Of a stretch of DNA of 64,000 nucleotides, positions 1 through 64,000 are shown one piece after another (the stretch's first letter is position 1; each line of letters begins with the position of its first letter). Under the pieces are notes generated by a model, which ran no database searches, had not been told where the DNA came from, and worked only from the letters and a program-made list of their open reading frames with translations. Both the position numbers and the translations under genes were made by a program. The stretch is from a virus (lineage: Duplodnaviria; Caudoviricetes). The DNA lies in the IMG/VR virus record IMGVR_UViG_3300042473_000311, positions 1,055-65,054 of that record, one strand, 5' to 3'.

Positions 1-2
1 AC

Positions 3-359
3 AGTAGTTGTTAAAATATTCCCCTCTGAATAATTAATATCTACATGTAAAGGACATGATGGTATAGCACATAACTGAACTAAGATAGCATCAATCACTT
101 GCTGAATACCATAAGTACCAGCAGCTAAGCCTATGCAATTCCCAGCCCCTATAGTAACGCTAGTCATAGTAGATAGCTCAGCTACCATATTAGTAGTATA
201 GCTCTCTAATAAAGTCAACACATCATTTAAAGAAGCATCACAAGGAACTTCTATAATATTGAAACTACCATCAAATACAGTTAGGTCAGATGTCTTTGTA
301 GGACAGTTATCTGAACATGAACAATTTGATCCTAAATTTCCACAAGTAGTACAGCTCAT
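3..359 (-). CDS. Cys-rich probable virion protein, runs off the window edge (partial)
   Basis: ATG at 359, MSCTTCGNLGSNCSCSDNCP..., open to the window edge; 3 nt from the upstream stop; not in the ORF track. Confidence 0.75.
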   Translation of the reverse strand, partial: MSCTTCGNLGSNCSCSDNCPTKTSDLTVFDGSFNIIEVPCDASLNDVLTLLESYTTNMVAELSTMTSVTIGAGNCIGLAAGTYGIQQVIDAILVQLCAIPSCPLHVDINYSEGNILTTT

Positions 360-362
360 ATC

Positions 363-1607
363 TTAACAATTACAGTTTTCATTCAAATTATTTATCAAGC
401 ATTGTTGCTCTTCATCACATATCTTTCCATAAGGTAAACACCACAATACATCAAATATTAAGTGTTTCTTGAATAAGTCATCCCACTCTGGCCCACAATT
501 AAATCCAAATATCTCTTTATTTCTTATGGAAGAAATTTCATCTACAAAGATAGCTTTCTTTTTCTTTAGTAAGTTTCTATTCTGAGGAGTATCGTAATCA
601 CAACAATCAAAACATTTAACGCCTTTAACAAAAACAAGGTCAAATAATTCAGAATTATATGATCCAAAAGGACATTCATTAGTTGATGTTAGATTGGCAA
701 ATGTAGGTCCACTAACACTTAAAGCCCCTTTTAATACCCATTGACCATTTAAGTAGAATATATAATAAGTATTCTCCCCTATTGTAAAAGTATAATAATT
801 AACACCCCCATATACTAATACATTCCCATATTCATCATATTCTACTGTAGCTGTATATTCATCTCCATCTATATTAATAACAACCTCAGTATCACAACAT
901 CCACAATCAAGTATAGTAGTCTTTAAATCAAATCCTGTAACACCAAAGTCTTGAAACGCCATCCTACTAACAGGATTACTAAACTCAAATATGTAATTCC
1001 CATAAGGACATTGATTAGAGCTAAAGTAATATGATATAGGAATATAAACATTAGGAGTGTTAGAGCCTTCAAATACCCAAGCTGGAGTTCCTATAGGCGC
1101 ACCAGAACCAGGTATAGTAGAAGCATCTGGAGTCCAATATAATCTAAACTCAGTATAAGGGGTGAATGCACCAGAGAAAGCATAAGACTTCTTACCATTA
1201 GTATATCCCCCATCCCAAGAGAAGTAAAAACTAAATAATCCTAGACTAAAGAATCCAACAGCAATACAGTCTAAATCCCAACAGTTGCTTATAGGACAAT
1301 CATCTGGCCCTAAACCATACAAAACACCTATTACTACAAATGAACTTATAGTTTCATTACCATAAGACATTTCCCATCTATCAAGCTCATAATTATAATA
1401 AATATACAATGTATAAGGTTGACCTAACGTAGGTTCAAATACTGTGCTATTATATACTTCATATACCGTATCTCCTTCAAAATCAGTAGGATAAGCTGTA
1501 ACAGTCTCAATTAATACTCCTGATGAGTTATATATATTAGTCTCAAACCCACACAAGCAAGTTGTAGGGGTAGGACATTTATTAGTATCTGGACAATTAC
1601 AACTCAT
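363..1607 (-). CDS. Cys-rich probable virion structural protein (414 aa)
   Basis: Long ORF; Cys clusters at both termini and internally; TAATG overlap with the upstream gene. Confidence 0.6.
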   Translation of the reverse strand: MSCNCPDTNKCPTPTTCLCGFETNIYNSSGVLIETVTAYPTDFEGDTVYEVYNSTVFEPTLGQPYTLYIYYNYELDRWEMSYGNETISSFVVIGVLYGLGPDDCPISNCWDLDCIAVGFFSLGLFSFYFSWDGGYTNGKKSYAFSGAFTPYTEFRLYWTPDASTIPGSGAPIGTPAWVFEGSNTPNVYIPISYYFSSNQCPYGNYIFEFSNPVSRMAFQDFGVTGFDLKTTILDCGCCDTEVVINIDGDEYTATVEYDEYGNVLVYGGVNYYTFTIGENTYYIFYLNGQWVLKGALSVSGPTFANLTSTNECPFGSYNSELFDLVFVKGVKCFDCCDYDTPQNRNLLKKKKAIFVDEISSIRNKEIFGFNCGPEWDDLFKKHLIFDVLWCLPYGKICDEEQQCLINNLNENCNC

Positions 1608-2380
1608 TAGTTACAACAACAAAGTGATTTTAAAATATCCATGTGGTCTTGAGCATTATCCCAATCAAATCCACAAGCAGCAAACTCTAATCCATCCATC
1701 ACAACTCTCATCTTCATAGCCTTCATAAAAGCTGCATTATCGCACATACTCTTACAAGGATTCTTCTGAATACCACAGAACGCATCTGCGACAGCCTGTC
1801 TGTAACAATCTTCAATAGAGATACACAAAACAACAACTCTCTCACTAGCACAGTAACGAGTAGAATTACAAGTGTCAACATCAGTATAAAGAGTCCAGTA
1901 AGCATCGTTAAGAGGATCTGCTGGATCAAGGTTAGTAGATGATACAGTCGCTTTGTAATATTTACCATCTCTTAAAACTATTGGTTTTAAATACGCTTCG
2001 TAATATACGTCTGACCTCCAGTTAGGATATGTACATAATTCAACAGAATAAATACCATCCACATCTGCACTTGTAAAGTTGTATGTGAAAGTGTTATTAG
2101 AAGCTAAATGAGAAGGTATAATGTTATATGATATACCTTGCTGTGCCATAGGATAGGCAGTAGGATTATTCGTTCTTATATCAGCTGTAATGAGCTGGAA
2201 TGTTGAGCCATCACCTCTTGTAATAGTTATTACTCTACTTGTAAAGTCCGTTGACAAATGCCCAGGCATGTCACTATCAACATAGTTAGAAGTGTCCTTA
2301 AATGTAATTTTCTTACAATCGCATGACAACTGTAGCGAACTACATCCATCAACTAACAAAGAAGTTTTAAAATTGCTCAT
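1607..2380 (-). CDS. Cys-rich probable virion structural protein (257 aa)
   Basis: ORF preceded by TAAATTTG at 2396-2403; ends LCCCN. Confidence 0.55.
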   Translation of the reverse strand: MSNFKTSLLVDGCSSLQLSCDCKKITFKDTSNYVDSDMPGHLSTDFTSRVITITRGDGSTFQLITADIRTNNPTAYPMAQQGISYNIIPSHLASNNTFTYNFTSADVDGIYSVELCTYPNWRSDVYYEAYLKPIVLRDGKYYKATVSSTNLDPADPLNDAYWTLYTDVDTCNSTRYCASERVVVLCISIEDCYRQAVADAFCGIQKNPCKSMCDNAAFMKAMKMRVVMDGLEFAACGFDWDNAQDHMDILKSLCCCN

Positions 2381-2429
2381 CTTGATTTATTGTTACAAAT
2401 TTAACATTTTTTATAATATAGTATTTTTA

Positions 2430-5400
2430 TCAGTTTCCATATTCAATACGCTTCAATCCAGGTCTCTTACGTTTTATCATAACTCCTTGCACTTCTTTTT
2501 CAGATTGATTAACATCTGGCTCTGATACAGGATTTGATATAGGACCTCCTGGTTTAGAAGGATATATGTCATAATATTCTTCTGGCTTTCCTAAAATATC
2601 TGAATAGCTCTTAAATAATTGATTGTCTCGTTTGTACAAAATAGCATCAAAGAATTGTTTAGGAACATTCTTAGAGAAAGGTTCTGCCTCTTTTGTTGTT
2701 CCAGCTCCTTCTCCATATATAAGTTCTTCAAAAGTTCCATTGTCATCAATATAGTTAGATATATCTCTATAAAGATTCATAGGCTTGTCTATACCAAAAA
2801 GTTTTAAAAATCCATCCATTCCTTTTTTACCCATTCTATTAAATCTAGACTGATTAGAGAACTCTTCTTTGAATTTACTGATACTTTCCTTATCATTACT
2901 TATAATTCCAGTTTTAACTGCGTTTTTGCGTAAGTAATCAATTTTCTCATCTTCTGGTAGATCATTAAATTCTTCTAGCTCTTTTCCTTTTAATTTGAAC
3001 CTAGCAAAGTAATCTTTTTTCATTTCTTCTGTCAAGAAATCCCAATCACTAGAAGCCATAGCTAAAGAAGAAACAAAGTCAGTAAAGCTATTTATTGTCT
3101 CTCCTTGAGGTCTTTCATTGAAATACTCTCTTCCTCTCATTTGATTTAAAACAAGATTAGTAGCAAATCCGACAAAATATAATGATTGAATATTTGACAT
3201 AACATTATCTGCTAATAAATCAAATGTAATTCTATCAAACATGTTTTCTTTTGCTTCTTCATCTTCTTCTTCAGCTACATCTAATACAGTAAGTAAAGTA
3301 CCTGACATCAATGAGAATGGAATACTTCCTACTACTGTATAATATAACATATCAGCAACAGCTTGATTCTTTTCTTGTTTTGTTAGATTTTTCCAATCTT
3401 GAATATCTTTTGCCGATTTAACTATCTTTTTACCCATTGAGTTCTGAGCGCTGACAAATGGAACTAAGAATCTATACATAGGATCATAAGTAGCGGCAGA
3501 AACAATAGATTTATCTATAGCTGGCTGTTGAGTTCTTTCAGTTTCTTCAAACCATCTTTGAAGAGCAAAATCTTTAGCATCTTGATAATCACCTCCATTA
3601 TCTTTAAATCTCTTTTTGAATTGAGCCATAGCAAAAGCACCTCCTCCAAACGGAGTTGAAGTAGCTAAAAAGTCTCCAGCTTTAATAGGTGACAAAGCAG
3701 CAAACACAGCCTTGTCTATGACTTTCTTCCCTAACTCACTTACAACAGTGTCAACTTGAGCCTCTATTGCTTTCATTTCTTGATTGGAAGCCCCTTTAAG
3801 TCTCTCCCATAAGTAAGGATTATCTTTATAGAAGTCTAACGCAAAATCAATTTCAGTAGCATTTTTAGGAACAACTGATGCTATTATTTGAGCTGGATTT
3901 ATTCCATCAACCCATCCTGCATTATAGTAATTTAAAAATGCTGATGCCTGTTGAGGTATAGCTTTTAATCTTAACCATAGTGTCTTGACAGCTGTATAGT
4001 TAGCTAAGAAATCCATACTGCTAGTCTTGTAAGGATTTTTATCAGTAAAGACAACCTTCATTAAGTCAATCAAATCATTATACTTGTTAGTATCATTTAA
4101 TTTATCTAATACTCTAGGTCTATTTACATCAGACAATAATGTTCTAGAATTTTCTATAACAGGTATAAATTCTTTAGCATGAACCATTGATTCTACATAT
4201 CTATTATAAACATCATAAGAATTAGCTAACTCAAATGGACCATTGTATTTAGGGTCTCTTTGTCTCATGTTAGGAGCAATCATAGACAACTCCTTATTAC
4301 TGAATCCCTCTAAGTTTAATTCTAATGTTTCAGACACTCCTGCTGGCTCTGGCCAATAATATCCTTTATCAAGAGGAATACCATATAAATTTTCTATCGT
4401 AGATCCAAACTCTTCTCTAAACTTCTTATCATACATTTCTCTCAAGAAATCATAATAAGCCATTAGCTTAGGGTCTCCCTCAACTAAAGCTTTTACTTTA
4501 TCTGTATCTATATGATTTTTAGATTTAAGTCTTTCTATATTCTTTTCAGCTTTTTTTGCATCTGGATTATTTATTAATCCATATATATGTACAGCCTGGT
4601 CTCTATTTATTTTTTTAGCTTTAACCCCTTCTAAATCAGATACATCAGTAGATATACCGCTATCTTTTGATAAATAATCAATAGCAGAACTGAAACCTCC
4701 AAAGATATTTTTAACAGCATCTCTGTACTCTCCTTTAAATTTAGCTGTATTTTTTACTTTATTGTATATAGCTTTTTTAGTAGGGTCTAATATATTTTCT
4801 TTAGTCCAATCTCTAAGTTCTTTAGATCCCTTACTTATATCTTTCATGTAAGTATCTAAGTCTCTTATAGCGGCCATAGTATATTTTCTCGCTGTCTTAA
4901 GAACTCCTTTTTTCTCTTGTTTTTGTTCTTTTAACTCAGTATCTTTATTTATATAGAATTTAGTTCCAGTATAGTCTTTATCTTCATTTTCTTTAGCAAA
5001 TTCTTTAAACGCACTCTTGCTCATTACTTGATTGTCAACAACTACTACTCCATTTCTTCGCTCCATGAAATCAAGTATTTCTTCTTCAGAATTAAGAGTT
5101 GCATTTGGCTTATCTAATGTTTCAAGTATTAAAGCTTCGCTAGATTTTTTAACTTCTTTTTTCTCTTTAGTTTCCGATTTCTTTTCTGCTCTACCCCCAG
5201 CTTGAATGTTTTGTATTTGTTCTTTTAAAGCATCTAATTCTTCTTTAGTTTTACTTTCAAGATTATCTTTATCAAATAATCCTTTGTCTCTCATTTCATT
5301 TATTTGACGTAGAGCATCTAAAGATACGTTTGCTTTCTTAACACCTGTCCTTCTATTTTTAGAAATCATTTTAGGACTAGTAGGCTTAGTTAAATTTATA

Positions 5401-7067
5401 ATCTCCTTAATAGTAGCTTTTCTCTCTTTTTCAGCTTGTTTAGCTTCTGCTGTTTCAATTTTAAACTCTTTATTCTCTATTCTTTTATTTTCTCTTTCAA
5501 GAGCTTTCTGAATACCAGCAACAGTTTTTACTTTGTCGAAGTTGTTATTGATTTCTTTTATTACTTCAGATTTATTATATACGTCATCTGGTAAATTTCT
5601 TTCTACAAACTTTTTAGCTTTATTCTTTAATGTTTCAAATTGTTTAGCTGTAGGCGTTGTTGTTTTAGCTGTTTCTAACTCATTGTTTAAATCAGTAAAT
5701 TCAGCGCCCCTTATATCAGCTTGTTCAAATGTCAAATTAAATTGTTCAGCAGCGTATTTAGACAGTTCTTTTCTTATATTTCTAGTAAAGCTACCTTTTT
5801 CTTTAGGTGTTAAACTTTTGAATAAATCGCTGTCTTTAATATTTTTAATACTTGCATCTAAAAAATCACTAAAATTCCCCAATGATACACCGCCTGATTG
5901 TACTGAATCAGCAACTATATCTACAGCTTTATTCCATAACTTAGGAGGAATAGGTATAATAGTTGACCTTGCGCTACCTTCTTCTATTTTAGCTCCTCTC
6001 AAGAAGTCAGCAAAGTTCTTCGTAGCAGTCTCTATTCTTTTTTGTTTAGCTTCTGGAGTAACTTCTTCAGCAGTAGGCTCTGTCACCTTTTCTTCTGTTT
6101 TTGTGACAGGTTTAATAGGTGCTTCTTTTTTAATTATCTCTATTGAATTTGGATCAAATACTACATAATTATAATTATCGCCAAATCCTCTTCTGCTTCT
6201 ATACTTGATTCCATCAATACCAGCTCTTTTGAATATTTCAGTAGCTTTCTGTTGACCAAAAGCATCTTTTAAATCGCTATAAATATTACCAACAGCAGAA
6301 GGCTTTTCATAAGTTTCAATACCATACTTATCTCTTTGTAAATCATCAAAAGATCCAGTATAATCTTTTTCATAATTCATGTCATAAATTGGAGAGTCGG
6401 GATAAAATGCTTTATCTAAATGTTCTTGGTATTCAGCTTTTTCTTCGTTAGTTAATGAGTTATATAATTTATCTTCAACATCTTGATCTAATGGTTCTCT
6501 CCATTCAGCCCAGTTTTTAGTAGCTCCATTTTTTATTCTAACCTCATAAACTAATCCAGTTTTATCTTTTGACAATTTTTTAGCATATCCTTCTGCTATT
6601 CTAGATCCATCCGTAAAATAAAGACCATATCCAAATGCTTGAGCGCCTTCTCCTGTTCCTATTTTTTCTAATTGAAATTTATCAAAATCATGTGGAGTTC
6701 CATGTCTTAAAATTAAATCATTTCCATCTCTTATTACTTCTTTCTTTTTATCTTCTGTAGGAGTAACTTCAGCAACAGGAGTAATAGTTTCTTCAGTCTT
6801 AACCTCAGCGACAGGAGTAACAACTTCTTCAGCTTTAACCTCAGCGGTAGGAGTAACAGTTTCCTCTGTCTTAATTTCAGCGGTAGGTTGAATAGCAGCA
6901 GGCATTTGAAATATTTTAGCTAACTCTTCATTAGGCTTAATATTTCTAATTTTGATTTTATTCTCAATCATTACCTTATCAAGATAACCTTCACTTAAAA
7001 GTTTCTTGAACTCGCTTTCAGAGTAGATTCTATCATCTCCTGCTATCGTGTATTCACAATCCGCCAT
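2430..7067 (-). CDS. Large polyvalent/ejection-type protein with N-terminal ADP-ribosyltransferase-like (ART-PolyVal-like) domain
   Basis: RHGTPHDFDKF...IGTGEGAQAFGYGLYFTD...A..YA...GIDGIKY...NYVVFD; helical remainder; lies downstream of tail genes. Confidence 0.75.
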   Translation of the reverse strand: MADCEYTIAGDDRIYSESEFKKLLSEGYLDKVMIENKIKIRNIKPNEELAKIFQMPAAIQPTAEIKTEETVTPTAEVKAEEVVTPVAEVKTEETITPVAEVTPTEDKKKEVIRDGNDLILRHGTPHDFDKFQLEKIGTGEGAQAFGYGLYFTDGSRIAEGYAKKLSKDKTGLVYEVRIKNGATKNWAEWREPLDQDVEDKLYNSLTNEEKAEYQEHLDKAFYPDSPIYDMNYEKDYTGSFDDLQRDKYGIETYEKPSAVGNIYSDLKDAFGQQKATEIFKRAGIDGIKYRSRRGFGDNYNYVVFDPNSIEIIKKEAPIKPVTKTEEKVTEPTAEEVTPEAKQKRIETATKNFADFLRGAKIEEGSARSTIIPIPPKLWNKAVDIVADSVQSGGVSLGNFSDFLDASIKNIKDSDLFKSLTPKEKGSFTRNIRKELSKYAAEQFNLTFEQADIRGAEFTDLNNELETAKTTTPTAKQFETLKNKAKKFVERNLPDDVYNKSEVIKEINNNFDKVKTVAGIQKALERENKRIENKEFKIETAEAKQAEKERKATIKEIINLTKPTSPKMISKNRRTGVKKANVSLDALRQINEMRDKGLFDKDNLESKTKEELDALKEQIQNIQAGGRAEKKSETKEKKEVKKSSEALILETLDKPNATLNSEEEILDFMERRNGVVVVDNQVMSKSAFKEFAKENEDKDYTGTKFYINKDTELKEQKQEKKGVLKTARKYTMAAIRDLDTYMKDISKGSKELRDWTKENILDPTKKAIYNKVKNTAKFKGEYRDAVKNIFGGFSSAIDYLSKDSGISTDVSDLEGVKAKKINRDQAVHIYGLINNPDAKKAEKNIERLKSKNHIDTDKVKALVEGDPKLMAYYDFLREMYDKKFREEFGSTIENLYGIPLDKGYYWPEPAGVSETLELNLEGFSNKELSMIAPNMRQRDPKYNGPFELANSYDVYNRYVESMVHAKEFIPVIENSRTLLSDVNRPRVLDKLNDTNKYNDLIDLMKVVFTDKNPYKTSSMDFLANYTAVKTLWLRLKAIPQQASAFLNYYNAGWVDGINPAQIIASVVPKNATEIDFALDFYKDNPYLWERLKGASNQEMKAIEAQVDTVVSELGKKVIDKAVFAALSPIKAGDFLATSTPFGGGAFAMAQFKKRFKDNGGDYQDAKDFALQRWFEETERTQQPAIDKSIVSAATYDPMYRFLVPFVSAQNSMGKKIVKSAKDIQDWKNLTKQEKNQAVADMLYYTVVGSIPFSLMSGTLLTVLDVAEEEDEEAKENMFDRITFDLLADNVMSNIQSLYFVGFATNLVLNQMRGREYFNERPQGETINSFTDFVSSLAMASSDWDFLTEEMKKDYFARFKLKGKELEEFNDLPEDEKIDYLRKNAVKTGIISNDKESISKFKEEFSNQSRFNRMGKKGMDGFLKLFGIDKPMNLYRDISNYIDDNGTFEELIYGEGAGTTKEAEPFSKNVPKQFFDAILYKRDNQLFKSYSDILGKPEEYYDIYPSKPGGPISNPVSEPDVNQSEKEVQGVMIKRKRPGLKRIEYGN
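6755..6895 (-). repeat. 36-nt coding tandem repeat (about 3.5 units, TPxAEVKxEExx linker)
   Basis: TPTAEVKAEEVV / TPVAEVKTEETI units visible in both DNA and protein. Confidence 0.8.
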
Positions 7068-7068
7068 A

Positions 7069-7536
7069 TTACTTTGCTAATTCTTGGTCAATTAAAATAG
7101 GTTCACTAGTTCTACTTAGTCTAGCAATTAAATCTCCATACTCACCAACACTCTCCGTTTGTAACTCAATGAAGTGATGTAATAAAGCCTTTGTCTTAGG
7201 AGATGATTTCTCCCATGCATCTTCATACTCACCTAACAAATCCATCTCAGCTTCTAGAGCCGCTTGAAAAGCCTCCATTAAGTCGTTTATAGGAGCTTTA
7301 ACAGCAGAGATAGCTCTTACCTCCAATTGCTCCCCTAAGTTGTTCATGAAGTCCTCTAATTTAGCGTAATGCTCTCTTTCTGTATTTGACTCATTAGTGA
7401 AGAATGATGCAGCACCAAAAAAGTTTATAGTTTTCATAGAGTTAGCTAAATGCAAATAAAGTTGGCTAGCTTCCAACTCCATCTGTCCTAACTCATTAAT
7501 CATTTCTATTTCCTGTGGGCTTAATAAATCTTTCAT
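7069..7536 (-). CDS. Ferritin-like protein (non-haem FtnA type)
   Basis: 155 aa; ELEASQLY, GAASFF, EREH, ALEAE and LQTE match the FtnA four-helix pattern and ferroxidase ligands. Confidence 0.85.
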   Translation of the reverse strand: MKDLLSPQEIEMINELGQMELEASQLYLHLANSMKTINFFGAASFFTNESNTEREHYAKLEDFMNNLGEQLEVRAISAVKAPINDLMEAFQAALEAEMDLLGEYEDAWEKSSPKTKALLHHFIELQTESVGEYGDLIARLSRTSEPILIDQELAK

Positions 7537-7537
7537 A

Positions 7538-10500
7538 TTAACAATTCTTTTTAGTAATTAATTTCTGACTCTCTAGTTTATTTACAATGGTTGTAAATTT
7601 ACTATCTATTTCTGATATACGAGTAGCTTTCTCCCCATATTTTTCATTAAACGCTTTCATCGCCTTATTCTTTTTAGTAGGAGATGTTATCTTATTTATA
7701 TCAGATAACTCATCAAACTCGTTCTTAGCGGTAGCTTCACCTTTAACTTCTGTATCTACAGTAGATGCTTTAACTTTATTGTTTAAAGTAATGTTGCCTG
7801 TATTCTTATTTCTATTTAATACAGTACCATCCTCTAATATTAATCGCTCAATATTCTTATTTTTAGGGTCAGCCTCAACATTTACAACCTTTCCTTTAGT
7901 AGGATTCTTATCTTCTCTAAATTCAGATGTAACTTCTCCAGTTTGAATATCAGCAGTTTTAAGTTGTTTACCTGTACTAACATCTTTACCTATTAAATCA
8001 GATTCTAATTGAGTCTCTCCAGTAGTCATTACAGATGTAATCTTCTGTGGCTCTGTAGGTGTTATTTCAGTTTCAGTAGTTACTTCTTCTGTAGGTGTTA
8101 CTTCTGTTTGTTCTTCTTGAACCACTCCACTTGGAGCAGTCTCTTTATCGCTTGGCCCTTCGATAGGTTCGGTTGTGACAGATTCTTGCCCTTCTCCGAC
8201 TTCACTTGATACCCTTGTTTGGTTTTCTTCAACATTTTTCTTTTCTTCGTTAATTCTATTTTCTGCTCTAGATACTATTTCCTTTATTTGGCTATCAACA
8301 TTCTCTAATTCTGGATTAGGTAATCCTTTTTGAGATTCATCAAGTCCTTTTGCTTTTTCTAATAATTGCTGTTTTTGAATTAAAAGGCTAGCCATTTTAG
8401 GTCTATCTTTTCCATCTATTTGATCACTTATCTTACTGTCTATAGCAGCAAGATTTTCAAAGTTCTCCATTAAGCTCTTAGCATCCTCCTCTTTTATATC
8501 TCCTAATGCTAATTTATTCTTAACTGAATTAGCAAATATTTCCTTTAACTTACTATCATTCGCTGTAAGAACAAAAAAGTCATAATCTTGAGTAGATACT
8601 TCTTCTATTTTATTTTTTCTAAATAAATCCACAGAATTTAAAGTGCCACCTAAAGCTCCATTACCTATAGCTCCTCCAAGCGCACTTTCAGCTGTCATAT
8701 TTAAGTAATCTTTCCAAGTGTTTCCTTTATTAAAAACATCTTTTTCAAAAGTGTAATCCATTAAGTTTTTATACAAAATGTCCATGCCTATTGCTGAAAG
8801 AGTTTCTTCTTCAGCTCCACCAGCTGCCGCATTAGCTGTTGCCGAAAATAACTTAAAAAACTTATTGCTTACTTCTCCTTTAATTGCTTTTTCTACAAGC
8901 TCAAGAGATGCGTTTTTAGGTAAAGATTTAATTGAATTAGATACTAGATTAGTAAGGACTCTTTTTGCTATTGATGATTTTCCGCCTCTCAATAAAGTTC
9001 CGTATCCAAAATCTTCTAACACACCTATTCCAATAGAATAAGGTATAGTAATTACTTTCTTTTGAAATTCAGTTAAATCAGATAAATTCGGATTAGTAGA
9101 TACTTCTAAATCTATATCAGCATAAGCAGTTGAAGCAAAGCCAATTATCTTTCCTATTTTTTCTAATGGAGTTCCTGCTGTTACTATGGTTATTGGATTG
9201 GTCATCCCTGCTAAAGACTCAAAAACACTACTTACTGATTGCATTAAAAAACCTTCAGATTTAGGGTCTTTATATAATCCAGAATCTTTTAAAAATCCTT
9301 TTACAAAATCTTGATAAAGAACTTTTTTTCTTTCGGCAGAATCTGGAGAGCCTTCAATCTCAAACAAAGCATCAAGCGTGTCTGCCATTAAATTAGCTGT
9401 ACCCATGTAAGACTTTAAAGTTCCATTTACAAAACTAGAAGCTAAAGAACCAACTATAGTATTTTGTTTTTCAACTTTACTTGCTATATCACTTACAGCA
9501 ACTCCATATAAATTTTGAAGATCTGAACCTATACCAGTTAATTGACCTCTTTTATCTTCTATCTCGTCTTGTATCTTAGTTATTTCATCATACGTACCTT
9601 TATTGTTCTTATACGCATTATTAACTTGAGTTATAGCATTGTTTAGATTTTGTTGAAGTAAGGTTGTTTTATTTGAATATTCAACTATCTTAGAAGAAAA
9701 TTCATTTTGATCAATTAAGTCATTGTCAAATTTCGCTTTTAATTCATCAACTTGTTTGTTTATTTTATCTTGCTCTTCTCTTGTTTGTTTTTTTAAATCT
9801 TCTAATTTTGTTAAATAAGGTTGAATTGTACTAGAGTATTGTTGAGATTTTTTTTGAAGTTCTGAAATTTGTAATCCAATATTGTTTTGCTCTTTCTCTA
9901 TTGTTTTAGCAAATTTATCAATGTCAATTACTTTTTCACCTTTTTTAGATGACTCAACAATACCCATAAAATAATTAATACCTTTAGTCATTAAATCATC
10001 AGATGGTAAATTTTTATATACATCAGAAAATTCTGCTTTTTCAGTAACCCCTAGTGTTACATCTTTTTTATCTTTATCTTTTGCTGAATAAAAAAATTGA
10101 TTACCTCTATCTAAGTTGATTTGCCCATTACGAATCATTGCATTTGCAGGGTCATATATTTCAGACCACATACTAACAAGTTTATCTCCAGGACTTTCTT
10201 GAACAGAGTTTAACCATCTTTCTAATTGTTTTGCATCGTTAGAATCATTCTCTTCATCCTCATTTAAGTCAAGAATTAAATCAGATGCTACTACTCCTTT
10301 TGGAGCTTTTAAAACAACATTATCCCAATCAAGCACACCGCCCTCAAGCTGTACAGTAACTCCTATTCCTAATCCATCTATATATTTCTTGAAATCAGAT
10401 TGACTTTGATTTACTACATCAGCTCCTAATCCAGATATTTTTTTTGTATTACTAGGCATGTTTTTAGCAGCCCAAGTTTCAGCATCTTTTCTAGTTCTCC

Positions 10501-12529
10501 ATGCGCCAAAAGGAATATCTTTCATCTTCAACTTACCAAATGCAATATCAGGTATCTTACCTGTTTTATCGTATTTATAAAATGGATTATCTCTTTCTAT
10601 ATCGTAATCAACGCCAGTACCAGTAGCAGTACCTTTTAAATCTGTTACTACTTTATTTTTCTTATTAACTCTAGAATCATTATTAAATCTTTTTAAAGCA
10701 TCTTCTGTAGCCTTATCCATTACTCCAGTAAGGCCAACACCCCAAATAGGATCTGTACTCTGTAAGTAAGGATTACCATCTTTATCTTTTCTTCTTAATA
10801 ATGTCTTTTGAGTCTTGAATACATCTCTTCTAAATTTAGGGCCTTTAGCTTTTATTTGATTACCTTGCTCATCAAATGTAATCATTCCATTTTTTTCCCA
10901 TAAACTTATAGTAGAAGCAGGAACAAAGTAAGGGTCATTATTTTTTGAGTTTACTTCAGTATCTGTGTATTGAAAAGAACTTTTATCCCATGGAGATATA
11001 CCATATCCATTTTTGTTCTTTTTCTTTTGATCTTCATCTTCTTGTATTCCTTTAAAAAGCTTTACCTTCTGACCATCTTTTGTTTCGTATTCTGATGCCG
11101 CTAAAACACCCCAGTTAGGCAATAAAGCAGCCTTGAACTTACCAGCATTTTCTCCAGACTTATAAGCTCCTCCTTCAGACCTAGCCCAATCAACAGTTTT
11201 TTTAAGTAATCTATCTATATCTTTAAGCTCTCTTGCTGTAAAATCATACTCAGATATGACTCTTTGAGTATGTTCAGCCATGGCTTGCTCTCTACTTAAA
11301 CCTTTGCTTTTATAATATTCTATATCTCCTTCAGTAGCAAATAATCTTAAAACAGCTAAACTAGCATCAGATGCGCTTTGTATTTTATCTCCATATCTAG
11401 AACCTACTTGAGAATCTTTTTTAAACTGTACTCTATTTGAAAATACATTTCTAGCTATATAATCAGACTTAGTATTGAATATATCCATTACTCTCCAGTT
11501 CTCTGGATGATATGTATATATATCTTTTTGTGCGCCAGCAGGAGTATAAACACATGAACCTGGAGATAGATAGTTTGATGCATTAGGGTCATTACATAAT
11601 CCTTTCTGACCTTTAGCTAATTTTTTTTCTGTTTCTTTCTTATAGCTTTTTAGATCTTCTTTTTTATCTAATGATTTTAAGAAATTATTTAATTCTTTAT
11701 TCCTTGCTTTTAACTCATCTAATACTTCGTAGTTTTTTTTATCTTTTGGTTTATTCTCTTCTACAATAATTCTATCTTTAATAGATAGCATTTCATTTTC
11801 TGCATTATAATATTCTTGAAGTAAAGATTGTTTCTTTTGTTCTTCAGTTAAAGTAACTTCAACAAGTGGTTGTTCAACATTTGATTTAGCAGCATTAGGG
11901 TTGAAATCTATTCCTAATGCCTTTAAACTTTCTTGATCTGCATTTCCTCCATCAGTAAGATTCTCCTCTAAATCACTTTTTATATTGAAAAAACTATTGT
12001 TTTTAAATAAGGTAGGTTTTGGCTTATCTTCTTCTTTTTGTTCTGTTAATCCAAATTTCTTTTGAAATTCAATAATATTGTTTACTCCATCATCTAATGG
12101 TTCTTCATTTAAGTTTTGAACAGTAGAATCAAATACATTAGAATTTCCATCTATATCAGTATTGATAAATGGTAAAGAAGTATCTTCCTCCTCTTCATTT
12201 ATAGAAGTATCTACAAATGGTAAAAACCCATCATCTTCAGCTGATATTTCACTAGGATTTACAACTGGATTTGCTTCTGGTAATTCTACAGGTGCTTCAT
12301 TAAATGATTCTTGAGCCTCAACAAATTCTGAAGGGGGAGTGTTTTGAACTTCTGCCATTCCTTCCCTTTGAACAGGTGGTTGTATTGGCGGTTCACTATC
12401 AATAGGTGTCTCTTGCGCTTTAATATTTACATCAAATTGCTCAGGCGTTAGTCTTTCTTGAGTTTGTATTTGTACAGTCTCTCCTTCTCCTCCTGTTTGA
12501 GTATTCATTAAATCGCTATTTAGTGCCAT
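7538..12529 (-). CDS. Large probable internal virion/ejection protein (1663 aa)
   Basis: Acidic disordered N-terminus, coiled coil, Gly/Ala-rich membrane-like region, possible peptidoglycan-binding motif; position after tail genes. Confidence 0.6.
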   Translation of the reverse strand: MALNSDLMNTQTGGEGETVQIQTQERLTPEQFDVNIKAQETPIDSEPPIQPPVQREGMAEVQNTPPSEFVEAQESFNEAPVELPEANPVVNPSEISAEDDGFLPFVDTSINEEEEDTSLPFINTDIDGNSNVFDSTVQNLNEEPLDDGVNNIIEFQKKFGLTEQKEEDKPKPTLFKNNSFFNIKSDLEENLTDGGNADQESLKALGIDFNPNAAKSNVEQPLVEVTLTEEQKKQSLLQEYYNAENEMLSIKDRIIVEENKPKDKKNYEVLDELKARNKELNNFLKSLDKKEDLKSYKKETEKKLAKGQKGLCNDPNASNYLSPGSCVYTPAGAQKDIYTYHPENWRVMDIFNTKSDYIARNVFSNRVQFKKDSQVGSRYGDKIQSASDASLAVLRLFATEGDIEYYKSKGLSREQAMAEHTQRVISEYDFTARELKDIDRLLKKTVDWARSEGGAYKSGENAGKFKAALLPNWGVLAASEYETKDGQKVKLFKGIQEDEDQKKKNKNGYGISPWDKSSFQYTDTEVNSKNNDPYFVPASTISLWEKNGMITFDEQGNQIKAKGPKFRRDVFKTQKTLLRRKDKDGNPYLQSTDPIWGVGLTGVMDKATEDALKRFNNDSRVNKKNKVVTDLKGTATGTGVDYDIERDNPFYKYDKTGKIPDIAFGKLKMKDIPFGAWRTRKDAETWAAKNMPSNTKKISGLGADVVNQSQSDFKKYIDGLGIGVTVQLEGGVLDWDNVVLKAPKGVVASDLILDLNEDEENDSNDAKQLERWLNSVQESPGDKLVSMWSEIYDPANAMIRNGQINLDRGNQFFYSAKDKDKKDVTLGVTEKAEFSDVYKNLPSDDLMTKGINYFMGIVESSKKGEKVIDIDKFAKTIEKEQNNIGLQISELQKKSQQYSSTIQPYLTKLEDLKKQTREEQDKINKQVDELKAKFDNDLIDQNEFSSKIVEYSNKTTLLQQNLNNAITQVNNAYKNNKGTYDEITKIQDEIEDKRGQLTGIGSDLQNLYGVAVSDIASKVEKQNTIVGSLASSFVNGTLKSYMGTANLMADTLDALFEIEGSPDSAERKKVLYQDFVKGFLKDSGLYKDPKSEGFLMQSVSSVFESLAGMTNPITIVTAGTPLEKIGKIIGFASTAYADIDLEVSTNPNLSDLTEFQKKVITIPYSIGIGVLEDFGYGTLLRGGKSSIAKRVLTNLVSNSIKSLPKNASLELVEKAIKGEVSNKFFKLFSATANAAAGGAEEETLSAIGMDILYKNLMDYTFEKDVFNKGNTWKDYLNMTAESALGGAIGNGALGGTLNSVDLFRKNKIEEVSTQDYDFFVLTANDSKLKEIFANSVKNKLALGDIKEEDAKSLMENFENLAAIDSKISDQIDGKDRPKMASLLIQKQQLLEKAKGLDESQKGLPNPELENVDSQIKEIVSRAENRINEEKKNVEENQTRVSSEVGEGQESVTTEPIEGPSDKETAPSGVVQEEQTEVTPTEEVTTETEITPTEPQKITSVMTTGETQLESDLIGKDVSTGKQLKTADIQTGEVTSEFREDKNPTKGKVVNVEADPKNKNIERLILEDGTVLNRNKNTGNITLNNKVKASTVDTEVKGEATAKNEFDELSDINKITSPTKKNKAMKAFNEKYGEKATRISEIDSKFTTIVNKLESQKLITKKNC

Positions 12530-12569
12530 AAGTTTATTATCTAGTTATAACAAAGATAAATATTATTAT

Positions 12570-14855
12570 CTATTCTCTACTGTATTGAGAACTTGAACCA
12601 CCAGTCCTTCCTTTACCTCCTCCTGCGTAAATGTTTCCAGCTGTTCTTTGGAATTTAGCTCCAACAGCATTATCAGAACTTCCAATAACACCATCATTGA
12701 GTTTACCTCCTTGTACAGCAGTAGCATAAGGAGTTCTAACGGGTACATTTATTTGAGTAGCTCCTACTTTAGAACCATCACCCATGTCAATAAATGATTC
12801 ATAAGCAACACCATAAGTAGATACATTGTAATTACTTCCACTCTTCTGCATATTATTTTTAGTAGGTTGAACATGAACTACAGGCATAGCGGTATATACA
12901 TTATCCTTAGAAATTTTATCGGATTTATAATATCTATCGGTAGTAGAATTTATCTCTTTTCCTTTAACCCATTTATATTTTTTCTCCTTACTGTCATAAA
13001 CTTCCCACTCCATTTCTAAACCATTCTTCCCATTCACTCCAGCATCGTATATATCAACCGATTCATCATTACTACCAAGTCTCTCCATACCCTCATATAA
13101 AGCTCTAGTAATACTAGTATGTCTATTAAAGTCAGCGTAGAACATTTCTTTATCAGCATTTATTCTAGCCATTGCTTTTTGATAATCTAAATCTTGACCT
13201 CTTCTTTCAGCGGCTTTATTAGCTTGCTTAGTAATAGTACTAATAATAGATTCTTTAGGCATTTGCTCAAACATGTAACTAGCCATGCTTTTCTTAACCT
13301 CTTCTTTAACCTTATCAGATTGATCAGCCATATTATTCTTAACCCATTCTTCAGCTACCTTGTCAAGGTTAAAGTCATAGTATTTTCTTTTTAGCTCAGA
13401 GAACACTTCATAATCAGGACTAGGACTATTAAGCTTTTGAACAAGATTATTCAAATCTTCTAATTCTTCTGGACTAAAATCTTTACCTGTTTTTAAATTA
13501 ATGGCTCTTTCAATAGCTCCATCCTTAATCAATGTCTTAACTATCTCATCTCCTTGCTTTAAAGCATTAGGTAAAGCTCTAACAGTATTAAGAACTTTTG
13601 CTATATTCTTTTTACCAGAAAAATACTCTTCAATCTTACCTGGCAACATACCAGTCTTAACATTGTTGATTATACTCATCATGTCTTTAGTAACCCATGC
13701 AGCTGGCTCCCCAGTTTTAGGATCTACTAATTTCTCTTCCAAATCTGATAGATATGCAGATGTCTTAGAAAAGTTTTCAGCTACTCCTTTTTCGGTTGAC
13801 ATAAACTTTAAATATCCTGGATCTGATGCTAATCCTTCTGGATTGTCTTTATATGCCTCAACATAATCCATTAATCCATTATAAAAATACTGAGCAAAAG
13901 CAGGTTTATATTGTTTAGCAATATCTGGCATTTCTTTAAGCTCATCCATCAATGCTTGTTTCTTTTTTATATCAGCCGCTATAGCTCTCTTTCTAGCATC
14001 GTACAACCCTAAAGGCAATACTCCTCCAGCACCAGAGTAAATAGTTTGAGAGCCTATTCTACTACCAGAAAATGTACCTACAGCAATATCTCTACCTATC
14101 TCTGGATAATAATCTTGAACACCTAGTTTTTCGATAGCTAATTGAGGGGCTTTTTTTCTAGCAGCAACAGCAGCTCTTGCTAGTATATCTTCTTTAGACT
14201 CTGGTTCAAATGACTCAGTAACATAAGTGTCAATCCAACCATCTTGTCCAGGTTTATTTTGAACTACTTTATCTATATTAGATATAGCATTTCTACTATC
14301 TATCTCATCATTTGTTATCGCATCATCTATATTTTTTACCTCATTACCTACTTCTTTATTTGCTTTTGTTAGGTTCTCTTGTTCAGTAGATGTTAAATCA
14401 GTTTTGTTATCAGTTTTTACTTGAAGTATATCTTGAGTTTCTTTAGCAGGGTTAGGTGTATTAGCTAATGTCTTAACCAATTGTTGACCTGCTTCAGAGT
14501 CTTTACGTATTTCTTCAGCTTCTTTAGTGCCTGCTTTAAACTCTTGACTTACTTCTTTAACTTCATTTTTACCAGATCCATATCCAGCTTTAATATACTT
14601 AACATCTGGAGTATCATCTACTACAACAGGAGTTCCAGCTACAACAGTACTAGGCTTAGCTTCAAAAGGTTTTTTAACATCTCTTATTTCTTCTTTAGAA
14701 TATAAGGGTGGGTTTTTTACTTTTTCACCTTCAGGAGTATATGTGAATTTAGGCCTATCAGCATTGATAGCTCTCATTTGCCTTCTTTCCTTACGTATAT
14801 CCTTCCTACTTCTAGGAGTACCTTCGTCTGGATTCTCTTTATCGTTTATAGCCAT
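12570..14855 (-). CDS. Probable internal virion protein (761 aa)
   Basis: Long ORF between a pilot-like protein and the giant proteins; assigned by synteny only. Confidence 0.45.
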   Translation of the reverse strand: MAINDKENPDEGTPRSRKDIRKERRQMRAINADRPKFTYTPEGEKVKNPPLYSKEEIRDVKKPFEAKPSTVVAGTPVVVDDTPDVKYIKAGYGSGKNEVKEVSQEFKAGTKEAEEIRKDSEAGQQLVKTLANTPNPAKETQDILQVKTDNKTDLTSTEQENLTKANKEVGNEVKNIDDAITNDEIDSRNAISNIDKVVQNKPGQDGWIDTYVTESFEPESKEDILARAAVAARKKAPQLAIEKLGVQDYYPEIGRDIAVGTFSGSRIGSQTIYSGAGGVLPLGLYDARKRAIAADIKKKQALMDELKEMPDIAKQYKPAFAQYFYNGLMDYVEAYKDNPEGLASDPGYLKFMSTEKGVAENFSKTSAYLSDLEEKLVDPKTGEPAAWVTKDMMSIINNVKTGMLPGKIEEYFSGKKNIAKVLNTVRALPNALKQGDEIVKTLIKDGAIERAINLKTGKDFSPEELEDLNNLVQKLNSPSPDYEVFSELKRKYYDFNLDKVAEEWVKNNMADQSDKVKEEVKKSMASYMFEQMPKESIISTITKQANKAAERRGQDLDYQKAMARINADKEMFYADFNRHTSITRALYEGMERLGSNDESVDIYDAGVNGKNGLEMEWEVYDSKEKKYKWVKGKEINSTTDRYYKSDKISKDNVYTAMPVVHVQPTKNNMQKSGSNYNVSTYGVAYESFIDMGDGSKVGATQINVPVRTPYATAVQGGKLNDGVIGSSDNAVGAKFQRTAGNIYAGGGKGRTGGSSSQYSRE

Positions 14856-14875
14856 GTTATACTCTTTATTTAATC

Positions 14876-15538
14876 CTATGTAAGTCCTTCGTTCTTAGCT
14901 GCATCTTTAGCATCCTTAGCTGCTTTAGCTTCTGCTGCTTTTCTTTTTCTAGCTTCATCTTCAGTTTCGCCTAATTCGTTTAAAACAAAGTCTCCTTGAG
15001 GTTGAAGTGCAGCAGCTAGGTTTTGACCAGAATCTTTTATGTTTTGAGAAGCCTCAGACAAACCTTCAGCTCTCTGAAGTAATGTCAAATCTCTTTTTGT
15101 ATTAGCCATGTCTGTGATTGTCTTACTTTCTATGCCTAATGTATTAGCTATATCTTGAGAAGTTTGTTGAGCTATATTACCCATAGTCTGACTCATAAGA
15201 TTACTATACATACCCATATTAACAGGGCCTCCAGCAGCAAAAGCATTTCTTTGCATAGCCTTAGCCATCTGTTGACCAGCAACCATTTGAGGATTATAAG
15301 CAGTACCAGTAGATAAAGCCTGTCGTCTCCTACGTAATGTATTTAACAAAGCTCTTTCACCTACATCCTCTGGAGAAGGTAACATTCCTTTAGCTTTTTT
15401 CTTTTGAATACCACCTTGAATAAGCTGACCTATACCAGTACCCAAAGAAGCACCAGCAGTTGTTCCTAAGCCTAAAGATCCAATAGAGCCTAAACCAGCT
15501 CCTAATATTCCTCCGATTGTACCTCCTATACCGCCCAT
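14876..15538 (-). CDS. Probable DNA pilot/ejection protein
   Basis: Gly-rich hydrophobic N-terminus (GGIGGTIGGILGAGLG) followed by Q/A-rich helices; directly follows the tail stabilisation gene. Confidence 0.6.
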   Translation of the reverse strand: MGGIGGTIGGILGAGLGSIGSLGLGTTAGASLGTGIGQLIQGGIQKKKAKGMLPSPEDVGERALLNTLRRRRQALSTGTAYNPQMVAGQQMAKAMQRNAFAAGGPVNMGMYSNLMSQTMGNIAQQTSQDIANTLGIESKTITDMANTKRDLTLLQRAEGLSEASQNIKDSGQNLAAALQPQGDFVLNELGETEDEARKRKAAEAKAAKDAKDAAKNEGLT

Positions 15539-15564
15539 AATATAATTTTTTCCAAATTTAACAA

Positions 15565-18500
15565 TTATTTTAACTTCTTGTATTGTACTCCTGTAGAAGC
15601 TACTAAAAATTCTTCATCAGCACTACTTACAATCTTAAATAACATTACCCTGCCTTGTTGTCTGTAATAAGGAGCTACAACATTTCTAGGTATGTAGCAC
15701 TCATATCCAAAGTAATCCTTCATAGATAATGGAACAGCTACTGTATCAACAAAGTTAGTAAAGTTGTCATTGAGATAATCATCGTAAGATTTGTAGAAAT
15801 ATACTCTCTCTGGCTTACTACTTGAATTAACTCTTATTCTAATAAACTCCTTGTCGTAATATAAATCAGCATTAGATACACCTGTTACATAACATTCCAT
15901 ATCTTCTCCATCAATCTGATTACCTACTCCTAACTCAAATGTTTGAGCGTTCTTCATACCAAAGAATACATTGTTATTGTAAAGATACTTGTCGTACAAA
16001 TAAGTACTCTGACATTGTAAAGCAGTCTGTTGAACTCCGTAAATTAAAGTAGAGAAATCCTTAGAGTCATTAACACTCATTACATACTCATTGTTTAACA
16101 CGTTATATCCACCTACTAAATCAGATTCATAAGAAAATGCTATTCTGTTTAAGAACTTACTTCTCAATAAATAATGAAATCCTGTTCTTGATATATCAGT
16201 CAAGTTGTTATCAGTAAACATATAAGCAGCCTTGTTATTCACAAAGAACAAAGTATTTGAATACTCAGCCCAACTTCTCCAAGTCTGGTCGCTCATCCCT
16301 ATAGTCTTATCTATCCATAGTTGATTTAAGATACCTCCTATACTTGATCCTGCTGTAGCTAACTCATTAGCATTTATCTCATAGATAACTCTCTTATCTA
16401 CCATCAATAAACATACACCACTATCTGTTAAAGCATAAAGGTTATTACCCTTGTCTCCAGATAAAGCACTCCATGCAAATTTAATCTCTCCTGTATCATC
16501 TGATATATCAAAATAGTTAGCAGAAGGAAATGTTCTAATAGATGGAGTATTCTGAGAGTTAATAGGCCTTCTTAATGACCATATAATTCTTGTACAGAAA
16601 TCTGTTTGCTCCTCAAATCCTACCGTTGGTACAGATGTATATGTACTTGTAGTTTGACTCTTTGAATAATCCTTGTTAGTCTGAGGTAAGAATCTAAATC
16701 CTCCCCATCCCCACCAGTTCCATTCATAACCGTAATCATCAAAATACTCAGACAATAGGTTGTTAGCAGATTCCCAAGCAGCTCTATCTCCAGGGTCAGC
16801 GCTACTATCCCATTCATAAGGTCTTGGTATGTAGTTAACTAATGGAAATGCTTGCTCGCTAACAGCCTTATCTGGTGATTCTAAATTAAAGAAGAATGAT
16901 AAGTTACAACGTGTCTCAGCAGTCCACATAGTAACTACTTGTCTCATTCTACATTTTTCAGACCCAGCAGAGTTAGCAAATTGATGATGAAAATATCCGT
17001 ACTTGTTTGATGTTTGAGTGTTTTCCCACCATCTATATCCAGCAAATCCAGAAGGAAAATTGCTATTAAATTCATATTGTTTAAATGGAAAAGGATTACT
17101 CCAAATAAATTCATTTGTGCTTCCTATAGGATTTCCATTCTTATTATATTCATTATCTAATACAGCCCATATAGATTCATTGATAAATGTGTCTCCACCA
17201 AATACCCTAATAGGTATTCTATTGTCATATTTAACATATACTTTAGCTCCAGAAGCAGGAACTGTAAAGTCCGTATATAATGGGGTTTCAATAAAGTTTA
17301 ACGTAAATTGAGGGCATAAATCAACAGATGTTTCTGTACTTGTATATATTCCAAATATATCAAATCCACCTGTTAGCACAGGGTCATTATAAGGACCTGG
17401 AGCAGCAGCAGCTAAACCAGTAAGTATAGTAGCAATGTCTGGACCTGTTTCAAATTCAACATTCATCCATCTTTTCTCTACACCATTTTGGTCAACTACA
17501 TATACAAATCTTTTTAATGCAGCATAATCATTGTAAACCTCACTAGTCAAAGAAGGAATACAATCTTCCCATCTTTCTGATACTAAGACAGATGATTGAT
17601 TAGATGTACCATTAGACTCTAACACTAATGATTTAAACTTAATATGATGTCCTGTGTATTTATATTCCGTTGTGATACCAGAGTTTATGTCTCTATTCTT
17701 ATATAGATTTATAACATACATTGGCTCTCTCCATTCTCTTTGCCGTAAATCATCCGCATCTGTACTAGCCGTTACAGAAGATTCATTATATATATCAGCA
17801 TATCCTGGAGCAGTAGTATCAACAGCTATTTGAAAATACGTTTGACGACCTCCTCCAGCTGTAGTAACTTCTGTGGTGGCTATATCTAATGGAAATATTC
17901 TATTACCTTGAGCATTGCCTGGAAAAGCAGGAGAATCTCCAGTATCTCTATTCATATATCTGCCGTAAGCCACATAGCTATTTCCATCAGCATCTGGAAC
18001 GCCAGAATAACCTGTTTGATCATAATATGGATTAATAGTTCCACCAGCCCCTTCTCTTAATACTCTAGCATAAGTAATCATGTCAGTTCCCTTTCTGGCA
18101 TCATCTAGAGTCAAGTTTCTACTAGCATAAATCTCGCTAAAATACCCTAAAGGAGAAACTAACTGAATTGAATATGAAGTAGGATTATTTAATAAGTCCT
18201 CTGCTATATCTGGAAATCTATGCTCTAAATCTGGAAAGTATGCCCAAAATTTATCTATATCTTTTGACATATTTGATCCAATTCCTTCTGCTGACTCTAA
18301 TCTATAGAACCCTAAGCCTTGAGCTACCACTTGATAAGCAGGGTCTGTCTGTACAATAGAAAATCCATCAGCCCAATCTGGGTATGTGTCTAATCCTTTA
18401 ACAGCTAGACCCATAGAATAATAATCTAACCCAAATCCTTTAGGTCTATAATCATCAAAACCTATTTCATCACCTAATTTAATTCCTCTATTTGGAGAAG

Positions 18501-20100
18501 AACTTAATGAACTTAAAGAACTAGACTGACTTGTAGGTGTTAATGTATTGTACGGAGCATCATGATATGATATTTCAACCCCATAAACATCTAATGAATC
18601 CTTTTGAGAAGCATCATAATGGTCAAATACCTCGTGTGTTAACTCTACATCTCCACCTGTTGTAGCTGCCTTAACTAGGCCTTTATAAGAACTTCCTTGA
18701 GTCAATGGACTTACCTCATCTCTTCTATTAGGAAACTCATAATTATTAAGTGGAGCTGGTATCTCAGTAGCATAAGAAGGATTATTAAAGCTATCGAATA
18801 GAACAACTCCAAAACCTGTCTTATCACCTCTCATATTGCTTTTATACATAGCGGCATTATAAGGGTGCTTATGTCCAGCCTTACCTATCTTTTCAATAGT
18901 TGGAAAAGCAGGGTTACTACCTGCATCTACAAATGTAACCTCTCCATTAATGTCTCTTGAGTTATATCCAACATTCATTAGATACAATCTGCTATTGAAA
19001 TATCTTACAGACTTAGCTCTTCTTATTGAAGAAAACGTATCTGTTTGCTCTGCTAAATCAAGTATCTCAAGACCAGGAAAGTTAGCCTCAGCCTTATCAA
19101 ATATATTTATTACATTTAATCCAGTACCAATAGGAACACTACCTATAATAGTAGAAACAGGAGGAACGCCATAAGCACTATCTGATTGCCATGCATCTCT
19201 TCTTACCTCTAAAAATGTAAAGGCATCTGCGTTTTCACACTTAATTCTAATATGATTACCGTAATCAGTAGATGAAGCTATATTAGCAAAATCTCCATGA
19301 GTATGAGAATAAGGATATTGTGGTGAAAATTGAGCAGTCTTTCTTCTTACCACAGGTATCAATTCTGTAATAGGTGAAAAAGGAGTTCTCTCTCCTTCTG
19401 CTGTCACTAATCTATATGAGTAAGAATAACTTCCTACAACGAGTCCTGTAGTTCCAAACGTAGCATCATATCCATTAGCTACAGAAACGCTTTCTTGCTT
19501 GATAAAAGCGGGCTTATATAGCTCTGAGGAAACAGGAATAGAATAGTTAGCTGGATCAAAATCTCCAAAATACTTTTGAGTACACTCTCCAGTATCTGTC
19601 ATAGCAGAATTATCCATCATATCTAAAACAGATAGCACCATAGGAGATACATTGTTATCTGTGATGTAAATCTCTCCTCCCATACAACTTTCATTCTTGT
19701 CGTATTGTACAGGATAGTTAAGATTAAATGGAAGAGCATCACTCATTAAAACTATCTGTCCATCTATACGAATGAATGGAGGATAGCTACTTGGCTCAGT
19801 AGAAGCCCATAACTCTATGATATGACCATTAACTTCTTGAGTCATCATACACTCATAAGTGTCAGCTCCTGGTAATGGACCAGCTTCTACAAAACACCTG
19901 TTATCTACAGCGTCAAAAATTAAGCTTTCACCCTTAATCTTCTTCTTAGCAAGGTTATCACCATCCATAGACATACTACGCATGTTAAGCGCATCAACAT
20001 GCTCTCCATCCTCTAATCGACCTAATATTTCTTTATTAGTATCTGATTGGATTCCTTTCTGATATGTCTTTATGTCATGTGGGTAATGTTGTTGCTTCAT
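15565..20100 (-). CDS. Tail stabilisation/nozzle protein (P22 gp10 or crAss-like stabilisation type)
   Basis: 1511 aa beta-rich; N-terminal KGIQSD...DALNMR; SYSYRL...TPFSP, RLYLMN and GEIK motifs; follows the ring-protein genes. Confidence 0.7.
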   Translation of the reverse strand: MKQQHYPHDIKTYQKGIQSDTNKEILGRLEDGEHVDALNMRSMSMDGDNLAKKKIKGESLIFDAVDNRCFVEAGPLPGADTYECMMTQEVNGHIIELWASTEPSSYPPFIRIDGQIVLMSDALPFNLNYPVQYDKNESCMGGEIYITDNNVSPMVLSVLDMMDNSAMTDTGECTQKYFGDFDPANYSIPVSSELYKPAFIKQESVSVANGYDATFGTTGLVVGSYSYSYRLVTAEGERTPFSPITELIPVVRRKTAQFSPQYPYSHTHGDFANIASSTDYGNHIRIKCENADAFTFLEVRRDAWQSDSAYGVPPVSTIIGSVPIGTGLNVINIFDKAEANFPGLEILDLAEQTDTFSSIRRAKSVRYFNSRLYLMNVGYNSRDINGEVTFVDAGSNPAFPTIEKIGKAGHKHPYNAAMYKSNMRGDKTGFGVVLFDSFNNPSYATEIPAPLNNYEFPNRRDEVSPLTQGSSYKGLVKAATTGGDVELTHEVFDHYDASQKDSLDVYGVEISYHDAPYNTLTPTSQSSSLSSLSSSPNRGIKLGDEIGFDDYRPKGFGLDYYSMGLAVKGLDTYPDWADGFSIVQTDPAYQVVAQGLGFYRLESAEGIGSNMSKDIDKFWAYFPDLEHRFPDIAEDLLNNPTSYSIQLVSPLGYFSEIYASRNLTLDDARKGTDMITYARVLREGAGGTINPYYDQTGYSGVPDADGNSYVAYGRYMNRDTGDSPAFPGNAQGNRIFPLDIATTEVTTAGGGRQTYFQIAVDTTAPGYADIYNESSVTASTDADDLRQREWREPMYVINLYKNRDINSGITTEYKYTGHHIKFKSLVLESNGTSNQSSVLVSERWEDCIPSLTSEVYNDYAALKRFVYVVDQNGVEKRWMNVEFETGPDIATILTGLAAAAPGPYNDPVLTGGFDIFGIYTSTETSVDLCPQFTLNFIETPLYTDFTVPASGAKVYVKYDNRIPIRVFGGDTFINESIWAVLDNEYNKNGNPIGSTNEFIWSNPFPFKQYEFNSNFPSGFAGYRWWENTQTSNKYGYFHHQFANSAGSEKCRMRQVVTMWTAETRCNLSFFFNLESPDKAVSEQAFPLVNYIPRPYEWDSSADPGDRAAWESANNLLSEYFDDYGYEWNWWGWGGFRFLPQTNKDYSKSQTTSTYTSVPTVGFEEQTDFCTRIIWSLRRPINSQNTPSIRTFPSANYFDISDDTGEIKFAWSALSGDKGNNLYALTDSGVCLLMVDKRVIYEINANELATAGSSIGGILNQLWIDKTIGMSDQTWRSWAEYSNTLFFVNNKAAYMFTDNNLTDISRTGFHYLLRSKFLNRIAFSYESDLVGGYNVLNNEYVMSVNDSKDFSTLIYGVQQTALQCQSTYLYDKYLYNNNVFFGMKNAQTFELGVGNQIDGEDMECYVTGVSNADLYYDKEFIRIRVNSSSKPERVYFYKSYDDYLNDNFTNFVDTVAVPLSMKDYFGYECYIPRNVVAPYYRQQGRVMLFKIVSSADEEFLVASTGVQYKKLK

Positions 20101-20267
20101 CGTTGTTTCTTTTTAAAAGGAACTAATTCATTTAGTTTATCCGCTCTCGCATTGCAACCACAATCTTTAGCACCTACTTTCTTAGCTACAAAGTTAGCAA
20201 CTTTATCCATTCGTGTAGCTTCAGCAACCCTTTTAACTACATCGCCTAATCCTTTATACTCTTTCAT
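20097..20267 (-). CDS. Small phage protein (GLGD...DCGC...R...LN type), 56 aa
   Basis: MKEYKGLGDVVKRVAEAT...DCGCNARADKLN; ATG 1 nt after the upstream stop. Confidence 0.7.
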   Translation of the reverse strand: MKEYKGLGDVVKRVAEATRMDKVANFVAKKVGAKDCGCNARADKLNELVPFKKKQR

Positions 20268-20268
20268 A

Positions 20269-20538
20269 TTACCACTTAACTTTATCGGCCCAATAAGCAG
20301 CACTTAATTTACCTTTAGCTATATTCTTAGCGTGACGAGACTTAAACCTTTTTCTTCTGTTAGCATAAGCCTCAGACTCTCCAGCTTTCTTAGGAGAACC
20401 TTTTACTCCTTGTTGACCAAATCTAATAATCTTTTCTGTACCACCAGAACACGCCTTAACAACGTGAGACTTCTTTGGATGACTAGGTGTGCTTCTTGGA
20501 GAATTACACTTCATTGATGATTTATCTAACTTACTCAT
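20269..20538 (-). CDS. Small basic phage protein (KKSHVV...IRFGQQG...FKSRH...AAYWA..VKW)
   Basis: True start probably ATG at 20538; motif pattern recalled from other phage hypothetical proteins. Confidence 0.7.
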   Translation of the reverse strand: MSKLDKSSMKCNSPRSTPSHPKKSHVVKACSGGTEKIIRFGQQGVKGSPKKAGESEAYANRRKRFKSRHAKNIAKGKLSAAYWADKVKW

Positions 20539-20548
20539 AACCAGTAAT

Positions 20549-21319
20549 TTACTTGTGGTACATTGAGGAAATATACTCCTCCATACTTGATTTAGCAGAA
20601 GTATCCATAGTCTTGATTCTCTTCTTAGCTTTGTTCCAAGATCCATGAGTTAAATCTTCTAAGTCTCCTTTAGCATCTACCCATAGAGGTCTATACATTC
20701 TAGGGTCTCTTGACTTCATAGCATCGTAGAACTTAGTCTTTACATAATCAACAACAGCACGTTCAAAAAATCTAGGAACAACAGGTTTATCTCCGATAGA
20801 AGAACCCATCATATTAAACTTCAATCTGATATAAGGAAATGCTTGACAATCTTTGCTTAGCATTAATAATCCTTCTTCGATGTTGTAATAATACTTTGGT
20901 CCGTAATATCCTTGTAAGTTTCTTGTATAAGTACGTTGATTAGGTTGGAATATATCAGCTCCATTACTTCCATCATCCTTTACTCTTGCTGTATATCCTT
21001 GACCATCATATCTGTTATCAAACAACCTCTTCCAATAAACTACTTGAGTCTTAACAGGATTACATAAGCTACCTTGATAAGCATATATCTCTCTTAGGTT
21101 AAATGTATTCTCTGGAATAGGAATTTGAAAGTTAGTAGGAATCTCATAATCAAAGATAGCTGTCAACCAAAATGTATCAATAGATAACTCCTGTAAAGCA
21201 TCTTGAATCCTTGAGATATACCATCCTTTAGGAAATCCTTTCTTATAGTCTGTATCATTTACAGTAGATGTAATCTCAGCTAGTAAGTGTTCTACATCAA
21301 CAAAATCGTTAGCATTCAT
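20549..21319 (-). CDS. Probable tail tubular/ring protein
   Basis: About 250 aa; one of three similar-sized genes between capsid and stabilisation genes; C-terminal P.VP..FE.AVVDY pattern. Confidence 0.55.
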   Translation of the reverse strand: MNANDFVDVEHLLAEITSTVNDTDYKKGFPKGWYISRIQDALQELSIDTFWLTAIFDYEIPTNFQIPIPENTFNLREIYAYQGSLCNPVKTQVVYWKRLFDNRYDGQGYTARVKDDGSNGADIFQPNQRTYTRNLQGYYGPKYYYNIEEGLLMLSKDCQAFPYIRLKFNMMGSSIGDKPVVPRFFERAVVDYVKTKFYDAMKSRDPRMYRPLWVDAKGDLEDLTHGSWNKAKKRIKTMDTSAKSSMEEYISSMYHK

Positions 21320-21329
21320 ATCTTATATT

Positions 21330-22064
21330 TTATTCTGACTGTTGTTGTTGTAATGGTGATGCTTGTGGAGGATTGATAGCTCTATTAGCATACATCTGAG
21401 AATTTAACTCTCCTTCATCCTCCCCTTCGTTAGTTACCTCTTTAGGCATCAACATAATGAATCTACCTAATTGAAGAACTTGCATAACCAAATCTTGAAT
21501 CATCTCATCTGGTAATGGAATCTCCTCATCTATATCACATAGTTTTTTAGGGTCTAAGCTTGATTTAACAGCTATCTCAACTGTCTTTACAGGAATACAT
21601 TCTACTCCTAGTAAATAAAGCCTATTAACGCCTGATCCATCCACCTTATGACCTACCCTATAGAAATATGGATTAGTTGCACTAGGCTTCGTGTATTCGT
21701 CTAAATAGAGGTGTTGTACACTTCCTAAGTTAACTCCTTGAAACCATACTTGAGCGAAAGCAGGACCTGCACAGTTACAAGTCTCTTCGTTATATGTTAT
21801 ATATACTACACCAGCATTATTAGGTAAATCCATAATTTGTACTGGTAAGTCTATGTATTTTCTTCCTTTGGCATCGACTAATACAGGTATGTCATCAAAT
21901 GTTGATGTAAACAAATCTGAATTAGTTGACATAGTTTGCTGTACTCTTAGCCTATTGGCCACAACCATTACCCAATAAAGGATTTGATTAAAAGTAAAAT
22001 CAGCATCATCAAATGTTGCATTGAAGTTCTTCTGTAAATCGTAAACTACATATCTATAAGTCAT
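21330..22064 (-). CDS. Probable tail tubular/ring protein
   Basis: C-terminal DEEIPLPDEMI..LV pattern; synteny. Confidence 0.55.
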   Translation of the reverse strand: MTYRYVVYDLQKNFNATFDDADFTFNQILYWVMVVANRLRVQQTMSTNSDLFTSTFDDIPVLVDAKGRKYIDLPVQIMDLPNNAGVVYITYNEETCNCAGPAFAQVWFQGVNLGSVQHLYLDEYTKPSATNPYFYRVGHKVDGSGVNRLYLLGVECIPVKTVEIAVKSSLDPKKLCDIDEEIPLPDEMIQDLVMQVLQLGRFIMLMPKEVTNEGEDEGELNSQMYANRAINPPQASPLQQQQSE

Positions 22065-22065
22065 C

Positions 22066-22824
22066 TTACAACACGTTTAATAATTGATTAATATCTTGAG
22101 CTGTAACTCCGTATAAGTTAGTCTGGTCTCCTTGTTTGTAAGCAATATAGTTCAATGCTTTGTCGAATAGTAATTGAAACACACTATGAGGGAAATTAAT
22201 CTGATCTGCTAGTGTTACAATTTGATCTGGCTTCTTAGCCCAGAATATAGTTACTTCTTTATTACTTACTGAAGGTCTAATCTCTAGCTCTTGAGTTCTG
22301 TAACCAGAAGTTGTTTGCTGATAATTGATTGGAGTCAAATAAGCGTATAACTTTAAGTCATCGCATATCTGGTCTCCTTGATAGCCTGCTTCAAATGGAT
22401 TACCATAGTTGGTAGCCCACTCTTCTAAGTTTAATCTCTTACAAGAAGTCTCAGCTGATATATGTAGCTTATTATTTAAGAAATAACTTCTCGTAGAATC
22501 TGGAGTAGCAGGAGCAGGAACGCCTGTTATATTCCTTGTAATTGGTTTAGGATATACAGCCAATATTGACCATACTTCAGAAGGAAATATCTCTAGAGAA
22601 ACCCTTGAGGTGTCACTTGTTAGAAACACCCCAGAGGTTGATAATTCTCTAAAAAATTCCTCGCCTATTTTGTCTTGACCATACGCAGAATTAACCACCG
22701 AAGTTAGCCACTTCACAGCTGCATTTATCGCAGGGATAATATCCATATCATCTCTATAATGATCTGAGTTCTCCGCATCTAATGCAAATCTTAACTGGTT
22801 TCTTAATTCTAACGCTGTAAACAT
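22066..22824 (-). CDS. Probable head-tail connector/ring protein
   Basis: AINAAV near the N-terminus, KKP...INFPHSVFQLL near the C-terminus; synteny. Confidence 0.55.
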   Translation of the reverse strand: MFTALELRNQLRFALDAENSDHYRDDMDIIPAINAAVKWLTSVVNSAYGQDKIGEEFFRELSTSGVFLTSDTSRVSLEIFPSEVWSILAVYPKPITRNITGVPAPATPDSTRSYFLNNKLHISAETSCKRLNLEEWATNYGNPFEAGYQGDQICDDLKLYAYLTPINYQQTTSGYRTQELEIRPSVSNKEVTIFWAKKPDQIVTLADQINFPHSVFQLLFDKALNYIAYKQGDQTNLYGVTAQDINQLLNVL

Positions 22825-22825
22825 T

Positions 22826-23659
22826 TTAAGCTATAGTTTTTTCAATTATACTTCTTCCTGTACCCTTATCTACAATAGATCTCTGAATACTTCCGTACAA
22901 CATCCTTTCGTGCTGTTCAATAGAACGCTTAGCCATCTTCTCAACAAGTTGTCTCCTCATATCTTCAGGACTCTGAGATACAGGGATTCCTTCTTGCTGC
23001 GCTCTTGATATAACTTGTATATCAGATAGACGAGAAATAGAAGTTTGTGCCTCTACCATCTTCTGCGCCCATGTAGCATCTACATTCATTGCTGATTCAA
23101 CATTCTCGAAGAAAAGTATTCCATACTGAGTGTGAGTACGTAGATAATCTACTACCTCCTTAGAATGAACTACTACAGAAGAAACTGATATTACTTGTGT
23201 CTCTTTACCTCTCTTTCTCTTTGTTCTAATCACAGGCTTGAATCTAATAGACCCTTGCGGTGGTACAGTCTCAATTCCTCTTCTCATGTCTCCATGGATA
23301 GAAAATTGATAAGAAAAAGCAAAGAATACTACAGGGTTCTCTAACCAATCATCTTGTAATGACTGTACGTAATCTAAGTCAGCATCTAACTCTTCTTTAT
23401 CTTTATTCAATTTTAACTTAGAAATCTGAGAATTGAACATACTCATCATACGTTCCTCAGCATCTTTCATCATCTTTTGAACAGCAGATAAAGAAAAACT
23501 AGGTTCTTCTTTCTTAGTCTCTTCTTTTACTTCGTTGTTATCCTCAAACAACTCTACTTCAAATTCTACTGGAGCATCGTTTTGCTCCTCTTTGGATGTT
23601 GCCTGGAATATTGATTCTTCAAATTTAGGCGACACCTCTTCTTTCTTTTTAATCGGCAT
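22826..23659 (-). CDS. Hypothetical protein downstream of the capsid gene
   Basis: 277-aa ORF closely coupled to the ring genes. Confidence 0.6.
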   Translation of the reverse strand: MPIKKKEEVSPKFEESIFQATSKEEQNDAPVEFEVELFEDNNEVKEETKKEEPSFSLSAVQKMMKDAEERMMSMFNSQISKLKLNKDKEELDADLDYVQSLQDDWLENPVVFFAFSYQFSIHGDMRRGIETVPPQGSIRFKPVIRTKRKRGKETQVISVSSVVVHSKEVVDYLRTHTQYGILFFENVESAMNVDATWAQKMVEAQTSISRLSDIQVISRAQQEGIPVSQSPEDMRRQLVEKMAKRSIEQHERMLYGSIQRSIVDKGTGRSIIEKTIA

Positions 23660-23679
23660 AATAATAATTTTAAAATAAG

Positions 23680-23706
23680 AAAAAAAAGGGGGAGACTAAC
23701 TCCCCC
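23680..23706 (-). terminator. Rho-independent terminator after the major capsid gene
   Basis: GGGGGAG-5 nt-CTCCCCC stem followed by an 8-T tract on the minus strand. Confidence 0.9.
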
Positions 23707-23716
23707 TAATTATTTA

Positions 23717-24955
23717 TTAAAGTGTTACATCAAGGTAAGCACATGCAAGAGGGTTGTTAAATTTAACACCCATGTTACAATCTACCCACACATCTCCGTA
23801 ACGCTTAGGAACTCCATCCTCTAACTTCAATGTATCTCCAGAACGCTCGCCCCAAAGTTGTACTCTCTTAATATTTTTCATATCAAGGATAGTAATTTTG
23901 TTAGCAAAAGAAGCAGGATAAGAAGCAGCATCTTCAAATCTCTTGTAAGGTACAAGAACGATACGAGAAGAACCAAGGTTAACCTCTTTCAAGTTCAACA
24001 ATGAAATCTCATCATTTGGTGCATAACGAGTTAACTCATCTTTGTAAGCAAGAGATAACATACGGTGCATACGTGGAGTCATGAACGCCATACGAGCTTG
24101 TCCGTAATCACCAAATTCAGAAGAAAGTACCATATCTTCAAAAGCATCTACCAAAGTAGAAGCAGTAGCAACAGCATTTGGAGAACCAGCCTCAACCATA
24201 GAAGTGTAAACACCACCAGTTGTTTTAGCAGGAGTACCGTTAGCAGTTACAACCTCACCTTTTTGACCTGTCCAAAGTGCATTAGAGATGTCAATTCTGT
24301 GTTGGTTAAACATTGCATTTCTTTCCATCTCTAGGAAGTTAGCAGTAGTACCCATGTTTTTCAACTTGTGTAATTCAACTTCAGAGTAACGGATAGCTTT
24401 GTTAAACAACTGAACGTAGTTTACTCGCTCAATTGTAGAAGCACGAAAATACTGAGCAAATCCCTCAGAACCGTCATGGTCAACAGTAGATACGTTAGCC
24501 AATACATCACCAATAGCTACAGCTGGTAAAGTATCACCATTGTAAGGAGAAACTGTAATAGTCAATAAAGATGTATCTACAGCTACAACACTACCTTTTT
24601 GTCCGTTAGGATAAGAGATGATTGTGTTAGTAGAGATATTATCTACAGATGCAACATTGATAGTTTGCGTAGTAGGATAAGATACTGTAGCAGATACAGC
24701 AGTTACTTGAAGTGGCTCACGTTGGTAGCCCATTTCTTGGAAGAAAAATTCATCAGAGTTCACAGTCTCAGCTGGAACCATGTTCATCAATTTCAAATCC
24801 ATGAACTGTTGTGGAGCTGCATCAAAGATAGCTCTGTTTGTTAATTTCTGAACCAACAATGAAATGTCGTGTCCATACAAGTTAGCATACTCAGATCCAA
24901 CGGAGTTGTAATTCTGATTAGCGAACTTTGCGCTTGTTTCGTTGTACAAAGACAT
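23717..24955 (-). CDS. Major capsid protein (HK97 fold, SU10/DUF5309-like)
   Basis: 412 aa after portal and scaffold; NYVQLFNK, DISNALWTG, KTTGGV; strong terminator downstream. Confidence 0.85.
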   Translation of the reverse strand: MSLYNETSAKFANQNYNSVGSEYANLYGHDISLLVQKLTNRAIFDAAPQQFMDLKLMNMVPAETVNSDEFFFQEMGYQREPLQVTAVSATVSYPTTQTINVASVDNISTNTIISYPNGQKGSVVAVDTSLLTITVSPYNGDTLPAVAIGDVLANVSTVDHDGSEGFAQYFRASTIERVNYVQLFNKAIRYSEVELHKLKNMGTTANFLEMERNAMFNQHRIDISNALWTGQKGEVVTANGTPAKTTGGVYTSMVEAGSPNAVATASTLVDAFEDMVLSSEFGDYGQARMAFMTPRMHRMLSLAYKDELTRYAPNDEISLLNLKEVNLGSSRIVLVPYKRFEDAASYPASFANKITILDMKNIKRVQLWGERSGDTLKLEDGVPKRYGDVWVDCNMGVKFNNPLACAYLDVTL

Positions 24956-24983
24956 AATTAAAATATTAAAAAGTTACACATTA

Positions 24984-26135
24984 TTAAGCGTAAGGGTCAT
25001 TTCTGAACATTGATGATAAATGCTGAACTTCTTTCATGTTGAAGCCTTGTGTTTCTCCCGAAACTTTTTGCTTCCGAATCTGTTTAGCACTTGTGTCAAC
25101 TATTCGTTGATTAGCCTTACTTTCTCCCCTTCTCTCAGCACCCTTCTTAATAGACTCCAGCATCTTCTTTCCGTACATAGCGTATGCAACTAATTCTGCT
25201 GCATCATCGTTGTACGAACCATCTGCCTTTGTAAACAAATTATCAATCTTCCCCTCAACCAAGATATTCCTAATTCTTGCGACTTCGGTCTTACTGAAGT
25301 TGGGGTAAGCCTTACTTAGATTTTCTACGGAAACCAAAGCACTCTTTTTCATCGCCTGGAACTCTTCCTTTTGACGCTGAGTGAATTGATCACGCTCATT
25401 ATCTAACGCTTCTTTGTCCGAATTGAACATTCGTTTCGTTGAGCCTGCTAACAACTTTATGCGATCATCAAAATCATCCTCGTCAATCTTGCCATTTTCA
25501 AGTCTTTCGAGTAATTCATCATACTGTTCGCTCAAGTAGTGCTGAACAAGGTTCTCAGGGTCTTGGCGAGTAAAATCGCTTGAGAAGTCCAGTCTTTGAG
25601 ACTGATTAAACGCTGCTGTATAATCCTGGCCATTAGCCCACATCGTTACAGCTTGTCTAATCTCTACAGGCATTGCTTGTAGGTCAGATGTCAATAGGTC
25701 AAGTTCTCTCTTCAACTCTGATGATTCTTGAGCTTGGTTTCTCCAAGTATCAGCAGAAGAAAAGAATTTAGCTACATCCTTCACACCATACTTAGACTCA
25801 ATGAATTTCTGCATATCCTTAGTAGGTTCAAAAGTTAATTGTACTTCCTTCTCTACTTTAGTCTGCTTAGTGACTCCAAAGATGTCATCATCCTCATCTT
25901 CACTATCATCATCTTCATCCTCGTAATCCTCATCCTCATCCTCGTCTGTCTCGCTTGACTGACTGTTTGTACCTTTGGTAGCAGCCATCAAGTCTTTGTA
26001 CTCTTGCGAGTTTGCAAAAGCAGCATCCATGCTTGCTAATGCTTCGATTTGCCGAATCTGATCCTCCATCTCAGGGGTGATTTCACCCCCTGTGGATTGG
26101 CCTTCATCAACAAATCCTTCCGAATTGTCAATCAT
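24984..26135 (-). CDS. Probable capsid scaffolding protein
   Basis: Acidic, helical, poly-D/E tract; sits between portal and capsid. Confidence 0.65.
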   Translation of the reverse strand: MIDNSEGFVDEGQSTGGEITPEMEDQIRQIEALASMDAAFANSQEYKDLMAATKGTNSQSSETDEDEDEDYEDEDDDSEDEDDDIFGVTKQTKVEKEVQLTFEPTKDMQKFIESKYGVKDVAKFFSSADTWRNQAQESSELKRELDLLTSDLQAMPVEIRQAVTMWANGQDYTAAFNQSQRLDFSSDFTRQDPENLVQHYLSEQYDELLERLENGKIDEDDFDDRIKLLAGSTKRMFNSDKEALDNERDQFTQRQKEEFQAMKKSALVSVENLSKAYPNFSKTEVARIRNILVEGKIDNLFTKADGSYNDDAAELVAYAMYGKKMLESIKKGAERRGESKANQRIVDTSAKQIRKQKVSGETQGFNMKEVQHLSSMFRNDPYA

Positions 26136-26177
26136 ACGTATTTATTTTTTGTCAAATTTAACATATTTTTTCATATA

Positions 26178-28421
26178 CTACTCTTGAGGTGCAACATTTT
26201 GTTGATTTTGCATTGCCTCAAAGTTTAGCTTAGCTTCTTCTCTGCCTGTCTTAGCTCCTTCCTTCATAGCTATCTTCTCCATTTCTTGCTGGTGCATCAT
26301 CTGTTGCTGAGCTACTTGCTGCTCTTGAGCCGCTTGTTGCTGTTGCATCATCTGGTCTTGCATATTAGCAGATTGCTGTAATCCTTGTTCAACACCTTTT
26401 TGTTGAGCATCAGTAGCCATACTCTGAGCTTGTATCTTCAATCTGCTATAGTTTCTTAATTCTCTAGCAATTAAATCTGGACTTGCTCTGTTAAACAAGT
26501 TAGAGAATATAGTCTGGTCTATAAGGCCAGCTTGTAGTAAAGTAAATAGTAATTGATTTCCTGCGTTAACACCAGCCTCAGCAGATTCAGAACGCTTAAT
26601 GAATATTCTATAATCTTGTAGTAAGTGGTCCTCAGTAATCTTAATATTCTGTAATCCCTTATCTCCTACCATCATAGCAAGTTTTCTAGGATTGTCATGA
26701 TATACAGCTTTACCTACAGTAGCCATGTGTTCGTATGCTTGTTTTAAGATAGATGTCAAGGCCCAATAGAAAGGCTCTTGTACTAGAGAACCTCTTTGTA
26801 TCTGAGCTTCTACTACACCTACTAACATATCTCCACCACCTTGAGTACCTGTCATAGCCTCGTTAACTCCTGTTACATCTTGAATAGACTGTTGAATAAC
26901 ACTGACAGCCTGGAACATCTGTAAAGTACCTTGACCTATGTTTGTACCGTAAGTACCAATAGCGTTCTGTACTGAACCTACTCTATCTGTATCTACGAAG
27001 ATTGGTTTAGATGCGTTGATGTTTCTTACTACATCAGCTTCACCATCTCTGTCATCTACAGCAGATTTAGATATAACAGTACCAGTACCCCTCATGTTCG
27101 ACATCTGAGACTCTACTACTGATAATGTTCTGTTCAAGAATCTCTGAGGGTCTATAACATCATCAAGAGGCGTAAGTACCTCTCCACGATCATATACCCA
27201 CGTATAACATTTGTACGGAAATTTAACATTCGATGGATCATATAAATTCTTCTCTTGATAAGGTAGTATTCCATGCTCTAATAAAATATCTCCTTCTGCG
27301 CTACCTAACTCTTCAGCAGGAATCATTATAGAATAACGTAAAACATCTACATAGATAGAATGTTTCTTCTTCTTACCTAACTCTTCTTTGTGAGCTTCTG
27401 TCTGTGGCTCAATCAAATCTTTATCTGTATAGTTAGAATTTGGGTCGTTAATCATTGTATAGTATGGATAACCAAAATCATCTTTAACCCATCCGTATTC
27501 TTTCTTCTCTACATCTTTCCAATATACTTCGTACACAGGAATCTTTCCACCTGGCTGCATATAGATACCATTAACAATCTTATGCATGATGTTAGAACGA
27601 TTGTTCTTACCGTACTCCTCAATAAGTAATCTTTCTTCTTGAGTTAGGTGTTCGTATCTTTCGTAAATACTTGGAGCATCCATGTAGTACCATTCTCCCA
27701 TGTGTTCACAGTCTGATAAGTCTGGCTTAACAGCTGACATATCCCACAAGAAGAATAATGGATTTACAGATTTAGCATTGTAGTTATCATTAGCTTCAAA
27801 TCCTTTATAGATACCTAAACCACAAATAGCAAGGTTACGAGTAATCTGTACTTTTAACTCATCAATATTAATCTCCGTAGCGATGTATTCGATAAGGTTG
27901 TTGATGTCTTGTTCATATTCCTCTACGAAAGTATTGTAGAACAGCTCTTCTGTCGTTACAGGGTCATCTGCTACAGGCGCATTCTCCTGGATAATATCTT
28001 TAAAGAAAGGAAAATCATCTGCTATCTTTTGTAGCACACGTAATTTCTTAATCTCTTCTTCTCTTTTGTTTATCACGAAATCTGATATACATGTAGCTTT
28101 AGCATCAAAAGCCAAACGAATAGCATTACCAATGTATTGTTGTACCATTGGTTTAATTACGTTCTTAGTCCACTTCAATCTGTTTCTGATGTCTCCAGAC
28201 TCATCTAAGAAGAAAGCTTCTACATCCTCATCAAATATCCATTGACCATCTTGGCCTCTAAAGAACGACCAGTTAACAATACATTTGTTTATGAATTGTC
28301 TATAAAGGAAATTACTCATTGAAGATAATACATACTTAGCATAATCTCTGTGATATGTTTTATCTTTTATTCTAGTAAGTTTATTTGGTCTTACTCTATT
28401 TTGGCTGAACATGTAACTCAT
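26178..28421 (-). CDS. Portal protein (P22-like)
   Basis: 747 aa; KNVIKPMV, VIDPQRFLN, IQDVTGVNEAMTG; Q-rich C-terminal barrel. Confidence 0.88.
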   Translation of the reverse strand: MSYMFSQNRVRPNKLTRIKDKTYHRDYAKYVLSSMSNFLYRQFINKCIVNWSFFRGQDGQWIFDEDVEAFFLDESGDIRNRLKWTKNVIKPMVQQYIGNAIRLAFDAKATCISDFVINKREEEIKKLRVLQKIADDFPFFKDIIQENAPVADDPVTTEELFYNTFVEEYEQDINNLIEYIATEINIDELKVQITRNLAICGLGIYKGFEANDNYNAKSVNPLFFLWDMSAVKPDLSDCEHMGEWYYMDAPSIYERYEHLTQEERLLIEEYGKNNRSNIMHKIVNGIYMQPGGKIPVYEVYWKDVEKKEYGWVKDDFGYPYYTMINDPNSNYTDKDLIEPQTEAHKEELGKKKKHSIYVDVLRYSIMIPAEELGSAEGDILLEHGILPYQEKNLYDPSNVKFPYKCYTWVYDRGEVLTPLDDVIDPQRFLNRTLSVVESQMSNMRGTGTVISKSAVDDRDGEADVVRNINASKPIFVDTDRVGSVQNAIGTYGTNIGQGTLQMFQAVSVIQQSIQDVTGVNEAMTGTQGGGDMLVGVVEAQIQRGSLVQEPFYWALTSILKQAYEHMATVGKAVYHDNPRKLAMMVGDKGLQNIKITEDHLLQDYRIFIKRSESAEAGVNAGNQLLFTLLQAGLIDQTIFSNLFNRASPDLIARELRNYSRLKIQAQSMATDAQQKGVEQGLQQSANMQDQMMQQQQAAQEQQVAQQQMMHQQEMEKIAMKEGAKTGREEAKLNFEAMQNQQNVAPQE

Positions 28422-28984
28422 CGTAGTACATCATTTATTTTAACAAGGATCTCTTTCTTAGTCTTTCTATCTTTCACTTTAACTCCATAAGAAGTCTCTA
28501 ATCGTTTAACCATATCTGGTAGTTCTTCATGTATCTTAACTAGTAAGTCAGTATATTTCTTCTTCTCATCCACTTCCATTGTAGCTAATTCATTAGAACC
28601 TACTACAACCATTTCATTAAGCGTTTCAAACATATACTCACTTAACAACTTTGCTCTAAGTCTATACTCTGGATTAAACTCCTCCATCTTCTTGATAGCT
28701 TCTTTAATCTCTACAGGTATATCTCCATCTACTAAAGCCTTTAATTGTTTCTGTTGGATATAACTCTTTCCATAAACAATCTCTAATGCTCTATTCAATC
28801 TCTCTCTCTTGTCGCTCAACTTGTATAAAGGACTTGTTCTGTTTCCTAATAACCAGCAGAGTCTTACTTCTTTTGCTTTAAGGTTTTTAAACTCATCTAT
28901 CTGAGCTAGCTCTGGATATTCTATTCTTAAATCATCTCCAGACTCTAAACCAAAAAGTATAATTTCAGCTTCTTTTTGTGCCAT
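28418..28984 (-). CDS. Hypothetical protein, possibly terminase small subunit
   Basis: 188-aa helical protein overlapping the portal start (ATGA); function inferred from position only. Confidence 0.4.
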   Translation of the reverse strand: MAQKEAEIILFGLESGDDLRIEYPELAQIDEFKNLKAKEVRLCWLLGNRTSPLYKLSDKRERLNRALEIVYGKSYIQQKQLKALVDGDIPVEIKEAIKKMEEFNPEYRLRAKLLSEYMFETLNEMVVVGSNELATMEVDEKKKYTDLLVKIHEELPDMVKRLETSYGVKVKDRKTKKEILVKINDVLR

Positions 28985-28993
28985 ACATTTAAT

Positions 28994-29023
28994 AAAAAAG
29001 GGTAGAGAAATTAATCCCTACCC
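28994..29023 (-). terminator. Rho-independent terminator
   Basis: Minus strand GGGTAGGGA-ttaatt-TCTCTACCC followed by a T tract. Confidence 0.8.
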
Positions 29024-29045
29024 CACAAAGATAATAATTTTTCAA

Positions 29046-29861
29046 TTATACAGCTGGACAACCTAAATAATCCGCTACAGGAGTGTAAGAACCATCCAAT
29101 ACAGATGTTAACTTAGTAACTGTTGCAGCAGTACCACCACCAGCAGTATTTAAGTAAACAAGAGATGTAGCATTTCTGATTACGCCTAATCCAGATACAG
29201 CGTTGTGACGAATCACTTGTCTGTGTAGGATGATGTATCGGTTATAAGTACCACTAACCAAAGTTGAGTTAGGAACATAACGTAAAATTTCAGTAGTAGT
29301 TCCAACTGGAGCAACCCATGCAGTAGCTTGAGTAATAACAGAAGCAGTAGGAGCTTCAACAAACAACTGACCAGTTAAAGCAGAAACAGATGTGATACGA
29401 ACTTTAGTACCTACAGCAGAAGCTGTGAAGTATGCAGATGGATCAGAATTGATTCTAGCGATAAAAGAATTTTGCAATTCAGCTACAGTAGGGTTAGTGT
29501 CAATAGAAACTGTATAAGTTCTTGGAACATAAACAGCTTTAGTTTCTTGACCACCTCCGAAGAAGTTTTGAACGTAAGGAGCAGATACAGTCAAAGCAAA
29601 AATAGTTTGCCCAACAAGACCTGGAGTTAATATTACAGATGCTAAATCAACATCTACTACGTTAGCTGTTCCAGCTGTGTAAGCATTGTAACGGAAGCCT
29701 AACAAATCAGATGCTTTAACAACAATTGCAGCAGCACCTGTTGCATCTTTGATTGTTAATGAACCATTGTCTAGCACAACGTCTGTTGCAGCTGTTGGTG
29801 TGTTCAAGATAGATAGTCCATCCAACTCTTGAACTCTTGGTAATTTGTAATTTACTGACAT
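29046..29861 (-). CDS. Probable abundant virion protein (capsid auxiliary/decoration)
   Basis: A/T/V-rich beta protein with its own promoter (29937-29944) and terminator. Confidence 0.5.
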   Translation of the reverse strand: MSVNYKLPRVQELDGLSILNTPTAATDVVLDNGSLTIKDATGAAAIVVKASDLLGFRYNAYTAGTANVVDVDLASVILTPGLVGQTIFALTVSAPYVQNFFGGGQETKAVYVPRTYTVSIDTNPTVAELQNSFIARINSDPSAYFTASAVGTKVRITSVSALTGQLFVEAPTASVITQATAWVAPVGTTTEILRYVPNSTLVSGTYNRYIILHRQVIRHNAVSGLGVIRNATSLVYLNTAGGGTAATVTKLTSVLDGSYTPVADYLGCPAV

Positions 29862-29944
29862 TTTAAAAAAAATTTAGTCACTGATATTTCTATCTGTGTA
29901 GTTAATAATAAAACTTAACACTGTGTTAAATCCTGACAAAGATA

Positions 29945-30240
29945 TAAAAAATTTTTAAAGTTGATTTTTTGGAAACAAAGATTAAGATTAAATTATAATT
30001 TATTATGATTTAATTTTATTTTTTGTTTATTTTTTTTTCTCTTTTTTTTCTTTTTAGATTATGTATAGAGTATATATATATAATATATATACGAATATAT
30101 ATAATCGTTTTTCTTTTTTGATTAATTCTTTTTTTGGTTCTTTTTTTCTTATTAAACTTTTTTCTTTGTTTTTCTTTTTTTTCTCTTTTAAGTTTTAAAT
30201 CTAAAAAAGTGTTAAAATATTTTTTGGTTAGAAATTGTTT
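29945..30240. other. Extremely AT-rich, T-skewed non-coding tract with a TATATA run
   Basis: Poly-T runs on the plus strand, (TA)n at about 30071-30101, between divergent promoters. Confidence 0.8.
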
Positions 30241-30306
30241 TATAACTTTGCTTCATTCAAATACGGTTTGACTGTTTCCGTAAATTGAGTTTTTCATTAT
30301 TTTTGG

Positions 30307-30340
30307 AAGAGAGAGTGAAGGTTAGTAGCTCTCTTTTTTT
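30307..30340 (+). terminator. Terminator-like hairpin upstream of the RNA cluster
   Basis: AGAGAG...CTCTCT stem with a large loop, then a T tract. Confidence 0.5.
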
Positions 30341-30504
30341 GACTAGAGTTCTTTGATTTTAAATATTGTTCCCGAAGTACAAGGGATCGTAGCTCAGCGA
30401 ACGGTTATAACGTGTAGGGTTTCTTGCAGGCCGCACCAGTCGCTCCTGGATCGTATGTCAGGTGAAGTTGGCAACTCTTACAGGTCAAGAGAAAAGTTGC
30501 ATAT

Positions 30505-30567
30505 AGTAAGGTGGCGGAAGGGTAAACGCACTACAATCAGCAGCAGGTTCGAGTCCTGTCCTTACTA
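30505..30567 (+). ncRNA. tRNA-like RNA lacking a normal anticodon arm
   Basis: 7-bp acceptor AGTAAGG/CCTTACT, D arm GCG-GAAGGGTAAA-CGC, T arm GCAGG-TTCGAGT-CCTGT, only 13 nt between the D and T arms. Confidence 0.7.
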
Positions 30568-30635
30568 CTAAAAACGCTGATGGAAACATTAAAGAGTGTA
30601 ATGCTAGCAGCTCAGCAGGTTAAGCGTGTCCTGAT

Positions 30636-30708
30636 GGCCAAGTAGCTTAGTGGTAAAGCCCGACCTTTTAAGTCGGAGAACACAGAGTTCGATTCTCTGT
30701 CTTGGAGC
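30636..30708 (+). tRNA. Non-canonical tRNA-Lys(UUU)
   Basis: D arm GCTT-AGTGGTA-AAGC, anticodon arm CCGAC-CTTTTAA-GTCGG, T loop TTCGATT; acceptor only 5 bp, T stem 6 bp. Confidence 0.75.
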
Positions 30709-30720
30709 AAAAAATTTTAT

Positions 30721-31470
30721 ATGTATCAATTAATAACTGAGCTTAACAAGTTCAACAACGTGGTTTTTAATGAAGAGGACCATTCGTATTACCTTAACTT
30801 TAAAAGATGTATCTCTACAACAGAACTTATAGGCCGATATAAGAAGAAGTTTGAAACGGATATAATGTCTAGCCTAGTAGCTAAACGTGATGGTAGAACT
30901 AAAGATGATGTAATAGCAGAATGGGATGAGAAAAGAATAACATCTCAAGTGAGAGGTACAGAGCTTCATAAATGTGCTGAACTAATGTTTCAAAGCAAAG
31001 GGTATAAACCAGATCCTATCGTAACAAATAAGCTATATAAAATGTTACAGCAGTTTCATGCTGATTACAAGAACATATTAGCTTTGGTAAGAGCAGAGCT
31101 TGTCGTTGGAGATGATACCTGGGGCGTATGTGGAATGCTTGATAAACTGTTTTATAATACTATTGAGGATGAACTTCAGATATGGGATTACAAGACAAAT
31201 AAAGAGATTAAGACTACGAGCAAGTATAAAATGATTAATGGATTGAATCATCTTCAAGAGTGTGAATTTAACACTTACTCACTACAATTGAGTATCTACA
31301 AAAAAATAATTGAGAAAAACACCAATTTAAAAATTGGAAAATCATATCTTTGCTGGATTAACGAAGAGAATGATTCTTATGAGATAATAGAAACTAAGTT
31401 TTTAGATGCTGAATCTTCTCTTATTTTAAATAGTAGAGTAGATGAGTACAACTTCAGCTTATTCGAGTAA
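30721..31470 (+). CDS. PD-(D/E)XK exonuclease (Cas4/lambda-exonuclease-like)
   Basis: FNEEDHSYY, ISTTELI, GTELH, GMLDKL...IWDYKT, YSLQLSIY. Confidence 0.85.
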   Translation: MYQLITELNKFNNVVFNEEDHSYYLNFKRCISTTELIGRYKKKFETDIMSSLVAKRDGRTKDDVIAEWDEKRITSQVRGTELHKCAELMFQSKGYKPDPIVTNKLYKMLQQFHADYKNILALVRAELVVGDDTWGVCGMLDKLFYNTIEDELQIWDYKTNKEIKTTSKYKMINGLNHLQECEFNTYSLQLSIYKKIIEKNTNLKIGKSYLCWINEENDSYEIIETKFLDAESSLILNSRVDEYNFSLFE

Positions 31471-31792
31471 TAAACTCAGTCAAGTAATAAAAAACGAGAC
31501 ACCACACTTTATAACAAAGTCATTTGTTAAACCTAGATTTGATTACGATAGACATAAAACAGAGTATCATATCTATTGGTATAACTTAAAGAATCCAATG
31601 TTTAAAGACAGCCCTAGGTATAAATATTTATCTTATAAAGTAATGAATAAGAAAGAGAGAAAATACTTTGAGGATATACTAGATGAATATATTGAAGTAG
31701 CTAATAATAAGCATGGTAAAGTTTGGGAAAATAAAAAACTAGGGTTCGATAAAACCCTAGTTAAGAATAATCAAATAAGATTAGATATTTAG
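31442..31792 (+). CDS. Hypothetical protein
   Basis: 116-aa ORF overlapping the nuclease end and abutting a convergent gene. Confidence 0.55.
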   Translation: MSTTSAYSSNKLSQVIKNETPHFITKSFVKPRFDYDRHKTEYHIYWYNLKNPMFKDSPRYKYLSYKVMNKKERKYFEDILDEYIEVANNKHGKVWENKKLGFDKTLVKNNQIRLDI

Positions 31793-32716
31793 TTACTTAG
31801 CTTCTAACGCTTCAACTTTTGCTGTAAGCTCTTGAATTGCTTTAACTAGAACAGGAATTAATCTTCCAGCAGATGCAAATATTTTATCTTCAGATATAGA
31901 TTCATTTACTAATTGTAACTCTTCAGATACATTATATTTTTCTTGAATAGCTTTTAAATCTTGAGCTATAAATCCGCAGTCTTTAACATCGTGTTTTCCG
32001 TTTTCATCTCTGTCATCCCACACGAATTTAACAGGATTAAGTTCTTTAACAAAGTCAAGACCAATAGGTAATGATTCAACATCTTTTTTATCTCTAGCAT
32101 CAGATAAAAATGTAATAGTAGTAGCTGAACAAGCTAAAGTAGTTGTTGCCCCATCTCCTAATATAACTGTGTTACTTAATGTAGATACGGTATCATAACC
32201 ATTAGTTCCAATTAATACATTGTTTTGACCAGTAGTTATGTGAAATCCATTATTTCCAATACCAGCTCTATACCCTAAAAATACATTTTTTTGACCAGTA
32301 GTTAATTGAGAGCCAGCTTCTGAACCTACAATAGTATTTTGCGCTCCTGTTGTAGCTAATACACCTGCATTATATCCTACAAATGTTCCACTATTTGCTG
32401 TAGTAGATGCTCCAGCACCATTACCAAGAGCAGCACAGTTAGAAGCAGCTGATTGAAGAGCTAAATTACCTACAGCTGTATTATTAACAGAAGAAGCATT
32501 TTGTAATGCTCTTGTTCCGATAGCTAAAGACCCTGTTTGAGAATCTCCTGCCTCAAAACCAATAGCGTATGATTTTAAAGAAACACTTGCTTCATTTGTT
32601 GATTTAAATATGGTATCACCATTATTATCTACTACTTGAACAAAACCATTATCCCCTGGTAAATCAGGTCCTGTATAACCAAGAGGTGCTATTACATTTA
32701 CGTTTAATTGACTCAT
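31793..32716 (-). CDS. Tail spike/fibre protein with C-terminal peptidase S74 chaperone
   Basis: N.AVG..AL Gly-rich repeats; SDARDKK, LNPVKFVW, GFIAQD, LIPVLVKAIQEL. Confidence 0.85.
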   Translation of the reverse strand: MSQLNVNVIAPLGYTGPDLPGDNGFVQVVDNNGDTIFKSTNEASVSLKSYAIGFEAGDSQTGSLAIGTRALQNASSVNNTAVGNLALQSAASNCAALGNGAGASTTANSGTFVGYNAGVLATTGAQNTIVGSEAGSQLTTGQKNVFLGYRAGIGNNGFHITTGQNNVLIGTNGYDTVSTLSNTVILGDGATTTLACSATTITFLSDARDKKDVESLPIGLDFVKELNPVKFVWDDRDENGKHDVKDCGFIAQDLKAIQEKYNVSEELQLVNESISEDKIFASAGRLIPVLVKAIQELTAKVEALEAK

Positions 32717-32717
32717 A

Positions 32718-33587
32718 TTATTTTGATTTTAAAATTTCCATTTCTTCTGATAGCTCTTGTATAGCTTTAACTAATATTGGAACTAACTTACCGTAAGAAG
32801 CTTCTAATTTCTCTGGATTTTCTTCGTAAACCAATTTCAATGTATCAGCTAACTCTGCATCCTCTTGAGATTTCTTCAAATCTTGAGCTATGAATCCAAA
32901 ATCTTTAATATCATGCCTACCATTTTCGTCACGCTCATCCCATACAAACTTAACAGGTTTTAATCCTTTTACAAAATCAAGTCCTACAGGTAGTTCTTCA
33001 ACTTCTTTCTTATCTCTAGCATCTGATAATGATGTGATTGATGTTTGTTGACATCTTAGTACATTTACTTGACTACCTAATGTAAATTCATAATTAGCAG
33101 AATTAGAGCTAACATTTGAATTTATCCCGATACATGTGTTTCCTTCGCCTGTTATTTGCCCGCTATTACCAAATCCAGTATTACTACCAATCATTGTATT
33201 TGATCTAGCTACAGATCCTAATCCACTACCTGCCTGTTGTCCTATGCAAGTATTTAGATCTCCAGTTGATACGTTTTGTCCAGATGTTGATCCTATAAAA
33301 GTATTACCTAACCCAGTAGTTATATTTAATCCCGAACTTGAACCTACAGCTACGTTAACTGAGCCTGTTGTTGAATAAAGCATTGCATTTTTTCCAACAG
33401 CTACATTTTCTGATCCTGACACAGCTACAGCTGCTCCACAACCTATAATTACAGATCCAGAAGTAGTTGGAATATTACCTTGATTTCCTAAATAAACAGA
33501 ATCATTTATTGATTTTGTTTTTACTCCATTTAAGTTTAATATATTTACCGATTGAGGGTAAATGTTATTTACATAAAAATCACTCAT
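32718..33587 (-). CDS. Tail spike/fibre protein with S74 chaperone
   Basis: Same repeats and SDARDKK...GFIAQD...LVKAIQEL. Confidence 0.85.
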   Translation of the reverse strand: MSDFYVNNIYPQSVNILNLNGVKTKSINDSVYLGNQGNIPTTSGSVIIGCGAAVAVSGSENVAVGKNAMLYSTTGSVNVAVGSSSGLNITTGLGNTFIGSTSGQNVSTGDLNTCIGQQAGSGLGSVARSNTMIGSNTGFGNSGQITGEGNTCIGINSNVSSNSANYEFTLGSQVNVLRCQQTSITSLSDARDKKEVEELPVGLDFVKGLKPVKFVWDERDENGRHDIKDFGFIAQDLKKSQEDAELADTLKLVYEENPEKLEASYGKLVPILVKAIQELSEEMEILKSK

Positions 33588-33606
33588 TTTATTTATTTTT
33601 TATTAG

Positions 33607-33894
33607 TTACACAACAGTTAAAGTTGTTCCAACAGGAACTGTAATACTATATCCTAAACATATAGATAAAGGTCCAGTATATTCAAGGTTAGAGTTCTCT
33701 GGTAATAAGATATTCTCTCCTATACAACCAACGACTCTAAAGCCGTTAGCCCAGATACTAGTTCCTACTACTTCTCCTGTTCCTCCTTCGTTAACAGCTG
33801 CTATGATATTAGCAATATCTGTTACTATTAGTTGTTCGTTTCTTTCAAGTACAGAACCACCTCGTCTGTAATGTGATAATTGTTCAATTGGCAT
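33607..33894 (-). CDS. Small probable tail adaptor protein
   Basis: 95 aa ending GPLSICLGYSITVPVGTTLTVV; lies between the spike pairs. Confidence 0.5.
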   Translation of the reverse strand: MPIEQLSHYRRGGSVLERNEQLIVTDIANIIAAVNEGGTGEVVGTSIWANGFRVVGCIGENILLPENSNLEYTGPLSICLGYSITVPVGTTLTVV

Positions 33895-33895
33895 T

Positions 33896-35005
33896 TTATT
33901 TTGTTTTTAGGGTTAATATTTCTTCTTTTAATAATTTTATTTCTGAACTCATCTCTTGGATAGCTTTTACTAATACAGGTAATAGTTTTCCGTAAGATGC
34001 TTCTAGTTTTTCTGGATTCTCGTCATATACTAAATTCAAATAACCAGCTTTTGATTCTTCTTGAGCAGCTTTTAAATCTTGAGCGATAAACCCAAAGTCC
34101 TCTACGTCATGCTTTCCTTCTTCATCTCTATCGTTCCACACAAACTTAACAGGCTTTAATTTCTCTACAAATTCTAATCCTACAGGTAGGTCTTGAATTT
34201 CTTTCTTATCACGCTCGTCAGACAATGAAGTGATAGTAGTAACAGCTGCACGAATAACTGTATGCGATGAGTTACCTAGTGTAATAGCATTACTAGCTGT
34301 ATTTGAAGCTGGTTTTGTGTCATAGCCAATATGGATATTATTATTTCCAGACTGTTGATACGTAGTAGGAGGAGCGCCAAAAGAACCGCCAGCCCTAGCT
34401 CCAATAAAAATGTTTCGATCTCCAGTACTAAAAGCTGGACCAGCTAAATGACCTAAAAAAACATTATTAAAACCTAATGTTAAAAAAAGACCACTAGAAC
34501 TACCAAGAGCAGTATTCAAGTTAGAATTAGTTGTTTGTGTTAATGAATTAGACCCTATTGCTGTATTAGAATTTCCGCTTTGATTATTTATTAAACTTTG
34601 ATGACCTATAGCTACATTAGAGTCTGATAATGGATCACTTGTATTTTTCAAAGCTTGAGTTCCAATAGCAATATTCCATGGTGCTTCTGTATTTAAAGAC
34701 AAAGCTTCTGTACCAATAGCAATATTTCCTTGTCCTGTTGTTACATTAATCCCTGTTTGATCACCAATCAATATATCATTAAGATTAGGAGCGCTAATAG
34801 GAACTCCATTTACATCTACTACTGTTCCTGTATTAGGAAGTACGGAATCAACTTTTAAAGGACCAACAACTGTTGTTTCAGTTTCAGTTATTTCCATAGC
34901 GGTATTACCGTTTTTATCAATAATCTCTACGAAATTGCTATCTCCTGGTAAATCAGGACCTGTGTAGCCTAATGGTGCTACTACGTTTACATTTAATTGA
35001 CTCAT
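33896..35005 (-). CDS. Tail spike/fibre protein with S74 chaperone
   Basis: NIAIG/NTAIG repeats; SDERDKK...GFIAQD...LVKAIQE. Confidence 0.85.
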   Translation of the reverse strand: MSQLNVNVVAPLGYTGPDLPGDSNFVEIIDKNGNTAMEITETETTVVGPLKVDSVLPNTGTVVDVNGVPISAPNLNDILIGDQTGINVTTGQGNIAIGTEALSLNTEAPWNIAIGTQALKNTSDPLSDSNVAIGHQSLINNQSGNSNTAIGSNSLTQTTNSNLNTALGSSSGLFLTLGFNNVFLGHLAGPAFSTGDRNIFIGARAGGSFGAPPTTYQQSGNNNIHIGYDTKPASNTASNAITLGNSSHTVIRAAVTTITSLSDERDKKEIQDLPVGLEFVEKLKPVKFVWNDRDEEGKHDVEDFGFIAQDLKAAQEESKAGYLNLVYDENPEKLEASYGKLLPVLVKAIQEMSSEIKLLKEEILTLKTK

Positions 35006-35006
35006 G

Positions 35007-35927
35007 TTATTTTGATTTTAAAATTTCTATTTCTTTTGATAAATCTTGAATTGCTTTAACTAGTACAGGGATTAATCTTCCGTAAGTAGCCTCAAGTTTA
35101 TCTGGGTTCTCATCATATACTAGATTAAGATGCTCATCATCTAACTCTTTTAAGTCTTGAGCAATAAATCCTAAATCCTTAACTCCTTTCTTAGCTCCAT
35201 CTCTAGTATCCCACTCAAACTTAACAGGTTTTAAAGAATTAACGAAATCAATTCCATAATCTGATTCTTCGACATTTGTTTTGTCTCTAGCGTCTGAAAG
35301 AGATGTAATACTAGTTTGAGCGCATCTAAGTACAGATATACTTCCATTACCTAAAGTAATAGAATTAGATGCTGTAGCACTAGATTTAGTAGCCATAGAA
35401 CCTATTACAATATTATTATCTCCAGATGTAGATGAAAAAGCTGAATTTACTCCAATAGATATGTTATCGCTACCAGAAGAAGATCCTCCACAAGAAGCTC
35501 CTATACCTACATTTGAATCGCCAGTTGAAGTTCCTAATGCGCTATATCCTACAGCTGTATTATTTATTCCAGTTGTATTTAACAATAAAGCAGAGCCTCC
35601 AAGTGCTGTATTTTGTTCTCCAGTTGTATTATCTCTCAGTGCATTAGTTCCAAGTGCTGAATTTTGAGTTCCTGTAGAACTGTTTAAAGCATTAACCCCT
35701 ACTGAAGTTGAAAAAGAACCAGAAGATACGCTTAATCCACTACCTTCGTGTATTTTTATGCTGCTTGCGTTTGGAGCATCTACTGAAACCCCTGATACAA
35801 TAACGCTTGATCCAAGTCTAGGATTTATAACATCTACTTTTAAAGGGTCTAATATTTTTACATCACCTGATGAAAGAGACGAAATCTCATTTGTCTCTAT
35901 GTCTAATACTGATAATCCTACTGGCAT
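35007..35927 (-). CDS. Tail spike/fibre protein with S74 chaperone
   Basis: NTALG repeats; SDARDKT...GFIAQD...LVKAIQD. Confidence 0.85.
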   Translation of the reverse strand: MPVGLSVLDIETNEISSLSSGDVKILDPLKVDVINPRLGSSVIVSGVSVDAPNASSIKIHEGSGLSVSSGSFSTSVGVNALNSSTGTQNSALGTNALRDNTTGEQNTALGGSALLLNTTGINNTAVGYSALGTSTGDSNVGIGASCGGSSSGSDNISIGVNSAFSSTSGDNNIVIGSMATKSSATASNSITLGNGSISVLRCAQTSITSLSDARDKTNVEESDYGIDFVNSLKPVKFEWDTRDGAKKGVKDLGFIAQDLKELDDEHLNLVYDENPDKLEATYGRLIPVLVKAIQDLSKEIEILKSK

Positions 35928-35966
35928 ATTATTTATTTTTTAATTATTGCACAAATATAATTATTT

Positions 35967-38021
35967 TTAATCAAGGATTTTTAAGACTTTACCTGTTGTC
36001 TTATCAACTCTTGCCTTCTTCATTCTATAATTTGTCTCTTTGTTCTGAATATAACGTATCTCTACATTAGCTACTCCACCCTCTGTCTTTATATTCTCTG
36101 GCTCATACCTAGCGTGAGCTATACTATTAATATAAGCGAATGTTATAGCAAAGATGCTGTCATCATAATCATATCTAGGGTCAGCTGCCTGATACCTTGT
36201 CTGCCTATGACTATTCTGACTCTTTAAATCTTTCTCTACAAACGTCTTTAGCTGCTCCCAGAACCAAGGAATATCTATATTGTACATATACGCCTCTAAA
36301 AGCTCCTCTAACTTAGCTATAATACGTGGTGCTGTGTTAGCCTTATTCGATATACCAAACCATTTACCTCCATGCATCTGAAAATACTCTGGTAGCTGTG
36401 CGTTAGCAGTAAACTTACTTTTAAACCCATGTATCTCCTGGAAATCCACGTGCATATCCCCGATGTTATTCTCCACAAGCTCCTTAACACCACCTCTTGC
36501 TATCTGATCGTAGTATAAACTCTGTAGTAACACCTGTAGATACGTCTGTTTGAACTTCCTATCCCTATGGAACACCACAGATGACACAGAATTAGTCAAA
36601 GAATCCCATATAGCACTACACATCATAGAGTGTCCTGTCTCTGAGTTGATGGGGTCAGTACCTTGATACCACCTATTCTTCCACTTCTCCCCTGGCTCTG
36701 GATGATGAATCACTACAGCTGAGGTAGATACATCTTCTCTAGACCCTGTGGACACCCATTTAGCTCCTACAATCTTATATTCAGTAATTAAATCTGGCGT
36801 AGGCCTTGTCATATCCATTATAGGCTCGAAATAACCATAATCTAGTGGCTTATCGTGTCCATAAATCTCATTTAAACGCTGATTACAGGTGTGAATAGGT
36901 ACTAAAGTACGTGATTTACGTAAGAACATGTCATCAATAGTGATAGGATAATGCTGATGGAACTGAACCTTAGCAATCTCCCCTTTCTTTGTTCCTTCTA
37001 GTGCCAAATAAGCCTTTCTCTCATTATTAATGTGAGCATCATTAACACCTCGCCTTGCGTAAGCATTAAAGAATAAAGGTATAATACCATATTCATAATT
37101 CTTTTCTTTCCATTGTTTTAGACACATCTTAAATTCAGACTCGAATACAGAACCTCCTCTATCCATCTCACCACCTGTACCCCATGCTAAGAACTGTTGC
37201 TGCATAGTCATCTTACCAGAATCTGGGTTATACTTAAATAAGGCAGGCCTACCCTCACGCATCATCTCACCAAATATCTCAAATAAACCAATCTCATCAA
37301 TGAATACAGCAGAAGGAGAACCACCATTGATAGCATCTACAGCAGGTGTATCTACTTGGAAACGTGATGCACCACCATCCTCCCTACCTTTCTTGTCTCC
37401 CTTCTTATCGAATGACATTACTTGGTCAGTCCAGTTCTTAACCTCTTGAGCTATTACATCTGGTAGCTTAGTGTATGTCCACTTAACCTTATCCCTAAAT
37501 ATTTCTATACCCTTGTCTTTAGAGTGAGTAACAAACTTAATGAAGTAAGACTTATTGAAGTTTACTCGCTTCATACCTGCTAGACACATGGTAGTGGTAA
37601 AACCAATCTGTCGGGCCTTACCAATCATAAGTGAGTATCCACAGTCGAATAGGAATAGAAGTACTTTCTGAGCATCCCAGGCTTGATACGCTAGCATACC
37701 ATTCTCAGACCTATCTTCCTTGATATATCCGTATTTATTACAGAAGTAAAGGGTGTTATCCTTACATCTCTGTATCTCTCTCATTAACCACTCTACTTGT
37801 TCATCCTCTGTGTCGTAATCAAGTATTTCTGAATCATCTTGAACCCATAGTTCCGCTTGACGACAGTATGTTTCAAATGGTTCGTAATGTATTTTGTTCT
37901 GCCATCCGCTATTTATGGAGTCTATCCATTTAACGAATGATGTTGGATATTCAAATTCTTTATGGGATGGTTTCCATTCCGTAGTAAAGATTTCGAGTAC
38001 CTCTTTATTTTTTCTACTCAT
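35967..38021 (-). CDS. terL: Terminase large subunit
   Basis: Walker A GKARQIGFTT, Walker B VFIDEIG, coupling GTGG, nuclease GTDP, ENN and DDSIFA. Confidence 0.92.
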   Translation of the reverse strand: MSRKNKEVLEIFTTEWKPSHKEFEYPTSFVKWIDSINSGWQNKIHYEPFETYCRQAELWVQDDSEILDYDTEDEQVEWLMREIQRCKDNTLYFCNKYGYIKEDRSENGMLAYQAWDAQKVLLFLFDCGYSLMIGKARQIGFTTTMCLAGMKRVNFNKSYFIKFVTHSKDKGIEIFRDKVKWTYTKLPDVIAQEVKNWTDQVMSFDKKGDKKGREDGGASRFQVDTPAVDAINGGSPSAVFIDEIGLFEIFGEMMREGRPALFKYNPDSGKMTMQQQFLAWGTGGEMDRGGSVFESEFKMCLKQWKEKNYEYGIIPLFFNAYARRGVNDAHINNERKAYLALEGTKKGEIAKVQFHQHYPITIDDMFLRKSRTLVPIHTCNQRLNEIYGHDKPLDYGYFEPIMDMTRPTPDLITEYKIVGAKWVSTGSREDVSTSAVVIHHPEPGEKWKNRWYQGTDPINSETGHSMMCSAIWDSLTNSVSSVVFHRDRKFKQTYLQVLLQSLYYDQIARGGVKELVENNIGDMHVDFQEIHGFKSKFTANAQLPEYFQMHGGKWFGISNKANTAPRIIAKLEELLEAYMYNIDIPWFWEQLKTFVEKDLKSQNSHRQTRYQAADPRYDYDDSIFAITFAYINSIAHARYEPENIKTEGGVANVEIRYIQNKETNYRMKKARVDKTTGKVLKILD

Positions 38022-38052
38022 GTCACAAATTTAGTAAATATTAGTGACAAAC

Positions 38053-38077
38053 AAAAAAGCCACCTCGTTTGGTGGCT
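38053..38077 (-). terminator. Rho-independent terminator
   Basis: AGCCACC-6 nt-GGTGGCT with a minus-strand T tract. Confidence 0.85.
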
Positions 38078-38098
38078 CGTTTATAGTTGATTGGAGAA

Positions 38099-38263
38099 TT
38101 AATATCCTTTATCTCTGGTTGTAGCTTCTGATTGACTATTAGCTATCTTATCAGATTTGTAATAGCCTTTCTCAGACTTCTTCTTATTCTTCTTCATCTT
38201 TTCGTATTTAGCATACGCTTTCTGAATAAGTTTAGGATCTATGCCAGAGTTATTGTTTAGCAT
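38099..38263 (-). CDS. Small Lys-rich protein (54 aa)
   Basis: MLNNNSGIDPKLIQKAY...; TAATG overlap; below the ORF-track cutoff. Confidence 0.65.
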   Translation of the reverse strand: MLNNNSGIDPKLIQKAYAKYEKMKKNKKKSEKGYYKSDKIANSQSEATTRDKGY

Positions 38264-38397
38264 TAGTATTTTTTCATTGATTTAGTTTGCTTAACCTTTA
38301 GAGATTTTCCTTTTGGCATTTTTTCCATTTTCTCCTCTCCTTTCATCATTTTAGCTTTAGCCATCGCAGCGCTAATTGCTTTACTTACATTTTTCAT
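38263..38397 (-). CDS. Small Lys/Met-rich protein (44 aa)
   Basis: MKNVSKAISAAMAKAKMMK...; ATG 1 nt after the upstream stop. Confidence 0.65.
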   Translation of the reverse strand: MKNVSKAISAAMAKAKMMKGEEKMEKMPKGKSLKVKQTKSMKKY

Positions 38398-38398
38398 T

Positions 38399-38563
38399 TT
38401 ACTTCTTTTTAAATTTAGACATAAACTTTTCTTTCTTCTCTTCTTTCTTAGATTCACCTTTCTCGTGTTTCATCTTATCTTTTTTAGAAGAGTATTTTTC
38501 TTCAGCTTCAGATCCCATGTATTCTGACATCATAGCTTTTTTAAGTGCATTTCCTTTTTTCAT
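38399..38563 (-). CDS. Small Lys/Glu-rich protein (54 aa)
   Basis: MKKGNALKKAMM...KMKHEKGESKKEEKKE; TAATG overlap. Confidence 0.7.
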   Translation of the reverse strand: MKKGNALKKAMMSEYMGSEAEEKYSSKKDKMKHEKGESKKEEKKEKFMSKFKKK

Positions 38564-38739
38564 TAGTCGCAGTATTTTTTATCTTTAGTATTCTTGTACA
38601 TTAATTTGAAAGCTACCTTTGATGTAGCAGCCTCATCTTTTAAAGTAGGAGCAGCAACAGGTCTCCCCTCTACTCTTCCTTTATCTACGTAGCTTCCATT
38701 CTTATCTGGATTAGAAGCCCAATATTTATCTGTCTTCAT
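38563..38739 (-). CDS. Small basic protein (58 aa)
   Basis: MKTDKYWASNPDKNG...; preceded by TATCTTTG at 38751-38758. Confidence 0.65.
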   Translation of the reverse strand: MKTDKYWASNPDKNGSYVDKGRVEGRPVAAPTLKDEAATSKVAFKLMYKNTKDKKYCD

Positions 38740-38778
38740 ATTTTTTTTGTCAAAGATATAAAAATATTTTAAATGAAA

Positions 38779-38955
38779 TTATCTACCAAATGTAAAGAAA
38801 TTTACAGCTACATCGTATGCCTTATGTAATAGCTGTATATGATGTTCCTCCTTCTCCTTATCATTAAATACAATACGTACAGTAACCTGCTTCTTTACGA
38901 ATAGAAACATCTCTACTACACCACACATCTCTTCTATCTGGGCATTTATTCTCAT
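38779..38955 (-). CDS. Hypothetical protein (58 aa)
   Basis: MRINAQIEEMCG...; ATGA overlap with the phosphoesterase stop. Confidence 0.55.
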   Translation of the reverse strand: MRINAQIEEMCGVVEMFLFVKKQVTVRIVFNDKEKEEHHIQLLHKAYDVAVNFFTFGR

Positions 38956-40784
38956 AGCGGAAATTTATGACTGTCAACTTGTTTAAGTACTTTTTTATCA
39001 CCATCTACTTTTATATGTTTATAGTCAATAGTAAGTATTCTACCTCCAACAGGTTTAGGTGGTGCGCCTCTCTCCACGTGCCATCCCTTACTACCATCCT
39101 GATACTCTTCCTTATACGTTCCAGTAAGCATAAGATGAATATCCTTTAACACGTTTCTATATCCAACTTTAGCACTATGCTCAATAGTATCTCTCACATC
39201 GTTACGACAGCTATTCTCATGTATGTGGCCCATGGTAAACACATCAAAGCCCTCATACATCTCTAATGCTCTAGTAAGATTCAATGCTCCTTTGGTTACT
39301 ACACCACCTCCACCAGAACCATGGAAATACTTAATCTTTATACAAGACCTTGACGTACCATGAAGTGTTGATTTAACAACAATCCATCCACCATAACCTC
39401 CTGTATAAACATTAGTATTATTCTTATAGTTTAGTAAGTCAACAAATCTCTGTAATACATCAGTCTCCTGCCACTTAATAATTGCTGTATTGCCAGAGAA
39501 TGCAACCTTACCATCAATTCTAGTTATAAAGCATCCAGAAGGCATATTTAAACAAAATACCTCACCACTATATTCTTCGTGAAGAATCGTTGCTTTTCTG
39601 TTTTTAACTATACCCTCAGAGATTCTAACATGGTATTGAAGTTTACCATTACTAAATCCAGATCCATTTATTTTTTCTTTAAATGTACAGTTCCATCCGT
39701 TTAATACGCATATCATTTGAACTAAATCCGCATCTGATTTATTAGTAGTGGTCCATTCTATTGTATTTGAATTAGCTTTATGGCCATCAGTTTTTTCTAA
39801 AGCATTTAAAAAAGATTTAAAATTTTCTCCATGTATGTCAATAAACCATTTAGGTAATTGTTTAATTCCTTCTAATTTATCATACAAATCTCTTGCGTAA
39901 TCTCCATATACTCTAATATAATATGGTTGTAATTTATTTACACCACTTTTAGTAGCCTCTTTAAAAGTATATGGTATATTACATTTTTCTAAAACAGATT
40001 TTATGTATTCTATTTTCTCTGGCTTGCTTATTTTAAATTGTATTCTTTTTTTAGTATGCGTAGGATTATATTTAGAATGATCAACAATAGTAGCATCCAT
40101 AACGATGCAAGTTATTAATTCTATCAACTCATTGTCAAAATAGCCTAATTTATCATTGAATATTCTTTTATGAGGAAAATCCAAATCATACATTTCAGCA
40201 ATGTCTTCTGCATTAACTTTTCTCATGTCGTTATACATAACAGCATGTTTTCCAGATACTACTTGCTTTGTATATGATCCCTCTATATGCACTAGCTTAT
40301 CAGCATGCTTAGAAACTAAAGCATTAGGCTTTTCAAAGTAAATAGACTTGTCATCAAATACAGCGACTAAATCATCAAGTGTTACTTCTTGAATGTTTTT
40401 CCATCCGTTAGAAGTAAGTACCTCTGTGTCAGGTCGGTAACATTCATGATTACCATATCCCACAACAGTCATTAAATGAGCATACGGACTAAACCACTCA
40501 ACAGCTGTTTCTACGATGCTATCTAGGTACTTAGCGTTGTTATGCTCTGGGCGTATATCACTCTTATTACCCCTTCTATCTCCTTTACCCTGCATTAGAC
40601 AAAAGAAATCCCCATTAAACATAATAGGGATATTCTCTGATACGCAATAGTCTAGGTGTTTTTTTAATAAATCCCAATCACATTTAGGATTATCCCAATG
40701 TATATCTGATAGCATAGCCACCCTAGCTTTACATCCTTCTAATTTTATCTCGTGAATATTCTTAGCGTGCTTGATTAAATTCAT
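38952..40784 (-). CDS. Calcineurin-like metallophosphoesterase containing an intein
   Basis: SDIH, NGD, GNHE, HG and GHIH motifs; 318-aa insert after GNHE. Confidence 0.9.
   Translation of the reverse strand: MNLIKHAKNIHEIKLEGCKARVAMLSDIHWDNPKCDWDLLKKHLDYCVSENIPIMFNGDFFCLMQGKGDRRGNKSDIRPEHNNAKYLDSIVETAVEWFSPYAHLMTVVGYGNHECYRPDTEVLTSNGWKNIQEVTLDDLVAVFDDKSIYFEKPNALVSKHADKLVHIEGSYTKQVVSGKHAVMYNDMRKVNAEDIAEMYDLDFPHKRIFNDKLGYFDNELIELITCIVMDATIVDHSKYNPTHTKKRIQFKISKPEKIEYIKSVLEKCNIPYTFKEATKSGVNKLQPYYIRVYGDYARDLYDKLEGIKQLPKWFIDIHGENFKSFLNALEKTDGHKANSNTIEWTTTNKSDADLVQMICVLNGWNCTFKEKINGSGFSNGKLQYHVRISEGIVKNRKATILHEEYSGEVFCLNMPSGCFITRIDGKVAFSGNTAIIKWQETDVLQRFVDLLNYKNNTNVYTGGYGGWIVVKSTLHGTSRSCIKIKYFHGSGGGGVVTKGALNLTRALEMYEGFDVFTMGHIHENSCRNDVRDTIEHSAKVGYRNVLKDIHLMLTGTYKEEYQDGSKGWHVERGAPPKPVGGRILTIDYKHIKVDGDKKVLKQVDSHKFPL
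39489..40442 (-). mobile_element. Intein with LAGLIDADG-type homing endonuclease domain
   Basis: Starts CYRPDTEVLTSNGWKNI, ends YSGEVFCL...KVAFSGN with +1 Thr; internal FLNALEKTDG and TTTNK..ADLVQ blocks. Confidence 0.92.
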
Positions 40785-41311
40785 TTAATTATATTTAGTT
40801 TAAAATCTCTCTTTGGAAAATCGTTCTCATATCTTTTAACAGCCATGAATAAACCTTTGAATGTACCTCTATAAAAGTAAGCTGGATTAACCATATACGT
40901 TCTCTTGTTTTTTACGCTATGGTAGCGAACAATATCTTCACCACATAGCACCTTCATGTTCTTTAATACGAGAGTCATGTTCATAGTAAGTGCGGATTGA
41001 ATATCCCTTAGTGACCAACCATAAGCTTTATTATCATAGCCCATATCTCCTACTAGTAATCTAATAATCCTATTAGCAGATTGTGTCAGCTCATTCTGTT
41101 TCTTCAACCCATCGGCAAAAGTAATGAAATAACGCATACGCTTTCTTTTAGATAGCTGCTTGATTATATCCTCTACTTCTGGGCTGTATGCTTCTGCCAA
41201 TGGAACTATATTTCCGTCTTTATCTTTGTAGTATAGTTCTAGGTCTTTCTGTCTATGGTAAGCTATCTTATCAGCCTCCATAAGTATCATATCGTATAAT
41301 AGACTACTCAT
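40781..41311 (-). CDS. RepL-like winged-helix protein
   Basis: HTH-like segment followed by YMVNPAYFYRG, similar to the plasmid RepL family C-terminus. Confidence 0.6.
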   Translation of the reverse strand: MSSLLYDMILMEADKIAYHRQKDLELYYKDKDGNIVPLAEAYSPEVEDIIKQLSKRKRMRYFITFADGLKKQNELTQSANRIIRLLVGDMGYDNKAYGWSLRDIQSALTMNMTLVLKNMKVLCGEDIVRYHSVKNKRTYMVNPAYFYRGTFKGLFMAVKRYENDFPKRDFKLNIIK

Positions 41312-41337
41312 ATTAATTAGATGTTATTTTTAACTAC

Positions 41338-41586
41338 TTATTCAGATTGTTGTAATGTTACAAATTCAAAATTATTGGTGTCTAGGTTTAGGACTATACC
41401 AGGGTGGCCGCCCTTAGCGTGATGCCTTCTTAAATAAAGCTCTATCTTATCTAATAATTCTTTAGATAGTTTATTGTCTTCTACAACAGACCAGATAAGA
41501 CCTCTTAAAGTTATCTGATAAATCTCATCCTTCTCATCCAGGTGCATCATTTCCTCCAATGCTTCTTCTTGTTTCTTCTTACTCAT
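41338..41586 (-). CDS. Hypothetical protein
   Basis: 82-aa ORF, ATGA overlap. Confidence 0.6.
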   Translation of the reverse strand: MSKKKQEEALEEMMHLDEKDEIYQITLRGLIWSVVEDNKLSKELLDKIELYLRRHHAKGGHPGIVLNLDTNNFEFVTLQQSE

Positions 41587-41885
41587 TTCTTCTTATTATT
41601 TATTAGTGATTCTACATTTAACTTAACCTTCTTGAGATACGATATACTCTCCTTATGTTTTACATGCTCATAGTATATCAAACCATTTAAGGCCCTATGG
41701 AACTCATCTATATTCATACTACCCTTAAGCTTATTACATTCTCCACAGGCAGGTACTTTATTCTTGTTACTTAATATCCCTCCCCTGCTCTTAGGGTAAA
41801 GGTGATCTACAGTTCTACTATATTCATCAATAGGACATTTACAGTAGGTACAGACATTCAAGTCAACTCCTCCCTTAGTAATCAT
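41583..41885 (-). CDS. HNH endonuclease
   Basis: CTYC...TVDHLYPKSRGG...NKVPACGECNKLKG. Confidence 0.9.
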   Translation of the reverse strand: MITKGGVDLNVCTYCKCPIDEYSRTVDHLYPKSRGGILSNKNKVPACGECNKLKGSMNIDEFHRALNGLIYYEHVKHKESISYLKKVKLNVESLINNKKK

Positions 41886-42073
41886 AACTTAAATCCTATT
41901 TCACCAGCTAACTCTGATATGAACTTACCACTATTCTCTGAGGCTAACCCTGCCTCTATATTCACCCCATCACTTAACCCATCAAGATACGCTTCTAAAG
42001 CTATATCTACTAGTACCTTCTTCATATCATCATTCAAAGAAGCTAACATTCTATAATCAATTATTCTATCCAT
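41882..42073 (-). CDS. Hypothetical protein (first gene of the leftward arm)
   Basis: 63-aa ORF directly after TAGATTTG at 42079-42086. Confidence 0.6.
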   Translation of the reverse strand: MDRIIDYRMLASLNDDMKKVLVDIALEAYLDGLSDGVNIEAGLASENSGKFISELAGEIGFKL

Positions 42074-42670
42074 AATAACAAATCTAAAGACAATAAATTA
42101 AATAAACAAATTATTTAAGAATTATTAACTATGGCACAATGCTTGATGGAAACACCATAATATTATGTTAAATAGACCCCCACTTTGTACTTACTTATAA
42201 ACTACACTTTGTACTTAAAAAGTGTAACATTATTAAACTGATAATCAGATAGTTACAAAACGCTTATTTTATTGTTTATTTCTATGTAAGAATGATACGT
42301 GCCAATCAGCATCCAGCTGACTGCCCTTGCATCATAAGTTGTTTATGTGAGATACAGGTACTAGACAGTACTACTATCCCTCCCCTGTTATAGGTGACTA
42401 TGCTAAATGTATTATGCATATTGGTGCTGGCGGCCCATTAATGTCAAGTTTATTGTGCAAAAAACTGGACATTATATCCTATTACGTATAATTAGCCCCT
42501 CTCAGAGACTTTTATATGTTTAATGATATAATGTGTCTTATAAGTCACGTATTGCTATTGTATTGTACTTTGTATGGCTAGTTGTGAAAAAAGAATACGT
42601 ATTTGTAGGAGTCTTATACACGCATACCTATCCCCTCCCGTTCTCAAAAGGAAAAGTGAATTTCAAAACC

Positions 42671-42853
42671 TTAGTGTCATTTGTACACTAACTATCTTTA
42701 CTTAGTGTCACTTGTACACTAACTCACATCCTCCTTTGTGTCATATATACACTAACTCTTTTTACTTATAGTACTTTTTACCATAACTAATCTTTACTTA
42801 GTGTCATTATTACACTAACCAATGATTTTTACTTAGTGTACTTTTGACACTTA
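42671..42853. repeat. Array of six 21-bp imperfect palindromes (consensus TTAGTGTCAnnnnTACACTAA)
   Basis: Copies start at 42671, 42702, 42735, 42766 (degenerate), 42798 and 42833 (inverted). Confidence 0.9.
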
Positions 42854-43039
42854 CTTAATGCAATATAGTTGCAATAAGGAGTTATTCTCATTTATTCCAC
42901 CATAAAAAAACTTGATTAGATTTTAACCACAAATAAAACTAGATTTTAATCATTTGTTATCTATCTAATCAATCATAAAACTATTTTAAATTTTAACATA
43001 TTTTAACATTTATTTATTTTTTAATTCGGAATTAATATC

Positions 43040-43047
43040 TATATTTG
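43040..43047 (+). promoter_or_regulatory. Bacteroidota -7 promoter element (TATATTTG) opening the early arm
   Basis: Matches TAnnTTTG. Other copies before genes: plus strand 30243, 49290, 52067, 58300; minus strand 2396, 12551, 15553, 26153, 29026, 29937, 35952, 38026, 38751, 42079, 61007, 61380. Confidence 0.8.
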
Positions 43048-43123
43048 TAATGTGTTCAACGGGACACAAAAAAACAAAAAACGATGCGAATCGTACTGGA
43101 AGAGAAATGTAAAATTGTGAACT

Positions 43124-43351
43124 ATGAGACTATTTAGAGAAATACAGGGAGCTGATATACAGGAGCGTAGCACTAGCGAAGCGCGAAGCTATGACAATAA
43201 AACAGGACGCGCGAAGCATAATCGACGTGCGAAGTTACAGCATATTACAGATGCGAAGCCGTTAGAATTTTTAGCCATTGCGAAGCGCGAAGCATTTAAA
43301 GAAGCGCGAAGCGAAGCGCAACGAAATGAACGACGCGCGAAGCGAAAGTAA
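43124..43351 (+). CDS. Arg/Ala-rich small ORF overlapping the GCGAAGC repeats
   Basis: 75-aa ORF downstream of the early promoter; may be a by-product of the repeat. Confidence 0.45.
   Translation: MRLFREIQGADIQERSTSEARSYDNKTGRAKHNRRAKLQHITDAKPLEFLAIAKREAFKEARSEAQRNERRAKRK
43176..43343 (+). repeat. Cluster of nine GCGAAGC heptamers
   Basis: At 43176, 43183, 43211, 43253, 43280, 43287, 43306, 43311 and 43337. Confidence 0.85.
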
Positions 43352-43512
43352 CACGCGCATAACATATTAGAGGGTGGCCACCTCATGAAAAACGGACGTA
43401 ATAAATAGGTGCAAATGTTTTATAACATTGGTACAGTTTACAAGGGGGTAAATTGTGTTTAGGTACTTTGATACGCTTAAATCTATTTATTAATTTTTTA
43501 AAAAACAAAGTC

Positions 43513-43935
43513 ATGAAAAAAAATGTAATTAACGTAATGAATTTAAATGTTAAATTTATTCAAGGTGAAAATCAATTGAATTTAATTAATAGAGAAATTG
43601 AATTTAATAACATTAAAGAAACAGCAGAAAATTTGAGTATGAAAATTTTAACGACACGCGCGAATTTAAAGCGTTTCAACAAAAAAATCAAAGGGTTTAA
43701 TTTTAACCGTAAATTTCAAATTGAACTAACAATCAACGAACAAAGTTACAATCTAAGCGAACTATTTGCAGGTGACTCTGGTGAAGAATTTTTTACTACA
43801 CTAGCAACAAACGAAAAAAGCTTTTATAATTTCGCTAACTTAATTTATGAATTGTTATTTATGGCTACAAATGGCGGGGATAAATTAACAGTAACAGAAA
43901 TTTTATCAAAACAAAATGTTTTATTACTAGCTTAA
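43513..43935 (+). CDS. Early hypothetical protein
   Basis: ATG at 43513 after an A-rich leader; followed by a terminator. Confidence 0.7.
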   Translation: MKKNVINVMNLNVKFIQGENQLNLINREIEFNNIKETAENLSMKILTTRANLKRFNKKIKGFNFNRKFQIELTINEQSYNLSELFAGDSGEEFFTTLATNEKSFYNFANLIYELLFMATNGGDKLTVTEILSKQNVLLLA

Positions 43936-43959
43936 TTAATCCAATATATTAATTCTAAG

Positions 43960-43984
43960 GGGGTGATTTTGTCACCCCTTTTTT
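43960..43984 (+). terminator. Rho-independent terminator
   Basis: GGGGTGA-ttttg-TCACCCC followed by TTTTTT. Confidence 0.88.
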
Positions 43985-44042
43985 AATATCGTTCCGTATC
44001 AACGCAGATGGTAGGCAACGCAAAAATTATATTCAAATAAAT

Positions 44043-44225
44043 ATGGAAAGAAAAAACATCTATTCAATTATCATCATGGTTATCATGGTAATTGGTATTA
44101 TATTAACGTACAATTCATGGGAATTATGGAAAGGATGGCTCATAATCTGGGCTATGGTTATCACCTTAGAAGTACTAGTTCTAGGTGCGTACATTGGTAA
44201 CTTCATCAAAGAAAATCTATTGTAA
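44043..44225 (+). CDS. Small two-helix membrane protein
   Basis: Two hydrophobic stretches in 60 aa. Confidence 0.65.
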   Translation: MERKNIYSIIIMVIMVIGIILTYNSWELWKGWLIIWAMVITLEVLVLGAYIGNFIKENLL

Positions 44226-44371
44226 TGGAGAGTAAACAAACATATAAAGTAAAGGTAAGTGAGAGAGTATTCAAGATAGATGCTCATAGTAAATACCATG
44301 CAATAGATAAGGTTTATACCGCCTATTGTGTATTCGAGAGAGATAGAAGTAAATATAAAATAGTAAAGTAA
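44225..44371 (+). CDS. Hypothetical protein (48 aa)
   Basis: MESKQTYKVKV...; TAATG overlap. Confidence 0.55.
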   Translation: MESKQTYKVKVSERVFKIDAHSKYHAIDKVYTAYCVFERDRSKYKIVK

Positions 44372-44377
44372 ACAGTT

Positions 44378-44560
44378 ATGAATTTAATACACATCAAGTT
44401 AACCTTTGAAGATGTATCATCTGGAAAGGTAATAGTAAGAGAATGCACTAGAAGTATGTACACATACGATAGAATGGTAGCATCATTAGATAATATTGTC
44501 AACGTATTCGATGGAGAAAAACAATGGCAATGGAAAGTAATTAAAGTAGAACAAGCATAA
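44378..44560 (+). CDS. Hypothetical protein
   Basis: 60-aa ORF in the early gene run. Confidence 0.6.
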   Translation: MNLIHIKLTFEDVSSGKVIVRECTRSMYTYDRMVASLDNIVNVFDGEKQWQWKVIKVEQA

Positions 44561-44587
44561 AATAGTAACTAATAAAAACAAAATAAA

Positions 44588-46105
44588 ATGGAAACAGTAC
44601 ACGTAACTAACAGGCATTTACTGCCTAAGAATTTCTTAGTAAAAGCTAACATGGAGCATCCTAGATGGATGCATTACATTAGATTCCTAAACAAGATAAG
44701 TAGTAGTAATTGGGGAGGAGATGGGCAAAGTTTGCACTATGGATTGACTGATAATAAGTCAGTAACATATAGCGCAGACTACGAATCAATTGATTCATAC
44801 ACAGTCATGGAATTAGACGAGGTAATGCAACTACTAGAAACAGATGTAGAAATGGTAGAAACATACAACGGAGAGTCACATCCAATGTATCTATGTGTAC
44901 AAATACACTCAGATGCTACTCGACATCCCGAAGAGTGGGCGTTGAAGTCAGAGTGTAGATACGCATCCCTAGATGATGGCTACGCTTTACCAGATGATGT
45001 TTATACTACGTATGGTGGAGAGACATTCTTAGAGAATACTCAAGAATACCACGATATAGTATGGAGTGATTACGAGAATAATTATCTTATCAAGGATGAT
45101 GATGTTTGTTATGGATGGGTAAGTAGAAGAACGCAAGACTACTTTATCGGAGGTAACGAAGAGCTATATATAGATGACGACTATTACTTAGACGAGAATG
45201 TAGCAAGGCAACATGACTACATGTATAGTGAGAGGCAAGATTGTTGGGTGCATTGCGACAACTGGGAGAGCGGCTATCACGACTACGAAGAAGATGAAAG
45301 TGAGGCAAACAATGCAGGTTATCACGACCTAACTAGGGTAAACAAGTTTGATTCATCAGCTAAGTTTACTGTCGGCTTCGAGATTGAGAAGGAAGATTCA
45401 GACATGGTATCAATTGACTACGATGATTTATATCAGACTACTAGATGGATAAAAGAACGTGATGGTTCTCTAGATGATTCGACTGGCTACGAGTTAGTAT
45501 CTCCTGCCTTCAATCTATACGATGATATGTTAGACCAAGACATAAACAGTCATAGGGTATTGCGTGACCTTATCAATGCAGACAAATCATCTGACTGTGG
45601 CGGACACATCAACGTAGGCTCAACGATATACAATACGACTCAGTTATTCGAGGGGTTATCAGGGTTCTTTCCTTTGTTATATGCAATGTATGAGGGTAGA
45701 TTAAATAAGACATACAGCAAAGCTAAGAAGAAGCATGAGTATTATCAGCGTGACAAGTATTCATCTATCTATATCAAGGACCACGTTGTAGAGATTAGAA
45801 TACCATCCGCAGTAATAGATGTTAAGAATCTATTGTGGCGCAGAGACCTGGTGCGTATCATGGTTGACAATATCAACAAGTCAGAGTTACAAGTACTTAG
45901 AATGATGCTTAACGAGAAGTCTAAGTTACACATTCACCTAAGAAAAGTGTACTCACTTGATGTAATCATCAGCAAGATTAAGAAGTTTATCAAGTACTCA
46001 GACGAGTTCAATAACAAGAAGCTTCCATCTGCCAATACTACTAGGCTAGAAAATAAAATGAAAAACGAATCTAAATTAAACGAAACGCTAGCGATGGCGT
46101 GTTAA
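44588..46105 (+). CDS. Putative amidoligase (COOH-NH2 ligase, Amidoligase_2-like)
   Basis: VGFEIE, ERDGSLD, YELVSP, CGGHIN and VEIR motifs in the C-terminal half; adjacent glutamine amidotransferase. Confidence 0.85.
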   Translation: METVHVTNRHLLPKNFLVKANMEHPRWMHYIRFLNKISSSNWGGDGQSLHYGLTDNKSVTYSADYESIDSYTVMELDEVMQLLETDVEMVETYNGESHPMYLCVQIHSDATRHPEEWALKSECRYASLDDGYALPDDVYTTYGGETFLENTQEYHDIVWSDYENNYLIKDDDVCYGWVSRRTQDYFIGGNEELYIDDDYYLDENVARQHDYMYSERQDCWVHCDNWESGYHDYEEDESEANNAGYHDLTRVNKFDSSAKFTVGFEIEKEDSDMVSIDYDDLYQTTRWIKERDGSLDDSTGYELVSPAFNLYDDMLDQDINSHRVLRDLINADKSSDCGGHINVGSTIYNTTQLFEGLSGFFPLLYAMYEGRLNKTYSKAKKKHEYYQRDKYSSIYIKDHVVEIRIPSAVIDVKNLLWRRDLVRIMVDNINKSELQVLRMMLNEKSKLHIHLRKVYSLDVIISKIKKFIKYSDEFNNKKLPSANTTRLENKMKNESKLNETLAMAC

Positions 46106-46131
46106 TATTAATCTTATAAAATATAAATAAA

Positions 46132-46995
46132 ATGTGTATAGCAATTCTTAATACAAAACAAACTACTCTTAAAAAACAATTACTTAGAAATTGTTGGGAG
46201 AATAATGGTGATGGCGCAGGTATATTGTACATCAATAATGATAACAAGTTAGAGTTCTTCAAGGAGATGAACAACTTCGATACGTTCTACGATAAGTACA
46301 TAGATGTACGCAAGAAATATGGTAAACGTAACATGGTGTTACACTTCAGAATATCCACTCATGGCAAGGTTAACACTACTAATTGTCATCCGTTCCTAGT
46401 TAGCGATAGCTTAGGCTTCGTTCACAATGGTATGATATACGATGTACCTACCAGTACAGAATACTCAGATACATACATGTTCAATGAGACTGTACTCAAG
46501 AACTTCAAAGAAGGCTTCGAGCATAACCAAACTATCATGGAGATGCTTGAGGTATTCATAGGTAATGGTAGTAAGTTAGTATTCCTTAATGATGATGATG
46601 ATTACTTCATAGTTAACGAACAAGCAGGTCATTGGAATATGCATTGCTGGTTCTCTAACTCTTCATACAAACAAGTTAACGATTGGGTTGACTTCGGAGG
46701 TATCAAGAAGAAAAAGATTCAAGCAAATACAAAAGCATACGACACTCCATTAAGTTGGAGTGTATGGGATATGGATGGTAGAGAATATACTAGTCAGATA
46801 GGCTCACGATTCTGTGAGTGTTGCGACACAGTACTACGCACCGATGAAGAGATAGATGGTGGTATATGTGAGTGGTGCATAGAAGATTCAATGTATGACC
46901 AGGAGTGTGACTGTTGTCAAGGAACTAACGGTAAGTACAGATACAAGTGGGAAGCATATGTATGTGACGATTGTAATAAAGCTTTAGTAGATTAA
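46132..46995 (+). CDS. Class II (Ntn) glutamine amidotransferase with C-terminal Cys-rich Zn ribbon
   Basis: N-terminal MC, NGDGAG, HFRISTHG, NCHPF, HNG, SDT; several CxxC pairs at the C-terminus. Confidence 0.9.
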   Translation: MCIAILNTKQTTLKKQLLRNCWENNGDGAGILYINNDNKLEFFKEMNNFDTFYDKYIDVRKKYGKRNMVLHFRISTHGKVNTTNCHPFLVSDSLGFVHNGMIYDVPTSTEYSDTYMFNETVLKNFKEGFEHNQTIMEMLEVFIGNGSKLVFLNDDDDYFIVNEQAGHWNMHCWFSNSSYKQVNDWVDFGGIKKKKIQANTKAYDTPLSWSVWDMDGREYTSQIGSRFCECCDTVLRTDEEIDGGICEWCIEDSMYDQECDCCQGTNGKYRYKWEAYVCDDCNKALVD

Positions 46996-47052
46996 TAAAT
47001 AAATAGATAAGGGGGTCGCATCCATCACGCACAATTAATTAAAAAAACAGTC

Positions 47053-47178
47053 ATGAAAAAAGTAATCGTAGTAGTTGCAGCAGCAACAGTTTTATTAACA
47101 TCTTGTAAATCAAGTAAGTCGTGTGAAGCATACGGAAGAGTAAAGGTAACATCAACCACTAAACACATAAGAAGATGA
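47053..47178 (+). CDS. Small predicted lipoprotein (41 aa)
   Basis: MKKVIVVVAAATVLLTSC lipobox, then KSSKSCEAYG. Confidence 0.7.
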   Translation: MKKVIVVVAAATVLLTSCKSSKSCEAYGRVKVTSTTKHIRR

Positions 47179-47309
47179 AGAAGAGTAATATAATAATAGT
47201 AATGGTAATGCCTACGATAATATGTATTGTAGGCTACGTTTTATCTAACGTATTAGTTTAGGTAATCAAATGTAAAATGTTCAATATCAACAATTTAAAA
47301 ATTAAAATT

Positions 47310-47525
47310 ATGAGTAAAAAAGTAGAAGAAGCATTACAAACATTACGTGATGCAGGTTACTATACTGGAAATCTTTGGCGCATAGATGACATAGATGATG
47401 ACAACCTAGACAAGGAAGAAAAACTTGAGGTACTACATAATGCTATTCATAGAGACTATATCTATGAACGTATCAATGATGCTATCCACGATGAATTATT
47501 AATATTAAAATACTCTAAAAATTAA
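47310..47525 (+). CDS. Early hypothetical protein
   Basis: ATG at 47310; MSKKVEEALQTLRDAGYY. Confidence 0.65.
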   Translation: MSKKVEEALQTLRDAGYYTGNLWRIDDIDDDNLDKEEKLEVLHNAIHRDYIYERINDAIHDELLILKYSKN

Positions 47526-47529
47526 GACT

Positions 47530-47682
47530 ATGAATGATAAATTATTTGATGCTATTATTAGCTTCATAGAACAACGTAAACAACACAAGGTAGACAATCT
47601 ATTAAAGAACCTATCAAAGTCTCGTAGAAGGGAGATAATAGAGTTATTAGATGCTATTAAGTTACTAGAGTTAGAATATTAA
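47530..47682 (+). CDS. Hypothetical protein (50 aa)
   Basis: Fills the gap in the early gene run. Confidence 0.5.
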   Translation: MNDKLFDAIISFIEQRKQHKVDNLLKNLSKSRRREIIELLDAIKLLELEY

Positions 47683-47692
47683 ATTAAAAGTT

Positions 47693-47917
47693 ATGAAAGA
47701 TTTATCTGAAACACCAGAATTAATACCTCAAGATGTACAGGCTATACTTGAGACATTCAATGAAGATGCGCCCAATACTTATACAGAATTAGATAGGGTA
47801 AGAGATGGGATATTTGAATTAGGATATACATTTGATTACTACCTAGATGCTAATCCGTATGGATTAAGACCTGCTGGTGTAGAGTTACAAGAACTAGAAG
47901 GATGGGAACACGTTTAA
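47693..47917 (+). CDS. Early hypothetical protein
   Basis: 74-aa acidic ORF. Confidence 0.65.
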   Translation: MKDLSETPELIPQDVQAILETFNEDAPNTYTELDRVRDGIFELGYTFDYYLDANPYGLRPAGVELQELEGWEHV

Positions 47918-47932
47918 TTAAAAATAAATATT

Positions 47933-48085
47933 ATGAGAACAAAACTAATTGAGATTATTGAAGGATATGCTTCAGATGAATTAACAAGTAATGATTGGAT
48001 AGACATAGCTAAAGAATCAGATGAAGAGTTACTAGATAGAGTAGCTAACATCCTTGATTATTACGTTAAAGATTACCACTCATGA
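47933..48085 (+). CDS. Hypothetical acidic protein (50 aa)
   Basis: MRTKLIEIIEGY...; ATGA overlap with the next gene. Confidence 0.55.
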   Translation: MRTKLIEIIEGYASDELTSNDWIDIAKESDEELLDRVANILDYYVKDYHS

Positions 48086-48405
48086 TGAACGATATAGATT
48101 GGGAGAAGGTAAATATATATCTCCACGCAGATAAGACTGGCTTTATCGAAGAAGAAACAGATGATTCAATAGTAACGCTAGACTTTACCTGGTATGTTGA
48201 GTCATGCATTGATGAATGGTTTAAGGTTGCTGTTAGCTTCGATGCTATATACATCTACGATAAAGATACTGGTAACTTTTATAGTGTACCATCCACGCAC
48301 GTACAAGAGATTCTATCAGAAAGAATAGAAACAGATGTTAACGAGGGAGCAGGACACTTAGGGTTAGATAATTACCACGAAGATAAATACTTAGATTTTG
48401 ATTAA
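48082..48405 (+). CDS. Acidic early hypothetical protein
   Basis: 107 aa, D/E-rich. Confidence 0.65.
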   Translation: MMNDIDWEKVNIYLHADKTGFIEEETDDSIVTLDFTWYVESCIDEWFKVAVSFDAIYIYDKDTGNFYSVPSTHVQEILSERIETDVNEGAGHLGLDNYHEDKYLDFD

Positions 48406-48851
48406 TAAATAATAAATAATATGAATACATATCACTTTTGCTATGTGATAGGCGAGGAACTATGCACAGGCGTTAACATTAAATCAGCATCTTACTTAGG
48501 CGCTATGCAGAAGTTTAATAATACTTATGGTAACAAAGACCTACTGTACGTAATGAAACTAAATACAATTAAATAATATGATAGAAAAAGGCGTATGGTT
48601 TGTAATACTTGTATCTTGGATATTCAATCTATTCTATGTGGGTACAATATTCTTTATGATGTTTTACTCAGTAATAGATTCCATAACCTTAATGTTTAAA
48701 TAATGGATTTAATAACAAAAATTAGCATACTATTTTATTCAGTTATCAGCTTGATTTACTGTATATTATTCATCTTATTCATGGTTTCATTCATAACAAC
48801 AATGTATTACATACTTATAAAACAATTAATATTTTAACTAAATTAGCATAT

Positions 48852-49274
48852 ATGATTTACGATATGAAAGTAATAGACCTACTCAAAGAAAATCTACCAA
48901 AGAAATATGTAGATGCAGTAATTAAGAATGTTAAAGATAAGAAGGATCTTAATCAAGATGCTGAGTCTTTAGAAGTTGAGTTACTATCTCTATTCGATTG
49001 GGATGAATCACCAGAAGGCTTTGAGTTCTGGAGTGAGGTCCTTAACTCCGTACTAATGGGCGAACCACTACCAGACTTTAAGAGTATAAGATACAATAGT
49101 AAAAAAGCTTTCTACATAGACTACTTACCAGGAACTACCATATTCACCGATGGACACATAAGAATATTCAATGTATCAGGTGTAGGTATAGATATTAAAT
49201 TAGAGTACAGTAGTATTATGGCTAGAGATTCTTTCCCCGAAGTAGCTGAGAAATATTATTCATCTGTTAATTAA
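48852..49274 (+). CDS. Hypothetical protein (FDW..SPEGFEFW motif)
   Basis: 140-aa ORF. Confidence 0.65.
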   Translation: MIYDMKVIDLLKENLPKKYVDAVIKNVKDKKDLNQDAESLEVELLSLFDWDESPEGFEFWSEVLNSVLMGEPLPDFKSIRYNSKKAFYIDYLPGTTIFTDGHIRIFNVSGVGIDIKLEYSSIMARDSFPEVAEKYYSSVN

Positions 49275-49295
49275 TATAAAAATTATTCTTATCTT

Positions 49296-49412
49296 TGTCG
49301 TAACACGACATAATTAAACTTGAATTTTATTAATACAAGAGAGTATAAACCGCCACGTCTTTATGTCGTGTTTAGTGTGGCGGCTCTCTTTACCTTTAAA
49401 AACACGACAATG
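49296..49412 (+). promoter_or_regulatory. Structured leader with alternative pairings upstream of the initiator gene
   Basis: AACACGACATAA (49302), its complement TTATGTCGTGTT(T) (49361) in a hairpin loop, and AAACACGACA (49400) abutting the ATG. Confidence 0.7.
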
Positions 49413-49982
49413 AAAAAGGAAAAAAAAGATTTCTTCAAGATTACATTTGAAGATATGCAATTAGCAAAACAATTTTTTGAAAATGAAAAGCATTATATCC
49501 AATGGCTTTTTGCAGTTTCTGAATATTATCAGGGCAATTTAGTTACGATAAAAACTAAAATCGTAAAAAAATATTTCAATAATTATAAAAAGACAATGGA
49601 CTTTGTTATCAATTCAAAACAACTTGGTGAAAAAGGTGGTTTGAAACGAGTTGAGAATCAGTTACTTAACAATCAAACCCTTGAAGGGTCCCTTGAAGGG
49701 GTGGTTGAACTACCCTTGAAGCATCCCTCCAACCAAATAATAAATAATAAAATAGAAAATATAAATAATAAAGAAATAATAAATAATATAAATAATAAAG
49801 TATTAATGAGTAAAGAAGAATTTATAAATAAAATAGAAAAAGCAATAGAAGAAAGAAATCTAAATAGAGAAAAAGCTTTTGAATCTGTCGCTTACTATTT
49901 ACAGTTTGGGTTCTTTAGTTATTCTGAAGAAGATAGATTGAAAATAGCAGATATGTTGGACAAATGTAAAAATTTAATATGA
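49410..49982 (+). CDS. Probable replication initiator (lambda O-like architecture)
   Basis: G.KGG motif, internal direct repeats, then an N/K/I-rich AT tract; upstream of Sak, DnaB and SSB. Confidence 0.65.
   Translation: MKKEKKDFFKITFEDMQLAKQFFENEKHYIQWLFAVSEYYQGNLVTIKTKIVKKYFNNYKKTMDFVINSKQLGEKGGLKRVENQLLNNQTLEGSLEGVVELPLKHPSNQIINNKIENINNKEIINNINNKVLMSKEEFINKIEKAIEERNLNREKAFESVAYYLQFGFFSYSEEDRLKIADMLDKCKNLI
49678..49800 (+). repeat. Candidate replication origin: CCCTTGAAG iterons plus A-rich tract
   Basis: CCCTTGAAG at 49678, 49690 and 49713 (degenerate at 49702 and 49725), followed by AATAATAAA repeats. Confidence 0.7.
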
Positions 49983-50073
49983 AAGATTTAGCAATGATAA
50001 CATTCGCAGTAGCAATACTAGTGATAGCCTTTAGATTAGTAAATGAATATAATAACGATTAATAATTAAACAA

Positions 50074-50724
50074 ATGGAAAAAGAAAAGAAAGTTTTAAAA
50101 TGTATTGACAACAAAGGATTGGAGAATAGATTAACTATCGGCAGATATTATCCTGCTGACTATACTTATTCCTATGGTAATGGCGGGCCAATAACCTATT
50201 ATATCCTTGATGACTTAGGAGCTTACTCATATTACTCCTCAACGCATTTCGTGGAAGGAGAACCTCGTTCAATATCAACAACAGATCCTATCGTTGAACA
50301 AGTAAAAGAATTATTTGATGAACGTAGCCAAACAGGAATGAGAAAGTACGGTACTACCCTTCAAGAAAATAATATAGATAACTTCTTTAAACATCTTCAA
50401 GAAGAACTTATGGATGCTGTATTGTACCTCCAGAAACTAAAAGATAATAGAATAGAAGATGAAGAAGAAAGCTTTGTAGATACTTTATCTCACTACATGA
50501 AAAAATCATTCAAGATGGAAACAAAAGAAAATACATCTATTGATTATATCATTGAGCAGTATGAGGATAAAGATTTATCTAATGAGTTTGATAGATACCT
50601 AGCTAAAGAAAAAGCAAAAGAAATGTTTAAGCAACAGATTATAGATGCTTTCTTCTATGGTAGATTTATGAGTGATGAATATGGTAATGGTGAAGGTTAT
50701 TTCAATAAAACATTTAAACAATGA
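50074..50724 (+). CDS. Composite protein with MazG-like helical domain and C-terminal AKEM..QI.DA module
   Basis: ERSQTGMRKYGTTL...HLQEELMDAVLY; C-terminus paralogous to 51097-51339. Confidence 0.6.
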   Translation: MEKEKKVLKCIDNKGLENRLTIGRYYPADYTYSYGNGGPITYYILDDLGAYSYYSSTHFVEGEPRSISTTDPIVEQVKELFDERSQTGMRKYGTTLQENNIDNFFKHLQEELMDAVLYLQKLKDNRIEDEEESFVDTLSHYMKKSFKMETKENTSIDYIIEQYEDKDLSNEFDRYLAKEKAKEMFKQQIIDAFFYGRFMSDEYGNGEGYFNKTFKQ

Positions 50725-51107
50725 GACAGTTAATTTATAATGCAGTTAAATGCTTAGAATGTAATGAGACAATAGTAAGCAGACATAGGCATGACTATAA
50801 GACCTGTGATTGTCCTAACAAAGCTATGGTAGATGGTGGATTAGATTATCAAAGGTATGGTGCTAAGAGCATGAGTAGAATAGTAGCTATAGACATATAT
50901 GCTGATGATGACTATGAAATTGTACGGAGATATGCCGTACGTGGTAGTAGAGGTAAGGATGGATTACAACCGTTATCGTGGATTGCGATATGCGATATGG
51001 ATGACGACTACCTCCAGGCAGTAGTTGATTATGGTGGAGCTGATTGGCATATAGACTTGATTAAGAAAGAAATAGAATACAGAAAAAATAATAAAGATGG
51101 AGAATAA
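50721..51107 (+). CDS. Zn-finger protein
   Basis: CLEC...HRHDYKTCDC...VDGG. Confidence 0.7.
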   Translation: MRQLIYNAVKCLECNETIVSRHRHDYKTCDCPNKAMVDGGLDYQRYGAKSMSRIVAIDIYADDDYEIVRRYAVRGSRGKDGLQPLSWIAICDMDDDYLQAVVDYGGADWHIDLIKKEIEYRKNNKDGE

Positions 51108-51339
51108 ACAAACAGCAGTAAATTGGATGGCAAATGAGTTGCTTTATTTGGACAATGAATATGACATGAAGCTAATTGATAAGAATGAATATCAAGCAAG
51201 AAGAAAAGAAATAATTGACCAAGCCAAAGAAATGTTTGAAGAACAGATAATGGATGCTTATAATCAAGGGAGCAATGATTATGGTTCTCAATGTTATCAA
51301 CCAGAACAATACTACAACGAAACCTTTAAATCAGAATAG
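51097..51339 (+). CDS. Small protein, KQTAVxW...AKEM...ETFKSE family
   Basis: 80 aa, ends inside the 21-nt repeat. Confidence 0.7.
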   Translation: MENKQTAVNWMANELLYLDNEYDMKLIDKNEYQARRKEIIDQAKEMFEEQIMDAYNQGSNDYGSQCYQPEQYYNETFKSE

Positions 51340-51340
51340 A

Positions 51341-51550
51341 ATGAAACAGAAATTTTTATTTATTAAAATGCTTTGGATGGTCATTAGAAACAAAGAAAAT
51401 GGATGGATGTTTTTTAGAATGACAGAACAACAACAAAAGGACTTTTTAAATGATGTTCAAGATGTAGATATTACATTTAGATATATTGGAATGGATAAAA
51501 AAGTTGTTGAAAAAATAGTACACAGATTGGAAACCTTTAAATCAGAATAG
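51341..51550 (+). CDS. Cassette gene 1 (69 aa), hypothetical
   Basis: Starts at the repeat ATG and ends ETFKSE in the next repeat. Confidence 0.7.
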   Translation: MKQKFLFIKMLWMVIRNKENGWMFFRMTEQQQKDFLNDVQDVDITFRYIGMDKKVVEKIVHRLETFKSE

Positions 51551-51551
51551 A

Positions 51552-51746
51552 ATGGCAATGGCAAAAAGATATTTTGACTACGAAACTTACAACAAGTTAG
51601 GGCAACCAGACTTAGGTGCAAAAATGTATTTTATAAGAAACGGCAAAAAAGTATGGGGAACTGTTTCTTCAGTACATTTTACAGGAGAAAAGTCAAAACA
51701 CAAAGGAAAAATAGAATTAGGAATTTCACCCTTTAAATCAGAATAG
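51552..51746 (+). CDS. Cassette gene 2 (64 aa), hypothetical
   Basis: Starts at the repeat ATG and ends PFKSE in the next repeat. Confidence 0.7.
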   Translation: MAMAKRYFDYETYNKLGQPDLGAKMYFIRNGKKVWGTVSSVHFTGEKSKHKGKIELGISPFKSE

Positions 51747-51747
51747 A

Positions 51748-51933
51748 ATGAAAACAGCAGTAGAGTGGTTGGTACAAGAGTTACATGACAATGGATATTT
51801 CCATGAGGGAGTTCCTGAAGATATAGTTAAGATAGCCGAAGGAATGGAAAAAACACAAGAAGCCAAAGAATACCTAAAAGGATTTAGAGATGGTAAAGAA
51901 TGGCAAAGAAAAAATGAAATAATTAACCTTTAA
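51748..51933 (+). CDS. Cassette gene 3 (61 aa), KTAVEWL family
   Basis: Starts at the repeat ATG and stops at a TAA inside the next repeat, in a different frame. Confidence 0.7.
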   Translation: MKTAVEWLVQELHDNGYFHEGVPEDIVKIAEGMEKTQEAKEYLKGFRDGKEWQRKNEIINL

Positions 51934-52082
51934 ATCAGAATAAGATGAAAGAAGAATCTGGAAAAATTCATGCAAATTATAGTTTAATTGTCAGGTTAAT
52001 CCTGACATGTAAGATATAAAAAATAAAAATAATGTTAATAACCTTGTAAATTATATTAATAACTCGTAAATTTGAAACGTCA

Positions 52083-52394
52083 ATGCCACTAAAAACAAAA
52101 AATAAATTCATTGGAATTAAGGATCTATTAGATAATCGCAATATGCGACTGTCAAACCTTCAAGATGAATTAATCAAGTACGGAGTTCCTGGTAATTGGT
52201 ACTGTTATCACAATGTATATAATCTAATCAATGGAGCTATGCCTAAAGATGCTTATGTACTTATGTTCCTAGCTGACTTCTTTGAAGAAGATATGGACTC
52301 AATAATCTACAGGTACTCAGCTCGTAAAGTATATTCCACAGTAGTATCTAGAACACCAATAGAAAAGAAAAAAGTAATAGAAGATTTATTTTAA
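52083..52394 (+). CDS. Possible HTH DNA-binding protein
   Basis: XRE-like spacing (IKDLL...LSNL...LADFF); own promoter at 52067. Confidence 0.45.
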   Translation: MPLKTKNKFIGIKDLLDNRNMRLSNLQDELIKYGVPGNWYCYHNVYNLINGAMPKDAYVLMFLADFFEEDMDSIIYRYSARKVYSTVVSRTPIEKKKVIEDLF

Positions 52395-52404
52395 AAAAAA
52401 ACAA

Positions 52405-52623
52405 ATGAAAGAACTTGAAGAACACCATCTACAAATGCTTCAACTACTTGAAAGCATAGAGGTAATGCTGGATAATGGAGACTCAATACATCCTGACTCT
52501 GTAATTAGAGGAGCTATTCGATTAGCGATAGGTAAGGATGATTACTGTATGCCTGAAGGATTAGATACTCCAGAGAAACATGAGCAGTACTTGAAAGATA
52601 TAGGATTAATAAATAATAAATAA
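52405..52623 (+). CDS. Hypothetical protein
   Basis: 72-aa ORF. Confidence 0.6.
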   Translation: MKELEEHHLQMLQLLESIEVMLDNGDSIHPDSVIRGAIRLAIGKDDYCMPEGLDTPEKHEQYLKDIGLINNK

Positions 52624-52624
52624 A

Positions 52625-52912
52625 ATGAAAATACATTTCGCACAAAGAGTAATGGTAAAGCTTGTACCTAAATCAAGCACAGATGGATCAATGTCTCAGA
52701 ACAAATCATTAGTTCAAAATGATTCAAATAAACACAAAGTATTTATAGATAGAGAAGTGTTTAAGAAGTCTCAGAAAGACATTGATAGCTTAAAAATAGC
52801 TAAGGCAGAGTTTAAACATAAGCCATCAGCTAAGATTAAGGAAGAGATACTAAGAGCATTCATTGACTCATCTATTCCTAATTGGAACTTATCTTTTGTA
52901 TTAACCAAATAA
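52625..52912 (+). CDS. Hypothetical protein
   Basis: 95-aa ORF. Confidence 0.6.
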   Translation: MKIHFAQRVMVKLVPKSSTDGSMSQNKSLVQNDSNKHKVFIDREVFKKSQKDIDSLKIAKAEFKHKPSAKIKEEILRAFIDSSIPNWNLSFVLTK

Positions 52913-52923
52913 ATAATAACAGT

Positions 52924-53841
52924 ATGAATTTAAAAGAACTATCAAGACCTTTGACTATTGATGACATAGACTTCAGAGTACAGTCTATCAATGCTAAAGG
53001 CTACGCTACAATACTAGCGTATAAGGATGCCAGAATTGATATGCAGAGATTAGATCAAGCAGTTGGCCCACTAAACTGGCAACGTAAACATGAACTAATT
53101 GATGGTAAGCTATTCTGTCACGTTGGTTTATATAATCCAGAGACAAGTCAATGGACATGGAAGTCTGACGTAGGTACAGAATCAATGACAGAAGCTACCA
53201 AAGGCGAGGCATCAGATTCATTTAAGCGTGCCTGTTTCAATTGGGGTATAGGTCGTGAGCTTTATGACTATCCAATAATATCTATTAAGCTAGTAGAGAA
53301 AGAAGAATACGAAGTTACTTCTGGTAGAGCCAAACAAACCTGGGGATTACGACTAAGAGATTGGACATGGTTCTCTCAGTTTACAGATGGTAAGATAAGC
53401 TACATAGCTTGTAAAGATACTAATGGCAAGCTAAGATTCCAATGGGGTACATACGTTAAAGAAGAAACATCTACGCCTACTCCTAAAGTAAATCCTGCTA
53501 ATGACCCTGATGCTAACCCTCAAGGGGTACTAAAGAAAAAGACAGATGCTGAGATAGAACTTGAAGCATTAACTCAAGAATATATATCTGTTGTAGGTAA
53601 GAAGCCAACAGCTAAGATGACAGCAGAGATGATGAGAGAAGCTATTGACAAAGAACTTAATGAGTATTTATCTCTATCTCTTTATGAAAAAGCACTTGTT
53701 GATATGAAGAAGCACACCACTAAAGCTGAGCTTAAACAATGGGCGATGACTATACTAGGACAGTTAGAGTCAGCAGACCCAGATAACCTTGAAGCATTCA
53801 AGACTCATTGTAATAATCACGCATTAACTTTAAAGAATTAA
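52924..53841 (+). CDS. Sak/Rad52-like single-strand annealing recombinase
   Basis: IDFRVQ, LAYKDAR...RLD, WKSDVG, KGEASDSFKRA...WGIGRELY. Confidence 0.88.
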   Translation: MNLKELSRPLTIDDIDFRVQSINAKGYATILAYKDARIDMQRLDQAVGPLNWQRKHELIDGKLFCHVGLYNPETSQWTWKSDVGTESMTEATKGEASDSFKRACFNWGIGRELYDYPIISIKLVEKEEYEVTSGRAKQTWGLRLRDWTWFSQFTDGKISYIACKDTNGKLRFQWGTYVKEETSTPTPKVNPANDPDANPQGVLKKKTDAEIELEALTQEYISVVGKKPTAKMTAEMMREAIDKELNEYLSLSLYEKALVDMKKHTTKAELKQWAMTILGQLESADPDNLEAFKTHCNNHALTLKN

Positions 53842-53843
53842 TT

Positions 53844-54290
53844 ATGACTAAAATATTTGAAGAAGTCTTTATAACAAAAGACACAATTAAACAATCGGCC
53901 CTAGCATTTATACAAGAGAATACAGATCCGATAGATGCTTATATGAAAGGCAAGGAGCTAGAAGAAATATCCAAGGAGATAATGGCAGAGGCTAAACAAT
54001 CTGCCCTTGACATACTAACATCTTCTGACGAGAACAAAGTAAAGATTAACGGATGTTGGATAGGCACAAAGGCAGTAGCTCCTACCTATGATTTCTCAGA
54101 CAATCCAGAGTGGGTAGAACTTAATTTTAAGATTAAGCAATTAGAGGCCGATAGAAAGAAGATTGAGACCATGATGATAGAATCATATAGGTATGGTGGT
54201 TTAAGTGACTCAGAGGGCAGAAAAATCATTCCTGCGGCTATCTCAAGAGAAGGAAGTATAACATTACAAGTAACAATACCAAAAGAATAA
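53844..54290 (+). CDS. Hypothetical protein
   Basis: 148-aa ORF after the recombinase. Confidence 0.65.
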   Translation: MTKIFEEVFITKDTIKQSALAFIQENTDPIDAYMKGKELEEISKEIMAEAKQSALDILTSSDENKVKINGCWIGTKAVAPTYDFSDNPEWVELNFKIKQLEADRKKIETMMIESYRYGGLSDSEGRKIIPAAISREGSITLQVTIPKE

Positions 54291-54294
54291 TAAA

Positions 54295-54450
54295 ATGGAA
54301 AGAACAAGAAGAGAAAAAGAAGATATGTACGCATTATTAAAATGTATGTTAGTACTTCTTAAAGTTGAAAAGTTAGATTACTTATTCAACAATGCTATAA
54401 ATGATATAGCATCAGCTATTGATGAGGTTAAAGTAAAAGAAGAAGAGTAA
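54295..54450 (+). CDS. Hypothetical protein (51 aa)
   Basis: MERTRREKEDMY...; TAATG overlap with the next gene. Confidence 0.55.
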   Translation: MERTRREKEDMYALLKCMLVLLKVEKLDYLFNNAINDIASAIDEVKVKEEE

Positions 54451-54995
54451 TGGAAGAACCATCAATGCTTGATACCGTTAAAATGATACGGTGCGTACTT
54501 AAAATATCATCCGCATTCAATGACCTTGACACAATCATGTATGAGAAAAAGTATTTCAAATTTAACTTCAAGAAAGAATCAGTAAAGTGGTTAGAGGTAA
54601 TGGAGTCTCATACTAAATCAATGATGGATGGTATGTCAGAAGATAATCCATATATGCTTGAGGAACTGTACAAATCATTTGAGGAGTCACTACTTAAAGT
54701 ACAGCTAGATAAAGAACAAAAAGAACCTATAATTAGACTGTATGTAAAGCTTAAAAGTTGCCTCAATGACATAGAATCAATGGATGAAGGCAAGAAAAGG
54801 TTAGCTCCTATTATTGTTAAGATAATGACAGAGCCAGTAGTCTATTGGCTTGAGAAACAGTATCAACCAATTCTAGCAATAGTGGATAAAAATGGTAGGA
54901 ATGTTCATGGACTTATAGATTTTTTAGATAACTTTGGACAATCTATAGCTTACCTAGAAAATGAAGGAGACAATGGAGTACGGAAAGATAATTAG
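54450..54995 (+). CDS. Hypothetical protein
   Basis: 181-aa ORF. Confidence 0.65.
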   Translation: MEEPSMLDTVKMIRCVLKISSAFNDLDTIMYEKKYFKFNFKKESVKWLEVMESHTKSMMDGMSEDNPYMLEELYKSFEESLLKVQLDKEQKEPIIRLYVKLKSCLNDIESMDEGKKRLAPIIVKIMTEPVVYWLEKQYQPILAIVDKNGRNVHGLIDFLDNFGQSIAYLENEGDNGVRKDN

Positions 54996-55155
54996 TATAT
55001 CACTAGGAGTGATGATGCTATTTATTATGTATTACACATTCGATAGTATGAACGATAGAAAAGATAATAACTTCTTAATTAAAAAGTTTATTCTACTCTA
55101 CTGTATATTAACATCATTCATTGTAGGATTTTTAATGAACTTAAACTTAGACTAA
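54961..55155 (+). CDS. Small two-helix membrane protein
   Basis: Two hydrophobic segments. Confidence 0.55.
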   Translation: MKETMEYGKIISISLGVMMLFIMYYTFDSMNDRKDNNFLIKKFILLYCILTSFIVGFLMNLNLD

Positions 55156-55457
55156 TGAAAAAAATGGATAAAATAACACAGGCAATATGGGATTGTTTAG
55201 TTGAATTGTACGCTAATTCAAATCCATCTGCTGACTTTAATAAGCTAGTAGAAGAAGCTCCCCTAGATAAAGATGGTCGCAAAGACATTAAATTCATGGA
55301 CTACGAGATAGATTACGATAAGATGGAAGAAATAATAGATAAACATAGAACTAAGCTTCTTAAATACTCTAGAAATAAATTCTATCATGAAAGACAATTC
55401 AACTTTAATGTTTATTTAGGGTGTTCTCCTAAGTCAGTAAAGAACAAAATAGCTTAA
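55155..55457 (+). CDS. Hypothetical protein (ELY..S.P.ADF...LGCSP)
   Basis: 100-aa ORF, TAATG overlap. Confidence 0.65.
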   Translation: MKKMDKITQAIWDCLVELYANSNPSADFNKLVEEAPLDKDGRKDIKFMDYEIDYDKMEEIIDKHRTKLLKYSRNKFYHERQFNFNVYLGCSPKSVKNKIA

Positions 55458-55523
55458 TTATTAATCAGGGTTTTGACTGGCTACTAATAGTGGCTGGTCA
55501 TTCTGCCCTCTAAACTTTTCAAG

Positions 55524-55838
55524 ATGAGCTGGAACGATTGGATAAAGCAAAACACAACAGATAAAGACATAGACTACGATAGATTACTTGAATTAGTAGT
55601 AAGCAGTTACAACCTAGATAAAAAAACTAGGAAGATGGGCCAGAAAGATAGAGTTCAATTTGTATTAGTGTGGTGGAATCAAAACAAAGATAAATTTAGA
55701 AAGTACAATACAACTACTAGAGTTGGAGCATTACTAAACATAGGTCACGCAACAGTCATTCACCACTACGCATATAGAAAGATGTCTAGCATCTACGAAG
55801 AAGAAACAAAATGTATTAAAGACTTTATAGAAAGCTAA
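55524..55838 (+). CDS. DnaA C-terminal-like HTH protein
   Basis: TTRVGALLNIGHATVIH resembles the IG..F.RDH.TV.H HTH. Confidence 0.55.
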   Translation: MSWNDWIKQNTTDKDIDYDRLLELVVSSYNLDKKTRKMGQKDRVQFVLVWWNQNKDKFRKYNTTTRVGALLNIGHATVIHHYAYRKMSSIYEEETKCIKDFIES

Positions 55839-55839
55839 T

Positions 55840-57222
55840 ATGAATTTAAGAACAAGGTCAGAGCAATTAATCATTAAGGAAGTACTCAGTAACCCAGGTG
55901 GCGTTCACGACATCATGGATAGGGTAGATTCCAATATGTTTATTGATCCAACGACAAAACTAATATTTGAAGCTATAACTGACCTATATCTTAACCACGA
56001 GCCTATAAACATCACAACGATAAATGATTCGATAAAGAAGAGTAAGTCTATCTACAACAAGGAAGCTATACTAGAGATGAGTAAAATCATATCTATACCT
56101 GCTGCTATTAACGAGTACGAGAGTTGTATTGATAGCCTAGTAGCAGAAGCAATACGAAGTGAGCATGTTGAATTAGCTGGTAAGCTATCTCTTATGTCTA
56201 ACAGAGATGATTACGACCCTAACGTGGTAATAAATCTATTACAAGACCATTTAGTAAATAACAAATACAAATCATTACTAAATAAGAAAAGCTACGACAA
56301 CGAGACACTACTCAACGAGCTTGAGGAGAAGATGAAGATAGCTGCCGATAGTAATGGTGTATCTGGTATTCGTACAGGATTCCATAAGTTCGATGAGATT
56401 ACCTCTGGTATGCAGCCTACTAACCTAATCATCGTGGCTGCTAGACCTGGTGCTGGTAAGACACAGTTCGGACTTAGCATTATGAAGGCAGCATCCATAC
56501 GTAACAATAAGAAAGGTTTATTTATATCATGCGAGATGGATGAGGTACAAGTAATGAAACGACTCATAGCTGTTGACTCTGGTGTTCAAGGTTACTCAAT
56601 TAAGAAAGGTAGGCTTATGCCTAATGAACGTGGTAGGTTTGAAAGATCCAAGAGAAGAATCTCCGCATCTGGTGTTCGCATCGTAGGAGGATCATTCACT
56701 ATCACCGATGTAATAACCATGGTTCACAAAATGAAATACGCCGAAGGATTGGACTATGTCGTAGTTGATTACATTCAGAAGATTACAAGCCCAGGAGCGC
56801 AGAATAGAACTAATGAGGTAGGTGATGTATCACGTAAACTAAAAGACATGGCAAATGAGCTTAAAATACCTATTGTGGCCCTTGCACAGTTATCTAGAGC
56901 AGTAGAGCTAAGAACTGATAAGCGACCAATACTAAGTGACCTTAGAGAGTCTGGAGATATAGAGCAAGATGCTGATATAGTTTCTTTCCTATTTAGACCT
57001 TCTTATTACCTACCAGGAAACGAGAGAGATACTAGTCCATTAGCTAAGCAAGGATTTGTTTACATAGCCAAGCATAGAGATGGTGAGTTAGCTGATATAG
57101 AGTTAGAGTTTGACTCTGAGATACCAGCGTGGCAAAACATAGGAGATACTGGTGATTACGATGATAACACAGTACAGACTTCCATAGAAAGATTTGATAA
57201 TAATAACGATTTTGATTTTTAA
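55840..57222 (+). CDS. dnaB: Replicative DNA helicase
   Basis: AARPGAGKT, SCEM, VVDYIQ, ALAQLSR, LSDLRESGDIEQDAD, IAKHRDG. Confidence 0.95.
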   Translation: MNLRTRSEQLIIKEVLSNPGGVHDIMDRVDSNMFIDPTTKLIFEAITDLYLNHEPINITTINDSIKKSKSIYNKEAILEMSKIISIPAAINEYESCIDSLVAEAIRSEHVELAGKLSLMSNRDDYDPNVVINLLQDHLVNNKYKSLLNKKSYDNETLLNELEEKMKIAADSNGVSGIRTGFHKFDEITSGMQPTNLIIVAARPGAGKTQFGLSIMKAASIRNNKKGLFISCEMDEVQVMKRLIAVDSGVQGYSIKKGRLMPNERGRFERSKRRISASGVRIVGGSFTITDVITMVHKMKYAEGLDYVVVDYIQKITSPGAQNRTNEVGDVSRKLKDMANELKIPIVALAQLSRAVELRTDKRPILSDLRESGDIEQDADIVSFLFRPSYYLPGNERDTSPLAKQGFVYIAKHRDGELADIELEFDSEIPAWQNIGDTGDYDDNTVQTSIERFDNNNDFDF

Positions 57223-57224
57223 TT

Positions 57225-57695
57225 ATGTACGAAAAGAATGTAGAGCTATTTAAAGGCGTAGAAAGAAAGTTTGCTAAATCAATAGAGAATTTAGGTAAGA
57301 TAAACTTCTCCTCCAAAGATGAAGATATTTACGAGCATTGGGATGTATCAGTTACCATGCAGATAGATGTAAAGGCAATTAAAAAGAATAATGAAAATAT
57401 CCACTATGTAGAGTTGAAAAATGTTTTAGGAAGGCCTGGTTGGTTGTATGGGGATGCCCATTACTTTGCATTTGAAACTCAAGACTATTGGATTATGGTA
57501 GATAAGATTAGATTGCAGGAATTTATTAAAGATAAATGTGCCGCAAAAGAATGGTCTCAAATACCTAGTTTTTATAAACTTACACAAAGAAGAGAAAGAA
57601 AAGATATAATAACTCTTGTAAAAACAATTGATTTAATGTTTATTTGTGATAAAATGATTAAGAAAGATGAAGAACACACCTCAACAAATGGCTGA
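57225..57695 (+). CDS. Possible restriction-fold nuclease
   Basis: EHWD...IDVK...VELKN...GWLYG pattern. Confidence 0.5.
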   Translation: MYEKNVELFKGVERKFAKSIENLGKINFSSKDEDIYEHWDVSVTMQIDVKAIKKNNENIHYVELKNVLGRPGWLYGDAHYFAFETQDYWIMVDKIRLQEFIKDKCAAKEWSQIPSFYKLTQRRERKDIITLVKTIDLMFICDKMIKKDEEHTSTNG

Positions 57696-57900
57696 TATTA
57701 TATTTAAAGAGTATCACAACTGGGTTAAGATAATTAACTATAACGTAGAGTCTAAAAATATAATAGAAGCAATAGCATTAGATATGGCTATATTCGCTGT
57801 TAACACTACGTTAGAAAGCCACAATACTAAAGATGAAATAATATTCTGGAGTAAAGTTAAAAACTTACTAAAAAGTAAGTTACTAAATGGTAAGCTATGA
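57667..57900 (+). CDS. Hypothetical protein
   Basis: 77-aa ORF. Confidence 0.55.
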   Translation: MKNTPQQMADIIFKEYHNWVKIINYNVESKNIIEAIALDMAIFAVNTTLESHNTKDEIIFWSKVKNLLKSKLLNGKL

Positions 57901-58014
57901 GAAGGAGAAGAATAAACTTAAGCAAACAACCTTTAAATAAATGGTTTGTAAAATTGAGAAGAAGATACAAAAATAGGTATAAGTTAAAACGTGATTACAG
58001 TCATTGTGTAAATT

Positions 58015-58299
58015 ATGAGTTTGATTAATCCAGATATATACTGTATGACAATCGTTATACGTGTAGTATTCCCATCCAAGTCTAAATACAAGCCTAGTGA
58101 GATTAGATACGTAACATACGAAGATATACCTGTGCTATCAGTAGATAAAGATATACCAGAGAGAGAAAAGAATAGACTGTATAGAAAAACATTCGATGAG
58201 AAGATACATAAAGGTGATTTTAGTAAATACAATTTTAGCATTGTAGAAATAAAAAAATCTAAATTTTTATCAAAAATTTGTTATCAATATACTTTTTAG
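58015..58299 (+). CDS. Hypothetical protein
   Basis: 94-aa ORF. Confidence 0.55.
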   Translation: MSLINPDIYCMTIVIRVVFPSKSKYKPSEIRYVTYEDIPVLSVDKDIPEREKNRLYRKTFDEKIHKGDFSKYNFSIVEIKKSKFLSKICYQYTF

Positions 58300-58328
58300 T
58301 ACTTTTGTTCAAGCTAAATAATATTAAC

Positions 58329-58940
58329 ATGGAAAGACAATTATTGCAAGTCCTTGATTTTCAGTACGCTTTTGGAATATCTAATCCAGGTAAACCTAAA
58401 ATGTTATCGAAGAAAAGAAAGGCATTAAGACAACTTCTACTAGAAGAAGAAGTACAAGAGTTAAGAGATGCTACAAACATTATAGAAGTAGCTGATGCTC
58501 TTACGGATATTCTATACGTAACGTATGGTACAATCCATGAATATGGTTTAGCAGACAGAGCAACAATGTTGTTTGATGAAGTTCATAGATCCAATATGTC
58601 AAAGGTCGGCCCTGATGGTCAAGCAATCTTTAGGGCTGATGGTAAAGTAATGAAGCCAGAGACTTATACTCAGCCTAACCTTAGACCAATAATTGAAAGA
58701 GACTTCTCTCTATACAAAGAGAATGAGATACTACAGGAATTAGCATCAATGGCTAAACAAGATAATGAAGATCGTATTATAGCTAAGATAAAAAATAAGC
58801 TAAAAATATTTGATAGATTCTTGTTCTGGCTTAACAATAAAATTGAAGCTAATCTAAAGAAAAAGATAGAGGTTAAGTTTCCTGTTAAAGCAAATGGAAG
58901 TATAATCGTTAAAGTGTACGATGAAGAATATGTCGTATGA
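58329..58940 (+). CDS. MazG-like NTP pyrophosphohydrolase
   Basis: LLEEEVQEL, EVADALTDILYVTYG, EVHRSNMSK, DGKVMKP. Confidence 0.88.
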   Translation: MERQLLQVLDFQYAFGISNPGKPKMLSKKRKALRQLLLEEEVQELRDATNIIEVADALTDILYVTYGTIHEYGLADRATMLFDEVHRSNMSKVGPDGQAIFRADGKVMKPETYTQPNLRPIIERDFSLYKENEILQELASMAKQDNEDRIIAKIKNKLKIFDRFLFWLNNKIEANLKKKIEVKFPVKANGSIIVKVYDEEYVV

Positions 58941-59317
58941 TAAGAAGAACTAAGTACGGAAATAAAAAACTAGAAGTTGATGGAGTTAAGTTTGACTCTA
59001 AGCTTGAATTAGTTTGCTATGACCTGCTTAAAAAATTTGAATTTGATTTTGAATTTCAAAAGAAAATAATACTTATAGATGGTTTTAGATACAACAAAAA
59101 AGCAATAAGACCTATCACGTTAACTGTGGATTTTGTAGTCAAGCATAACGATATAGACTACTACATTGATATAAAAGGATTTGCTACAGATGTATCTAAG
59201 ATTAAATATAAAATGCTACGTTATCAGCTTAAAGATAACCCAAAGACAGATGTAATATGGCTTCACTCACAAAGAGCTATACTACAATTATTAAACAATT
59301 TAAAAGAAGAAAAATGA
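58937..59317 (+). CDS. DUF1064-like endonuclease
   Basis: KYGNKK..VDGVKFDSKLE...VDF...DIKG. Confidence 0.85.
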   Translation: MIRRTKYGNKKLEVDGVKFDSKLELVCYDLLKKFEFDFEFQKKIILIDGFRYNKKAIRPITLTVDFVVKHNDIDYYIDIKGFATDVSKIKYKMLRYQLKDNPKTDVIWLHSQRAILQLLNNLKEEK

Positions 59318-59739
59318 GTGTAAACAAAGTAATGCTATTAGGAAATGTTGGAAAAGTAGATTTCGTATCATTTGACAACGGAGGTAAAATCGTAAATATC
59401 TCAGTAGCTACATCAGAGAGCTACAAGAAAGGAGAAGAGTGGATAAATAAAACAGAGTGGCATAGATGCTCTTGTGGTATTCCTTCTATCGTAGAACGAG
59501 CAGAAAGAATTAATAAAGGTGATATGGTTCATGTCGAAGGCTCTATCGTTACAAAAACTTGGGAGAAAGATGGAGAGAAGAGAGAGTCTAAAGAGATTTC
59601 TTTCAATAGTATTAAAGTAATAAGTAAGAATACAAAGTCAGATGAGTCTGAATCGTTTGTTCCTAAGACTAAATCAGAACCTAAAACTGGTAAGCAAGTG
59701 CTTGATTCTATGGAAGATAGCTCAGATTTACCGTTCTAA
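59314..59739 (+). CDS. ssb: Single-stranded DNA-binding protein
   Basis: MSVNKVMLLGNVG, TEWHR, KGDMVHVEG, acidic DLPF tail. Confidence 0.93.
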   Translation: MSVNKVMLLGNVGKVDFVSFDNGGKIVNISVATSESYKKGEEWINKTEWHRCSCGIPSIVERAERINKGDMVHVEGSIVTKTWEKDGEKRESKEISFNSIKVISKNTKSDESESFVPKTKSEPKTGKQVLDSMEDSSDLPF

Positions 59740-59749
59740 ATTATAAAAT

Positions 59750-59980
59750 ATGGAAACGTACCAAGTAGATGCAACACCAGAAGATATAGGTGAGATTGTT
59801 CAGATGATAAGAATACAACATCTTAGGATGCATGTAGATCCATTTGCAGATAAGATAGGTGTTAAACCAAAGGTCGTTATACAAGTTGAAGAAGGGAGAG
59901 GTCCTCATGGGCTTCTCCTTCTTAAAAAAATAGCAGAGACTTTTCCTTCTGTTAAACTTGCTCTAGAAGTAACGTATTAA
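59750..59980 (+). CDS. XRE-like HTH protein
   Basis: FADKIGV.PK...QVEEG pattern. Confidence 0.6.
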   Translation: METYQVDATPEDIGEIVQMIRIQHLRMHVDPFADKIGVKPKVVIQVEEGRGPHGLLLLKKIAETFPSVKLALEVTY

Positions 59981-59998
59981 TCGGTAGAAATCCGATTA
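59978..59998. terminator. Hairpin between convergent arms
   Basis: TAATCGG-tagaaat-CCGATTA; no T tract. Confidence 0.45.
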
Positions 59999-60280
59999 TC
60001 ATTTAAAGAATTGACGTTTCTTGTCGCCTCTATTCTTAGACTGTGCTTGTTTTACAGTCTTGGTTTTGGAGATGTGACTTTCATCCATCCCATCTCCGTT
60101 ACCATGAGTTTTTTTCTTTCTGTTAATAGCTTGTAATATAGCTCTATATTTCTTCCTAGCAGGAGTACTATGATATTCCTTATTGTACTCGTCTCTTTTC
60201 TTACGAGCATCTGGATTCTCTTGATAGAACTTTGCTGTTCTACTCTTTCCTCTTTTCGTGCCTGCTAGTTTATTTCTCAT
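59999..60280 (-). CDS. Basic protein, degenerate HNH-like
   Basis: GDGMDESH...SKNRG. Confidence 0.55.
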   Translation of the reverse strand: MRNKLAGTKRGKSRTAKFYQENPDARKKRDEYNKEYHSTPARKKYRAILQAINRKKKTHGNGDGMDESHISKTKTVKQAQSKNRGDKKRQFFK

Positions 60281-60546
60281 TTCTTAAATCTTCTCAAGAT
60301 AAGCTTTACTATTCTCTTAGCTATAAGAGTACATATACCAGGCTTAGCATCAATCTTAACATCTAACCCCTCTGGAGTTTTTTTAATGTCAATGTCAATG
60401 TTCTTACCATCATATACAAACTCTTTGTTTAGTTCGTCTTTAATGAAAGTAACATCAACATCTTTAGTGTCAATGCTAATCTTTACATTCTTTCCATCTT
60501 TTTCTATATCCACATTAGGTGTGTCTATCTTAATTTTCTTTGCCAT
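60277..60546 (-). CDS. Hypothetical protein in the lysis region
   Basis: 89 aa with repeated IDTxxVD beta units. Confidence 0.6.
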   Translation of the reverse strand: MAKKIKIDTPNVDIEKDGKNVKISIDTKDVDVTFIKDELNKEFVYDGKNIDIDIKKTPEGLDVKIDAKPGICTLIAKRIVKLILRRFKK

Positions 60547-60548
60547 GA

Positions 60549-60983
60549 TTATTTTTTAAATTGTGAGTATTTTCCGTTTGTCATTCTTAAAGCCTGTTTT
60601 CTATTGCCTGTTTTCTTGTAGCTAATGTGAAACCAACCAGCTGAATTTTCAGTTCCGCCTTCAAAAATAGCTTGATCAAAATCTAAGTTTTCAATTATCC
60701 AAATGAATAAAGCCTTATCATGCAAGTCAAGGTCCATTGCTTCACCCTTACAATGCTGAGAGGTAGTACTCCCACCTATAGCCTTATTAAGTGCGGCAGA
60801 ACGGAAGCCGCTATTTATTTTGATAGGCTTTCCTACTTTCGCTCTAATTGGTTGAAATACTTTAGTGCATAATAGTTTTGCAGATTCAATTTGTGCTGCA
60901 TTCATTTTGTTAGCAATGCCTTTTGCTGTTGCTGTGGGAGATGCTTCAAATTCAGCTATCGTTACGTTTTCGCTAAGTTTCAT
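60549..60983 (-). CDS. Endolysin, peptidase M15A family
   Basis: SGFRS..LN..IGGS.TSQH..GEA.D...WFHISY. Confidence 0.88.
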   Translation of the reverse strand: MKLSENVTIAEFEASPTATAKGIANKMNAAQIESAKLLCTKVFQPIRAKVGKPIKINSGFRSAALNKAIGGSTTSQHCKGEAMDLDLHDKALFIWIIENLDFDQAIFEGGTENSAGWFHISYKKTGNRKQALRMTNGKYSQFKK

Positions 60984-61121
60984 TTTCTATTTTTATAAAT
61001 TATATACAAACTTACAATAAATAATAGAATAAAAACAACTACACCTGTATTATCTATTTGATTAATAGTTTCTATATCTTGAATGTAATTAACGCTTATT
61101 AAGCTGTCAGCTTTCAATAAA

Positions 61122-61364
61122 CTATCTACGTACAAGTCGTTTTCCATCCTCTGTCAATATAGCTACTGAATCTGATCTTTCAGGAATGATTGGTTCTTCT
61201 TTCTTGTCTTTACTTATGGTGTATTCACGCCCCTCTAAACAATGAAACAATCTATCTTTTAAATCTTGAACTTCAAAGTGTGTATATCCTAACCATAAAG
61301 CAAGAACTCCAATAGCTCCATGCTTCTTTATCATTTCTAGTATTTGACCTGTAAGTGGTATCAT
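61122..61364 (-). CDS. Possible holin
   Basis: Single hydrophobic segment (GAIGVLALWLGY) upstream of the endolysin. Confidence 0.5.
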   Translation of the reverse strand: MIPLTGQILEMIKKHGAIGVLALWLGYTHFEVQDLKDRLFHCLEGREYTISKDKKEEPIIPERSDSVAILTEDGKRLVRR

Positions 61365-61431
61365 AATTAATTGTTTAAGCAAATTTACTAAAAAAATAAT
61401 TACTATGTATTTTTACTTATTCAAATTAATA

Positions 61432-62253
61432 TTACACTTGGCGAGCCAAGGCTGTGTTAAATAATTGTACCGCTGTATAAAAGTTAGCTGATTCGGTATC
61501 TGTTAAGCCGTCTGAAATAAAAAATAAAGCATATTGTCTATTCGTAGGATATTGTAAACCTCCATTATTATTGAAGCCTCCAAGCCAAATTTCAGCATTA
61601 CAATTTCCACTACTTGCTGTCGTGCCAGTAGTTAATAAAGTTCCGTTTTTATAGTTTTTTATTGTAGTTGCCGCTGTTCTACTTCCTATATAAAATCCCT
61701 GTGAGTTTGTGTTGGCAGATGTAGTATATATTAAACCTGAATTTATAGTGTTATAGATAGAATTTAAATATCTTGCGTAAAAAACATCATAAATACCATT
61801 GGAACCAACACCTCCAATATCAACAGTTAAAGAATCATTATTTGTTCTTGAATAAAAACCATAAGCAAATGAATTTTGAGCCGTTACCGCACTTGGAATA
61901 AAACCAGTATTGCCGTAACTATTTGCCGCATTTCCATTAACTCCATTTGCTCCCCAAGTCCACCCACCGTTCCAAGCAATTTGATATTGTGCTGTGTTCT
62001 TTAAATTGTAACTTGTTGAAGTTGAAGTACCCCCTACAAATGGATACAAAGCTTTCATTTTTGTCCAAATGTTGTATCCTTTCAAGTCAACTACCAAAGT
62101 ATTAATAGCGCTTGATATAGTAGCATCAGTAATACCAGCAGCTGTTAGAAATGCTTGCGCATCTGGATCAATAGAAGCAACAGCAGGAAGTATTATATTA
62201 CATCCCTTAGTTCCTGCGCTTAATACCTTACCTAAATATATACTAGCTCCCAT
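61432..62253 (-). CDS. Probable tail/receptor-binding protein (lectin/LamG-like), paralogue A
   Basis: DPDAQAF.TAA...LKGYNIWTKMKA.YP; beta-rich; near-identical ends to 63065-63868. Confidence 0.6.
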   Translation of the reverse strand: MGASIYLGKVLSAGTKGCNIILPAVASIDPDAQAFLTAAGITDATISSAINTLVVDLKGYNIWTKMKALYPFVGGTSTSTSYNLKNTAQYQIAWNGGWTWGANGVNGNAANSYGNTGFIPSAVTAQNSFAYGFYSRTNNDSLTVDIGGVGSNGIYDVFYARYLNSIYNTINSGLIYTTSANTNSQGFYIGSRTAATTIKNYKNGTLLTTGTTASSGNCNAEIWLGGFNNNGGLQYPTNRQYALFFISDGLTDTESANFYTAVQLFNTALARQV

Positions 62254-62807
62254 TAATATGTTTTGTTTAAAATAAATATATCACTATAAATGCTATTACC
62301 TGGATCTGCCGCTCCCCATTGTACTGTTATATTCAATGTATTAGCTATAGTAGTATCAAAGGTGGTATTGTTAACTACATTAAAAGCAAATCCTTGAACA
62401 CTAGCGTTAGATGTCTTAGCATAATGAAATGTACCTAATGAGACTATAGAAGCTACACCAGGGCCACCTAGTTGTCTAACAGTAAAATCTACATTCAAAG
62501 AGAATACATCATTAGTAATATTAGTAATGTTTTGAGCAAGACTATCTAGTAATACAATAGAACCAGCCTTGACTCTTATTCTTATAGTTTGATTATTAGC
62601 AGCATTTAATACACCAGCTGTAACAACTCTAAAACTATCACCTACTTTAAAAGCATTAGCAGGAACAGATAAGCTACCTACTCCTCCATTAATTAGAGAT
62701 GTCTCTACTGTAGTATTAGTAATAGGAGTACTGTTTGCTGTTTGAGCAAATAAACCTCCTGTTATAGTATAAGGATTAGCAGATAATATGTTTATCTGTG
62801 TACTCAT
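62253..62807 (-). CDS. Probable tail structural protein
   Basis: Beta-rich T/N/V protein among the tail genes. Confidence 0.5.
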   Translation of the reverse strand: MSTQINILSANPYTITGGLFAQTANSTPITNTTVETSLINGGVGSLSVPANAFKVGDSFRVVTAGVLNAANNQTIRIRVKAGSIVLLDSLAQNITNITNDVFSLNVDFTVRQLGGPGVASIVSLGTFHYAKTSNASVQGFAFNVVNNTTFDTTIANTLNITVQWGAADPGNSIYSDIFILNKTY

Positions 62808-63055
62808 TCAAAAGGTGGTGGTGTTGGTTTTGGTTCGTAAGGAATTAAATCAAGGTCTTTAACCCAAAGATAATCTGGATTAACGCATTGCTCCATTTCT
62901 TCAACTGATATTACCCAATTGTCGTTAACATCTTGGATAGGATTGAAATAGCTATCTGGTGCATACCATTGACCGATTAATTCGTCTTTTTGTAACTCAG
63001 TAAGCAAACCTACATAAGTTAGTCTTTGTTCTTTTGTTAATTCGTTTAGTTTCAT
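62804..63055 (-). CDS. Small tail-associated protein
   Basis: YFNPIQD..DNWVISVEE...PKP; follows the lectin-like gene. Confidence 0.55.
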   Translation of the reverse strand: MKLNELTKEQRLTYVGLLTELQKDELIGQWYAPDSYFNPIQDVNDNWVISVEEMEQCVNPDYLWVKDLDLIPYEPKPTPPPFE

Positions 63056-63064
63056 ATCTTATAA

Positions 63065-63868
63065 TTAAATATTTCTGGAAAGTGCCACTTGGAATGCTTG
63101 TACCGCTGTGTAAAAGTTAGCCGCTTCGGTATCTGTTAAACCATCTCCTATTGAAGCAAAGGCACATTGTTTTGCTGAATATAAATCATTTGTTCCTACA
63201 CCGCCTCTTCTAAATAAATTTAAAATATAAGAAGAACCTCCAGTATATGAATTTATATTTGTTCCCGTACCTAAACTACTTCCATTTCTATAAGTTTTCC
63301 AAGTATTATTAGCTGTTCTGCTGTTTAAAATTAAACCTCTTGAATCAGCAACACTTGGGTTTAATCTTCCCGTTTGCGCATCGCATTGATTGTTTAAATA
63401 TGTACTTCCACTTCTTACAATAAAACACTCTTCTGTTCCTGCACTATTTCCACTACCAAATTCACACCCTAAAGTAGTTGAGTTAGTTCTAATATAAGTT
63501 GAAATATGGCTACTTAATGCTGTTGTTGAATCAAACGAAAAACCTGTTTGACCATAACCATTTGTCCCATTAGGTAAAACACCTGTTGAGCTGTGCGTTA
63601 TACCACCATTCCAAGTTATTTGATATTGTGCTGTATTACGCAAATTATAAGAATGACTTGTGCTACTTCCCCCGACCATTGGATAAATTGCTTTCATTTT
63701 AGTCCAAATGTTATAACCCTTCAAGTCAACTACCAAAGTATTAATAGCCGCTTGTTGAGTAGGGTCTGTTATTGCAGCCGCTGTTATGAATGCTTGTGCA
63801 TCGGGGTCAACAGCAGGAGCTAAAGAAGCTAAATAAATACCAGTATTTCCACCTAAGATAACAGGCAT
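63065..63868 (-). CDS. Probable tail/receptor-binding protein, paralogue B
   Basis: Same conserved ends as 61432-62253. Confidence 0.6.
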   Translation of the reverse strand: MPVILGGNTGIYLASLAPAVDPDAQAFITAAAITDPTQQAAINTLVVDLKGYNIWTKMKAIYPMVGGSSTSHSYNLRNTAQYQITWNGGITHSSTGVLPNGTNGYGQTGFSFDSTTALSSHISTYIRTNSTTLGCEFGSGNSAGTEECFIVRSGSTYLNNQCDAQTGRLNPSVADSRGLILNSRTANNTWKTYRNGSSLGTGTNINSYTGGSSYILNLFRRGGVGTNDLYSAKQCAFASIGDGLTDTEAANFYTAVQAFQVALSRNI

Positions 63869-63870
63869 AG

Positions 63871-64000
63871 TTATGCGACATAAATGATTATAAACTCAGT
63901 TCCAGTAGCATTGTAAGCAAATGAATCAAAGAAGTTGTTTATCGCATCTGCTGAGAAGTTTAATACTTCTCCTGGCTTAATTGTAACACCAGCTAATACA
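63871..64000 (-). CDS. 3' end of a gene entering from beyond the window (partial)
   Basis: Open frame ...VTIKPGEVLNFSADA...IIIYVA* with stop at 63871. Confidence 0.6.
   Translation of the reverse strand, partial: VLAGVTIKPGEVLNFSADAINNFFDSFAYNATGTEFIIIYVA

What the first reader, a model, noticed from the sequence alone, without database searches (positions are those of the whole stretch)
51097..52019. Integron-like mini-gene cassette array joined by a 21-nt repeat that supplies both stop and start codons
Seen: CCTTTAAATCAGAATAGAATG occurs at 51323, 51534 and 51730, with a variant at 51927, at periods of 211, 196 and 197 nt. Each copy ends one small ORF and provides the ATG of the next. Three otherwise dissimilar proteins therefore end in FKSE*, while the fourth stops at a TAA inside the repeat in another frame, so conservation is at DNA level rather than protein level. 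A weaker echo (ACATTTAAACAATG) lies at about 50707-50723. Inference: the repeat is a recombination joint that lets approximately 200-bp expression-ready cassettes be added, lost or shuffled without breaking translational coupling. No integrase is visible; the Sak/Rad52 annealing protein about 1 kb downstream is a plausible catalyst, since this class tolerates short homology.
Basis: partly seen in the sequence, partly recalled or inferred. Interest (0 to 1): 0.82.

Follow-up and report, generated by a model that had tools for sequence, protein, structure and literature searches.

The report
Shared junction motif shuffles phage mini-genes
A 21-base sequence that ends one tiny gene and starts the next marks the edges of about 200-base gene cassettes that freshwater Bacteroidota phages, including unrelated ones, gain, lose, reorder and share.

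Summary
CCTTTAAATCAGAATAGAATG is exact at 51323, 51534 and 51730, with a 2-mismatch variant at 51927. Each copy stops one small ORF and supplies the next ATG.

The motif is widespread. The exact 21-mer occurs in at least 119 IMG/VR phage contigs (168 sites), read in all three frames by the upstream ORFs. Synonymous positions are almost invariant, so conservation is at DNA level.

Relatives with 85-99% identical flanks carry 0, 1, 3, 4, 6 or 7 cassettes in different orders. Cassettes c2 and c3 recur at 99% identity in an unrelated 120-kb phage, with similarity ending inside the motif. Blocks of at least 95% identity stop at motif junctions in 162 of 194 cases, against 215 of 1230 at ordinary gene starts.

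It is not an integron: no integrase and no hairpin. The Sak link is weak, because other carriers have ERF, RecA or none of the four recombinase families tested. Two of the four window ORFs are paralogues.

Best reading: a short-homology recombination linker that doubles as a stop/restart translation junction of Bacteroidia type. The closest analogue is the PeSL cassettes of T4-type phages. I rate it a new variant of a known kind. The recombination and translation steps are inferred, not shown.

The parts
51323..51343 (+). Junction motif copy 1. The TAG at 51337-51339 stops c1, and the ATG at 51341 starts c2.
   Evidence: Exact match; ORF ends and starts.
51534..51554 (+). Junction motif copy 2. 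It stops c2 and starts c3.
   Evidence: It shares 25 nt (GAAACC + motif) with copy 1.
51730..51750 (+). Junction motif copy 3. It stops c3 and starts c4.
   Evidence: It shares 24 nt with copy 1 ('both 24').
51927..51947 (+). Junction motif copy 4, the recurrent variant ..AATAAGATG. c4 stops at the TAA at 51931-51933 in frame B. A further TAA lies just 5' of the motif.
   Evidence: The same variant occurs 23 times in related loci.
51097..51339 (+). Cassette c1, 80 aa. Member of the widespread small-protein 'family 0' (MKTAVEWL.. / QAKEMEKEQI / ..EQYYNETFKSE).
   Evidence: HMM E 6e-20 with the tail removed; alignment A2; no Pfam or PHROG family.
51341..51550 (+). Cassette c2, 69 aa, an ORFan unrelated to family 0.
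   Evidence: HMM E 0.13. Found at 98-100% identity in L054, L112, L124, L127 and L174, with different neighbours.
51552..51746 (+). Cassette c3, 64 aa, an ORFan unrelated to family 0.
   Evidence: HMM E 0.53. Found at 98-99% in L112, L124 and L176, and at 91% in L056.
51748..51933 (+). Cassette c4, 61 aa. Family-0 member of the ..EIINL* subtype, which ends in frame B of the motif.
   Evidence: HMM E 1e-11. Found at 98.8% in L029 and 96.8% in L174.
51945..52019 (+). 24-codon ORF after the last motif; it is doubtful as a gene. It contains a stable stem-loop (51977-52019) that closes the array.
   Evidence: Folding gives dG -14.8 kcal/mol, z -3.58, and 0 of 200 shuffles fold as well. The segment is present next to the DUF7695 gene in L125, which lacks the array.
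50721..51107 (+). DUF7695 gene, the conserved left anchor of the array.
   Evidence: PF24749, E 1.4e-15. Used to fetch relatives.
50074..50724 (+). 216-aa ORF whose C-terminal domain is family-0-like. This explains the 'echo' at 50707-50723.
   Evidence: HMM E 1.6e-9 for residues 154-211. DNA repeat 50612-50650 / 51221-51259 at 85%.
52083..52394 (+). 103-aa ORF, the conserved right anchor of the array.
   Evidence: 96-99% identical in L124, L125 and L127, whatever the array content.
52921..53841 (+). Rad52/Sak- or Erf-like single-strand annealing protein. A possible but not specific catalyst.
   Evidence: PF04098 at 28.4 bits (cut-off 20.3); phrog_1097 E 3.6e-25. Homologues in only 5 of 28 motif-bearing records.

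Best explanation
The array is a variable stack of small early genes at the 3' end of an operon, in the replication/recombination module of a 65-kb Bacteroidota phage. The cassettes are joined by a standard 21-24-nt junction, (TAA)CCTTTAAATCAGAATAR-N-ATG.

The junction appears to do two jobs.

1. Expression (inferred). It closes whichever reading frame arrives: TAG or TAA at positions 15-17, TAA at positions 5-7, and often a further TAA just 5' of the motif. It is unstructured and A-rich, with A at -3, -6 and -11 to -13, which are the positive determinants of initiation in Bacteroidia. It ends in the next ATG. Any cassette should therefore be translated wherever it lands.

2. Exchange (inferred from comparative patterns). 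Copies are identical within and between phages over 21-25 bp. General homologous recombination or single-strand annealing between copies could then delete, duplicate, permute, replace and import cassettes. Candidate enzymes are the phage's own annealing protein (Sak/Rad52-like here, ERF in the 30-35-kb phages) or the host's RecA.

The motif most likely began as the 3' end of an abundant, itself modular small-protein family (family 0) and spread to unrelated ORFans.

Shown: the motif, its frames, DNA-level conservation, array variability in close relatives, near-identical cassettes in unrelated phages, and breakpoints at the motif.

Inferred: the recombination mechanism and enzyme, translational coupling, and the function of the cassettes. 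All cassettes are ORFans; they are probably accessory early proteins.
For: Spread and DNA-level conservation:
Identity falls to background outside -2..+20.
- Upstream ORFs end in all three frames. Family 0: A 91, B 3, C 1. Other ORFs: A 21, B 26, C 10. The 27 non-family clusters split B 11, C 9, A 7.
- In 127 loci fetched without reference to the motif, 42 of 44 places encoding F-K-S-E-stop use exactly TTT AAA TCA GAA. The loci's own codon usage predicts 5%.
- Among 76 near-matches, positions 2-15 carry 16 mismatches in all. Position 16 changes only G to A, keeping a stop codon.

Array variability in relatives with 85-99% identical flanks:
- window: c1, c2, c3, c4
- L124: seven cassettes, including c3 .. 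c2 in the opposite order
- L174: c1', Y1, Y2, c2, Y3, c4
- L176: c1', c3, Z
- L181: one chimeric cassette
- L125 and L179: none
- L177: a 268-nt segment without the motif

Exchange between unrelated phages:
- c2 and c3 occur at 99% identity in a complete 120.7-kb phage that shares nothing else with the 64-kb window. An 86-aa cassette sits between them there, and the similarity blocks run motif to motif (win 51321-51554 and 51532-51750).

Breakpoints at the motif:
- Of 11,026 site pairs, 49 share only the upstream flank, 74 only the downstream flank, and 14 both.
- Blocks of at least 95% identity and 150 nt terminate at motif junctions in 162 of 194 cases. The figures are 215 of 1230 at other gene starts, 133 of 725 at small-gene starts, and 82 of 279 at non-motif starts within 1 kb of a motif.

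Copy number:
- 67 copies occur in 19 of 19 near-complete genomes, 1-9 each, clustered, and on a single strand in 17 of the 19.

Translation side:
- The motif has A at -3, -6 and -11 to -13. Baez et al. 2019 report A-3, A-6, A-12 and A-13 as positive determinants in F. johnsoniae (PMC6847099, abstract and section 15 read).
- The window's own genes show A at -3 in 61% and at -11..-13 in 58-68%, against 32% A genome-wide. SD-like 4-mers occur upstream of 2 of 71 genes.
- The junction RNAs are unstructured, z +0.6 to +1.25.

Homology length:
- 21-25 bp is near the 23-27 bp minimal efficient pairing segment quoted for Red-beta, against 31-34 bp for RecA (PMC3945230, passages read).
Against: - No recombination event, circle or within-population junction was seen directly. 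The one raw-read run gave no reads, and the Logan contigs only show that contigs break at the motif, plus one 438-nt contig with the order c3 then c2.
- All relatives are metagenome assemblies. A roughly 230-bp cassette shared by two phages in one sample could cause chimeric joins exactly at cassette edges, so individual array orders may be wrong. Such chimeras still require real sharing of the cassette.
- Conservation of every base in positions 2-15 is stronger than a homology-only role needs. It points to an additional sequence-specific function that I could not identify.
- The motif is the natural end of one gene family in 95 of 152 sites, so part of its spread is ordinary paralogy.
- No recombinase is common to the carriers.
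- The left edge of the window's array is not a motif copy. The L125 and L179 indels end at the DUF7695 stop region.
- The site pairs and HSPs are not phylogenetically independent, and loci L005-L123 were ascertained by the exact motif.
Confidence: 0.68

Rival explanations
1. The motif is purely an expression or regulatory element. It could be an optimal Bacteroidia initiation region, or the operator or cleavage site of a translational regulator shared by early micro-genes. On this reading cassette turnover happens by ordinary illegitimate recombination filtered by selection, and the motif plays no part in exchange.
For: Every base in positions 2-15 is nearly invariant, including synonymous sites, which suggests sequence-specific recognition. 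The A positions match known determinants. The junction is unstructured. No recombinase is common to the carriers.
Against: Similarity blocks end within 2 nt of the motif on both sides of transferred cassettes. Termination is 83.5% at motif junctions against 17.5-29% at other gene starts, including neighbouring ones. Illegitimate joins would not land in the same 21 nt each time. A regulatory role also does not exclude use as homology, as with PeSLs.
Confidence: 0.17
2. This is a true site-specific cassette system of integron type. An unrecognised recombinase or nuclease, possibly a family-0 protein itself, recognises the motif and excises and inserts cassettes.
For: The motif is a very sharply defined, oriented 19-21-nt site. 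The cassettes are promoterless, co-oriented and of uniform size; adjacent motifs lie mostly 130-280 nt apart. Family 0 co-occurs with the motif almost everywhere.
Against: There is no tyrosine or serine recombinase in the own genome. An integrase above cut-off is found in 1 of 28 carrier records, and that record is 19% complete. There is no hairpin or inverted repeat. Family 0 has no match in Pfam, PHROGs, PADLOC or the PDB.
Confidence: 0.06
3. The array is a tandem duplication of one small gene followed by divergence, with the gene ends kept alike by gene conversion. There are no exchangeable cassettes.
For: c1 and c4 are paralogues. The 216-aa ORF upstream carries the same C-terminal domain. 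95 of 152 upstream and 28 of 155 downstream ORFs at motif sites elsewhere belong to that family.
Against: c2 and c3 show no similarity to the family or to each other (E 0.13 and 0.53). 57 of 152 upstream ORFs, in 27 clusters, are unrelated and enter the motif in all three frames. The same cassettes sit in different orders and in unrelated genomes at 99% identity.
Confidence: 0.05
4. The variability is an artefact of metagenome assembly. Contigs are mis-joined at the repeated motif or at shared cassettes.
For: All relatives are assemblies. Logan contigs break at the motif, and depth there is 10-30 times that of the flanks.
Against: The 21-25-bp repeat is shorter than usual assembly k-mers (my recollection, not from a tool). 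Different arrays come from different samples. Seven of the 19 near-complete motif-bearing genomes have direct terminal repeats. A chimera through a cassette still needs that cassette to exist in two genomes.
Confidence: 0.04

Closest known systems
PeSL (promoter-early stem-loop) cassettes of T4-type phages (Arbiol et al. 2010, PMC2839356, abstract and section 13 read; Comeau et al. 2014, PMC4122927, abstract read)
   Same: Both are short repeated expression motifs at the boundaries of small ORFan genes in plastic regions. Recombination between copies explains insertions, deletions and replacements between close relatives. The motif gives each incoming gene its expression signal.
   Different: PeSLs are intergenic transcription units: a sigma-70 promoter, a stem-loop terminator and an SD sequence. 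This motif has no promoter and no stem-loop. It is only 21-24 nt, lies partly inside coding sequence, and acts (by inference) in translation as stop plus restart. It is shared by phages of at least three size classes with different recombinases. Mini-circles, shown for PeSLs, were not testable here. The supplementary figures of that paper were not seen.
Integron gene-cassette arrays (IntI, attI, attC, Pc); recalled knowledge, no paper read
   Same: Both are co-oriented, promoterless, compact cassettes stacked behind one promoter. Cassette content and order vary between relatives, and the cassettes are mostly of unknown function.
   Different: There is no integrase and no attC-like folded imperfect inverted repeat. 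The joint is a 21-nt direct repeat that is also the stop and start codon. The setting is a lytic-type phage genome with terminal repeats.
Linker or boundary sequences of the modular theory of phage evolution (Susskind and Botstein 1978; lambdoid boundary sequences, Clark et al. 2001); recalled, papers not seen
   Same: Both involve short conserved sequences at gene borders, proposed to target homologous recombination between otherwise unrelated modules.
   Different: Here the linker is exact over 21 nt at 168 or more sites, overlaps stop and start codons, and bounds units of only about 200 bp.
Relaxed homologous recombination by phage single-strand annealing proteins (De Paepe et al. 2014, PMC3945230, passages read)
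   Same: Phage SSAPs make mosaics from short or diverged homology. The quoted minimal pairing segment of 23-27 bp for Red-beta matches the 21-25 bp shared here. An SSAP gene lies 1 kb from the array.
   Different: That work concerns hundreds of bp of diverged homology in temperate coliphages. No assay exists for these SSAPs, and five near-complete carriers lack any of the four recombinase families tested.
Kozak-like, SD-less initiation regions of Bacteroidia (Baez et al. 2019, PMC6847099, abstract and section 15 read)
   Same: Both show A at -3, -6, -12 and -13, low structure and no SD. The window's genes show the same signature.
   Different: A generic initiation region is a loose preference. 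This motif is one fixed sequence with built-in stop codons.

Membership tests
Integron | IntI-type tyrosine recombinase adjacent to the array | tested here: not met
   PF00589 gives 0 matches in the complete own genome, while the control rings in 14 of 14 genomes. Above cut-off in 1 of 28 motif-bearing records. Serine recombinase PF00239 gives 0 matches.
Integron | attC sites: imperfect inverted repeats that fold as single strands | tested here: not met
   No inverted repeat has its arms at the motif copies among the 25 pairs shown, of 47 found. The 81-nt junction windows fold no better than shuffles, z +0.63 to +1.25.
Integron | Co-oriented promoterless cassettes whose content varies between relatives | tested here: met
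   All 4 copies are on one strand. Promoter-like hits number 34 against 32 expected. Arrays differ among relatives.
PeSL mobile regulatory cassettes (T4-type phages) | Sigma-70-like early promoter inside the repeat | tested here: not met
   The 21-mer holds no -35/-10 pair, and the region shows no excess of promoter-like sites. Bacteroidota promoters are not covered by that scan. By eye, the TAnnTTTG element (recalled consensus) is absent from the motif.
PeSL mobile regulatory cassettes (T4-type phages) | Stable stem-loop (terminator or attenuator) inside the repeat | tested here: not met
   Only the end of the array carries a stem-loop (51977-52019).
PeSL mobile regulatory cassettes (T4-type phages) | Repeats flank ORFans, and indels or replacements between close relatives have their ends in the repeats | tested here: met
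   The cassettes have no Pfam, PHROG or PADLOC family.
PeSL mobile regulatory cassettes (T4-type phages) | Mini-circles formed by recombination between neighbouring repeats | not testable with these tools
   The raw-read run X21 held no reads of this phage, and Logan contigs cannot show circles. One 438-nt contig has the order c3 then c2.
Translationally coupled stop/start junction | Stop of the upstream ORF within a few nt of the downstream start, on the same strand | tested here: met
   The junction reads TAG-A-ATG in frame A, has TAA 11 nt before the ATG in frame B, and TAA 18 nt before it in frame C. 155 of 171 motif ATGs open an ORF of at least 30 aa.
Translationally coupled stop/start junction | Downstream translation depends on upstream translation | not testable with these tools
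   This needs reporter assays or ribosome profiling.
-1 programmed frameshift site (slippery heptamer T TTA AAT) | An upstream ORF reads the heptamer in the X XXY YYZ frame | tested here: not met
   That frame (C) is closed by a TAA just before the motif at all 14 frame-C sites. It is rarely open upstream elsewhere.

The most novel reading that the evidence does not exclude
The motif is not just an initiation region that recombination happens to exploit. It is a maintained, dedicated exchange site. On this reading a three-frame-stop / Bacteroidia-start junction of 21-24 nt makes about 200-bp micro-genes, and half-genes of the modular family 0, freely portable among unrelated Bacteroidota phages of 30 to 124 kb. 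That would amount to a community-wide cassette pool without an integrase, working at the level of translation rather than transcription.
Probability: 0.4. Interest if true: 0.85.

Novelty: new variant of a known kind. Interest (0 to 1): 0.72.

Why it matters
That conserved linkers guide modular exchange between phages is an old proposal, but clear sequence examples are few. PeSLs are the best documented.

This would be a second, mechanistically different example:
- The joint is a translational stop/restart signal rather than a promoter-terminator unit.
- It works in any incoming reading frame.
- It is exact at hundreds of sites.
- It links phages that share nothing else.

It would explain how uncultured freshwater Bacteroidota phages trade tiny ORFan genes, which are the class most likely to hold host-takeover or counter-defence functions. 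It defines a searchable marker for that accessory gene pool. It also offers a natural 21-nt, SD-free coupling linker for building operons in Bacteroidia.

The motif string was found in no paper, and neither the motif nor c1 was found in 50,697 GenBank phage records.

Tried and rejected
- A PDB profile search gave nothing better than E 0.13. The ESM Atlas gave only viral 'hypothetical protein' clusters without Pfam families.
- c1-c4 have no curated family. Pfam matches are all below the curated cut-offs, PHROGs gives only two weak matches to c4 (E 0.0045 and 0.0085, unknown function), and PADLOC gives none. Representatives of ten common downstream cassette families have no Pfam match, and the six of them also scanned against PADLOC have none. 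My guess that two larger downstream ORFs are nucleases got no support and is dropped.
- Sequencing runs: 20 runs, labelled lake water, freshwater, metagenome or 'fungus metagenome', hold part of the stretch. The raw-read run X21 had no reads. Most 'joints' in the Logan contigs have sides of 20-35 nt, so they are just the motif in other organisms and I do not count them. The gap at c4 in run X1 proves nothing under the tool's own caveat.
- A second junction repeat (26 nt at 48400 and 52604) is real in the window, with 0 expected. It occurs in only 3 IMG/VR contigs, two of them close relatives. It is a local repeat, not a second widespread linker.
- -1 frameshifting on TTTAAAT is rejected.
- A promoter or terminator function of the motif is rejected.
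- Host: of 3 MAG contigs with the exact motif, two (Chitinophagaceae and Bacteroidota bins) are phage-like. The Saccharicrinis hit looks like chance. I assign the host only to Bacteroidota.
- Literature searches for boundary sequences and cassette coupling found nothing relevant.
Full report
**1. Observation**

The 21-mer CCTTTAAATCAGAATAGAATG is exact at 51323, 51534 and 51730. It occurs with two mismatches (..AATAAGATG) at 51927. The chance expectation is 0.03 matches, and none of 100 shuffles reached four. Spacings are 211, 196 and 197 nt. The window lies in a 65,054-bp virus record with direct terminal repeats, rated 100% complete. These four copies are the only ones in it, all on one strand.

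Four ORFs follow one another:
- c1, 51097-51339, 80 aa
- c2, 51341-51550, 69 aa
- c3, 51552-51746, 64 aa
- c4, 51748-51933, 61 aa

c1, c2 and c3 end in FKSE* at the motif's TAG. c4 ends in ..IINL* at the TAA inside copy 4, in another frame. Each next ORF begins at the motif's ATG.

**2. Setting**

The array lies between a DUF7695 gene (50721-51107) and a 103-aa gene (52083-52394). It sits in a plus-strand block that also encodes a Rad52/Erf-like annealing protein (52921-53841), a DnaB helicase, a MazG-like protein, DUF1064 and SSB.

After the last motif comes a 24-codon ORF holding a stable stem-loop at 51977-52019 (dG -14.8 kcal/mol, z -3.58).

The phage's genes lack SD-like sequences (2 of 71). 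They are enriched in A at -3 (61%) and at -11 to -13 (58-68%), against 32% A genome-wide. This is the signature described for Bacteroidia (PMC6847099, abstract and section 15 read). The only DNA matches among GenBank phages are weak ones, to Flavobacterium phages and to one Vibrio phage Rad52 gene. The exact motif occurs in two phage-like contigs binned with Bacteroidota MAGs.

**3. The cassettes are only partly paralogous**

With the shared tail removed, c1 and c4 match a profile of a small-protein family that I call family 0 (E 6e-20 and 1e-11). Its conserved blocks are MKTAVEWL, QAKEMEKEQI and EQYYNETFKSE. c2 and c3 do not match (E 0.13 and 0.53), and they show no similarity to each other.

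No cassette has a Pfam, PHROG, PADLOC or PDB relative.

**4. The motif is widespread and conserved as DNA**

That gives 168 sites with 154 distinct flanks, and identity falls to background outside -2..+20.

At 171 sites, counting the window's three exact copies, 155 motif ATGs open an ORF of at least 30 aa. Of 152 upstream ORFs, 95 are family 0, and 91 of those end in frame A. The other 57 form 27 clusters and enter the motif in all three frames: 21 in A, 26 in B and 10 in C. A further TAA sits just 5' of the motif at 52 of 171 sites. In that extended form the junction stops all three frames.

In 127 loci fetched through the DUF7695 protein, so not chosen for the motif, 42 of 44 places encoding F-K-S-E-stop use exactly TTT AAA TCA GAA. 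The loci's own codon usage predicts 5%. Among 76 near-matches, positions 2-15 carry only 16 mismatches. Position 16 changes only G to A, keeping a stop, and position 17 is free. The window's copy-4 variant recurs 23 times.

Nineteen of 19 near-complete carrier genomes hold 1-9 clustered copies, 67 in all. They lie on a single strand in 17 of the 19. Neither the motif nor c1 is found in 50,697 GenBank phage records.

**5.

Relatives do not keep the same content and order:
- L124 (flanks 97% and 93% identical) has seven motif copies. Its cassettes are X1, a family-0 chimera (c4-like N-terminus, c1-like C-terminus), a 49-aa ORF, c3 at 98%, a 66-aa ORF, c2 at 98% and a 58-aa ORF.
- L174 has c1', Y1, Y2, c2, Y3, c4.
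- L176 has c1', c3, Z.
- L181 has a single chimeric cassette.
- L125 and L179 have no array.
- L177 has a 268-nt segment without the motif.

**6. Cassettes cross between unrelated phages**

A complete 120.7-kb phage (L112) shares no block of 100 nt or more with the whole 64-kb window outside the array. It nevertheless carries c2 and c3 at 99% identity, separated by an extra 86-aa cassette. The similarity blocks correspond to window 51321-51554 and 51532-51750, that is, motif to motif. c4 occurs at 98.8% in a 29.6-kb contig, and c3 at 91% in a 35-kb ERF-type phage.

**7. Breakpoints concentrate at the motif**

- Among 11,026 pairs of sites, 49 share only the upstream flank, 74 only the downstream flank and 14 both.
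- Blocks of at least 95% identity and 150 nt that reach a motif junction stop there in 162 of 194 cases. The figures are 215 of 1230 at other gene starts and 133 of 725 at small-gene starts, and 82 of 279 at non-motif starts within 1 kb of a motif.
- These counts are not phylogenetically independent, and most loci were ascertained by the motif.
- Family 0 is itself mosaic. Of 741 pairs among 39 members, 6 share only the N-variable segment, 13 only the C-variable segment and 1 both.

**8. What it is not**

- There is no tyrosine or serine recombinase in the genome. An integrase above cut-off occurs in 1 of 28 carrier records.
- There is no hairpin or inverted repeat at the motif, and no excess of promoter-like sites.
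- It therefore fails the defining tests for integrons and for PeSLs, although it behaves like both.
- The Sak homologue is present in only 5 of 28 carriers. ERF is present in 9 (all the 30-35-kb genomes), RecT in 0, and RecA in 1 of 6 large genomes. Five near-complete carriers have none of these.

**9. Reads**

Logan contigs of three lake or metagenome runs break at the motif copies. Depth in the motif bin is 269-528, against about 5-16 in the flanks. One 438-nt contig carries c3 followed by c2. The only raw-read run held no reads of this phage. This is compatible with many contexts per cassette, but it is not proof.

**10. Mechanism**

I infer a dual-purpose junction.
- It is a frame-independent stop plus a Bacteroidia-type restart signal.
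- It is also 21-25 bp of perfect homology, close to the 23-27 bp quoted as the minimal pairing segment for Red-beta (PMC3945230, passages read). General recombination or annealing could use it to delete, permute, replace and import cassettes.

The near-invariance of every base suggests a further sequence-specific role that I could not identify.

**11. Comparison and novelty**

The closest known system is PeSL-mediated modular shuffling in T4-type phages (PMC2839356, abstract and section 13 read; PMC4122927, abstract read). The present element differs in four ways. It acts in translation rather than transcription. It lies partly in coding sequence. It is much shorter. It is shared across unrelated phage groups.

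No paper holding the motif string was found. Two topical searches found nothing relevant. I rate it a new variant of a known kind.

Noticed in passing
window 42663-42854: Four copies of a 30-nt repeat (..ACTTAGTGTCAnTTGTACACTAAC, itself partly palindromic) at spacings of 31, 96 and 35 nt, in a stretch with few long ORFs. It looks like iterons or operator sites, so a possible replication origin or regulatory region.
   Followed up: no
window 48400-48425 and 52604-52629: A second junction repeat, GATTAATAAATAATAAATAA(A/T)ATGAA, with TAA stops in all three frames before an ATG. The two upstream ORFs read it in different frames. None is expected by chance, but it is found in only 3 IMG/VR contigs, two of them close relatives.
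   Followed up: yes
alignment A2 (family 0; window 51097-51336 plus 38 loci): Family-0 genes are two-module mosaics. Identical N-variable or C-variable segments are combined with unrelated partners, and the joins lie at the conserved central block QAKEMEKEQI. Of 741 pairs, 6 share only the N segment, 13 only the C segment and 1 both.
   Followed up: partly
L124 5654-5857: A family-0 gene in a close relative looks like a chimera of the window's c4 (N-terminal part, 83% DNA identity) and c1 (C-terminal part, 79%).
   Followed up: partly
window 51977-52019 and 52044-52074: A stable stem-loop without a T-run closes the array. It is followed by TTG .. 20 nt .. TAAATTTG, which resembles the Bacteroidetes -33/-7 promoter consensus as I recall it. 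That would place the start of a new transcription unit before the 103-aa gene.
   Followed up: partly
window 31792-35334 (minus strand): Three to four diverged tandem units of about 0.9-1.2 kb (60-77% identity over 98-220 nt), probably paralogous structural or fibre genes.
   Followed up: no
window 61460-63816 (minus strand): Two paralogous segments 1.63-1.64 kb apart (78-81% identity over 48-148 nt).
   Followed up: no
window 51549 (motif copy 2) in run X3: One contig carries a 6-nt insertion (GAATAG) inside the motif. This is a duplication of the motif's internal GAAT-A-GAAT repeat and suggests slippage.
   Followed up: no
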